Below, piece after piece: positions 1 to 32,000 of a stretch of 32,000 nt of DNA (position 1 is the stretch's first letter; each line of letters opens with the position of its first letter). Source of the stretch: Candidatus Lokiarchaeum ossiferum (lineage in GTDB: Archaea; Asgardarchaeota; Lokiarchaeia; Sigyniarchaeales; Promethearchaeaceae). The stretch spans positions 4,410,001 through 4,442,000 of the forward strand of contig CP104013.1 in NCBI GenBank assembly GCA_025839675.1, written 5' to 3'. Made by a program: the position numbers and the translations under genes. The notes beneath the pieces are model-generated. The model had not been told where the DNA came from, searched no databases, and saw nothing but the letters and a program-made list of their open reading frames with translations.

Positions 1-1305
1 GCAAATGGTCTTCCTGCTCCTGTAGCAGATAATGTTACTGCCATGTTGGAAGAATTTGAAGAAGGATTGCTCAATCAAACAGATCTTGGAGGAGGTTATG
101 ATTTAAATCTTCTTGATATTGCCTCACAAATCGTACCTTCAATTCCTTATTATTGGGGAACATCTGCAAATAGTTCACAAATTCCGACCTTCCTTAATGA
201 ATTTGGTGTTTACAGTGAATCATGGGCAGATATTCTTGGCTATGCTCTTCCATCAACACTCTATATTCCAAAAGATACTAATTTAGCTGATGCTTATCAA
301 GGTTTTTATGATTTCATGGTAGCTGAAGGTGAACTTAATGCTGGGGAATTAGAAGAATTCTTCTTAAACATGTCTGTTGATCGCTTTGAAGTCTATGAAA
401 AAATGGCTTACCTTGAATGGGAAGTTGAGGGTATGGATGATATTTTCTGGAATACTACGGGCATCCCAATAGATGGGCTTAATTACTTATGTGATATGTT
501 TAATCAAACCTTTGGTGTTGAATTGGATAATGAATCGATTTACTTGACAATGATTGCAACCCTTCGTTACGATGACAACGGAATATTAGATAACATGCAC
601 TACCAAATTGGTTATGAAATGACCACCAATACGAGTGAAAAACTTTCCTTTGAATATGAAAATGATATCTCTCAAGGTGCTTGGAAGAAAATCAATGAGC
701 GGTTTTATGGAGAACCTTTGATCGAAATTTATGACCATTGGGTTGATCCAGATGATCAGTTCACACTCAACTTTGGAGCAGGAGTAAATCAAGAATTAAT
801 AATTGAATCTGAAGAATATGATACTTCAGTCAAAATTGGTTATGATGCTATATCTGCAGGAACTTTATCTATTCAAGTGTGGACTAAAAACCCTTCTGAT
901 GGAACTGTGAACTTTACTGGAGAGGCGATCTATTTTGCAGTGGATGTTTCGAGTGGTAATGCTTTAACATTGCCAATTACCATTGAAGTTGAACTGCCTG
1001 CTGATGTATTAGCTTTAACAGACGATGAAATTCTGCAATATTTCCAAATTTATACATTGGATGAGTCAACAGATGAGTGGGTATTTGATAATTTCACCAA
1101 ATCCATTGAACGATCGACCGGAACTTTAATTATTGAAATCGATCATTTATCTGTGTTTGCTGCAGGTTATGTTGCCCCACCAGCTGATGAAGGAAATGGT
1201 GATGGAGAAGATGAAGGAGGATTTAAAATTCCGGGCTATACTCCACTCTTTGTTGTCTTTGCTTCATTAGGTGCAATTACTTTAATCATTAAGAAACGTA
1301 AATAA
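1..1305 (+). CDS. Surface/secreted glycoprotein, 5'-truncated at the window edge, with a PGF-CTERM-like (PGY) C-terminal sorting/anchor signal
   Basis: Frame 1 is open from nt 1, so the ATG at 43 is probably internal. There are many N-x-S/T sequons (NQT, NSS, NMS, NTT, NES, NTS, NFT). An acidic Gly/Asp/Glu linker (PPADEGNGDGEDEGG) is followed by IPGYTPLFVVFASLGAITLIIKKRK, i.e. PG[FY], a hydrophobic helix and a basic tail. Confidence 0.7.
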   Translation, partial: ANGLPAPVADNVTAMLEEFEEGLLNQTDLGGGYDLNLLDIASQIVPSIPYYWGTSANSSQIPTFLNEFGVYSESWADILGYALPSTLYIPKDTNLADAYQGFYDFMVAEGELNAGELEEFFLNMSVDRFEVYEKMAYLEWEVEGMDDIFWNTTGIPIDGLNYLCDMFNQTFGVELDNESIYLTMIATLRYDDNGILDNMHYQIGYEMTTNTSEKLSFEYENDISQGAWKKINERFYGEPLIEIYDHWVDPDDQFTLNFGAGVNQELIIESEEYDTSVKIGYDAISAGTLSIQVWTKNPSDGTVNFTGEAIYFAVDVSSGNALTLPITIEVELPADVLALTDDEILQYFQIYTLDESTDEWVFDNFTKSIERSTGTLIIEIDHLSVFAAGYVAPPADEGNGDGEDEGGFKIPGYTPLFVVFASLGAITLIIKKRK

Positions 1306-1311
1306 TTTGTT

Positions 1312-3159
1312 CTAAATTTTTTTTAATTTTTCCTTTTTTTCCCTTTCCCTTTTATTTAAAAATTGAATAAAATTTTGTTCTGAAATGTCCCGATCAATTA
1401 TATTTCTTAGTGTTTTTTGATAATAATCTTCAATTTGCCGATATTTAGTTTGTTTAATGAGTTTTGATAGATCAATACGCATCAGAATTTCCTTTGTATA
1501 GGGACGTTTAGCATCAAGAAAAGTGATTGATTGCAGAAATTTTTTGATTTCAGGGAGATTTAAGACAATCCAATAATAAAAAGCTTCATCATAGTCATCA
1601 AAAGAGATAAAATAGCACGTATCATCCAATATAACTGGTTTATTATTTTGGGGGGGAATTAAACTGAAGTGCAAGTCTTTATAAAATCCAGAGATTCCAA
1701 TTTTATATGGCTTAAAAGAATAATCTCCAATCCCAAAAATGGAAAAAACGGGTTTGTTTACATAAATTTTCGATTTTCGATTTTGAAATTTTTCTCTATG
1801 GATGTTCAAATAATTATATAACTGAGGAAAGTCCGTTTTCAAATAATCTGTAGATTGTCCTACTTTTTCTTGAGTAATAATGACTTGATACCTTGTGGAA
1901 GTTATCAATTTTTTTTTCAAATCTGAAGATTTCAAGAAAGGATAGATTTTTTCTTGTTCAAGCGCGATTGTTTGGTTTAAACCATTTTCATATAATCTAC
2001 TTGTTGAATTAATTTGCTTAAGTACCATTATTTTGGTGAGATCATGCTTTACACCTTGTCTCCATGCTGGATAAAATATACCATCAAAATATGCGTACTT
2101 TGAATATTGACAAATATTGGAAACAAATTTATTATTAACCCAACCAAATTCTGAACTAGATGTTTCTTCTACAGTCTTATCTATATGCTGAATTCTACCT
2201 TTGTTTTCTGCTGTTTCTCCAAAAGAAGAATAAAAAAGTGCTGCTGCAGCGTGAATGTTGAATTCCTTTTTTGCATCAATTTCAACTGCTTTAATGTTGG
2301 AGATTTTTTGAGTCTTTAATCGGTTATTCTTAACAAAGTTGCGAATAACTGTATTTTTGCATAGTATTGCAGTATTTCCCTTCAATTTTTCCTTAGTGAG
2401 TTTCTGCACCAAATCATTAATGATAAATTCGGCGATATCGAAATTGCTCTTACCCGTAATAGAATCGATTCCACGAAATTGTTTAATTTTATTGGATTTC
2501 TTTGGGATATTTTGCGATCTTAACGAAGAAAGTTCAGAATTAGTTATCCAAGGGGGATTTCCAATAATTAAAATCTTGGATTCTGAATGAATATTTTTTT
2601 TTATATTTGTAGTGAGAGAATGGTGAAATATGTTATCACAATAAAAATCTATAATGGGATGAATTGGGTTTAAAATGGCGTAATGGAGGATATTAAGCTT
2701 AAAATCCCACTCATATTTCTTTTGTAACTCCACACAATAGATGTATTCAAGATTTGGGAAGTAATTCAATGCAGATAGAATGAAATTTCCCTTTCCGCAG
2801 GTGGGTTCAATTATAAGCGTTGGATTTTCACCATTTTCTATTAAATATTTACAAATTTTATTTGTAAGGTGAATTGGTGTCTGAAAATCTCCCATATCTG
2901 CTTTTGGTTTTTTTTTTTTTTTTTTCTTTTGCTTCAATGTGGCGAGATGTTTTTTGATTCTCTCTAAAAAATGTTCAATTTCTTTCTTATCATGAAAAAA
3001 ATTAGAGATTTTTGTCTTAGATTGGAAAATGTGATTAATTTCTTCACATTTTTTTGAACTTTTAAGATAATATTTGAGGTCCGTAAATAATGTGAGTAGA
3101 AATTCTTCTGAAAAGTTCATTGAATAATGTAATCCAATGAAGTTATTAAAAGGAATCAT
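1312..3159 (-). CDS. N6-adenine DNA methyltransferase, gamma class (Eco57I/TaqI-like), with an 88-aa N-terminal extension and a TaqI-like C-terminal specificity region
   Basis: Motif X-like 'GDFQTP', AdoMet motif I 'EPTCGKGNF' and catalytic motif IV 'IIGNPPW' occur in gamma-class order. The C-terminal 'FYYWIVLNLPEIKKFL' resembles the TaqI-type target-recognition domain. No nuclease gene is adjacent. Confidence 0.8.
   Translation of the reverse strand: MIPFNNFIGLHYSMNFSEEFLLTLFTDLKYYLKSSKKCEEINHIFQSKTKISNFFHDKKEIEHFLERIKKHLATLKQKKKKKKKPKADMGDFQTPIHLTNKICKYLIENGENPTLIIEPTCGKGNFILSALNYFPNLEYIYCVELQKKYEWDFKLNILHYAILNPIHPIIDFYCDNIFHHSLTTNIKKNIHSESKILIIGNPPWITNSELSSLRSQNIPKKSNKIKQFRGIDSITGKSNFDIAEFIINDLVQKLTKEKLKGNTAILCKNTVIRNFVKNNRLKTQKISNIKAVEIDAKKEFNIHAAAALFYSSFGETAENKGRIQHIDKTVEETSSSEFGWVNNKFVSNICQYSKYAYFDGIFYPAWRQGVKHDLTKIMVLKQINSTSRLYENGLNQTIALEQEKIYPFLKSSDLKKKLITSTRYQVIITQEKVGQSTDYLKTDFPQLYNYLNIHREKFQNRKSKIYVNKPVFSIFGIGDYSFKPYKIGISGFYKDLHFSLIPPQNNKPVILDDTCYFISFDDYDEAFYYWIVLNLPEIKKFLQSITFLDAKRPYTKEILMRIDLSKLIKQTKYRQIEDYYQKTLRNIIDRDISEQNFIQFLNKREREKKEKLKKI
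2908..2925. repeat. T18 homopolymer (A18 on the coding strand) inside the methyltransferase ORF, encoding six consecutive AAA lysine codons
   Basis: Counted directly: gg-t(18)-c-tttt at 2906-2930. It translates as KQKKKKKKKPKADM, and an in-frame ATG (Met89, nt 2895-2893) lies 13 nt downstream on the coding strand. Confidence 0.95.
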
Positions 3160-3179
3160 TCACTGATTTATTTAAGAAA

Positions 3180-4307
3180 ATGAAGGCTGAAACAAATTCT
3201 CATGAAATCAATGATCCAAGTTTATCAATACCGGAAGAAAATATTAACTCACCAAGATTTGAATGGTTGGATCAATTTCGAGGGATGTGTGTCATCCTAT
3301 ACATTATTGGGATTATGTCTTGGGGGTTATCTGGTGAGATTGTAGATGGAATATTGCCTGTTGGCTCCACTTTTTATAATCATGGATGGGCCATCTCCTT
3401 TAAATTATTTGATCAAAGCCCCTTTGATTTTCCTTCAATAATTACAATTATTGATTTAGGTCAACCCAATCTGATATTCTTAGTTGGATTTATGCAAGCA
3501 TACAGTTTTAAGAGGAGAGAGAATCGTTTCAGTAAAAAATCCGCTTGGATCCATGTTTTTAATCGTTTTGGATTATTATTGGCAACAAGTGTTTTATTCG
3601 AAGATATACTACTTTCTCATGGGTTATTCACTGCCCTATTTGCGGGAACTTTTGCTTCCCTGGCATGGGCATCATTGTTTGGTGGCGTTTCTGCAGCCTA
3701 TATTAGGAAAGCCGATAATCGAGTTATGATTGGCCTAATAATTATGACTATTCATGCTATTTTATATGCTATTCCAGGACTAAACTCTTTTGAATTTGGT
3801 TTCGAACACCAAATATTCTATATTCCTTGGAAAATGATTAATTTATCTGCAATATCTATTGTTGCATCTGGATATAGCATATATTTCCTCGGACAAGGTG
3901 AAAAATTTGAACCTGAAAACATTTTATTTCGATCACGTATATTACCGCTCTGCTTAATTATGTTTGGGGCAAATTATTTAATTGATTTTCTTCAATGGGC
4001 TGATAATCCCCATTGTACGACATCTTTAGCCTTTTTAACCATCGCAATTTCCAGTTTGGGAATGTTCGTTTTTTATGAGTTCAGTCGGTACGATTTTAAA
4101 ATACCTTTCTTTTCAGCATTTGGAAAAAACATGTGGATCATGTTTATTATATCTCCCGTATTAGAATGGATTTTGATTGCATTAATTAAGGATGTTGTAA
4201 TGGCAAGCAGATGGATGGCTTTACTTCTGGCGGGAATATTTCCCTTGGTTCTTATGGGCTTTATTGCAAAAGTTTTAGAAAAAAAGAAAATTCTAGTGAA
4301 ATTATAA
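3180..4307 (+). CDS. Polytopic membrane protein, DUF1624/HGSNAT-like putative acyltransferase
   Basis: The N-terminal 'RFEWLDQFRGMCVILYIIG' matches the D-x-x-RG motif that opens the heparan-alpha-glucosaminide N-acetyltransferase-like family. About 10 hydrophobic helices follow. Confidence 0.45.
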   Translation: MKAETNSHEINDPSLSIPEENINSPRFEWLDQFRGMCVILYIIGIMSWGLSGEIVDGILPVGSTFYNHGWAISFKLFDQSPFDFPSIITIIDLGQPNLIFLVGFMQAYSFKRRENRFSKKSAWIHVFNRFGLLLATSVLFEDILLSHGLFTALFAGTFASLAWASLFGGVSAAYIRKADNRVMIGLIIMTIHAILYAIPGLNSFEFGFEHQIFYIPWKMINLSAISIVASGYSIYFLGQGEKFEPENILFRSRILPLCLIMFGANYLIDFLQWADNPHCTTSLAFLTIAISSLGMFVFYEFSRYDFKIPFFSAFGKNMWIMFIISPVLEWILIALIKDVVMASRWMALLLAGIFPLVLMGFIAKVLEKKKILVKL

Positions 4308-5044
4308 TGTTCGGAAAACAACGAAAGAAATACTATAAAGAAATTTTGCCTAATTTATTTTATTTTAGTGAAGGTCAGATGCTAGATTGCAATATGTACA
4401 TAATCAAAGATATTGATGAAAACTTATGCTTGATTGACGCAGGAAATGGCTTGTCTCTTTCTGGATTAGAAGCTGCTATTGAAGAATTAGGGTGGGATCT
4501 CATGAAGTTAAAGAAAATTCTCATTACTCATGATCATTTGGACCACATAATGGGGTTGTATCCTCTTCTTGAGAAATTTCCTGCCAATAAACCCCAAATT
4601 ATCTGTCATGCATTTACTGCTGATTTACTTGAAGAAGGAGATGAAAAAAAGGTTGTTCCAAGCGGGTTTGGGATAACTGCAGATCGGTTTGGTATTAATG
4701 TTATTCCATTATCTAATATTGATCGTAAAGATGAGGGAGATAATGTTTCCTTTGGTGATTATTCCTTTATCGTGTATTATACCCCCGGTCATAGTAAAGG
4801 GTCTATTTGTTATTATGAACCACAAAAAAAATTGCTCTTCTCTGGTGATGTGGTGTTCCCACAAGGAAGTTTTGGTCGATACGATTTTCCAGGGTGTTCA
4901 TTAGCTGATTTAAAAAATTCCATAAAGAGAATTGATGGGCTTGATATCGAAACACTTTGTGCTGGACATATGGCCCCGGTAGAAATAGGTGCAAATAGAC
5001 AAATAAGTATGTCAAATCGCAACATAAACAGCTCCATGTGGTAG
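4307..5044 (+). CDS. MBL-fold metallo-hydrolase (glyoxalase II-like superfamily)
   Basis: HxHxDH motif 'ITHDHLDH', with later metal ligands 'TPGHSKGS', 'SGD' and 'AGH'. The ATG at 4307 overlaps the upstream TAA stop (TAATG). The 4211 start in the ORF track would overlap the upstream gene by 32 codons. Confidence 0.8.
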   Translation: MFGKQRKKYYKEILPNLFYFSEGQMLDCNMYIIKDIDENLCLIDAGNGLSLSGLEAAIEELGWDLMKLKKILITHDHLDHIMGLYPLLEKFPANKPQIICHAFTADLLEEGDEKKVVPSGFGITADRFGINVIPLSNIDRKDEGDNVSFGDYSFIVYYTPGHSKGSICYYEPQKKLLFSGDVVFPQGSFGRYDFPGCSLADLKNSIKRIDGLDIETLCAGHMAPVEIGANRQISMSNRNINSSMW

Positions 5045-5100
5045 TAAGAAGATCAAAACCAAACCTTAATAGGTATCAGAAACCAACTTACAACTATACA

Positions 5101-5568
5101 ATGGCAATATTAGAAGCCTCAATCCTTTTTCAATCTGATTCGGTTTTAGAAACCCAATTTTATGAAACAGAGGATGTATTGGATCGCAAAATTCGAAATT
5201 CATTACTCCAAGCAATCACCGATTTAACTAGTGAAGCATTTGGCGAAGAAATGCAAAGTTTTTCACTAGGAGAATATTCGATTGTGTTTATCTCTCATAA
5301 AGTAGGGGTGTCAACTGATGAGGATAATTCGGAAAATATCGCAAATGAAGAAAGAATAATGATGTATTGTATTGTTAATAAAAATACAGATGAAAAAATC
5401 ATTTTAAAATCAATGAATGATGCTTTGTTTCAATTTACAAATCGATATTCAATGAATGATCTGTATCAACGGAAGTTAAAGAAATTTAAAAAGTTTGAAA
5501 AGCGCTTGGAGAAAATTTTTGGTGATCTTATCCTAAAAAGTGAAGATCGGTTCAAGAGTTTGTTTTAA
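5101..5568 (+). CDS. Hypothetical protein with a longin-like sequence pattern
   Basis: Starting at ATG 5101 (MAILEASILF...), the alternating pattern fits beta-beta-alpha-beta-beta-beta-alpha: ILEASILF / VLETQFY / RNSLLQAITDLTSEAF / MQSFSLGEY / SIVFISH / IMMYCIVNK / KIILKSMNDALFQFTNRY. A K/E-rich helix follows. The fold assignment is inference only. Confidence 0.35.
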   Translation: MAILEASILFQSDSVLETQFYETEDVLDRKIRNSLLQAITDLTSEAFGEEMQSFSLGEYSIVFISHKVGVSTDEDNSENIANEERIMMYCIVNKNTDEKIILKSMNDALFQFTNRYSMNDLYQRKLKKFKKFEKRLEKIFGDLILKSEDRFKSLF

Positions 5569-5677
5569 TCTTTTTTCCTTTGTTATACATGATAAATATA
5601 AAAACAAATATTTTCAAAATGCAATGCTTTGTTTTATTTGAAGAAAATTGGATCCGTAATTTTGGAGGTAATTTATT

Positions 5678-6901
5678 TTGAGTTCAAATTTGACATTAGA
5701 AGCGAAATTGGCATATCAACGTTATCTTGACGCTAATGGAATTGATGCTCGGATACAATATTTGCAAGAATTTCTTTCAGAAGTACCAAAACACAAAGCT
5801 ACTGAGAAGATTGTTGCTCTAAACAAAACTAAACTTTCTAAATTAAAGGCAGAAAAAGAAACTATAGAACTAAGAAAAAAAGCATTATCTGCGGGGAGTG
5901 AAGATCCATTTGCCGTTAAACGGGAACCACACACAATCCAGGTTATGATGATAAGCGATTTAATGGATAAAGGACAAGGTGTTGGGAAATCAACGTTGCT
6001 AAAGAATCTCACAGGGGAGTCTTCAGTAAAACCAGGAATATATACACCAGAACCCAAAGTGGGGATTTATGATTGGGAACATGTTAAATTTCAGGTAATT
6101 GAAATGCCTTCTTTACAAAATTCTTTAAATCTTTCCAAAATTTTAGCAAGCATTAGAAATACGGATATACTAACTATTCTTCTGGATTTATCCCAAAACC
6201 CTTTGGTTCAATTTAATAACATAGTTTCTCTTCTTACTGACCATAATATCTTTTTAAATCGTGCTCCACCAAATATCAAAATTGAACGTACTGGATCTGG
6301 TGGAATTCAGTTATTTTTCCATTCAAAGGAGGCTAAAAAATCCGAAAATATGTCGGAATTCATATTAGAAATGGTGAAGGCATATGGTTTACAAAATGCT
6401 ACGATAAAAATCTATGAAGAAGTAACTGTAGAAACTTTAGAGATGGCGTTTAATCGGAAATCTGTCTATAAACCCGCAATTATCTTAGCAACTAAGGCAG
6501 ATGTGGCTAATACTAAAAAAAATTATGAACTTTTTAAGAAAAAGGCTTCTTCTGTAATATCCACACCTTTTGAAATATTACCTGTTGCAGTCATATATTC
6601 TTCAACTGGAGAACAAATTAGGAAAGGAATGGATCATTTTGGTGAAAAAATTCTCCAACATTTGAATCTAATGCGAGTTTATACTAAATCCAAAAAAGGG
6701 GTAGCTGAAAAGCCGTTGGTTGTTCCTTATGAATCAACTATTGGAGATGTCGCGCTGAAGATACATAAGGATCTTTATCACGCATTCAAATTTGCGTATG
6801 TATACAGAGTCAAAGGAAACCATTCAACTACTCGAATACGTACTGGGCTAAATTTTCTTGTGCAAGAAGATGATGTGATTGAGATATTTTCCCGATTTTA
6901 A
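5678..6901 (+). CDS. DRG/Rbg-family (Obg-like) GTP-binding protein with a C-terminal TGS domain and non-canonical G motifs
   Basis: TTG start 8 nt after a GGAGGT Shine-Dalgarno at 5664-5669. The 'KHKATEKIVALNKTKLSKLKAE' helix, 'GVGKSTLLKNLTG', 'LNRAPPNIKIERTGSGGIQL', 'ATKAD' and the TGS block 'MRVYTKSKKG...PLVVPYESTIGDVALKIHKDLYHAFKFAYVY...EDDVIEI' all align to my memory of eukaryotic DRG1. Confidence 0.8.
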   Translation: MSSNLTLEAKLAYQRYLDANGIDARIQYLQEFLSEVPKHKATEKIVALNKTKLSKLKAEKETIELRKKALSAGSEDPFAVKREPHTIQVMMISDLMDKGQGVGKSTLLKNLTGESSVKPGIYTPEPKVGIYDWEHVKFQVIEMPSLQNSLNLSKILASIRNTDILTILLDLSQNPLVQFNNIVSLLTDHNIFLNRAPPNIKIERTGSGGIQLFFHSKEAKKSENMSEFILEMVKAYGLQNATIKIYEEVTVETLEMAFNRKSVYKPAIILATKADVANTKKNYELFKKKASSVISTPFEILPVAVIYSSTGEQIRKGMDHFGEKILQHLNLMRVYTKSKKGVAEKPLVVPYESTIGDVALKIHKDLYHAFKFAYVYRVKGNHSTTRIRTGLNFLVQEDDVIEIFSRF

Positions 6902-7092
6902 TCACATATACTATTTATTTCAGTGATCCCAAAACTCTTTATAAATTGCTTCACTAAAAGATTTAGAAATATTTTTGAAATGTTCTTAATATGTTTGATT
7001 TAATAGATTTCTTCCATATTTTTTATATAAGCGAAAAGTGTTACGTTTATACGATCGAAAAAACAATTTAATGCTTGCTAAGAGTGCAAAAC

Positions 7093-7686
7093 ATGTCAAA
7101 TATTGCCGAAACTGATGACCCGGAATCCATTAGATATCAATTTAAAATTGTTCTATTAGGTGATGGTGGTACTGGCAAAACGTGCCTTGTAAATCGGTAT
7201 TGTTTCAATGAATTTCTCGATACCAAACTTACCATTGGGCTATCCTTTAATTCTTATTCTATTCCCGCAGAAGAGAACGGAAAATCTTTTCGCATCGGAT
7301 TATCAATATGGGATTTTGGTGGTCAGGAACGTTTTAGACCGTTATTGCCACAATTCATTAGTGGGTGCAATGGGGCAATTTATGTATTTGATCAACTCGC
7401 GTTCCATTCGCTTGAAAATTTGCATAAAGAGTGGAAAAGCTTACTCCATTCAAATGCAGGAGAAGTGCCCTCTATATTAGTGGGTACAAAAGCAGATTTA
7501 ATTGATGAATCTCACTCCTTGATCGAGAAAGATACTTTGATGGAATATCAGCAGAATTTAGGAGTCTCGAGTTTTGTTAGTACTTCGGCGAAAACAGGTA
7601 AGAATATTAATGAAATTTTCAAACATTTGGTACGGGAAATTCTAAAAAAGTCACCCTTTGCCAAACGGAATATCATAATTCCCTAA
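7093..7686 (+). CDS. Small GTPase of the Ras superfamily, Rab-like
   Basis: G1 'LLGDGGTGKTCL', switch I 'TIGLSF', G3 'WDFGGQERF', G4 'VGTKADL', G5 'TSAKTG'. There is no C-terminal Cys prenylation motif (the protein ends ...NIIIP). ATG 7093 is preferred over the upstream TTG at 7075. Confidence 0.85.
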   Translation: MSNIAETDDPESIRYQFKIVLLGDGGTGKTCLVNRYCFNEFLDTKLTIGLSFNSYSIPAEENGKSFRIGLSIWDFGGQERFRPLLPQFISGCNGAIYVFDQLAFHSLENLHKEWKSLLHSNAGEVPSILVGTKADLIDESHSLIEKDTLMEYQQNLGVSSFVSTSAKTGKNINEIFKHLVREILKKSPFAKRNIIIP

Positions 7687-7700
7687 AAAGTGTTTTTTGC

Positions 7701-8489
7701 CTATTCTATAGCTTTTTCCCACATTCTTGAAAATAATTCGGTTAGAAACGTGACATAAGAAGTTGAATTGGAGCTAAAGATGGAGTATTCTAATTCTTTT
7801 GGTTTTGCAATGTTAAAATTACCCTTGATCAGCTGAATTCCAACGTTATCATCAGAAATGAGCACTCCTTGTTCTACATTTGGATAGAATTTGATGGTGC
7901 CATATTTCTTCAAAATACTGATAAATGATCGTTCTCGAAATCGTTCTTCAATGATTAAATGGGTTTCAATTCCTTTAGCACGAAGAAAATCAAGATTCAT
8001 TTTAATAATTGGAAATATTTCATTCATGTTTTTAATAAACGCTTTAATTGATCGATTAGTTCCATTCAGAACATTCCGAAAGTGATCCGTAGATGCTCTA
8101 TTGCCTTCATAAATCGTCAATTGTTCTTTTTTTGCTGGATGTTTTTCCCCAAACAATTGTTTTAGAAAGGGGAGGGAACAATCCATATTTTGTTGAAATT
8201 CAGTTTCTTGGGTTTTTTTTATATTTCCAAAAACTTCGGAAGGATCATTTCCAATAAATGTACTTGGGCGTCCTTCTAATTTTGTGATTATCCTTCGCTT
8301 AACCATATCATTTAACACTTCATAAATTCGGGAATAAGGAACACTTGTTAATTTACTTAACTCGTGGGCGTTCATTTCTCCAGAATCTAAAAGAGCAATG
8401 TAAATGTTGGTAAAATAATCTGTAAATCCTAAATTTTTCAAGGCACCACGAACATCAGAATCAATTTTAATATTTTTCCCTAATTTCAA
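7701..8489 (-). CDS. TrmB-family transcriptional regulator (N-terminal winged HTH plus C-terminal TrmB-like domain)
   Basis: 'LKNLGFTDYFTNIYIALLDSGEMNAHELSKLTSVPYSRIYEVLNDMVKRRII...EGRPSTF' is the typical TrmB wHTH. The TTG start overlaps the upstream stop (TTGA, 8486-8489). Confidence 0.8.
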   Translation of the reverse strand: MKLGKNIKIDSDVRGALKNLGFTDYFTNIYIALLDSGEMNAHELSKLTSVPYSRIYEVLNDMVKRRIITKLEGRPSTFIGNDPSEVFGNIKKTQETEFQQNMDCSLPFLKQLFGEKHPAKKEQLTIYEGNRASTDHFRNVLNGTNRSIKAFIKNMNEIFPIIKMNLDFLRAKGIETHLIIEERFRERSFISILKKYGTIKFYPNVEQGVLISDDNVGIQLIKGNFNIAKPKELEYSIFSSNSTSYVTFLTELFSRMWEKAIE

Positions 8490-9205
8490 AAGTTTTCACC
8501 TGTATATATTTTTGATAATTCATTATCCATTAATTCTAGCGCAAATTCGTAAAGCCTTCGCATGTATTTCCAGTCTCGGATGTTCCATGTTGGTTTATAA
8601 AATGGGATATTGATAGCATCTAAATTTCGTTCAAAACAATCAATCATTTGATCAAAAATGGATAAAACTGCATCTAAAGCTTCTTGACATAATTCTTTCG
8701 TGGCATACTTTTTACGAATTAATTCAGATACAAATTTTACATCTGGTTCATTGCAGTTAATAAATCGAGTTGCTTGGATGATTGAAATTCGATAGGTAAG
8801 CCGACTAATTAATTCTAACTCACTTCGGATGGGATGAGAGGAAGATGTGTGTTTCAAACTCCAATCTACATTCGCGTATTCAGCAAAAGTTTTTTTAACT
8901 TTTTCATCTAAAAAGTCCGGATCAATTAAATCATCTTCAATATGGTTGAGACATTCAACAGCAGAATTCAAAACAATACGAATCTGAGTTTTCCCTTTTC
9001 GTCTAATATAATCCTTCAAAATATAGTCGTAATAATTATTTGCGGTAAATTCTAAGAAGCTAGAATCTGAGTTTTCTTTAACATATATCCTTCGCAGAAA
9101 ATCTAACCCGGAGTCTAGAAGATTAATGAGGTAGTGGCGAATCAGGTTATAATTACGTTTAATGATAGGATCTGGGATATCGATAATTAAGGGATTTGAG
9201 GACAT
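8486..9205 (-). CDS. Hypothetical, predicted all-helical protein containing a DDLID (DDxxD) motif
   Basis: 239-aa ORF with a 4-nt overlap onto the TrmB gene. It contains 'NHIEDDLIDPDF'. I recognise no family. Confidence 0.5.
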   Translation of the reverse strand: MSSNPLIIDIPDPIIKRNYNLIRHYLINLLDSGLDFLRRIYVKENSDSSFLEFTANNYYDYILKDYIRRKGKTQIRIVLNSAVECLNHIEDDLIDPDFLDEKVKKTFAEYANVDWSLKHTSSSHPIRSELELISRLTYRISIIQATRFINCNEPDVKFVSELIRKKYATKELCQEALDAVLSIFDQMIDCFERNLDAINIPFYKPTWNIRDWKYMRRLYEFALELMDNELSKIYTGENF

Positions 9206-9291
9206 AATAATGACTTGGGTAAATTAATTGGAAGATCAGTTTTTTTAGAGAGGTAAGATTGCAAAATATTTGCTAATAAAAAAGATTTTTC

Positions 9292-10365
9292 CTAACTATT
9301 TGTGATGTAAGTTAGGAGTTGACCATAAAAAGCCATGGAATCATTGCGTAATCCAGGATAAATTTGTTTTAATGAGTTGTAAACTTCATTTATCAAACTT
9401 TTGGAATACATTTCTGCAAAATTTGTTGCTCCTGTTGTCTGATAGATCTCTCGCACTACTTGAAGTTGATCATTAGTTGCTTTTGGATTCCCTAAAATTT
9501 CATTTAATTGTGTTTTTTGTTCTTGGTTAGCATTTTGATATGAAATAATTGTTAAGATTGTTGATTGCCCACTTTTTATATCATGATCGATAGAGTGCAG
9601 TTTTGGATCTCCGAATGTGCCATTGATATCATTCTGTATTTGTTCAACAATTCCTACTTTATTCATAGCCTCCATTAATGGTTTCATCTGAGATTTGCGT
9701 GCATTTCCAAAAATAGCCCCTAAGGCAACTGCTGTTTCCATTTGTTTTGCTCGTTTATCTGCTAAGATAAGATAATTTTCCAGGGTGATCTTATCAAGAG
9801 AAATCTCTCGTTTATAATATTCGTCTAACAAATTACTCCGAGTAACTCCTGCTAAACCCGATAAATAAACTTGAAGTGCCTTTGATTTACGCTTATGATC
9901 GAACTTACTATCGGTGATGATTTTTGAACCAAAGATCGATGTTAGATTTCCTCCATAGATTGCGGATGCTGTCTCGTAATTTTCTCCATTATTGTGCTTT
10001 TTTGTAAATTTTTCTCCCATAAACCGATGAAAAGTTTTCTTTCCTCGTCTGAATTCTTCTTGATCAATTAAATCATCCAACATTAGATTGGAAATGTGCA
10101 TTAACTCAATCGCAATGCTGACTTGGTATATTTGTTCTGCATTATCTAATATATTTCTCTCGGAACTAATACCTTTGAACGTTTCTATCAAACTAATTGG
10201 GTGAAGTCTTCTTCCTCCTTGAATCACAAATTGAGATCCATAGGTAAGAAATTCTCTCAAAAATGGTTCTTCTTCTAATTCAATTGCCTTTTTATAAAAA
10301 TTTTGAATAAGTAGATCAATTTTTTTCTTTTCTTTCTTCAAATGTTTAGCAAATTCCACATCCAT
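9292..10365 (-). CDS. trans-Polyprenyl diphosphate synthase homolog (GGPPS/FPPS superfamily) with an intact first and a degenerate second Asp-rich motif
   Basis: FARM 'LMLDDLIDQEEFRRGKKTFH' lies at 10063-10077. The SARM position reads 'EQIQNDINGTFGDPK...DIKSGQSTILTI' (NDING at 9619-9633) instead of DDxxD. ATG 10365 is preceded by a GGGGG Shine-Dalgarno-like run. Confidence 0.75.
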   Translation of the reverse strand: MDVEFAKHLKKEKKKIDLLIQNFYKKAIELEEEPFLREFLTYGSQFVIQGGRRLHPISLIETFKGISSERNILDNAEQIYQVSIAIELMHISNLMLDDLIDQEEFRRGKKTFHRFMGEKFTKKHNNGENYETASAIYGGNLTSIFGSKIITDSKFDHKRKSKALQVYLSGLAGVTRSNLLDEYYKREISLDKITLENYLILADKRAKQMETAVALGAIFGNARKSQMKPLMEAMNKVGIVEQIQNDINGTFGDPKLHSIDHDIKSGQSTILTIISYQNANQEQKTQLNEILGNPKATNDQLQVVREIYQTTGATNFAEMYSKSLINEVYNSLKQIYPGLRNDSMAFYGQLLTYITNS

Positions 10366-10445
10366 CAATTTTCCCCCTAAATTATCCTATACTATTAAAT
10401 AGCCAAAGAAACCTTAAAGAGTATTGATATAATCTCGAAAAAAAA

Positions 10446-11360
10446 TTATAACCCTCGGAAATATTCTGGTTTCAAAGATTGAGGGTTCTTTATTCCTTGA
10501 TCAATAGTAGTCAACAATTTTTGTTTGTCTTTGGAAAGGATTCCTTTCAACGGAAGATAATTGGATGCATGATTGGCTCGAAAAATGCAACCGTTCAGAT
10601 CATCCGATATGTTTTCAATTATCATTCTTAATTCTTCCAAAATTTGAAAGCTACTCATGGGGTGTAATTTGTGAGATAGAACTTCTTGTTCTATCGGTGT
10701 TCCTGGAGGGATCATCAAGGTTAGTGCCGAAATATACCATGTTGTTGGCGAAAGTGGATTCATGTGATTAATTAATTCCGCTGTCTTAATTGCATGTCGA
10801 CGGCTTTCTTGTTCATTACTTCCTGCTAATCCTAATATAATTGTTCCGCTAAAAACAATTCCTGCTCTATGACATTTTTGAGCAGCTTTTGCCAATTCTT
10901 CTGCATTAGTGCGCTTTTTTATTCGGTCTAGTAGGATATCATCACCCGTTTCAATTCCTACGTATACCATATTTAATCCTGATTGAGCGATTTTTCTTAA
11001 ATCCTCATCTGATTTTCGATTAATATCCTTCGCATGTGCATAAGCACTAATCCGTTGCAAATTTGGGTGAATCTTATAGCCATATTCAGAAATTTCAATG
11101 AGATCTGCTGGTTTCATCACAAAAGCATTCCCATCCAATAGAAAAATTCGTTCGATTTGATTTTTATACAGAATTTTTGCAGTTTCAATGTCCTTTTTGA
11201 TATCAAAAACATCACGAATTGCAAATTTTTTATCCTTGTAAGGGTAGCAGTAGGTACACTTGAAGGAACATCCAATAGTTGCAGTTAATAAAAGAGATTT
11301 TTTTCCTTCGGAAGGAGGTCGATAAACTGGTTCACTATAAAACAATTCTGGAGGGGTCAC
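10446..11360 (-). CDS. Radical SAM domain protein, specific function unknown
   Basis: CxxxCxxC cluster motif 'GCSFKCTYCYP', an N-terminal 'YRPPSEG', a 'GIETGDD' TIM-barrel core and a C-terminal 'RANHASNYLPLKG'. GTG start, with no nearby Met. Confidence 0.75.
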   Translation of the reverse strand: MTPPELFYSEPVYRPPSEGKKSLLLTATIGCSFKCTYCYPYKDKKFAIRDVFDIKKDIETAKILYKNQIERIFLLDGNAFVMKPADLIEISEYGYKIHPNLQRISAYAHAKDINRKSDEDLRKIAQSGLNMVYVGIETGDDILLDRIKKRTNAEELAKAAQKCHRAGIVFSGTIILGLAGSNEQESRRHAIKTAELINHMNPLSPTTWYISALTLMIPPGTPIEQEVLSHKLHPMSSFQILEELRMIIENISDDLNGCIFRANHASNYLPLKGILSKDKQKLLTTIDQGIKNPQSLKPEYFRGL

Positions 11361-11485
11361 AAACTAGTTAAATCCATTAAAACCAAAAAATTTTTTTTAA
11401 ATGGCACTTTTTTTTTTTACACCGGTCTTTATTTTACGATTACGATTATTAACATTGAACTTATGTAATTTTTAGAGTGTGTAAA

Positions 11486-12340
11486 ATGGCAAAAAAAGCA
11501 TCTAAATCCAAGAAAAATATTCGAACAATTGCGTGTAAACACCTCGAATCCATTAACGCGGTAAGCAATGCGGGAAACCCTCTTTGTTACTGTTCCAAAC
11601 GTGAATTTACGATTTCTCCTTATAATTTAGTTTGTCAAGTTTGTGATATCTATAAACCAAACCCTCAAGATATATCTCATGCTGAAATGTATGTGGCAGA
11701 TGATGCTGGGGATTTTGAATATAGCATTGATGATATCGAAATTAGCGATGATGATTTTGAATCTGAACCCGATATCGAAGAAGATGAAGAATTTGATGAT
11801 ATTCCTGTAAAGAAGAAGAAAACTAAAAAAGCCGCTCCTGTCACCGAAGAGGATGATGATGAAGACATCGAAATAGAAAAAGTAGTTGAAGAAGAAGATG
11901 ATGTCGGAATTGTTATTGGACTCGAGAAAGAAGAAGAAGAAGAAGAACTCGATTATGTGGACGAGCGCGAAGAAGGATTGGGTAAGAAACACGGGACTCT
12001 TGGAAAGGATGACGACGAAGAAGAAGAAGAAGAAGAACTTGATGAGGAGTTAGATGATTTAGATGATGAATTTGATTCTGCCAATTCTTCTGCTGATGAT
12101 GGGGATGATGATAGTGATGATGAGGATGATGATTACGATTTTGAGGAAGAGGTCATCGCCAAAATCAAAACAATCGGTGATAAAGAAATTTGTCCATTCT
12201 GCCAAAAATCAAAAGTATCCGTTTTACGTCATATTACAAAGTGTAAACGAGCCCCTGCCGAAGCGATCGCCGCTTATGCAAAATATAAAACCAAGAAAAA
12301 GAAAACAACTCGCAAAAAGAAAACTACTGCGAAAAAGTAA
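11486..12340 (+). CDS. Zinc-finger / polyacidic / lysine-rich-tail protein (possible chromatin or chaperone-like protein)
   Basis: Basic N-terminus (MAKKASKSKK). Cys cluster C..CYC..CQVC. About 170 aa of D/E-rich low complexity. A C-x2-C-x9-H-x3-C finger (CPFCQKSKVSVLRHITKC, 12191-12244). The tail is KYKTKKKKTTRKKKTTAKK. Confidence 0.6.
   Translation: MAKKASKSKKNIRTIACKHLESINAVSNAGNPLCYCSKREFTISPYNLVCQVCDIYKPNPQDISHAEMYVADDAGDFEYSIDDIEISDDDFESEPDIEEDEEFDDIPVKKKKTKKAAPVTEEDDDEDIEIEKVVEEEDDVGIVIGLEKEEEEEELDYVDEREEGLGKKHGTLGKDDDEEEEEEELDEELDDLDDEFDSANSSADDGDDDSDDEDDDYDFEEEVIAKIKTIGDKEICPFCQKSKVSVLRHITKCKRAPAEAIAAYAKYKTKKKKTTRKKKTTAKK
11930..11947 (+). repeat. (GAA)6 trinucleotide repeat in frame (EEEEEE)
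   Basis: Counted directly in the acidic-protein CDS. Confidence 0.9.
12017..12037 (+). repeat. (GAA)7 trinucleotide repeat in frame (EEEEEEE)
   Basis: Counted directly in the acidic-protein CDS. Confidence 0.9.
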
Positions 12341-12359
12341 GTTGTTTTTGGATTTTTTT

Positions 12360-12890
12360 TTAACTTGATTTTCCAAACAGTAAATTCTTCAAAGCCAAAT
12401 ATTCTTCTTCTATTGATTGAGGTTTATTGAAGAATTTTTCATTTAAATGAGTTCGGATAGAATGTATAAGATTGGTGATGTTCTGATTTGTTCTTCCCAC
12501 TGAATTTAAATTCGTTAATTCCATATCAGATTCTAGTTTTTTCTGAACTTGTCGAGCTATTTCCTTGAGATCAATGCCAAACGCATGAACTTTCATTGGA
12601 ATTATTAGCATTATGGCATAGCGTAATAAATTCCCACGAGCTTGTTGATTATTGGCTTGAATTCTCTGAATTCGGATCATACATGGTTGATCGAACTTAT
12701 TCAAGATAAAAAGGGCAAGATCTTCCGTTTTAGATGCTAGCGAATCTTGCAATATGTTCCTTTGTATTTTCTCAGATAGCAAACTTAAATCCGAACAATC
12801 GCCAATATATAGGGGACCTAGTTTAGTATGGTAATGAGCCAATGCCACTCCAATTTTGGGTTCATTTTCTAATGAAGATTCTATCTGCAT
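12360..12890 (-). CDS. Stand-alone longin-domain protein resembling the N-terminal (GAP) domain of folliculin/Lst7
   Basis: ATG 12890 follows an AAGGAG Shine-Dalgarno (complement of 12899-12904) at 8-nt spacing. 'VALAHYHTKLGPLYIG' resembles FLCN 'VALCHFCELHGPRTLF' and Lst7 'SLAHFCDKHGPRII'. 'NNQQARGNLLRYAIMLIIP' resembles FLCN 'DSLARGFQRWYSIITIMMD' and Lst7 'DENARGNERRYCFILTVD'. The comparison sequences are recalled from memory. Confidence 0.5.
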   Translation of the reverse strand: MQIESSLENEPKIGVALAHYHTKLGPLYIGDCSDLSLLSEKIQRNILQDSLASKTEDLALFILNKFDQPCMIRIQRIQANNQQARGNLLRYAIMLIIPMKVHAFGIDLKEIARQVQKKLESDMELTNLNSVGRTNQNITNLIHSIRTHLNEKFFNKPQSIEEEYLALKNLLFGKSS

Positions 12891-12944
12891 GGGGGATTCT
12901 CCTTAACTCGTTTTATTCAAACAACAAGCTGCTAAAAACTACAA

Positions 12945-13460
12945 CTAAATATCTATTATAGATATTGCTGAAGTATTTAAAGGTTCGGTGTTAAGCTCAA
13001 CAATAGCGAATGTTGATCTATCTGCCAAAAACCCCGATACTGTCCCAGGATTTAAAACTATAGTTCGTCCTTCCTTCTTGATTTGAATTTGATGGGTGTG
13101 GCCGGTGCATACAAGATCATATTGCTGAGATTTAATGATATTTTTAAGAAGGAGGGGATTTGTCCCGTGATAAATTGCTATAGATTTTCCATCCCAAACG
13201 GTTTCATAAAAATCTCCTTTAAATTGTAATGTTTCTCCAAAATGTTTCAACATTCCGGCTCTTTCTCCATCGTTATTCCCAAAGACTCCTATGGCTTCAA
13301 CACCTGTTCCCTCTAATTTCTTCATTGGGCGAACCATGAAAGGTGATATCACATCCCCACAATGGATAATTTTATCTACCTTCTTTTGTAAAAAGATTTC
13401 AATCGTTTGCTCAATTTTATCCCATTGATCATGGGTGTCGGAAAAAACTCCAATTTTCAT
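12945..13460 (-). CDS. MJ0936/YfcE-type metallophosphoesterase (phosphodiesterase)
   Basis: Motifs 'MKIGVFSDTHD', 'HCGDV', 'GNNDGE' and 'TGHTH'. ATG 13460 is preferred over the TTG at 13469. Confidence 0.8.
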   Translation of the reverse strand: MKIGVFSDTHDQWDKIEQTIEIFLQKKVDKIIHCGDVISPFMVRPMKKLEGTGVEAIGVFGNNDGERAGMLKHFGETLQFKGDFYETVWDGKSIAIYHGTNPLLLKNIIKSQQYDLVCTGHTHQIQIKKEGRTIVLNPGTVSGFLADRSTFAIVELNTEPLNTSAISIIDI

Positions 13461-13528
13461 AGATATCAATCATCATTTCGGGCTAAAAAATGTTGTTTAT
13501 TAACGAAGGAGCGCTATTAAAGGTAGGA

Positions 13529-14560
13529 ATGAAAGAAAATATCTTATCGTTTACCAGTGAAGAATTAAAATCCGTATTCAAACAAAAATATAATCAACCC
13601 TCCTACCGAGCAGTTCAAGTATTTGGCTGGTTATATAAAGATATTTCGTCTTTCGATGAAATGCAAAATGTTCCTAAAAAGTTACGTGAAAATTTGACCC
13701 GTGATTTTTTTAATGGGCAGATGGGGATATTTCAATCCCACCGATCTCATGATGGAACAGAGAAATTCTTGTTGAAATGCCAAGATGATAATATCATCGA
13801 AGCGGTCAAGATGGAATATCATCATGGAACATCTGTCTGTATATCTACCCAAGTGGGGTGCGAAATGGGGTGTATTTTTTGTGCTTCCGGTAGGGAAGGA
13901 TTAGTACGAAACCTCTCTGCCGGGGAAATGATCGGTCAGATTTTGGCTATTCAAAAACATGCAAAAAAACGAATTTCGAATATTGTCCTTATGGGTGCTG
14001 GAGAACCTCTCCAAAATTTTATAGAAGTACAAAAATTTTTGGAACTTGTTCATGATCCTAAGGGTTTGAATGTAGGGTATCGTCATATCACACTTTCTAC
14101 TTGTGGATTAGTTCCAGAAATATACAATCTCGCAGAATTGAACCTTCCTATCACTCTCGCCATTTCATTGCATTCTCCTTCAGATATAGAACGTTCTCGT
14201 ATCATGCCGATTAATAGAAAATATCCTCTTAAAGATTTAATTTATGCTTGCTTGGCATATACTAAGAAAACTAAGCGTAGAATCACTTTTGAGTATGCAT
14301 TGATTAAAGGTAAAAATGATACCATCGCTGATGCAGAAGCCTTGATCAAATTAATTAAACCGGTTTCGGGTCATGTGAATTTGATTCCAATTAATACAAC
14401 TGATACCAAACTTCAGGCTCCGGATCTGCAATGGGTTCAAAATTTCAATGAGTTTTTGAATTCTCATGGACAAAATGCAACCATTCGAAGAAATATGGGC
14501 TCTGACATTAATGCAGCATGTGGACAACTTCGATGGCAATATTTGAAAAAGTCTGAATAG
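13529..14560 (+). CDS. rlmN: RlmN/Cfr-family radical SAM RNA (adenine-C2/C8) methyltransferase
   Basis: 'SYRAVQVFGWLYK', 'VCISTQVGCEMGCIFCASG' (CxxxCxxC plus the upstream conserved Cys), 'GAGEPL', 'LAISLHSP' and a C-terminal 'AACGQL'. The start may be 13490 or 13529; 13529 fits family N-termini better. Confidence 0.85.
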   Translation: MKENILSFTSEELKSVFKQKYNQPSYRAVQVFGWLYKDISSFDEMQNVPKKLRENLTRDFFNGQMGIFQSHRSHDGTEKFLLKCQDDNIIEAVKMEYHHGTSVCISTQVGCEMGCIFCASGREGLVRNLSAGEMIGQILAIQKHAKKRISNIVLMGAGEPLQNFIEVQKFLELVHDPKGLNVGYRHITLSTCGLVPEIYNLAELNLPITLAISLHSPSDIERSRIMPINRKYPLKDLIYACLAYTKKTKRRITFEYALIKGKNDTIADAEALIKLIKPVSGHVNLIPINTTDTKLQAPDLQWVQNFNEFLNSHGQNATIRRNMGSDINAACGQLRWQYLKKSE

Positions 14561-14852
14561 GGAAGAAATCATCGACCTTTTTATAGGTTTTTAGAATATA
14601 ATTTTTTATATATTCCGATTTTTTTGTGGAGACTCTAAAAATGGTTATTTTAAATTTTATTTTATAAAAATATTCTTTAAATATTCGCACAACTTGATTA
14701 TATCATTTTATTGCTTCTAATTACGATGAGATTCATTTTCGATTGAATTCATCAAATTCGAAAAATGGATTTTTTCTTGTTTTTATGCTTATACTAAAGA
14801 ACTTAGTCTAATTAATTCTTGTTAAGGACTCCAAAATCGAGCAATCATATCC

Positions 14853-14860
14853 TTTAAATA
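14853..14860 (+). promoter_or_regulatory. Candidate archaeal TATA box (TTTAAATA) for the TFB-like gene
   Basis: It matches the TTTAWATA consensus and lies about 45 nt upstream of ATG 14904. A GTGAT Shine-Dalgarno-like element sits at about 14894. AT-rich context makes chance matches likely. Confidence 0.3.
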
Positions 14861-14903
14861 GGAGATAAAAAATGTAATTCTCTAAGTAAAAAAGTGATAG
14901 AAA

Positions 14904-16163
14904 ATGAAAAAAAACGCTTTGCCAATTGGGGAACAGGAATCTGATAATGGGTTCTTTTGTGATTGTTGTGGCTCATCCAGCGTGTTTCATGATGAATTTG
15001 GTCATTTTGTGTGCCATGATTGCGGGTTATGTTGTGAAGATCCTGTAATCAACGCTTCCTTAGCTCCCTTGAATAAAAATCGGGAAGGAATCCTTCTCAT
15101 GCATCATTCTACCAAAATCGGAGAAGGTACTTTGATAGGTTCCAAGAAGGAACGTTCATCACGAAAATTTGCTCGCTTATCTCGATTACAAAATATTTGT
15201 AATACTACTCCAAAAGATTCGGCTTATATCCATTTTAATCAATTGTGTGCTGAATTTGATATCGTTTTAGATATGTCCCTCTTTATGAATCTTTTTGAAA
15301 AATTGTTTCACAAGATGCCTGCTTGTACGAAAGCACGTAATATTTCCAAATTTTGTACGACCCTTTTTATTATTGTTTGCCGGAAATTTGGTCAAGACTT
15401 TGAAATAAAAAAAGTCTTAGACTTTGCCCAAATGGGTTTGAAGGATTACTATGCAATTCGTCGTCCAATCCATAATGTTGAGCCAAATACAGATCGTCTT
15501 TCAGTGAAGGATTTGGAAAATTTCTCGGTGAAACTTATTTCTCGACTGGTGGATCAATATGAGCTGGGTTTTACAGTATTTCGCCTAACAAAACACCTTA
15601 TCCGAAATTATCGTCAATATTTAGGGGAGAAGGTTCGTATAATCGCAGGTTCTGCTTTAATTGTTGCCTTAGAATATTTAAAACATCCAATTAAATTGAG
15701 TGCTTTCCAAATTTCCAAAGATTTAGGTGTTTCTGCCTCTACAGTATATACTCGTAAGAAACAATTTCCAATGGAAAAATTGCAGTGGAATTCTGAATTA
15801 GAAGAAACAAAAACTATTAATTTATCACCCAAATTAAAAACTGACTTAGTTGGAGCTTTGAATCAAAACGTTAATTCTATTGTATCGGCAAACTCTATTA
15901 TTAAATCGAACAAAATTCGAGGAGATTTGAAAAATCCAACCCAATGTGGTTCAATCAATACATCCTTCAAATTTCATTTGAATAGCATTATATCAATTCC
16001 ATTACAAAATTATTATGGAAATTGGCTTAATCTCATATTAAGAGCAAAAAACTATTCTGATTTGTTTTTATACTCAAGTCACGTTCCCTTAATATCTCCT
16101 CTTAGTTGGACTAAGAATTCAATCAATAGTAATGCAAATAGAGGAGAGTTTCATTCGTCTTGA
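14904..16163 (+). CDS. Transcription factor B (TFIIB)-family protein, divergent, with a roughly 120-aa Asn/Ser-rich C-terminal extension
   Basis: N-terminal zinc ribbon C-x2-C-x14-C-x2-C (CDCCGSSSVFHDEFGHFVCHDCG, 14958-15023). A 'ARLSRLQ' linker. Cyclin-fold-like helices. An HTH-like 'ISKDLGVSASTVYTRKKQF', comparable to the TFB C-terminal helix. Confidence 0.65.
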   Translation: MKKNALPIGEQESDNGFFCDCCGSSSVFHDEFGHFVCHDCGLCCEDPVINASLAPLNKNREGILLMHHSTKIGEGTLIGSKKERSSRKFARLSRLQNICNTTPKDSAYIHFNQLCAEFDIVLDMSLFMNLFEKLFHKMPACTKARNISKFCTTLFIIVCRKFGQDFEIKKVLDFAQMGLKDYYAIRRPIHNVEPNTDRLSVKDLENFSVKLISRLVDQYELGFTVFRLTKHLIRNYRQYLGEKVRIIAGSALIVALEYLKHPIKLSAFQISKDLGVSASTVYTRKKQFPMEKLQWNSELEETKTINLSPKLKTDLVGALNQNVNSIVSANSIIKSNKIRGDLKNPTQCGSINTSFKFHLNSIISIPLQNYYGNWLNLILRAKNYSDLFLYSSHVPLISPLSWTKNSINSNANRGEFHSS

Positions 16164-16244
16164 GCTTTTTTGTAAATAGCATTAAAAATTTTTAAATAGA
16201 AAATGATTATCTTTTTTTCCTTAAACTTTAAACTATTAAATAAC

Positions 16245-16712
16245 ATGAACGATAGAAATCTGGAATTCATTGGAAAACAATGGTTTGAAGTAATGTGGAG
16301 TCTCCCTGACTTAGATTTAGCAGATGAGTTGGTTGACACTTCTTATCATCCTGATTGGATTCAGATGGATAAGCAAGGCCCTGCCCTAGTTCAACATGAA
16401 ATTAGATATTTTCGTTCCATTTTTCCTGATTTATCCTACAATATCTTGGAGATGAAAGCAGATGAAAACAAAGTATGGGTATGGTATCGGGGAACTGGAA
16501 CTCAAGAAGGTGCTGGATGGGGGTTCAAACCTACTGGAAAAACCATTTCTTTTGAAGGTGCTGCAATTATTTATGTAAATTTCGAGGGAAAAGTTAGTAA
16601 TCTCAAAGATGCGTTCTCTTTTTATGACATTTTTGTGGATTTGGGTGTAATTCCTCCATTTTGGGAATTGTATTCTCATCTTAAAGATTTTCCCAAAAAA
16701 AAGGGGCTTTAA
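16245..16712 (+). CDS. SnoaL-like / predicted ester cyclase (NTF2-like fold) protein
   Basis: Starting at ATG 16245 (MNDRNLEFIGKQWFEVMW...), the size and pattern (W-rich N-terminal helix, 'FEGAAIIYVNFEGKV') resemble the predicted ester-cyclase family. Assigned from memory only. Confidence 0.4.
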   Translation: MNDRNLEFIGKQWFEVMWSLPDLDLADELVDTSYHPDWIQMDKQGPALVQHEIRYFRSIFPDLSYNILEMKADENKVWVWYRGTGTQEGAGWGFKPTGKTISFEGAAIIYVNFEGKVSNLKDAFSFYDIFVDLGVIPPFWELYSHLKDFPKKKGL

Positions 16713-16714
16713 GA

Positions 16715-17605
16715 TTATTCAGCTTTCCAAGAAATTGTATATTTCCATTCGCGGGTGGAAGGAATTTCAGGGTTATTAAATAACCAATGTCCCGATACGC
16801 TCCGTTCTTGCATAGTAAGGTCAAAATGGCAGACTGCAATGCCTATGTCAAGTTTTCGCATTTTTTGATACGCCTTAGCCATTTTACTATCTTCATTTAG
16901 TATGTAAAAATGAAATAGATCGAGTTTCTCATCCTTAACTATACGCCATGGTTGTTTATTACTTGCTGAAGGGCCGAGTCGAACATTTTCCAAAGCCTGT
17001 TTGTATTCTTCTCTTGTTTCTGTTACTAAAGGTGTTGTGGCATCATTCAGGAAAAATAATTTATTCCAATCAAGACGTTTTTTAGCCTTTATGGCTTTGC
17101 GAATAATATTTTCTTTGATTCTTCGCTTTTTGGGCAATCCAATTGGAACTATTGCTGGGATTATTTCATTTTCTTTCAAGGTCAATTGTTGTGCAAAATT
17201 CGACTTATTAAATGTTCCTCCCAACCAACAAGTCCCTAATTTCATCTCGGTAGCTGCAAGGATAATGTATTCTAATAAATATCCACAGTTTTCCCAACTA
17301 TACTTGGATTCAGATATTGTGCTTAGAATAAAATGTTGTGCACCTTTAATCATTCCGTAGGTACCATATTGTTTTTTTTCCGAGCCAGCAACATCTGTCA
17401 TGTCAAACCATGAAAAACGGCAATTTCCTCCAAATGGACTTGTGATATTTTTACATTCAAACATTTCTTTCAATTTATCCTGTAGTGGGCTAGAAATTGG
17501 TGTCTCCTCAAAAGTACGCCATGATGTACGTTTCAAGATCAGACTATCTAAAGAAGTTGAAAACATATATAAAAAAAAGTTTGTTTCCCATAAGAACGTC
17601 ATCAT
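16715..17605 (-). CDS. Nitroreductase-family protein (TM1586-like)
   Basis: 'LKRTSWRTF' near the N-terminus and 'GPSASNKQPWRIV'. The start may instead be Met14 (ATG at 17566). Confidence 0.65.
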   Translation of the reverse strand: MMTFLWETNFFLYMFSTSLDSLILKRTSWRTFEETPISSPLQDKLKEMFECKNITSPFGGNCRFSWFDMTDVAGSEKKQYGTYGMIKGAQHFILSTISESKYSWENCGYLLEYIILAATEMKLGTCWLGGTFNKSNFAQQLTLKENEIIPAIVPIGLPKKRRIKENIIRKAIKAKKRLDWNKLFFLNDATTPLVTETREEYKQALENVRLGPSASNKQPWRIVKDEKLDLFHFYILNEDSKMAKAYQKMRKLDIGIAVCHFDLTMQERSVSGHWLFNNPEIPSTREWKYTISWKAE

Positions 17606-17665
17606 TGGAAATTATAAACATAAGAAAATTTTCCGACTTTTTATAGTTTGGTTTTAAAAATTGTT

Positions 17666-17866
17666 ATGGCAATTGCTTCCAAACTTGCTTTTAATATTGC
17701 AACTGCAGATTTTCTTTTGATTTGTTCTTTTTGTCGGAAGGTAAAGTTAGATGGTGTTTGGACTTCGTTCTCATCTGAAGAGGAAGCGATCTTTCATGGT
17801 CGTTTTTCCCACGGCTTGTGTCCTAAATGTATGCAACTTTACTATCCAGAATTTGTAGATGATTAA
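17666..17866 (+). CDS. Small Cys/His-rich (putative zinc-binding) protein with an N-terminal hydrophobic helix
   Basis: 'ICSFCRKVKLDGVWTSF...FSHGLCPKCMQLYYPEF' has the form C-x2-C ... SHG-x-C-P-x-C. ATG 17666 is preferred over the TTG at 17648. Confidence 0.55.
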   Translation: MAIASKLAFNIATADFLLICSFCRKVKLDGVWTSFSSEEEAIFHGRFSHGLCPKCMQLYYPEFVDD

Positions 17867-17933
17867 TTACTTGACTACCAATAGAGGTTTTTTTAGGTTA
17901 GGAATCATTTGTGTCTTTGTTTAGGGATAATAA

Positions 17934-18191
17934 ATGACAAATTTCAAATCAACTAAGAAAATGAGACAATTTTCCATCGATTTGGGGACTGCTGGATCTG
18001 TTTCGTACATGATGAATACAGAAACAATTTTTGAAGATTGGCCCTTAGAAATGAAAATGGAATGTTTGAATACAATCCTCATTCTGAAATCTTTAGGGAT
18101 GATCTCTCCGAAAGTCTATGATCAGAAATACAAGAAAATTGTCGAAGAATATTCGTTAGATCTTCAAGATTTGCTTCAATTCATTAAATAG
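17934..18191 (+). CDS. Hypothetical protein (85 aa)
   Basis: ORF on the same strand between two other small genes. I recognise no motif. Confidence 0.4.
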   Translation: MTNFKSTKKMRQFSIDLGTAGSVSYMMNTETIFEDWPLEMKMECLNTILILKSLGMISPKVYDQKYKKIVEEYSLDLQDLLQFIK

Positions 18192-18287
18192 TAAATATTT
18201 TTCTCAATTTTATTTTAAATTTAATTTTACTCCGAATTGGAATGTAATTCTCTTAAGGAATTGCACATAAAGTAAAAATTAATTCTT

Positions 18288-19178
18288 ATGGCTTTAAAAA
18301 CTTCCATGAAAATATATGATATGGATCATCATCGCCAATCATTTTTTGGGCAAAAAACAGGATTGTTATTGGATTCTGCTAACATCACAGATCCTTTTAT
18401 TTATCTACGGTTTTTGCAGAAAAAACCTTCTGGTCAATGGGAAAAGCCTTCCCAAAAAGAAGGAAAGAATATCAAGTTGAATTTATTGGAAATTATTCAA
18501 GTCATACGAATTTTCTCCTCGGAAACGGCAAAATGGTCAACGGTTCACAAATTTGGGGATGAAAACACCTCGATTACTGTGGAACGTTCTAATGGGACTG
18601 TGAACTTCTTTGTCTCGGGGTATAATAAGTATTTTAAATATCCTGAAACGAAATTATTTGCAGATTTGCTCGATCATATTTATCATGAAAAAATTGAAAA
18701 TGCCACTGGGTCAAAACAGAATCAAATTTCTCAATCTAATATTTCTGCCTCTTCAATTCATTCTTCTTCTTCTGTAACTCCAAATATCCCAACTAAAAAC
18801 ATCTCTTCTTCATCACAATCTTCTATGCAAACAACCCCCTCTTATTCAGATCAAATTACCCAATTGAAATCTGCCCCCATTGAATACCCTCCAGAATTAG
18901 ATGATATTCCTCCCACACCATCCACCTCTCCAAAGCTATCTTTTACTCCCGAGGAATGGTTTAATGCTTTACAGCAAAAAGAAGAATTTCGTTTAGTTCC
19001 AGGGGATGTGATTAGAACTAGTGGGAAAGCTCTTGCGTTCCAAATTTTGGGACATAATGAAATATGGGTGCCGAACTCATGTGTAAATAATGTTAATGAT
19101 TCATCTACTCACGGTTTGTGGATAAAAGAATGGTTTCTTAAAAAAAAAATAGATGACATTTTTTCTACTTCAGCTTAG
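18288..19178 (+). CDS. Hypothetical two-domain protein: N-terminal beta-rich domain (possibly Whirly/PUR-like), Ser/Pro-rich linker, C-terminal small beta domain
   Basis: 296-aa ORF. The low-complexity linker runs 'SNISASSIHSSSSVTPNIPTKNISSSSQSS...PPTPSTSP'. The N-terminal pattern is 'FIYLRFLQKKPSGQWEKPS..KNIKLNLLEIIQVIRIF...STVHKF..TSITVERSNGTVNFFVSG..YFKYPETKLFADLLDHI'. Confidence 0.5.
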   Translation: MALKTSMKIYDMDHHRQSFFGQKTGLLLDSANITDPFIYLRFLQKKPSGQWEKPSQKEGKNIKLNLLEIIQVIRIFSSETAKWSTVHKFGDENTSITVERSNGTVNFFVSGYNKYFKYPETKLFADLLDHIYHEKIENATGSKQNQISQSNISASSIHSSSSVTPNIPTKNISSSSQSSMQTTPSYSDQITQLKSAPIEYPPELDDIPPTPSTSPKLSFTPEEWFNALQQKEEFRLVPGDVIRTSGKALAFQILGHNEIWVPNSCVNNVNDSSTHGLWIKEWFLKKKIDDIFSTSA

Positions 19179-19445
19179 CTTCTTAGGTTGAAACATTCCC
19201 TTTTTAACGGGAATCCACCATGTGTAGCCGAAGATTAGACAGTAAATTATGATGCGACTTGGTGTATAATGTGTGGATTTAGTGAGTATTTTTCCTAACA
19301 GCAGTAATTCGAGACCATGAAGCCCAAGAAGGACTAGCAAAGGCCAAAAAATCATATTTATAATAGCCAAGATTAAAAAAAATATCCACAATCCTACTAC
19401 CAGTCCTTCTTGCACTCTCCAAAGAGTCTTGTTGGTAAATTTCAT
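19170..19445 (-). CDS. Small integral membrane protein (about 3 TM helices)
   Basis: 91 aa and strongly hydrophobic. Its ATG overlaps the stop of the upstream DUF362 gene by 1 nt (TAATG on the minus strand). Confidence 0.55.
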   Translation of the reverse strand: MKFTNKTLWRVQEGLVVGLWIFFLILAIINMIFWPLLVLLGLHGLELLLLGKILTKSTHYTPSRIIIYCLIFGYTWWIPVKKGMFQPKKLS

Positions 19446-21097
19446 TATAATTCTAACCTTTCCAACTTGAGAAATTTCTTTTTTTGTAGATTTGTCATTT
19501 CAGGAAACGGCCATTCAATAAATTGTTGATTTTGTTCTTCCTGTGTTATAATTCTTGGTTGGTAAATACGATCCTCGGTTTCTAACGGACAATCGAGCCA
19601 AATTCCTTTACGGATCAATTTGGATCGAACTCTCCATGTTTTTAACATTCCTTGCAACATTCTACCCAGTTGACGGTTTTTAAATGGATTGAGGATATAA
19701 TTTTTAATTCTTAACACCTTAAACAATGCTAATAACGGATCCAACGGTTTTGGCATACATCCCTCAAGGAATATGTCTGTCTTTTCTTTTAACCAAGAAG
19801 TACAACTTCCCATTGCTATTGTAATTCCGGGGAGTTCTTGAATTTTGTCTTTCGAATAGAAATGGCCAAGATTGTCAATATAATAGTGATCATTTTTAAT
19901 TTTAAGCCCTCCCCCAATTATTACATTTAAATCAAAATCTGTACGATGACCCATATATCGAATGTATTCTAAAGCCGTAATTATTGATGGGACGCACCCC
20001 CCATCACATGCGGTACTTATCTGAGTTTGTTGAATCGAAGTTAATTGCTCCAAATCTTCAAGCGAATCGAATGTTGGGGCAGTATTTTTAGAATGTCCTA
20101 CATAAAAATGAACATTAGGATATGTATGTTTCATTTTCCTAGCAAAAACATTCCGAATTGCAGCTCGAAATGGAATTAGGGGTTCTTCACCAATTATTTT
20201 GACTTTATCATCCCCGAACCCGAGTTTTGTTGCTTCAGTTATTAATTGAATTGCATCGGGATCATGCCCTATAATTCGAGTTGCAACCCGATCTGTCTCC
20301 ACACTATTAGTACCACTAATTATAACTCGAGAATCCACAGGATCGACTGGAGCAGGTGTGTTGCCTTCCCCGCCGACAATACCATCAATGATTACCAGAT
20401 CAGGTTCAAACAAATAGAGCATATCAACTAATTTTTTGTTAATTTGGTAATTATGATTTCGTTGCCGTAAGTTATAGGGAATTATTCCCATTGCATTTTT
20501 GAACCCGAGCGTAACTCCAGTATAGAGATTAGTTTTCAGTTTAGGTATTGAGATGTAAAATGCTTCTCCTGTCACCACTTCATGAAACACATCGGGAACG
20601 ATAATTTCTTTCATTACCTGAGCTTGAGGGAGAATGTATCGTTTCATGGGTCGTTCTTCCAAAGGTATCAATTTAAGCTGGTGATGCTTTGCAATTTTAT
20701 TCAATCCGCTAATTTTAAAGCTGGATCGAGTTGGCATTCCTCGACCAGAAGATTCAGCAATAATAATTTCTTTTGCGTAAGGTTTGACAAATTGGACAAT
20801 GGCATCAATAACTCTTGGATCCGTCGACTCGGGGTAGTTATCTTCAACAAATCCACATTTATGAAAAACACTGACTAAATTAGGTTTGAGAATAACCTTC
20901 TTTCCAGTGAGTTTCTTAATGAAGTGCGTACTATCATCTAAAGAAGTAAGATTATTGAAAATTGTTTCTCGAATTGCCTTAATATCAGACCGATCAAAAT
21001 AAGAGGGAGTTCCATAATTTTTTGGCAATGCCACATAATTTTTCTGATAATCTAAGGGAGGAGCACGTGAAATTACTACTGCATTCGTTTTGTTCAT
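19445..21097 (-). CDS. DUF362-domain protein with a roughly 230-aa C-terminal extension
   Basis: 'KVILKPNLV', 'DPRVIDAIVQFV', 'IIIAESSG' and 'VIIDGIVGGEGNTPAP' match the DUF362 pattern as I recall it. Start taken at Met20 (ATG 21097); the ORF is open to 21154. Confidence 0.6.
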   Translation of the reverse strand: MNKTNAVVISRAPPLDYQKNYVALPKNYGTPSYFDRSDIKAIRETIFNNLTSLDDSTHFIKKLTGKKVILKPNLVSVFHKCGFVEDNYPESTDPRVIDAIVQFVKPYAKEIIIAESSGRGMPTRSSFKISGLNKIAKHHQLKLIPLEERPMKRYILPQAQVMKEIIVPDVFHEVVTGEAFYISIPKLKTNLYTGVTLGFKNAMGIIPYNLRQRNHNYQINKKLVDMLYLFEPDLVIIDGIVGGEGNTPAPVDPVDSRVIISGTNSVETDRVATRIIGHDPDAIQLITEATKLGFGDDKVKIIGEEPLIPFRAAIRNVFARKMKHTYPNVHFYVGHSKNTAPTFDSLEDLEQLTSIQQTQISTACDGGCVPSIITALEYIRYMGHRTDFDLNVIIGGGLKIKNDHYYIDNLGHFYSKDKIQELPGITIAMGSCTSWLKEKTDIFLEGCMPKPLDPLLALFKVLRIKNYILNPFKNRQLGRMLQGMLKTWRVRSKLIRKGIWLDCPLETEDRIYQPRIITQEEQNQQFIEWPFPEMTNLQKKKFLKLERLEL

Positions 21098-21230
21098 AGA
21101 TTTCCATCTTTCTTCTGTTTTTTTTCTTAAAAAAGATATCCAGATAAAACTCATTAAAAAAAGTGAAAAAACAACGTGTTAGAATTTAAATAATGCAAAA
21201 TTTAAATGCGATTTCCCTTTTTCATTGCCT

Positions 21231-22433
21231 ATGAAAAGCCAAAATCCTCAGTTGAAATCATATTTTTCTAAAGATTTTCTGATGGTTTATATGATATTTT
21301 TCTGGTTTTACATGATCAAAGAAATCATTGTGAATAATTTTCAGCTAATTTATGGTATAAATGAGATCGTGGATAATTTCTTCGCTCTATCTCAAATATC
21401 CATAGTTTTATTACCATTTGTAATTCTAAAATTAAGTAATAAATTTGGAAATATTCTCCCTGTAAAAATAGTCATGTTATTTTATTCTTTGATAGGATTA
21501 TTTTTTCTTTTCCATACGCAAACTATGTTAATCTACATCTTCATTTTACCAATAATTACTCGTTTTGTTAACAATTCGTTAAATCCTTGGATTATAAAGA
21601 AGTCTGTAGATGTGAAATTAAGTACCACTTTTGCGCTTAGAGATCTCTTCATGTATTTAGGATTTGGTATTGCATCTGTGGTGAGCTTAATCATGGCTGG
21701 AGATGTAAAAAATAACCGTGCTCCAATCATTGGTAGTGTATTTATTGTATTTTTTTTAACATTTCTAATGTTATTCCTTAAAAATGATAATCTGAAGAAT
21801 GAAATTAAAATTGACCACTTATCTGAAATTCCAAATAATACATTTGATATCAAATCTTTTAAAGAATTATCAAATAAACGAGTGTTTCTTGCTTTTTTAA
21901 TTATCGAGTGTTTAATTTCATGGATCTTAATGACCAGTATACAATTGGTTCGAATTTTGGATTCATATGATCTTAGTCAGCGCTTGATTTTTTCGTCTCT
22001 TTCAATATCGTATTTACTCGTAGGGATTATCAGCACAATTTTATCTTTATTTCCAATAAAATCGGAGAACAAGAAAAAAATATATCTATTTGATTTAATT
22101 TTTGATGTTATACCATTCTCAATGTTTCTTTTATCCCAAGGGAATCAAATTGTTAGGGTGATCGCCATATTCTTACTTATTGCCCGAGATTTTGTAAAAC
22201 CATTTAGCATGGATTATATATATTCTTGTTTTGATAAAACAGAAATAAATTATGTTTGGGGTATTGTAGGTGTAATTCCTGCCTTAATTGCAGCGATTAC
22301 GACTTCTCTCGTTGGGAAAATCGATGGTATTGCTCAGTTTAACGTGATGTTGATTGTTTCAATTGGTCTTGCAATTACCTGCACTATTGTTGCCATTGTT
22401 TGGCTACCAAAATCGTCAGCGAAAGATTGCTAA
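21231..22433 (+). CDS. Polytopic membrane protein, MFS-like transporter
   Basis: About 12 hydrophobic segments with a central hydrophilic loop (NDNLKNEIKIDHLSEIPNNTFDIKSFKELSNKR). ATG 21231 is preferred over the TTG at 21225. Confidence 0.4.
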   Translation: MKSQNPQLKSYFSKDFLMVYMIFFWFYMIKEIIVNNFQLIYGINEIVDNFFALSQISIVLLPFVILKLSNKFGNILPVKIVMLFYSLIGLFFLFHTQTMLIYIFILPIITRFVNNSLNPWIIKKSVDVKLSTTFALRDLFMYLGFGIASVVSLIMAGDVKNNRAPIIGSVFIVFFLTFLMLFLKNDNLKNEIKIDHLSEIPNNTFDIKSFKELSNKRVFLAFLIIECLISWILMTSIQLVRILDSYDLSQRLIFSSLSISYLLVGIISTILSLFPIKSENKKKIYLFDLIFDVIPFSMFLLSQGNQIVRVIAIFLLIARDFVKPFSMDYIYSCFDKTEINYVWGIVGVIPALIAAITTSLVGKIDGIAQFNVMLIVSIGLAITCTIVAIVWLPKSSAKDC

Positions 22434-22453
22434 AAAAGTGTGGTAGAATTGAT

Positions 22454-22855
22454 TTAATTATGGTGTTCTTCAAGCTGACGACTTAACGCTTGACACTTCC
22501 CTATCCAACACTTTTCATATGTTTCAGTATCTACAATTTTATGTTTCAGATCCTCTACATGGAAAATTTTCTCATCTTGGCACCATTGAATACAAATTTC
22601 GTACATCTTCCAGTCATATTCTTCAGTTTCCCAATAAACCGGTACTTTTTTTAAACCATTCTTAGAGGCTAAGAATGCCCGGGTGTGTCCATCCAGAAAT
22701 ACTGTTTTTTCCCCAAATTTTCGTATTGAAATTGGAGGAATGTTTTCCAAAGCAAAGGGATTGATTTGGTTTTCTAAGGTTTTGATTTTATCTTGATTTA
22801 GAAACAATTGGCTTGGAGTCAAATCTGCTAAATCCATGTAGAATGTTTTCTCCAT
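22454..22855 (-). CDS. ParB/sulfiredoxin-fold (ParB-like nuclease domain) protein
   Basis: 'LTPSQLFLNQDKI' and 'VFLDGHTRAFLASKNG' resemble the ParB-N/Srx core (DGhHR-type motif). The C-terminal half is Cys/Trp-rich. Confidence 0.45.
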   Translation of the reverse strand: MEKTFYMDLADLTPSQLFLNQDKIKTLENQINPFALENIPPISIRKFGEKTVFLDGHTRAFLASKNGLKKVPVYWETEEYDWKMYEICIQWCQDEKIFHVEDLKHKIVDTETYEKCWIGKCQALSRQLEEHHN

Positions 22856-22963
22856 AGGTTTGAAAGTTCATAATAGGTTAAAAAATTTCTAACACAAGAT
22901 TTTCCTTTTTTATAGATTCATAAAATAAGATTGTAGATATATGGGATCGGAGGATTTGGCTTT

Positions 22964-24133
22964 ATGGGTGTAAAATTGAAATCTCTCATCATTAGTGAAA
23001 GAAAAGAAATTGATGATATAAAGGGATCCAAGATCGCGGTGGATGGCATGAATGTACTATTTCAAATTTTGTATAATCCCATCCAAATGCAAAAAAAATT
23101 ACCTGATACATTTTATCTGGATTCCACCCGTCGTGTTATCACCCATCTCTATGGATGGATGCAAAAGATTAAATATTTTTATAAACATCAGATTCTTCCC
23201 ATCGTAGTTTTTGATGGAAAACCCGATCCATTCAAGCGTCTTAGTACTAAGGATTATGCACGGGATTTCCTTGCGGTCGAAAAAATGTACAAAGATTGCA
23301 TAGATAAAGGGGAAAAAGCACTCGCAAAACGTCACGCACTCAGTCGTTCTTATATGTTCATGAATTGTGTTCATGAGTCTAAAATTTTGTTGGAAGCCTG
23401 TGGAATTCCAGTCCTAATGGCTCCTTCAGAAGCGGAAGCTCAATGTGTGTCATTACAACAACAAGGATTAGTGGACTATGTGCTTTCCAATGATTATGAT
23501 GTTCTCCTATTTGGAGCTACCAAGGTTATCAGAAAATTAACTTTCCAAAGCCGAAAAAAAATCAAAGGTAAGTGGACAATTTATAAACCAGAGATCGAAA
23601 TTTTGGATGGTCCTGCTAACTTGAAACGACTTGGAATAAATCTCCATCAGTTAATCGATTTGAGCATTCTTTTAGGGAATGATTATTTCTCGGGAATTGC
23701 TGGAATTGGTTCAAAAAAGGCTCTGGAATCCCTTGAATATTATGGATCTATTGAAAAAATGCTCTTATCTCATCCAAATAGGTTTTCTGGGCTATCGATA
23801 AATAAATTGCACAAAATTAGAAATTTATTTTTAAATCCTGAAAACATTAAGATCTCCGAATTGTCCTTCAAAACCTTCAACGAATCAAAATTACATGAAT
23901 TACTTCTGAAAGATCATTCTCTTAATCCAGAAAAAGTCAAGAGGAATATAGTATCACTTCACGCACTTCATGACAAAGTGTGTAAAAAAAAAAATTTATC
24001 TCATCCGCAAAGTGCTCAAAAAGTCTTTCCTCCTTTTAACAAGCACCTCCAACGTCGTTTGGATCGAGCAAAAAAAAAAAGAAATCTACCCGATCTTCCA
24101 TCGCTGTCCTTCACTTCCGCTGATCACCTATGA
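22964..24133 (+). CDS. fen: Flap endonuclease 1 (FEN-1/XPG family)
   Basis: 'MGVKLKSLI...IAVDGMNVLFQ', 'VFDGKPDPFK', 'APSEAEAQCVSLQQQGLVDYVLSNDYDVLLFGA' and H3TH 'LGNDYFSGIAGIGSKKALE'. A GGAGGA Shine-Dalgarno lies 9 nt upstream of the ATG. Confidence 0.92.
   Translation: MGVKLKSLIISERKEIDDIKGSKIAVDGMNVLFQILYNPIQMQKKLPDTFYLDSTRRVITHLYGWMQKIKYFYKHQILPIVVFDGKPDPFKRLSTKDYARDFLAVEKMYKDCIDKGEKALAKRHALSRSYMFMNCVHESKILLEACGIPVLMAPSEAEAQCVSLQQQGLVDYVLSNDYDVLLFGATKVIRKLTFQSRKKIKGKWTIYKPEIEILDGPANLKRLGINLHQLIDLSILLGNDYFSGIAGIGSKKALESLEYYGSIEKMLLSHPNRFSGLSINKLHKIRNLFLNPENIKISELSFKTFNESKLHELLLKDHSLNPEKVKRNIVSLHALHDKVCKKKNLSHPQSAQKVFPPFNKHLQRRLDRAKKKRNLPDLPSLSFTSADHL
23984..23994 (+). repeat. A11 homopolymer in the FEN-1 C-terminal tail (KKKN)
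   Basis: Counted directly. Confidence 0.9.
24070..24080 (+). repeat. A11 homopolymer in the FEN-1 C-terminal tail, immediately after the PIP-like QRRLDR
   Basis: Counted directly. Confidence 0.9.
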
Positions 24134-24167
24134 ACCTTTTAAATAATATAAGCACAGAATTTTACAT

Positions 24168-25055
24168 ATGAGTTTAAAATTGCTCAAACCAATTACCTTG
24201 GCCGATAAACAGCTATTTCAAAAATTTCTTCAGCAATCAAATTATCCTATCTCTGAATACACCTTTCCAAATTTGTACATATGGCGCAATTATTACAATT
24301 TTCAGTGGATTGTCTATAATGAGACTCTCCTTTTATTCCAAAAAACACCGAATGATGGTTTAATTGCTTTTCCTCCTCTTGCTTCATCGATGAAAGTAGC
24401 ATATCAAACATTAATGCGATATTTTAACGATAATGATCTCGCTCCAGAAATCCACAGAATTCCTGAATGTGCACTTCAAATTTTACGAGAGTTAGATTTA
24501 GGGGGAACTATCATGGAAGATCGTGACAATTGGGATTATATTCATGAAAAAATTCAACTGGCTACGCTTTCTGGGAAGAAATATCAAAACATACGGAAAA
24601 AATTGAATAAATTTGAACATCGCAACAATTGGAAGTACGAAGCCATATCTTCCGAAAATGTTGAAGAGATCTTCGATATGCAAAATGAATGGTGCGACTT
24701 CCGATCCTGTAGTGAAAATGCATCATTAAATCAAGAAAATCAAGGAATTATCGAATTACTAAATAATTGGAACGATTTTGAGTTAATGGGAGGTGTGATC
24801 AGAATTGATGGTGTTATTGCAGCTTTCACAATTGGAGAATGTCTCCCTAAAGACTGGATGGTTATTCACGTGGAAAAAGGAGATGTTAATTTTGATGGAA
24901 TTTATCAAGCGATAAACTATAATTTCATAAAAAATATCCCCAATACGATATTGTGGGTCAACCGTGAGCAAGATTTGGGTCATGAAAGTCTTCGAGAGGC
25001 TAAAATGCGGTATCATCCCGATCATTTTAGTAAAAAATACACTTATTGGAAATGA
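24168..25055 (+). CDS. DUF2156-domain protein (MprF/LysX C-terminal-like, GNAT-related fold)
   Basis: 'SEYTFPNLYIWRNYY', followed by 'FPPL' and 'GKKYQNIRKKLNKF', matches my recollection of DUF2156. Confidence 0.55.
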   Translation: MSLKLLKPITLADKQLFQKFLQQSNYPISEYTFPNLYIWRNYYNFQWIVYNETLLLFQKTPNDGLIAFPPLASSMKVAYQTLMRYFNDNDLAPEIHRIPECALQILRELDLGGTIMEDRDNWDYIHEKIQLATLSGKKYQNIRKKLNKFEHRNNWKYEAISSENVEEIFDMQNEWCDFRSCSENASLNQENQGIIELLNNWNDFELMGGVIRIDGVIAAFTIGECLPKDWMVIHVEKGDVNFDGIYQAINYNFIKNIPNTILWVNREQDLGHESLREAKMRYHPDHFSKKYTYWK

Positions 25056-25194
25056 GCTGTCATTTTGAATAAAAAGAAGAAAAAATAGTTCTAAAAAATC
25101 TGAAAGTGAAAATTTTAAAATGCTTCGAGTCTTACTAAAACGAATAGTCGAAATATGATTTTTCTCTTTAAATAGAAGGAAATTAATATTAAAT

Positions 25195-26778
25195 ATGGAA
25201 TCGTTTCTTCCTAAAGAGTCTCAAAATTCATATCTTTGCTCAGATTGTTCATCAAAGCTTAAAACTGATCCAATTGGTTGGTTAAATCATATGCAAGAAT
25301 TTTCTCTCGATATGCTCAGCTATAATTTTCTCGAACTTCTTGGAGAATATCAGAAAATCCTTTTAGACCATAAAAGGTTTGGAAAATTTGATTTACAAAA
25401 AGCTAAATATATGATTACGCGCTATGAGCACATCTTTTCAGCTCATACTCTCGATTTTTTAAATGATTACATTAAATCGTCTGAAATTTCGGAACTTGAA
25501 AAATTTAAATGGTCTCTAACTCGCGATTTAGTTTTAGAATATAAAGCCCAATTCTTACTTTTTGAAGATGTCTTTAATATTCAATATAAAAAACATATGA
25601 TGAGTGTTCCTCTTGAAGGAAAACAGTCTGTTCCGGTATCTAAAGCACTTTCAATGATTTTTGATCAAAATAATCCTGATTCACATGTTATCATGCAATC
25701 TTATATTCGTGAAATGGACAAATTAAATCCGATTTATTTAAAAATTATCAATAAGTATCAATCCCAAGCCCAACTTTATGGTTATGCTTCCTTTTTAGAT
25801 TTAATGAAAGATAATCATCAAATGGATCTTGATCGTATTTATTCCAAAACAAGGGAGTTTTTGAAGTCATCTTTTACGACCTATCAAGAAAAATTAACAA
25901 GCCTAAGTAAACCTTATTTGGGTAAAACATGGAATGAAGTATCCTACGCAGATATGTGGAAATTATTCTCCGGGTTTTGGCTTCCTCATCAACCTATCAC
26001 AGGTGAAAAGATGGTTTCATTTTTCAATAAAACTTGTAATCATCTTGGTTATCAATTTGAAGGCAATTCATTGATTGAAATTGATCTTGATTCTCGAAGC
26101 GGTAAACTGGGGAATTCTTATTGTGGCTTTCCCCTCGGGGAAAAGAATAAAAAAATTGTGTTAGTTGTTTATCCCTATTTTCACCATAATGATTTATCTA
26201 CTTTTCATCATGAATCAGGTCACGCAATTCATTTGTCGAATATTTCTCCTTCCTTATCTCCTCTTTTTCGCGCCATTGGTGATTTCGCAGTTGCAGAAAC
26301 ACCCGCATATTTATTTCAAAAATTGCTCCATAAACCATCCTATATTGAAGATATTCTAAGCTATTCTTATGAACACGCCCAAAAATTTGCTCAGTATTAT
26401 TCCTTTATTCATTTATATAAACAAAGGAAATTGTGTTCCCAATTTATTTTTCTTTATAACATTTTTCAGAATTCGTGGCAATTGACTCCTACGCAATTTG
26501 AAAAGATTTTTTATGACGCTGAACAACAATATAAACTTGATTTTGGCTTTGAACGGAAATGCTATGATTTTGTGCACATGGTAGAAGAAAAACCCTTCAT
26601 TGCAGCTCATTATTTGAGAGCTGAAAACGCTTCTTCCATAATTGAATCAAGGCTGACTTCGAAATTTGGCTTAAAATGGTGGAATTCGGAAAATGCAGGG
26701 AAATTTTTGCAAGAAAGATATTTTTCACACGGATTTGGTAAGTCTCTTGAATTTCTTCTTCAAAATTTTATGAAGTAA
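25195..26778 (+). CDS. Zinc metallopeptidase, M3 (oligoendopeptidase F-like) family
   Basis: HExxH 'FHHESGHAIH' with a downstream 'FAVAETPAYLFQ', a third-ligand Glu context like M3B 'AEvAS..nE'. The size (527 aa) also fits. Confidence 0.6.
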   Translation: MESFLPKESQNSYLCSDCSSKLKTDPIGWLNHMQEFSLDMLSYNFLELLGEYQKILLDHKRFGKFDLQKAKYMITRYEHIFSAHTLDFLNDYIKSSEISELEKFKWSLTRDLVLEYKAQFLLFEDVFNIQYKKHMMSVPLEGKQSVPVSKALSMIFDQNNPDSHVIMQSYIREMDKLNPIYLKIINKYQSQAQLYGYASFLDLMKDNHQMDLDRIYSKTREFLKSSFTTYQEKLTSLSKPYLGKTWNEVSYADMWKLFSGFWLPHQPITGEKMVSFFNKTCNHLGYQFEGNSLIEIDLDSRSGKLGNSYCGFPLGEKNKKIVLVVYPYFHHNDLSTFHHESGHAIHLSNISPSLSPLFRAIGDFAVAETPAYLFQKLLHKPSYIEDILSYSYEHAQKFAQYYSFIHLYKQRKLCSQFIFLYNIFQNSWQLTPTQFEKIFYDAEQQYKLDFGFERKCYDFVHMVEEKPFIAAHYLRAENASSIIESRLTSKFGLKWWNSENAGKFLQERYFSHGFGKSLEFLLQNFMK

Positions 26779-27571
26779 CGATTGTTCATATATTGTCCTA
26801 CGAAGATACAATTTTAGAAAATATTATCTAAAAAAATTCACTAAAAATTTAATAAGAAAAACTGTGAATCCAATTTCATTTTCAATTGGGAAGTTGTATT
26901 TTCTTTTCTGTTGTTGAATAATTCAACGTTTAAATTTGGGACCGATAATCCTTTTTTGGCTTGGAAATGAAACAATTATTCACCTATATAAATGATGGTA
27001 AGATGCTATAGAGATAATCCGAATTAAATCATTTCGAGTTTTAAAACTCAGTTAAGAAGGAGTTTTACCTTTAATTATATAGATAAGTACTATTATAGGT
27101 GAAACTAAAAATGAAAAAACAAATTACCTTCGTAAAACCAATGCCTGAACGCTTCATTTTCATTGCATAAAATGAAAAATGAGCACAAAAGTGTTCGTTG
27201 CCCTTTTTTTCTCTCTCTTCAATATTTTATTAACTTCGAAATAAACTATTCATTTTTCTCCGAAATATCGTAGGTATCTTAATATATTTTAACTCTTGAT
27301 GAAAAAATCTATGGATATTCTGAAAAAAGTCTTGGTATTCTTCGACAATTTTGTCAAAACTAATCGTATTTGGGAAACATCGCAAGAATTTCTAGAGATT
27401 GGATCGATATTGTTATAATAATATTTCGAAAGGAGATTAAACCCTTTTTTTTTGTCTTAGTTTTGATGATCATTAGAATGTGTTTTGGAAATATTCCAAG
27501 ATACAAGCTATATAATTTCAAGTTCAATATTTGATATTAGTAAGTAAACAACAATACAAATACTCTCGGAT

Positions 27572-27754
27572 ATGAATGAAACCATGCCAAACATCGAAAT
27601 TGACTTTCAAAAATTTCTTCCAAGCTTAGGAACTTTCTATAATTACTTTGAAATCTTAAAAGAACATCATTTTATCCACGATATTCAAGTAGTACAAGCT
27701 GAGGGAAATCCGATGCTCCGAGTGTTCCGTAATGATGAACTAAAGTTAATATAA
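27572..27754 (+). CDS. Hypothetical small protein (60 aa)
   Basis: This is the only ORF of 60 aa or more in a 1.15-kb gap. A TATA-like 'CTATATAAT' lies about 60 nt upstream. No motif recognised. Confidence 0.3.
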   Translation: MNETMPNIEIDFQKFLPSLGTFYNYFEILKEHHFIHDIQVVQAEGNPMLRVFRNDELKLI

Positions 27755-27925
27755 TCAACTGTATTTTTTTTACATCTTCCGCTTATTCATTTTATCACAC
27801 AGTTTCTGGGAAGGATAGCTAATTATTCCTTCTCCAGAATCCCTTTCATTTTTATGAGAATTTTTGGTTGACAAGAAACACAAAATATAAAGGGTTTTGT
27901 TGAGTTATTGGATTGAAGGGAAATA

Positions 27926-28753
27926 ATGGACTCAAAAATAACGATTACCATCTTGGGATCCGGTACGCCAAACATTTTTACAGATCGTGAAGGTCCAGCG
28001 ATTAGTATCTCTGTTAATGACAAAGTGTATGTTTTTGATGCAGGTCGCGGAATAATACGACGTGCCCTCCAAGCAAATATTCCGTTTGATAAGTTAAGTA
28101 ACTTATTTCTTACCCATCTACATAGTGATCACACAGTTGGCATCCCTGATTTTATTTTTACTGCAGGAGTTATCGGTAGAACTGGACCTTTTCATGTGTA
28201 TGGGCCGTTAGGGACCCAAAACATGATCGATCATATCATGGCTGCATATAAGGACGATTTACGAATTCGCATTGGAGGTTTGGAACAAGCAAATAATGCG
28301 ATTTATGAATATCAGATTGAAGAAATCGCCCATGATTGGATATTTCAAGACGGGAATGTGAGTATTACCGCATTTTCTGTTCATCATGGAGATTGGGACT
28401 GTTTTGGGTATAAAATTCTTGTTGGTGAAAAATCAATTATTATCTCCGGAGATACTTGTCCTTGTCAAAATTTAATTGATCAAGCCACAGGATGCGATAT
28501 TTTAATCCATGAAGTTTATTCCTATAAAGGTTTTCAAGAAAAAAATCCAAAATGGCAATCGTATCATTCAATTATGCATACATCGTCAAAAGAACTTGGG
28601 GAACTTGCCTCCATTGTTCACCCCAAAACGCTTGTTTTATATCATCAACTCTATTGGACTGGCTCTGATGAAGATATTATTCTTGATATTAAAGAAAAAT
28701 ATAAAGGAAAAATTATTTCAGCCAAAGATTTAGAATCAATTACTCTGAAGTAA
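27926..28753 (+). CDS. MBL-fold hydrolase, RNase Z/ElaC-like subgroup
   Basis: 'ILGSGTP', 'VFDAGRG', 'LFLTHLHSDHTVGIPDF', 'HVYGPLG' and 'HH..D'. At 275 aa it is shorter than canonical RNase Z, so the specific activity is uncertain. Confidence 0.6.
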   Translation: MDSKITITILGSGTPNIFTDREGPAISISVNDKVYVFDAGRGIIRRALQANIPFDKLSNLFLTHLHSDHTVGIPDFIFTAGVIGRTGPFHVYGPLGTQNMIDHIMAAYKDDLRIRIGGLEQANNAIYEYQIEEIAHDWIFQDGNVSITAFSVHHGDWDCFGYKILVGEKSIIISGDTCPCQNLIDQATGCDILIHEVYSYKGFQEKNPKWQSYHSIMHTSSKELGELASIVHPKTLVLYHQLYWTGSDEDIILDIKEKYKGKIISAKDLESITLK

Positions 28754-28857
28754 TGAAATTAAGCTTTCAAAAAATAAGTTTGAGGTCATTATTTTTCACA
28801 GGCAAGATCAAAATTGATTATTTGATTTTATTTTAGTTCTTCTTGATTTACTACATC

Positions 28858-29763
28858 CTAATTGATTGTACGTAAACGATTAACGAGAAGATCATCCTTT
28901 ATGATTTGATTTTTCATTTGCATTAATTCATTGACGTCCCAGTTACTACTCAAGTACCGTCCTTTAGCCCAATCGGCTTTGCCTGAAGCAAGCCAAACTA
29001 TGAATCCTGCTGCTAATTCCGGTTTGTCAATCAGATAAGGATGCATTTCTTCGGGCATTTTTTTTCCTAAGCTTGTAGGAACACCTCCAGGATGAATTGC
29101 AAAGCATTTAATGCCATCGTCTGCATGATCAACATTTATAAATTCGCAAAGACGATTAACTGCGTGCTTGGATGTTTGATAATCTGATGCTCCAGGAGTT
29201 AACAGTTGTGCACCAACCGACGAAATTAAGATTAAATGACCGCTTGTCAATCCTTTGGTCGAATACTTACGTGCAGATTTAATGAGATGTGGTAAGCAAA
29301 AACGAGCCACAAGATACGTACCTTTTAAATTGACTTCCCATGATTTCCACCAACCATTGATGTTTGATTCCCCGATCTTATCCCATTTGCCAAGATAGCC
29401 TGCATTGGCATCAGCAACATCGATTCCGTCGAATTTGGATACACAGTCTTCAACAGCTGACTTAACTTGATCGTCAATAGTCACGTCACACACCTTATAT
29501 GTACATTGTGTCTTCGAGTTCACCTCCAATATTTTACTCTTCGTTTTTTCAAGTCCTTTTACTGACCTTGCAATGAGATATATTGCTTCCGCACCTGCCT
29601 GAGCAAAAGCGACTGCTGTTGCTTGCCCAATACCCTGTGAAGCGCCTGAAATAAAAATAATTTTACCCGATGCACTTCCTTTCAGAGTTGTCTTTGGATC
29701 GATTTCTGAATATAGTGAGTGATGACTTTTAAGATTCAGAAATTGTGTTTGAATTGATGACAT
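28858..29763 (-). CDS. Short-chain dehydrogenase/reductase (SDR)
   Basis: Cofactor motif 'ISGASQGIGQATA', catalytic 'YQTSKHA' (YxxxK) and 'NAG'. Confidence 0.85.
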   Translation of the reverse strand: MSSIQTQFLNLKSHHSLYSEIDPKTTLKGSASGKIIFISGASQGIGQATAVAFAQAGAEAIYLIARSVKGLEKTKSKILEVNSKTQCTYKVCDVTIDDQVKSAVEDCVSKFDGIDVADANAGYLGKWDKIGESNINGWWKSWEVNLKGTYLVARFCLPHLIKSARKYSTKGLTSGHLILISSVGAQLLTPGASDYQTSKHAVNRLCEFINVDHADDGIKCFAIHPGGVPTSLGKKMPEEMHPYLIDKPELAAGFIVWLASGKADWAKGRYLSSNWDVNELMQMKNQIIKDDLLVNRLRTIN

Positions 29764-29832
29764 TATCTTTTCTCCATTTTTGAAATTTTATAATCACTAA
29801 AAAAATATTGGTGTTTCATTGTTATAAGAAAT

Positions 29833-30756
29833 TTATTCAAGGGCTGGAGCGAATTCCATCGGATTAATACCACTCGCAGCCCAAGCTATAGCTTGATTCT
29901 GATTTAGTTGATCCAATCGTTCTATGTCCCCCTTAGGAATTTCAAAATCAAATACTCTTAAATTTTCTCGAATGCGTGTTGGTTTACTGCTTTTCGTTAA
30001 TACTGAGTAACCATGCTGTAATCCCCATCGAAGAAGTAATTGAGCTTCTGATACATCAAGTTTCTTAGCAATTTCTTTGATGATCAACTGTCCTTCTTCT
30101 TTTTTCTCTGCAAGCACTTCCCCTCCTTGTCCTTTTTCAACCCTCCAAGTGGAAAGAGGTGCTAACGAGCTATAGGCAATCGGTTCAATGGAATTTTCCT
30201 TCATGTACTTTGTCAAATTAATCTGGGCGCAAATCGGGTGGAATTCCACCTGGTTTGCTTCAGGTTTTTCCAGACCTTTGTCAAGTATTTCTCGTATTCT
30301 ATCTTCATTATAGTTTGAAACTCCAATATATTTAGCTAACCCTTGTTTTTTAAGTTCAATTAAAGCTTTCCATTGTTCAATCCTCAATTCAGAAAGTGGA
30401 GCATGTATTAAGTAAAGATCAACATAATTAAGCTGGAGCTGCTTTAGCTGCCTTTTTAATGTTTCAATGGTTTGATTGTAGTCTTTTTCTGTGGATCCCC
30501 ATTTCTTATACCCTGGGAAAAGCTTCGTGGTGACAAAAATATCATCCCTTGAAACACCCGTTTCTTTCAGCCCTTTTTTTATTCCTCTACCGGTTCCTTC
30601 TTCATTTTCATAGCCTTCAGCAGAGTCTATATGTCTAAATCCTGCTTTAATTGCTTCACTTACACAGAATTCTGCTTGTTTAATTGATAATTGATATGTG
30701 CCAAATCCCATAAGGGGCATACCAATTTTATTGCATGTTGATTTTGATATTTTCAT
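29833..30756 (-). CDS. Aldo-keto reductase (2,5-diketo-D-gluconate reductase-like)
   Basis: 'MPLMGFGTYQL', 'GFRHIDSAEGYENEE', 'DLYLIHAP' and 'IGVSNY'. Confidence 0.85.
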   Translation of the reverse strand: MKISKSTCNKIGMPLMGFGTYQLSIKQAEFCVSEAIKAGFRHIDSAEGYENEEGTGRGIKKGLKETGVSRDDIFVTTKLFPGYKKWGSTEKDYNQTIETLKRQLKQLQLNYVDLYLIHAPLSELRIEQWKALIELKKQGLAKYIGVSNYNEDRIREILDKGLEKPEANQVEFHPICAQINLTKYMKENSIEPIAYSSLAPLSTWRVEKGQGGEVLAEKKEEGQLIIKEIAKKLDVSEAQLLLRWGLQHGYSVLTKSSKPTRIRENLRVFDFEIPKGDIERLDQLNQNQAIAWAASGINPMEFAPALE

Positions 30757-30821
30757 TTTCCATATTCCTCTAAATAATAATTTAAGTTAGTTTCCTTTAA
30801 GTACTAAATAAGGTTTAATTA

Positions 30822-30862
30822 TAAGGTAACAAAAGATTACATTTATACTATTTGTAACCTTA
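30822..30862. promoter_or_regulatory. Inverted repeat (12-bp arms, 1 mismatch, 17-bp AT-rich spacer) in the AKR/HxlR divergent promoter; candidate HxlR operator
   Basis: TAAGGTAACAAA (30822-30833) pairs with TTTGTAACCTTA (30851-30862). The spacer contains TTTATA. An AGGTGA Shine-Dalgarno at 30871-30876 precedes ATG 30881. Confidence 0.5.
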
Positions 30863-30880
30863 AAGAAACCAGGTGATTTC

Positions 30881-31246
30881 ATGGTTACTGATAAAATACG
30901 ATGTGAAGCGATATTTTCAGAATTATCTCGAAAATGGTCAATAACAATTATTAAAGATCTTTTTCTGGGATGCAAATCCTTTAGTGATTTTTTGGTAGTT
31001 AATAAAAATTTATCAAATAAAGTCCTTTCAGAACAATTAAAGAGACTAGAAGAGCTGGGTTTCATTAAAAAAGTCATAGTCAGCACCACCCCATTAAAAG
31101 CTAATTATGTTTTATCTGAGATGGGAAAAGACCTTAATAGATTAGTCTATGAGAAGATCATGTTCGGATTACGTAATAAATTATTTGATAGAGATTATCC
31201 CTTAATTGCTGGTAAGAATCTTGAGCATGTATTTGGGATTAAGTAG
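30881..31246 (+). CDS. HxlR-type (DUF24/MarR-like) winged-helix transcriptional regulator
   Basis: 'CEAIFSELSRKWSITIIKDLFLGCKSFSDFL...LSNKVLSEQLKRLEELGFIKK...YVLSEMGKDL'. Confidence 0.8.
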   Translation: MVTDKIRCEAIFSELSRKWSITIIKDLFLGCKSFSDFLVVNKNLSNKVLSEQLKRLEELGFIKKVIVSTTPLKANYVLSEMGKDLNRLVYEKIMFGLRNKLFDRDYPLIAGKNLEHVFGIK

Positions 31247-31459
31247 GCTGTGTACTTTAAAATGATACGCCTCTTAATAAAATGAGGTAAAATCTTTTCT
31301 TTTTCTAATAAATCTGAAATGAATATATCTTCCATATTTTTAAGATTTTATAGGATCAAATTTGACCAACTAAAAGATCTTTTGAAAATTTTAAAGGTAA
31401 TGTGAGTAATATTTTCCATAACTTAGTTACTATAGATTTCTTATTGTAAGGATATAATT

Positions 31460-31984
31460 ATGGAAATTGCAAAAGAACTCATAATTCGGGATATTGAATT
31501 ATCTGATATTCAAAAAATATCCCAAATTAACGTTAATGTATGGAAATCAGCATATAAAGGCGTAATCCCTGTAAGTTATCTTGATTCTATTAATTACCAA
31601 GATAATTTCCAAGCGTGGAAAAAAATATTTAACAATCAAGGAAAGGACGAATTGTTTCTTGTTGCAGAATTAAATTCTGAAGTAATAGGGTTTGTTTGGG
31701 CTGGACCCGAAAGAGAAAAAGGTATAAAAAATCAAAGCGAATTATATGCAATTTATATTAAAGAAATAAATCAAAGAAAAGGTGTTGGAAAAAAACTATT
31801 TACAATAATCTTTGACGAATTTCAAAAGAGAGAATATCAATCAATGGTATTATGGACATTGAAAGAAAATCCCTACCGTTTTTTCTATGAATCACTAGGA
31901 GGAGAACTAAATTCTACTAAAAAAGAGGATTTTAATGGTACTAAACTCTTTTTAAGTGAGTATCATTGGATCTTAATGCCTTAG
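31460..31984 (+). CDS. GNAT-family N-acetyltransferase
   Basis: Motif A 'INQRKGVGKKLF', with the preceding beta strands 'LFLVAELNSEVIGFVWAG'. Confidence 0.8.
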   Translation: MEIAKELIIRDIELSDIQKISQINVNVWKSAYKGVIPVSYLDSINYQDNFQAWKKIFNNQGKDELFLVAELNSEVIGFVWAGPEREKGIKNQSELYAIYIKEINQRKGVGKKLFTIIFDEFQKREYQSMVLWTLKENPYRFFYESLGGELNSTKKEDFNGTKLFLSEYHWILMP

Positions 31985-32000
31985 ACAAATCCATGGAATG

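Follow-up and report, generated by a model that had tools for sequence, protein, structure and literature searches.

Short-chain trans-isoprenyl diphosphate synthases (IDS) of the family PF00348, such as the archaeal and actinobacterial GGPP synthases (PDB 3lk5 and 1wy0), carry a first aspartate-rich motif DDxxD followed by RRG, a second motif DDxx(D/G) and an EGK segment. The conversion of elongating prenyl synthases to other functions has so far been documented in plants, insects and fungi. Chrysanthemyl diphosphate synthase (CDS) and the insect, fungal and termite IDS-like terpene synthases are duplication descendants of elongating IDS. In CDS the second motif is NDxxD, with Asn for the first Asp (10.1101/169417). 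The IDS-derived terpene synthases of insects have non-aromatic residues at positions -4/-5 ahead of the first motif, and some of them also have an altered second motif (PMC6140472), and some IDS-like terpene synthases likewise show second-motif substitutions (PMC13143122). Other prenyl synthases are heteromeric, namely HepS/HepT, HexA/HexB and the large and small subunits of GPPS. Here we describe a gene cluster of Candidatus Lokiarchaeum ossiferum in which a divergent IDS paralogue is found together with a radical SAM enzyme, an orphan helical protein and a regulator related to TrmB and TrmBL2 (PDB 3qph and 5bqt).

The four genes and their products

The window, which is the whole 32,000-nt stretch of DNA analysed (CP104013.1:4410001-4442000), was read for ORFs. 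Four adjacent genes were found on the minus strand between positions 7701 and 11360 (Table 1). The gap between rSAM-A and IDS-2 is 77 nt and that between IDS-2 and H239 is 86 nt; the stop codon TGA of H239 and the start codon TTG of the TrmB-like gene share the four nucleotides TTGA (8486..8489, minus strand). The genes, coordinates, gaps and overlap reported in a preliminary description of this DNA were all found again in the sequence. Its assignments of a radical SAM enzyme, a prenyl synthase and a TrmB protein also hold, with PF04055, PF00348 and PF01978 all scoring above their cut-offs. The window sequence contains T-runs after the stop codons of rSAM-A and IDS-2 and TATA-like boxes upstream of IDS-2 and of H239, and thus three separate transcripts are possible.

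Table 1. Features of the cluster and its flanks; positions are counted from the first nucleotide of the window.
Feature	Position	Strand	Length or residues	Remark
rSAM-A	10446..11360	-	304 aa	Radical SAM core enzyme, stand-alone
[4Fe-4S]/SAM-binding CxxxCxxC motif of rSAM-A	11247..11270	-	C31 S F K C35 T Y C38	Direct sequence reading
IDS-2	9292..10368	-	358 aa; 357 aa if the start is the ATG at 10365	Divergent second trans-isoprenyl diphosphate synthase paralogue
IDS-2 first Asp-rich motif, DDLID, then RRG	10063..10077	-	98-102	Intact
IDS-2 altered second Asp-rich motif, NDING	9619..9633	-	246-250	From alignment
H239	8486..9205	-	239 aa	All-helical orphan, partner of the TrmB-like gene
H239 pentapeptide DDLID	8921..8935	-	91-95	Chance motif
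H239 conserved block, DQMIDCFER...IPFYKPTWNIRD	8573..8653	-	185-211	22-orthologue alignment
TrmB-like regulator	7701..8489	-	262 aa	N-terminal winged helix-turn-helix
Acidic zinc-finger protein gene	11477..12340	+		Divergent from rSAM-A
Ras-like small GTPase gene	7075..7686	+		Convergent with the TrmB-like gene; PF00071, 116 bits

The product of rSAM-A matches the family Radical_SAM (PF04055) with 71.5 bits (cut-off 29.5). Its N-terminus extends 30 residues ahead of the cluster motif, the cysteines C31, C35 and C38 of which are invariant among 27 homologues. In Pfam only PF04055 and Fer4_12 were matched, the B12-binding domain PF02310 being absent, and no auxiliary-cluster domain was recognised with the Pfam and NCBIfam profiles. 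The matches in NCBIfam are partial and far below threshold, and concern the cores of PhpK, HpnJ and similar families; lipid and hopanoid enzymes of the B12 type score 15-58 bits against cut-offs of 360-650. For Tes (NF045702), rSAM-A scores 15.3 bits, far from the equivalog cut-off of 450. The PDB sequence search with rSAM-A gave no match. The AF2 model (pLDDT 89.9) shows the partial TIM-barrel fold, and a Foldseek search of the PDB with this model returned 163 matches with E < 0.001, the best 50 of which are all radical SAM enzymes. The top match is MgmA (9ccb), with a TM of 0.59 and 16% identity. The core of rSAM-A is thus most similar in profile and fold to MgmA and to the class B (B12-dependent) enzymes HpnJ, HpnR and the ladderane radical SAM enzyme; it differs from all of these in the missing B12-binding domain, the length of 304 aa and an identity of 16-20%. 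There are 2907 homologues, those of other Asgard archaea and of some bacteria having 53-57% identity, and the family was found in 86 of the 151 sampled Asgard genomes. rSAM-A is a member of a broad, functionally uncharacterised radical SAM family. The preliminary description had placed the enzyme in an isoprenoid context, and neither NCBIfam, PDB nor Foldseek assigned it to a characterised family unrelated to isoprenoids.

IDS-2 matches polyprenyl_synt (PF00348) with 109.8 bits (cut-off 27), residues 46-305 covering profile positions 10-247 of 251, and is homologous to 3lk5 over its whole length (E 3.9e-19). It has the length and the helical core of the GGPP synthases and also their intact first motif, residues 98-109 being DDLIDQEEFRRG, in agreement with the pattern DDx2-4D...RRG. 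In contrast to them, it carries NDxxG in place of DDxx(D/G), Gln in place of the Lys of EGK and the non-aromatic residues Asn and Ser at positions -4/-5. The altered motif NDING aligns with DDLLG of 3lk5 and with DDILG of the genome's own canonical synthase; it does not have both leading aspartates of DDxxD, DDxxG or DDxxN. In the (E)GK(x)T segment, SGQST aligns with EGKKT and the conserved Lys is lost. The homologue with one intact aspartate-rich motif that had been reported previously was recovered. Its NCBIfam equivalog scores are far below the cut-offs (at most 100 bits against 275-600). The canonical GGPP synthase (236.6 bits) is encoded about 200 kb from IDS-2 in a mevalonate operon with mevalonate kinase, IP kinase and IDI-2, and IDS-2 is therefore regarded as a spare paralogue and not as the housekeeping enzyme.

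Close relatives of IDS-2 are confined to the same archaeal family (44 proteins). The orthologues are full length, share 46-62% identity across genera and contain no stops in any locus examined. The Asn of the second motif is invariant in 42 of 42 full-length family relatives (alignment, E < 1e-80). By group, the motif reads DDILD in family f3, NDIND in genera g2 and g3, NDIQG in g4 and NDxxG in all H239-linked genera. The first motif is kept by most orthologues and altered in some to DDLVE, EDDLIG, INDLIG or EDIVD; RRG is likewise changed in some to RHG, RSG, RAG, RYG or HRG. The second-motif Asn is a likeness to CDS, and the non-aromatic -4/-5 residues are a likeness to the IDS-like terpene synthases. 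These enzymes are, however, eukaryotic and show no specific sequence relationship to IDS-2, which has Gly at the third motif position. An isoprenoid-related role for IDS-2 is still plausible.

H239 has no match in Pfam, NCBIfam, PADLOC or PDB, and its relatives amount to 40 representatives among 1.84 billion proteins. Its AF2 model is all-helical (pLDDT 85.6, pTM 0.84) and has neither a prenyl-synthase nor a terpene-synthase fold (best Foldseek PDB E 0.9, TM at most 0.30). The PDB profile search returned a designed coiled coil only, with no similarity to HepS, HexA or SSU. The preliminary description had attached importance to the pentapeptide DDLID common to H239 and IDS-2. The pentapeptide is present in both proteins, but the meaning given to it did not stand, since it is expected by chance and is not conserved in orthologues. 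When H239 was shuffled 20,000 times, 7.6% of the shuffled sequences had at least one 5-mer in common with the synthase and 11% contained DDxxD. In the 22 orthologues the DDLID column is variable (DDE-IID, GHEVID, KGSVIE, KANRID and others), and DDLID itself occurs in no more than the H239 of the window and one or two proteins close to it. The DDxxD metal-binding motif of class I terpene synthases is thus not conserved in these orthologues. The conserved part of the protein lies elsewhere, with invariant columns at D189, E192, I200, P201, F202, Y203, K204, P205, T206 and R210; model confidence is low in the IPFYKPT loop.

As in the heteromeric prenyl synthases, a gene of the IDS family stands here beside a gene for a small helical protein. 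In Promethearchaeum the IDS-2 and H239 ORFs may overlap by 4 nt. A role of H239 as a heteromeric small subunit is nevertheless unsupported, as it shows no IDS-like fold or sequence similarity. H239 further differs from the HepS, HexA and GPPS small subunits in being coupled to a TrmB-like gene and free of IDS in other families.

The TrmB-like protein matches PF01978 with 52.1 bits (cut-off 25.6) at residues 17-78 and TrmB of PDB 3qph with E 2.5e-10 at residues 9-176; the match to TrmBL2 is weak. It has the N-terminal winged helix-turn-helix and the next helix of these regulators, and its length is that of TrmBL2. Unlike them, it lacks the sugar-binding C-terminal domain, the TrmB alignment ending at residue 176 of 262 with no Pfam match in the C-terminal half, and has an obligatory orphan partner gene. 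The score for the NCBIfam TrmB model is 52 bits against a cut-off of 600. The TTGA overlap implies translational coupling of this gene with H239. Their spacing is -26 to +3 nt in 8 orthologous loci, and a 4-nt overlap is also found in family f4. In families f2 and f4 the pair occurs without an adjacent IDS or radical SAM gene, and genus g3 has neither gene (no match to H239; best TrmB match 29%). The TrmB-like gene is the constant partner of H239 whether or not a synthase is nearby, and the two form the only demonstrably coupled pair in the cluster.

Conservation and stepwise assembly of the cluster

The order rSAM-A, IDS-2, H239, TrmB recurs in all seven family loci examined, which come from four other genera (g5, g6 and g7 among them) and include that of Promethearchaeum syntrophicum; the successive intergenic distances are 59-111 nt, -4 to 165 nt and -26 to +3 nt. 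The IDS-2/H239 gap narrows to -4 to 6 nt in loci L014 and L019. In genus g6 the four genes are intact and both flanks are different. Synteny, the loss of which would have told against the preliminary description, is thus conserved within the family. Synteny in genera g1, g5 and g7 extends to unrelated flanking genes (Ras, DRG, metallophosphoesterase, RlmN and the acidic zinc-finger gene), and this backbone, which includes orf176 and MBL, is co-conserved with the cluster across these genera and partly into f3. The Ras-like gene belongs to the order-wide synteny backbone around IDS-2 and adjoins IDS-2 in f3 too. As the cluster sits on a longer conserved backbone of unrelated genes, its conservation alone says less than it seems to.

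In genus g4, IDS-2, H239 and the TrmB-like gene are together and rSAM-A is on a different contig; in g2, rSAM-A and IDS-2 are on separate short contigs. The gene order in f3 is rSAM-A, acidic zinc finger, JAB, TPP enzyme, CoA-transferase, metallophosphoesterase, IDS-2, Ras, rSAM-B and IMPDH, and one inversion turns it into the order of f1. In f3, unrelated housekeeping genes thus separate rSAM-A from IDS-2. There, the IDS-2 orthologue lies within 1-2 kb of rSAM-B, a second paralogue of the rSAM-A family, and 6-10 kb from rSAM-A. Outside the order Lokiarchaeales, members of the rSAM-A family never adjoin a prenyl synthase in the Asgard genomes sampled. In about 35 non-Loki Asgard genomes listing both gene types, the two are far apart or on different contigs, and other neighbourhoods of the family carry HAD hydrolase, DUF362 or Ras genes without a synthase. 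The gene found most persistently near rSAM-A is that of the acidic zinc-finger protein. It is adjacent or within about 2.4 kb in families f1, f3 and f4 and takes three different orientations there; the proteins encoded at these loci have an N-terminal Cys motif in common. The four-gene cluster is real and family-conserved, and was assembled stepwise from three separate units.

Possible function of the cluster

We propose, with a probability of roughly 0.45, that this is a Promethearchaeaceae-specific cluster whose three evolutionary units were joined stepwise on a conserved Lokiarchaeales synteny backbone. The proposal builds on the demonstrated anatomy, assembly order, motif states and H239-TrmB coupling. 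The first unit, H239 with the TrmB-like regulator, is most likely a two-protein transcription switch, in which H239 would sense a signal or modulate the regulator. The second unit is IDS-2, which appears to have joined this pair early in the family. With its remodelled Mg-binding second motif and Gln for the diphosphate-binding Lys, it may still use its intact first motif to bind an allylic prenyl diphosphate, and ordinary chain elongation has probably been lost. It could perform irregular or terpene-synthase-like chemistry, or serve as a non-catalytic subunit that binds or modulates prenyl diphosphates. The third unit, rSAM-A, would have been placed beside IDS-2 by the inversion of a flanking block in the crown genera only. 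We infer that IDS-2 is either controlled by the regulator pair or what the pair responds to, and that its metabolite is also the target of rSAM-A.

Some observations speak against this proposal. NDxxG and H239 may go together because of one event in a common ancestor, and those IDS-2 members in which the first motif is changed could have lost their function and not gained a new chemistry. Three separate transcripts may be made, and the adjacency may have been inherited neutrally, given the syntenic flanks in g1, g5 and g7.

Taken further, the last point leads to a somewhat unlikely alternative, in which all genes except the H239-TrmB pair lie side by side in a chromosomal block of unusual stability and have no function in common. 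IDS-2 would then work with partners that are not linked to it, and could for instance be a subunit that modulates the canonical GGPP synthase. rSAM-A would have a different partner, possibly the adjacent acidic zinc-finger protein. The co-conserved backbone agrees with this, as do the intergenic signals that permit separate promoters and the rSAM-A/zinc-finger adjacency, which is wider than that of rSAM and IDS and survives orientation changes. It does not fit well, however, with the persistence of the four genes despite the changed flanks of g6, the small IDS-2/H239 gaps of L014 and L019, or the coincidence of the change to NDxxG with the arrival of H239.

The reading put forward in the preliminary description, a single operon-like isoprenoid pathway, is unlikely. 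Here IDS-2 would make a chain, with H239 as a possible non-catalytic subunit, the radical SAM enzyme would modify it and the TrmB-like protein would control the operon; the modification would be methylation, cyclisation or C-C coupling of the prenyl chain. The four-gene order in eight of eight crown-group loci is in its favour, as are the occurrence of IDS-2 near members of this radical SAM family in two archaeal families and the weak profile similarities of rSAM-A to lipid and hopanoid B12-type enzymes (HpnJ, ladderane rSAM, HpnR and Tes). These similarities are nevertheless far below the cut-offs, H239 has no prenyl-synthase fold and its pair with TrmB occurs without IDS-2 in f2 and f4. rSAM-A is apart from IDS-2 in g4 and g2, is separated from it by unrelated genes in f3 and is unlinked to synthases in other Asgard genomes. 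Synteny and family placement leave this earlier reading standing, but its arguments from the H239 motif and fold and from rSAM-synthase linkage fail, and the evidence for one isoprenoid pathway is weak.

It is rather improbable that the NDxxG synthase forms an irregular, cyclised or non-elongated product, which the B12-less rSAM-A modifies and the H239-TrmB regulator senses. Such a product would be a non-canonical isoprenoid of the cultured Lokiarchaeum and Promethearchaeum. A decaying IDS-2 pseudo-enzyme with no remaining role is very improbable: the first Asp of the second motif and the Lys of the usual EGK are lost, as are first-motif aspartates or RRG in some orthologues, but these are full length and free of stops, and the invariant Asn and near-invariant SGQ indicate purifying selection on the changed site.

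Should the genes prove to be unrelated neighbours, the finding would be an ordinary one. The rSAM-A family is in any case large and a functional blank, and its conservation is high, archaeal and bacterial members sharing >50% identity. Whatever the chemistry of IDS-2, H239 and the TrmB-like gene make up an orphan regulatory module of two genes that is confined to Lokiarchaeales. As both cultivated Lokiarchaeia, Lokiarchaeum and Promethearchaeum, carry the cluster, it is accessible to experiment. Were IDS-2 to have a new chemistry, it would be the first case in archaea of an elongating prenyl synthase converted to another function, and could point to an unknown Asgard isoprenoid.

Organization and conservation of the cluster

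The genome is represented by a single contig of 6,035,313 bp. The four minus-strand open reading frames lie exactly as described in the preliminary description: the radical SAM gene (rSAM-A) is separated by 77 nt from the gene of the second prenyl-synthase paralogue (IDS-2), which is separated by 86 nt from the gene of the helical orphan H239, and the H239 stop overlaps the start of the TrmB-like regulator gene in TTGA. Pfam confirmed Radical_SAM, polyprenyl_synt and TrmB wHTH for their three proteins; NCBIfam gave sub-threshold matches only for all four.

Coordinates of the cluster genes and of the acidic zinc-finger gene neighbouring rSAM-A in the window and in relatives
Feature	Sequence	Positions	Strand	Length
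Radical SAM enzyme (rSAM-A)	window	10446-11360	minus	304 aa
Prenyl-synthase homologue (IDS-2)	window	9292-10368	minus	358 aa
H239, helical protein without known family	window	8486-9205	minus	239 aa
TrmB-like regulator	window	7701-8489	minus	262 aa
Acidic zinc-finger gene	window	11477-12340	plus	
Acidic zinc-finger gene	L030	4767-5468	minus	
Acidic zinc-finger gene	L037	4930-5772	minus	
Acidic zinc-finger gene	L056	1945-2712	minus	

Comparison with Asgard relatives showed that the cluster is conserved, and that it is so within the family Promethearchaeaceae (f1; genera g1-g7, the window in g1). In genera g5, g6 and g7, all seven further family loci that were compared retain the four-gene order, and the fragmentary contigs of G001, from the window's own genus, agree with it. 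In g1, g5 and g7 unrelated flanks are conserved too, with RlmN, metallophosphoesterase and acidic zinc-finger genes on one side and Ras, DRG, orf176 and MBL genes on the other. Much of the cluster's conservation is common to these unrelated neighbours, as would be expected if everything beyond the H239–TrmB pair were kept by neutral synteny. In g6 (Promethearchaeum), however, the four genes remain together despite differing flanks, and we consider neutral synteny rather unlikely as the full explanation. A literature search on Asgard archaea with such a gene combination, and on Lokiarchaeum lipids, found nothing specific.

The transcription signals of the cluster are ambiguous. The window has T-runs downstream of two stop codons, T8 after radical SAM and T6 after IDS, and upstream of the IDS gene there are TATA-like boxes and Shine-Dalgarno-like sequences. 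Some of the loci compared lack these T-runs, and the IDS–H239 spacing in g6 may be as small as -4 to 6 nt. A sigma-70 scan (20 promoters found vs 21.3 expected from shuffles) and an intrinsic-terminator scan (0 terminators) rely on bacterial models not applicable to archaea. By eye, comparison of the three intergenic regions across 8 loci showed no conserved palindromic operator common to all, only TATA-like boxes and, ahead of the radical SAM gene, an A8T6 element. This palindromic element (TTTAAAAAAAATTTTTT; window ~11383-11402, ~40 nt ahead of the radical SAM start) is seen again upstream of the radical SAM gene in L017, L018 and L019, and is probably the common TATA/BRE region of the divergent rSAM-A and acidic zinc-finger promoters. 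A conserved ~45-nt element of g6 (GGGTTTCCATT.TGC.TGGA.AATCTC.TATAAAAATCCA) lies downstream of the TrmB stop (L014 ~9160-9205, also L016, L018 and L019) and has no counterpart in the window; a convergent gene ending there, or a small RNA, could account for it.

The second prenyl synthase

The window genome contains two PF00348 genes. The stronger copy (236.6 bits), ~200 kb from IDS-2, is the housekeeping GGPP synthase. It lies in a mevalonate/isoprenoid operon outside the window, ~200 kb upstream (G000:C1:4207000-4222000, locus L051), together with genes for mevalonate kinase, isopentenyl phosphate kinase and IDI-2; cis-prenyltransferase and UbiA-type genes are located nearby. Since the second motif of this canonical synthase reads DDILG, the third Asp is dispensable in the lineage. 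IDS-2 has an intact first motif (DDLID...RRG), and its second motif is NDING, in contrast to DDILG of the canonical copy, with SGQ in place of EGK. IDS-2 is genuinely atypical, with one Asp-rich motif altered, as had been noticed from the sequence.

Close relatives of IDS-2 are confined to the same archaeal family (44 proteins, Promethearchaeum syntrophicum included), and all 42 full-length ones carry an N-D-x-x-G second motif. The motif reads NDIQG in g4 and NDIND in g2 and g3; the first motif or RRG is altered in some family members. That the Asn never varies speaks for a site that is remodelled rather than decaying. The orthologues from another Asgard family, f3, are 32-35% identical to IDS-2 and have DDILD as second motif, followed by a 12-residue deletion; the FGxxxxxGK loop, ~12 residues directly after DDILD, is missing from them (L030-L036, L040 and L041). 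They are therefore atypical in another way than the window IDS-2.

Ahead of its first motif, IDS-2 has Asn at -4 and Ser at -5; position -5 is Phe in the canonical enzyme. The same loss of aromatic residues before the first motif is found in IDS-derived terpene synthases of insects, some of which also have second-motif substitutions (PMC6140472). Disrupted motifs are known from FPPS-like proteins of termites (PMC13143122), and an NDxxD motif has been noted in chrysanthemyl diphosphate synthase (10.1101/169417).

H239 and the TrmB-like regulator

H239 is a rare protein: a set of 5.8 billion clusters contains only 27 close homologues, and a profile search of 1.84 billion proteins gave 40 representatives. 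HMM assignment found no family for it in Pfam, NCBIfam or by PDB profile search, PADLOC and PDB sequences gave none either, and the family profile had no match in PDB and Pfam. The AlphaFold model, a confident one (pLDDT 85.6, pTM 0.84), is all-helical and has no Foldseek neighbour in the PDB (best E-value 0.9, TM-scores <=0.30). A terpene-synthase or IDS fold was rejected, with 5ern and 8x9c at E > 1 and TM 0.2. Because neither fold nor profile matches, H239 cannot be recognised as a prenyl-synthase small subunit or as a terpene synthase, and its suggested role as subunit of a heteromeric synthase finds no support. The DDLID pentapeptide (residues 91-95), which IDS-2 also contains, is a chance likeness and was rejected as a common catalytic motif: it varies across 22 orthologues, 7.6% of shuffles have a 5-mer in common with IDS-2, and 11% hold DDxxD. 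The conserved block of the protein is DQMIDCFER...IPFYKPTWNIRD.

H239 is paired with the TrmB-like gene: across 8 loci the two are spaced -26 to +3 nt apart, and they occur without an adjacent IDS-2 or radical SAM gene in the Asgard families f2 (L020) and f4 (L025, L039 and G020:C31); two f4 genomes, G016 and G018, gave no IDS-2-like match whatever. In g3, H239 is absent and the best TrmB match is only 29%. Distant H239 paralogues (~22-27% identity) form tandem pairs in f3 (L021-L024, L026) in a different context, beside genes for a 1,100-1,250-aa protein whose N-terminus is GTPase-like, a ~350-aa membrane protein and an alpha/beta-hydrolase. The gene directly upstream of the pair in L024 encodes a wHTH protein.

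The radical SAM enzyme and the proposed assembly of the cluster

The rSAM-A protein consists of the radical SAM core alone (C31/C35/C38) and lacks a B12-binding domain. HMM assignment yielded Radical_SAM in Pfam and sub-threshold NCBIfam matches only, PDB sequences gave no match, and the structures nearest to the model (pLDDT 89.9) are MgmA, AprD4, MiaB and TsrM (TM 0.5-0.6, 16-20% identity); the enzyme is uncharacterised. An apparent B12 domain in longer f4 frames (402-442 aa) was dismissed as an artefact, since open frames run long in this high-GC genome. The family (2907 matches) is present in 86 of 151 sampled Asgard genomes; members at 53-57% identity occur in Odinarchaeia and other Promethearchaeota, and also in some bacteria.

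Elsewhere, the family neighbours HAD hydrolase and Zn-ribbon genes, DUF362 genes (as tandem copies) or Ras-like GTPase genes. Two to three tandem 304-aa copies stand beside a ~800-aa DUF362 protein on Odinarchaeota and Promethearchaeota contigs (L048:6001-9453, L049:6821-8915). A divergent Ras-like GTPase gene accompanies the family in three of five loci of the Asgard family f9 (L060, L066 and L068), and the same arrangement, Ras(-) rSAM-B(+), occurs in f3 (L030, L033, L035 and L041), rSAM-B being a 35-40% paralogue of rSAM-A. Small GTPases are numerous in Asgard genomes, and this adjacency may be chance.

Within the order, the steadiest neighbour of rSAM-A is the acidic zinc-finger gene (f1, f3, and near in f4), adjacent in three orientations: divergent, convergent or co-directional by lineage. 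Its products have a common N-terminal CKHLE...C.C..R(D/E)...YVCQVC motif, and the radical SAM enzyme may act on this protein or work together with it.

Among the matches listed, ~35 non-Loki genomes have both gene types, and in these the radical SAM gene is either far from the prenyl-synthase gene or on another contig; a general link of the family to isoprenoids is not borne out. The proposed isoprenoid reading is partly supported, and a true four-gene pathway is improbable: the conservation within the family, the atypical IDS-2 and the uncharacterised radical SAM enzyme stand, but the DDxxD that H239 shares with IDS-2 is chance, a heteromeric-synthase role of H239 is without support, and the radical SAM family lacks that general link.

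In f3, a left block (rSAM-A, acidic zinc-finger, JAB/TPR, split TPP enzyme, CoA-transferase III and metallophosphoesterase genes) is followed by IDS-2, Ras, rSAM-B and IMPDH genes. One inversion of the left block would give the f1 arrangement. Among f1 genera, rSAM-A and IDS-2 are 6-10 kb apart in g3; IDS-2, H239 and TrmB are contiguous in g4, with rSAM-A on another contig; and in g2 IDS-2 and rSAM-A are on separate contigs, that of IDS-2 being short and ending at the gene. In the most economical history, H239–TrmB would be the oldest unit, IDS-2 would have joined it early in f1, and rSAM-A would have become adjacent in the crown genera. We tentatively propose, at a probability of about 0.45, that the cluster was assembled stepwise and that its functional core is the H239–TrmB regulatory pair, to which a neofunctionalised IDS paralogue was added.

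Follow-up and report, generated by a model that had tools for sequence, protein, structure and literature searches.

A stand-alone folliculin/Lst7-like longin protein of Lokiarchaeia with a candidate arginine finger

The longin gene and its neighborhood

The window, by which we mean the whole stretch of 32,000 nucleotides analysed here, carries on its minus strand a gene for a protein of 176 amino acids (12360..12890, stop codon included) which reading frame and sequence together lead us to describe as a stand-alone longin gene, with its ATG at 12890 and its stop codon at 12360-12362. The product matches exactly the protein UYP47498.1 / WP_457917053.1 (NEF87_003783) of Ca. Lokiarchaeum ossiferum, which is annotated as a hypothetical protein, and neither this locus tag nor the ortholog in Prometheoarchaeum syntrophicum MK-D1 was mentioned in the literature that we searched. 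A preliminary description of this DNA had credited the start with a good Shine-Dalgarno sequence, and the hexamer AAGGAG can indeed be read directly from the minus strand 8 nt 5' of the ATG (12899..12904, i.e., 12904-12899 in the direction of transcription).

Conservation and alignment single out a block of twelve residues near the N-terminus, VALAHYHTKLGP (residues 15-26, 12813..12848, minus strand), which comprises strand b1, the b1-b2 loop and a GP motif (G25-P26, 12813-12818, minus strand) at the start of the predicted strand b2. The same block had been recognised in the preliminary description, but the range given there (12813-12842) covers only the ten residues LAHYHTKLGP (residues 17-26). 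Family conservation further marks the residues L47-Q48-D49-S50 (LQDS; 12741..12752, minus strand) in helix a1, and conservation as well as alignment with Lst7 and FLCN mark the motif A84-R85-G86 in the b4-b5 loop (12633..12641, minus strand). The CGT codon of Arg85 lies at 12636-12638 on the minus strand, just where it had been placed before, and encodes the candidate arginine finger, aligned with the arginine of the Lst7 ARG motif and with R164 of FLCN.

The next gene upstream on the same strand encodes a metallophosphoesterase of 174 amino acids (12945..13469, minus strand; Pfam Metallophos_2, E = 3.9e-33). The gap of 54 bp between the two genes, correctly reported in the preliminary description, contains no terminator-like site, and the longin gene may be co-transcribed with its neighbor. 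From this arrangement one could conclude that the two genes form an operon and that the longin protein serves the metallophosphoesterase specifically, instead of working with a GTPase. But the homologs of Prometheoarchaeum, Harpocratesius and other Lokiarchaeia are preceded by a malic-enzyme gene, and none of the homolog flanks examined had a gene called as a metallophosphoesterase, so that we give this explanation hardly any credence. A conserved operon of the two genes was rejected on the same grounds, as the pairing is not seen in other genera.

Other neighbors in the window are an RlmN-like radical-SAM enzyme, an acidic zinc-ribbon-like protein, a second radical-SAM enzyme and a polyprenyl synthase. 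The nearest GTPase, of the Rab/Ras-like type, is encoded 4.7 kb from the longin gene (7075-7686) and is followed in distance by a DRG/Obg-like GTPase (5678-6901). No Rag-type GTPase, FNIP/Lst4-like partner or second longin was found within the 32,000 nt, and a search of all window ORFs with the family profile returned no paralog of the longin protein. A close relative (L020) has the same downstream gene order, as judged from gene size, strand and one Pfam call (Radical_SAM), with only the downstream genes visible in that genome.

A family of Lokiarchaeia and its kinship with Folliculin and Lst7

Taken alone, the 176-aa protein produced nothing but noise against Pfam, NCBIfam and PDB sequences (IFN-gamma, mCpol, vasa helicase), and its folliculin likeness thus escapes standard sequence tools. 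A word-indexed search recovered the L. ossiferum protein together with two relatives at 48-55% identity. A profile of these three sequences, run exhaustively with HMMER against 1.84 billion representatives, matched 13 proteins, all of them from one and the same family, which means that no sequences bridging to eukaryotic FLCN were recovered by this search. A second profile search extended the family to 61 homolog clusters (about 60 homologs). Every homolog with a source name or record title belongs to the Lokiarchaeia (Promethearchaeota); among the sources are Harpocratesius, many MAGs and Prometheoarchaeum syntrophicum MK-D1 (DSAG12_01735). The two Lokiarchaeia in culture, L. ossiferum and P. 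syntrophicum MK-D1, both have the gene. All members are annotated as hypothetical or uncharacterized and lack precomputed Pfam domains. When GTDB species genomes were scanned with patterns, non-exhaustively in that these miss the divergent L. ossiferum branch, 12 loci were found, all in Promethearchaeota.

Conservation was counted in an alignment of 58 sequences (A3), or, for the GP motif, over the 57 sequences that cover it. G25 is present in all 57 and P26 in 55 of them; A84 and R85 are each found in 55/58 homologs and G86 in 56/58. D49, S50 and P98 are invariant (58/58), L47 and Q48 are each present in all sequences but one (57/58), and position 90 is occupied by arginine (54 sequences) or lysine (four sequences). 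The GP and ARG blocks and the LQDS of helix a1 are thereby the most conserved features of the family. The preliminary description had proposed to judge its reading by the conservation of Arg85 and of the LAH..GP block, and both the H..K.GP block and Arg85 proved nearly invariant in the homologs.

The Folliculin family of Pfam (PF11704) was matched by 44 of the 58 members at E ≤ 1, always below threshold (best E = 3.1e-4) and always in the region b4-ARG-b5 (profile positions about 51-80). It is the sole Pfam family that was matched consistently, the next most frequent families being hit by no more than seven members each. The family consensus reached E = 0.0016 and 18.7 bits, and the highest score among ten members read was 19.1 bits, against a gathering score of 23.3 bits. 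The window protein itself did not match PF11704 at E ≤ 10, and the family profile retrieved no FLCN, NPRL2 or longin chain from the PDB sequences.

When alignment A3 was compared by hhalign with a yeast Lst7 alignment of 25 sequences, the two families matched with a probability of 86.2% (P = 4.9e-6, score 45.1), with ARG placed over ARG: family 'DPxARGGvqRYAlvLiiP' pairs with Lst7 'DxxARGNERRYClILTiD'. The confident part of this match comprises 27 columns. With relaxed ends it extends colinearly, pairing 'IGVALAHYHTKLGP' with 'ISLAHFCDKHGP' and bringing the GP blocks into register, and the N-terminal block as a whole is colinear with Lst7 LAHFCDKHGP and NPRL2 FSEFHPTLGP. The probability in 42 controls never exceeded 6.5%: reversed alignments scored 13-14 (probability 0.1-0.2%), and 40 column shuffles gave a median score of 13.5 and a maximum of 25.6, the latter corresponding to the 6.5%. 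The resemblance of two blocks to FLCN/Lst7, on which the preliminary description was built, therefore stands far above reversed and column-shuffled controls. As to the profile comparison suggested there, it succeeded between the two alignments, but remained below threshold with PF11704 and failed for the single protein. We regard a similarity to Lst7/FLCN at the level of homology as supported by these alignments.

Against single human sequences the statistics of hhalign are weak, but the ARG block was placed over FLCN R164 (P = 0.038) and the GP block over NPRL2 'FHPTLGP' (P = 0.0098); alignments in global mode with single FLCN or NPRL2 sequences were uninformative. A low-confidence extension of the NPRL2 alignment places R78 over R90 instead of R85. 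R85 is favored over R90 as the possible counterpart of R78 by the ungapped pairing of SRNALLFNL with ARGNLLRYA and by the spacing between GP and arginine (57 vs. 59 residues). Judged from the alignments, Arg85, which falls on the arginine of Lst7 ARG and on FLCN R164, is the equivalent of the FLCN/Lst7 arginine, and the earlier statement that the ARG arginine of FLCN has been retained in the archaeal protein holds in this sense.

The predicted fold and the GAP-type longins

AlphaFold2 predicted the structure with a pLDDT of 85.2 and a pTM of 0.79 when supplied with the 58-sequence alignment, compared to a pLDDT of 72.7 with three sequences. The predicted elements are b1 (14-21), b2 (25-31), a1 (40-52), b3 (57-63), b4 (69-80), b5 (88-98), a2 (108-125) and a3 (131-153), and their order in the model, b-b-a-b-b-b-a-a, is that of the longin topology; an extra C-terminal helix (160-172) lies beyond the longin core. 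In the model b2 begins with the GP motif, and Arg85 is part of the b4-b5 loop. The five antiparallel strands of a longin sheet are arranged in the order 2-1-5-4-3, and the b1-b2 and b4-b5 hairpin loops lie side by side at the same edge. From this topology, rather than from a distance in the model coordinates, we infer that Arg85 is close to the GP loop.

Roadblock/LC7 domains, by comparison, have the topology a-b-b-a-b-b-b with an N-terminal helix. A reading as an MglB-type Roadblock/LC7 protein was rejected because of the topology, the model having two strands at its start and helices at its end; there was also no match to Robl_LC7 in the window protein, nor among the families most often matched by the 58 members.

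The best Foldseek matches in the PDB are chains of human NPRL2 in GATOR1 (9v0j_A, 9o5a_H, 9o5d_D, 7t3b_B; E = 1.1e-4 to 6e-4, TM about 0.55 on the query), followed by FLCN (6ulg_L, 8dhb_J, 6nzd_H), yeast Npr2 (8adl_S, 9h4q_T) and a Lokiarchaeota longin dimer (8yqg_B), with the FLCN and NPRL2 entries identified by sequence matches at 100% identity. Longins of SNAREs, TRAPP or adaptins do not occur among the best 50 PDB matches. The fold, which the preliminary description had named as a further test, is thus predicted to be longin, with NPRL2, FLCN and Npr2 as the nearest solved structures, and its reading as a folliculin/Lst7-like longin is supported for both homology and fold.

Many LOV/PAS domains appear further down the Foldseek list (E = 1e-3 to 1e-2), and one may ask whether convergence or accident produced the similarity to FLCN/Lst7, in which case the protein would be an a/b sensor or binding domain of the PAS/LOV or profilin kind with no part in the regulation of GTPases. 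The lack of any significant Pfam, NCBIfam or PDB sequence match for the single protein and its location among genes of metabolism and RNA modification would fit such a domain. But LOV/PAS domains stay at a TM of about 0.3 on the query, with large rmsd, as against about 0.55 for NPRL2, the hhalign match to Lst7 lies far above its controls with both motifs in register, and Folliculin is the only Pfam family that recurs among the members. We consider this explanation very improbable, and the PAS/LOV sensor was set aside on account of the low TM scores.

Among the longins, the closest parallels are with those of GTPase-activating complexes. Lst7/FLCN is a GAP for Gtr2/RagC/D, while NPRL2/Npr2, as part of GATOR1/SEACIT, is a GAP for RagA/B with Arg78 as its finger. 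These eukaryotic GAP longins function in heterodimers, each with a second longin (FNIP/Lst4, NPRL3, C9orf72), and together with DENN domains, and the complexes FLCN-FNIP, GATOR1 and C9orf72-SMCR8, whose genes are disease genes, control mTORC1 nutrient signaling and lysosome biology.

The protein shares with the N-terminal longin domain of Lst7/FLCN (PF11704) the blocks LAH..K.GP and D..ARG...RY in the same order, and FLCN chains are among its top structural matches. In contrast to Lst7/FLCN, it lacks the Cys-rich insertion between b2 and a1 and, in contrast to the full-length proteins, also the C-terminal DENN domain: its 176 residues leave space for one extra helix after the longin core, and no match to Folliculin_C or DENN was found in it with Pfam. 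Identity to Lst7/FLCN is about 20% over the aligned region, and the Pfam scores do not reach the gathering threshold. Helix a1 with its LQDS pairs with Lst7 'LLNSIIKR' in the hhalign alignment without a single residue identity. Nothing in FLCN/Lst7 corresponds to LQDS, which points to an interface particular to this lineage, and the role of the motif could possibly be that of a dimer or GTPase contact.

The longin of NPRL2/Npr2 is the best structural match (E = 1.1e-4, TM 0.55) and its GP block resembles that of the window protein ('FHPTLGP' vs. 'YHTKLGP'), with nearly equal GP-to-Arg spacing and no insertion. NPRL2 is however a protein of 380 amino acids with further domains that operates in the DEPDC5-NPRL2-NPRL3 complex, and the sequence match is weak (P about 0.01) and confined to the GP block. 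The Lokiarchaeota Roadblock-Longin dimer 8yqg is likewise an Asgard longin (E = 6e-4, TM 0.57 on the target), but belongs by sequence to a different family and is fused to a roadblock domain, whereas the window protein stands alone.

A GP motif specific to the GAP longins FLCN, NPRL2, SMCR8 and C9orf72 was described in Traffic in 2025, and the combination of GP and arginine was reported to be absent from the longins of FNIP2, NPRL3, adaptins, TRAPP and DENND (PMC12290439). The same study presented stand-alone Asgard longins of the FLCN/SMCR8 type with GP motif and arginine finger as proposed relatives of the GAP longins (PMC12290439). The marks of this class are a longin fold, a GP that either closes the b1-b2 loop or opens b2 (PMC12290439), and a conserved arginine equivalent to FLCN R164, NPRL2 R78 or SMCR8 R147; the window protein has a predicted longin fold, a GP opening b2 and a conserved arginine, Arg85, that aligns with FLCN R164. 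Like the published Asgard proteins, it consists of a single longin with GP at the b1-b2 junction and arginine in the adjacent loop, it resembles FLCN, NPRL2 and SMCR8 in (here predicted) structure, and a GAP function is proposed by analogy (PMC12290439). It seems to differ from the published set of 15 Asgard sequences, in which Heimdallarchaeia are stressed and which carries UniProt annotations as FLCN/SMCR8 longins (PMC12290439), in that its family was seen only in Lokiarchaeia, is unannotated and is marked by an invariant LQDS of its own as well as by the additional helix at the C-terminus. The gene is a new, unannotated example of a protein class described computationally in 2025 (PMC12290439), and the unannotated, Lokiarchaeia-wide family extends the set of Asgard proteins lately related to the GAP longins. 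The idea of a minimal archaeal ancestor of the eukaryotic GAPs, put forward in the preliminary description, is not new, since such Asgard longins had already been published in 2025 (PMC12290439).

Linked GTPases, paralogs and a proposed function

Rag-like GTPase genes occur near the longin gene in other Lokiarchaeia. In MK-D1, a Gtr1_RagA GTPase of 496 amino acids is encoded 323 bp downstream of the ortholog on the same strand; in Harpocratesius and two further genomes (L006, L019), a 430-aa Gtr1_RagA protein of longin-GTPase-roadblock architecture and a small Arf/Ras GTPase follow 5-8 kb downstream; and a distance of 1.3-1.9 kb separates the homolog from Rag-like genes in another two (L008 and L009). 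In total, a Rag-like GTPase gene is located within 10 kb (0.3-8 kb) of the homolog in 6 of about 13 lineages, and three of the linked GTPases that were scanned against Pfam all passed the Gtr1_RagA threshold with 44-75 bits. However, MK-D1 alone encodes 74 small GTPases, 26 of which carry a fused roadblock or longin domain, and with GTPases this abundant a Rag-like gene within 10 kb would not be rare by chance. Some of the linkage also reflects inherited synteny, for Ldh_2 and TBP, which lie in between, are likewise conserved. We therefore take the linkage with Rag genes as suggestive of a partnership with GTPases.

Arginine is missing from three members of the family. Two of them (P0061 and P0063) have SPK in place of ARG and GS in place of GP, and the third (P0057) has ISG in place of ARG. 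P0063 is a second copy that lies in tandem 389 bp upstream of the canonical P0038 in one genome (L004), and P0057 is a second copy in the same MAG as the canonical P0009, whereas P0061 is known from a contig of only 1.3 kb, so that the status as second copy is shown for two of the three. A loss of arginine only in second copies, to the extent of these two cases, fits a catalytic role of the main copy. The database matches include a single copy from L. ossiferum, while some Lokiarchaeia possess the second, motif-degenerate paralog, and such pairs of canonical and degenerate paralogs resemble the catalytic and non-catalytic partners in FLCN-FNIP and NPRL2-NPRL3.

Based on analogy with the eukaryotic systems, the most likely function of the protein would in our view be that of a minimal GAP that acts as a dimer on a Rag/Arf-like GTPase by means of an arginine finger, an assignment with about an even chance of being correct. 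The gene would accordingly represent a minimal, single-domain member of the lineage of GAP-type longins (FLCN/Lst7, NPRL2/Npr2, SMCR8), and this explanation, including the mechanism that follows, seems to us just as evenly poised. The protein would dimerise via its longin domain, as a homodimer in the majority of genomes, which have one copy, and possibly as a heterodimer where a degenerate second paralog exists. The longin dimer would bind a small GTPase of the Rag/Gtr1 or Arf type at its nucleotide-binding face, upon which Arg85 from the b4-b5 loop would enter the active site as an arginine finger and speed up GTP hydrolysis, with the neighboring b1-b2 loop and its Gly25-Pro26 shaping the catalytic pocket. 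We infer that the protein dimerises, binds a GTPase and acts on it as a GAP, and likewise what its substrate is; the best candidates would be the multidomain Rag/Gtr1-like GTPases encoded beside the ortholog in other Lokiarchaeia.

Alternatively, the protein could be a true relative of the FLCN/NPRL2 longins without being a GAP, i.e., a non-catalytic dimeric platform, a GEF or an effector or scaffold in which arginine and GP serve binding or folding. Most longin and roadblock dimers are in fact GEFs or platforms (PMC10933270), both the DENN domain and the second subunit of the eukaryotic GAP complexes are missing here, and the LQDS of helix a1 is without counterpart in FLCN/Lst7. This has to be weighed against the reported specificity of the GP and arginine combination for GAP longins (PMC12290439), the first ranks of the catalytic subunits NPRL2 and FLCN in the structure search, and the confinement of arginine loss to second-copy paralogs (again for two of three). 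We regard such a role as the main alternative, less likely than that of a GAP but with perhaps one chance in three.

Should the GAP activity proposed above prove true, the regulation of Rag-type GTPases by longin GAPs would predate the eukaryotic endomembranes; if it proves false, the GP/Arg signature could not be used as a marker of GAPs. The family bears on the origin of the longin-based arginine-finger mechanism, and the longin of MK-D1 and the adjacent Rag/Gtr1-like GTPase offer a concrete protein pair for a study of GAP activity, in which Arg85 provides a clear mutant control.

The GAP interpretation can be carried further, to a working minimal Rag/Gtr1 GAP that has the adjacent Gtr1_RagA protein of MK-D1 as its substrate, degenerate paralogs that represent the step from homodimer to heterodimer, and a Rag-GAP module older than eukaryotes and lysosomes that would be open to study in two Asgard archaea in culture, but in this extended form we find it rather unlikely. 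The catalytic/non-catalytic heterodimer would, in such a scenario, have become fixed in eukaryotes as FLCN-FNIP, NPRL2-NPRL3 and SMCR8-C9orf72.

Conserved gene block and GTPase genes

In Prometheoarchaeum syntrophicum MK-D1 (CP042905.2), a gene encoding a 496-aa GTPase of the Gtr1_RagA type lies 323 bp downstream of the longin ortholog DSAG12_01735, on the same strand (both within 8001-10341 of this homolog locus, L001). The conserved gene block begins with malic enzyme, longin, Ldh_2, TBP and two unknown genes and continues with a 430-aa Rag-like protein of longin-GTPase-roadblock composition, a small Arf/Ras GTPase and a GvpD/KaiC-like ATPase. It is complete, from malic enzyme to the ATPase, in Harpocratesius sp. 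(L002) and at L006; at L014 and L019 tblastn placed its GTPase pair at the corresponding positions. The window encodes a Rab/Ras-like small GTPase (7075-7686, plus strand; Pfam Ras, E = 1.4e-33). Beside it, at 5678-6901 on the plus strand, is the gene for a DRG/Obg-like GTPase that carries a TGS domain; the distance from these two genes to the longin gene is 4.7-7 kb. The Rab/Ras-like protein shares 33% identity with the small GTPase of the block in L006.

Longin variants within and between genomes

Some Lokiarchaeia possess a second longin-family paralog (P0063/P0061 and P0057; loci L004, L005 and L018) with altered motifs: GP is replaced by GS and ARG by SPK in P0063/P0061, and ARG by ISG in P0057. 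In L004 the two copies form a tandem pair (9019-9612 and 10001-10483), the degenerate one located directly upstream of the canonical one. By analogy, such pairs look like catalytic and degenerate partners, as in FLCN-FNIP or NPRL2-NPRL3.

Within L. ossiferum, the longin protein of the window is identical to the strain B-35 entry UYP47498.1 and differs at two residues from the species' second database entry, P0001 (WP_371803034.1, 6.27-Mb assembly), in which K42 and N80 (window 12747-12767 and 12651-12653) are Q and K, respectively.

Cysteine-containing proteins of the window

Convergent with the longin gene, their stop codons 19 bp apart, lies a gene (window 11477-12340, plus strand) for a 287-aa protein without Pfam match, whose N- and C-terminal ends are Cys-rich (zinc-ribbon-like) and which has a very long Asp/Glu-rich centre and a Lys-rich tail. 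At the equivalent position in L020, the locus of a close relative, there is a gene of comparable size (303 aa) in opposite orientation. A 419-aa protein (window 14904-16163, plus strand) had no Pfam match at E <= 0.001; it opens with a zinc-ribbon-like N-terminal CxxC...CxxC that recalls TFB/TFIIB.
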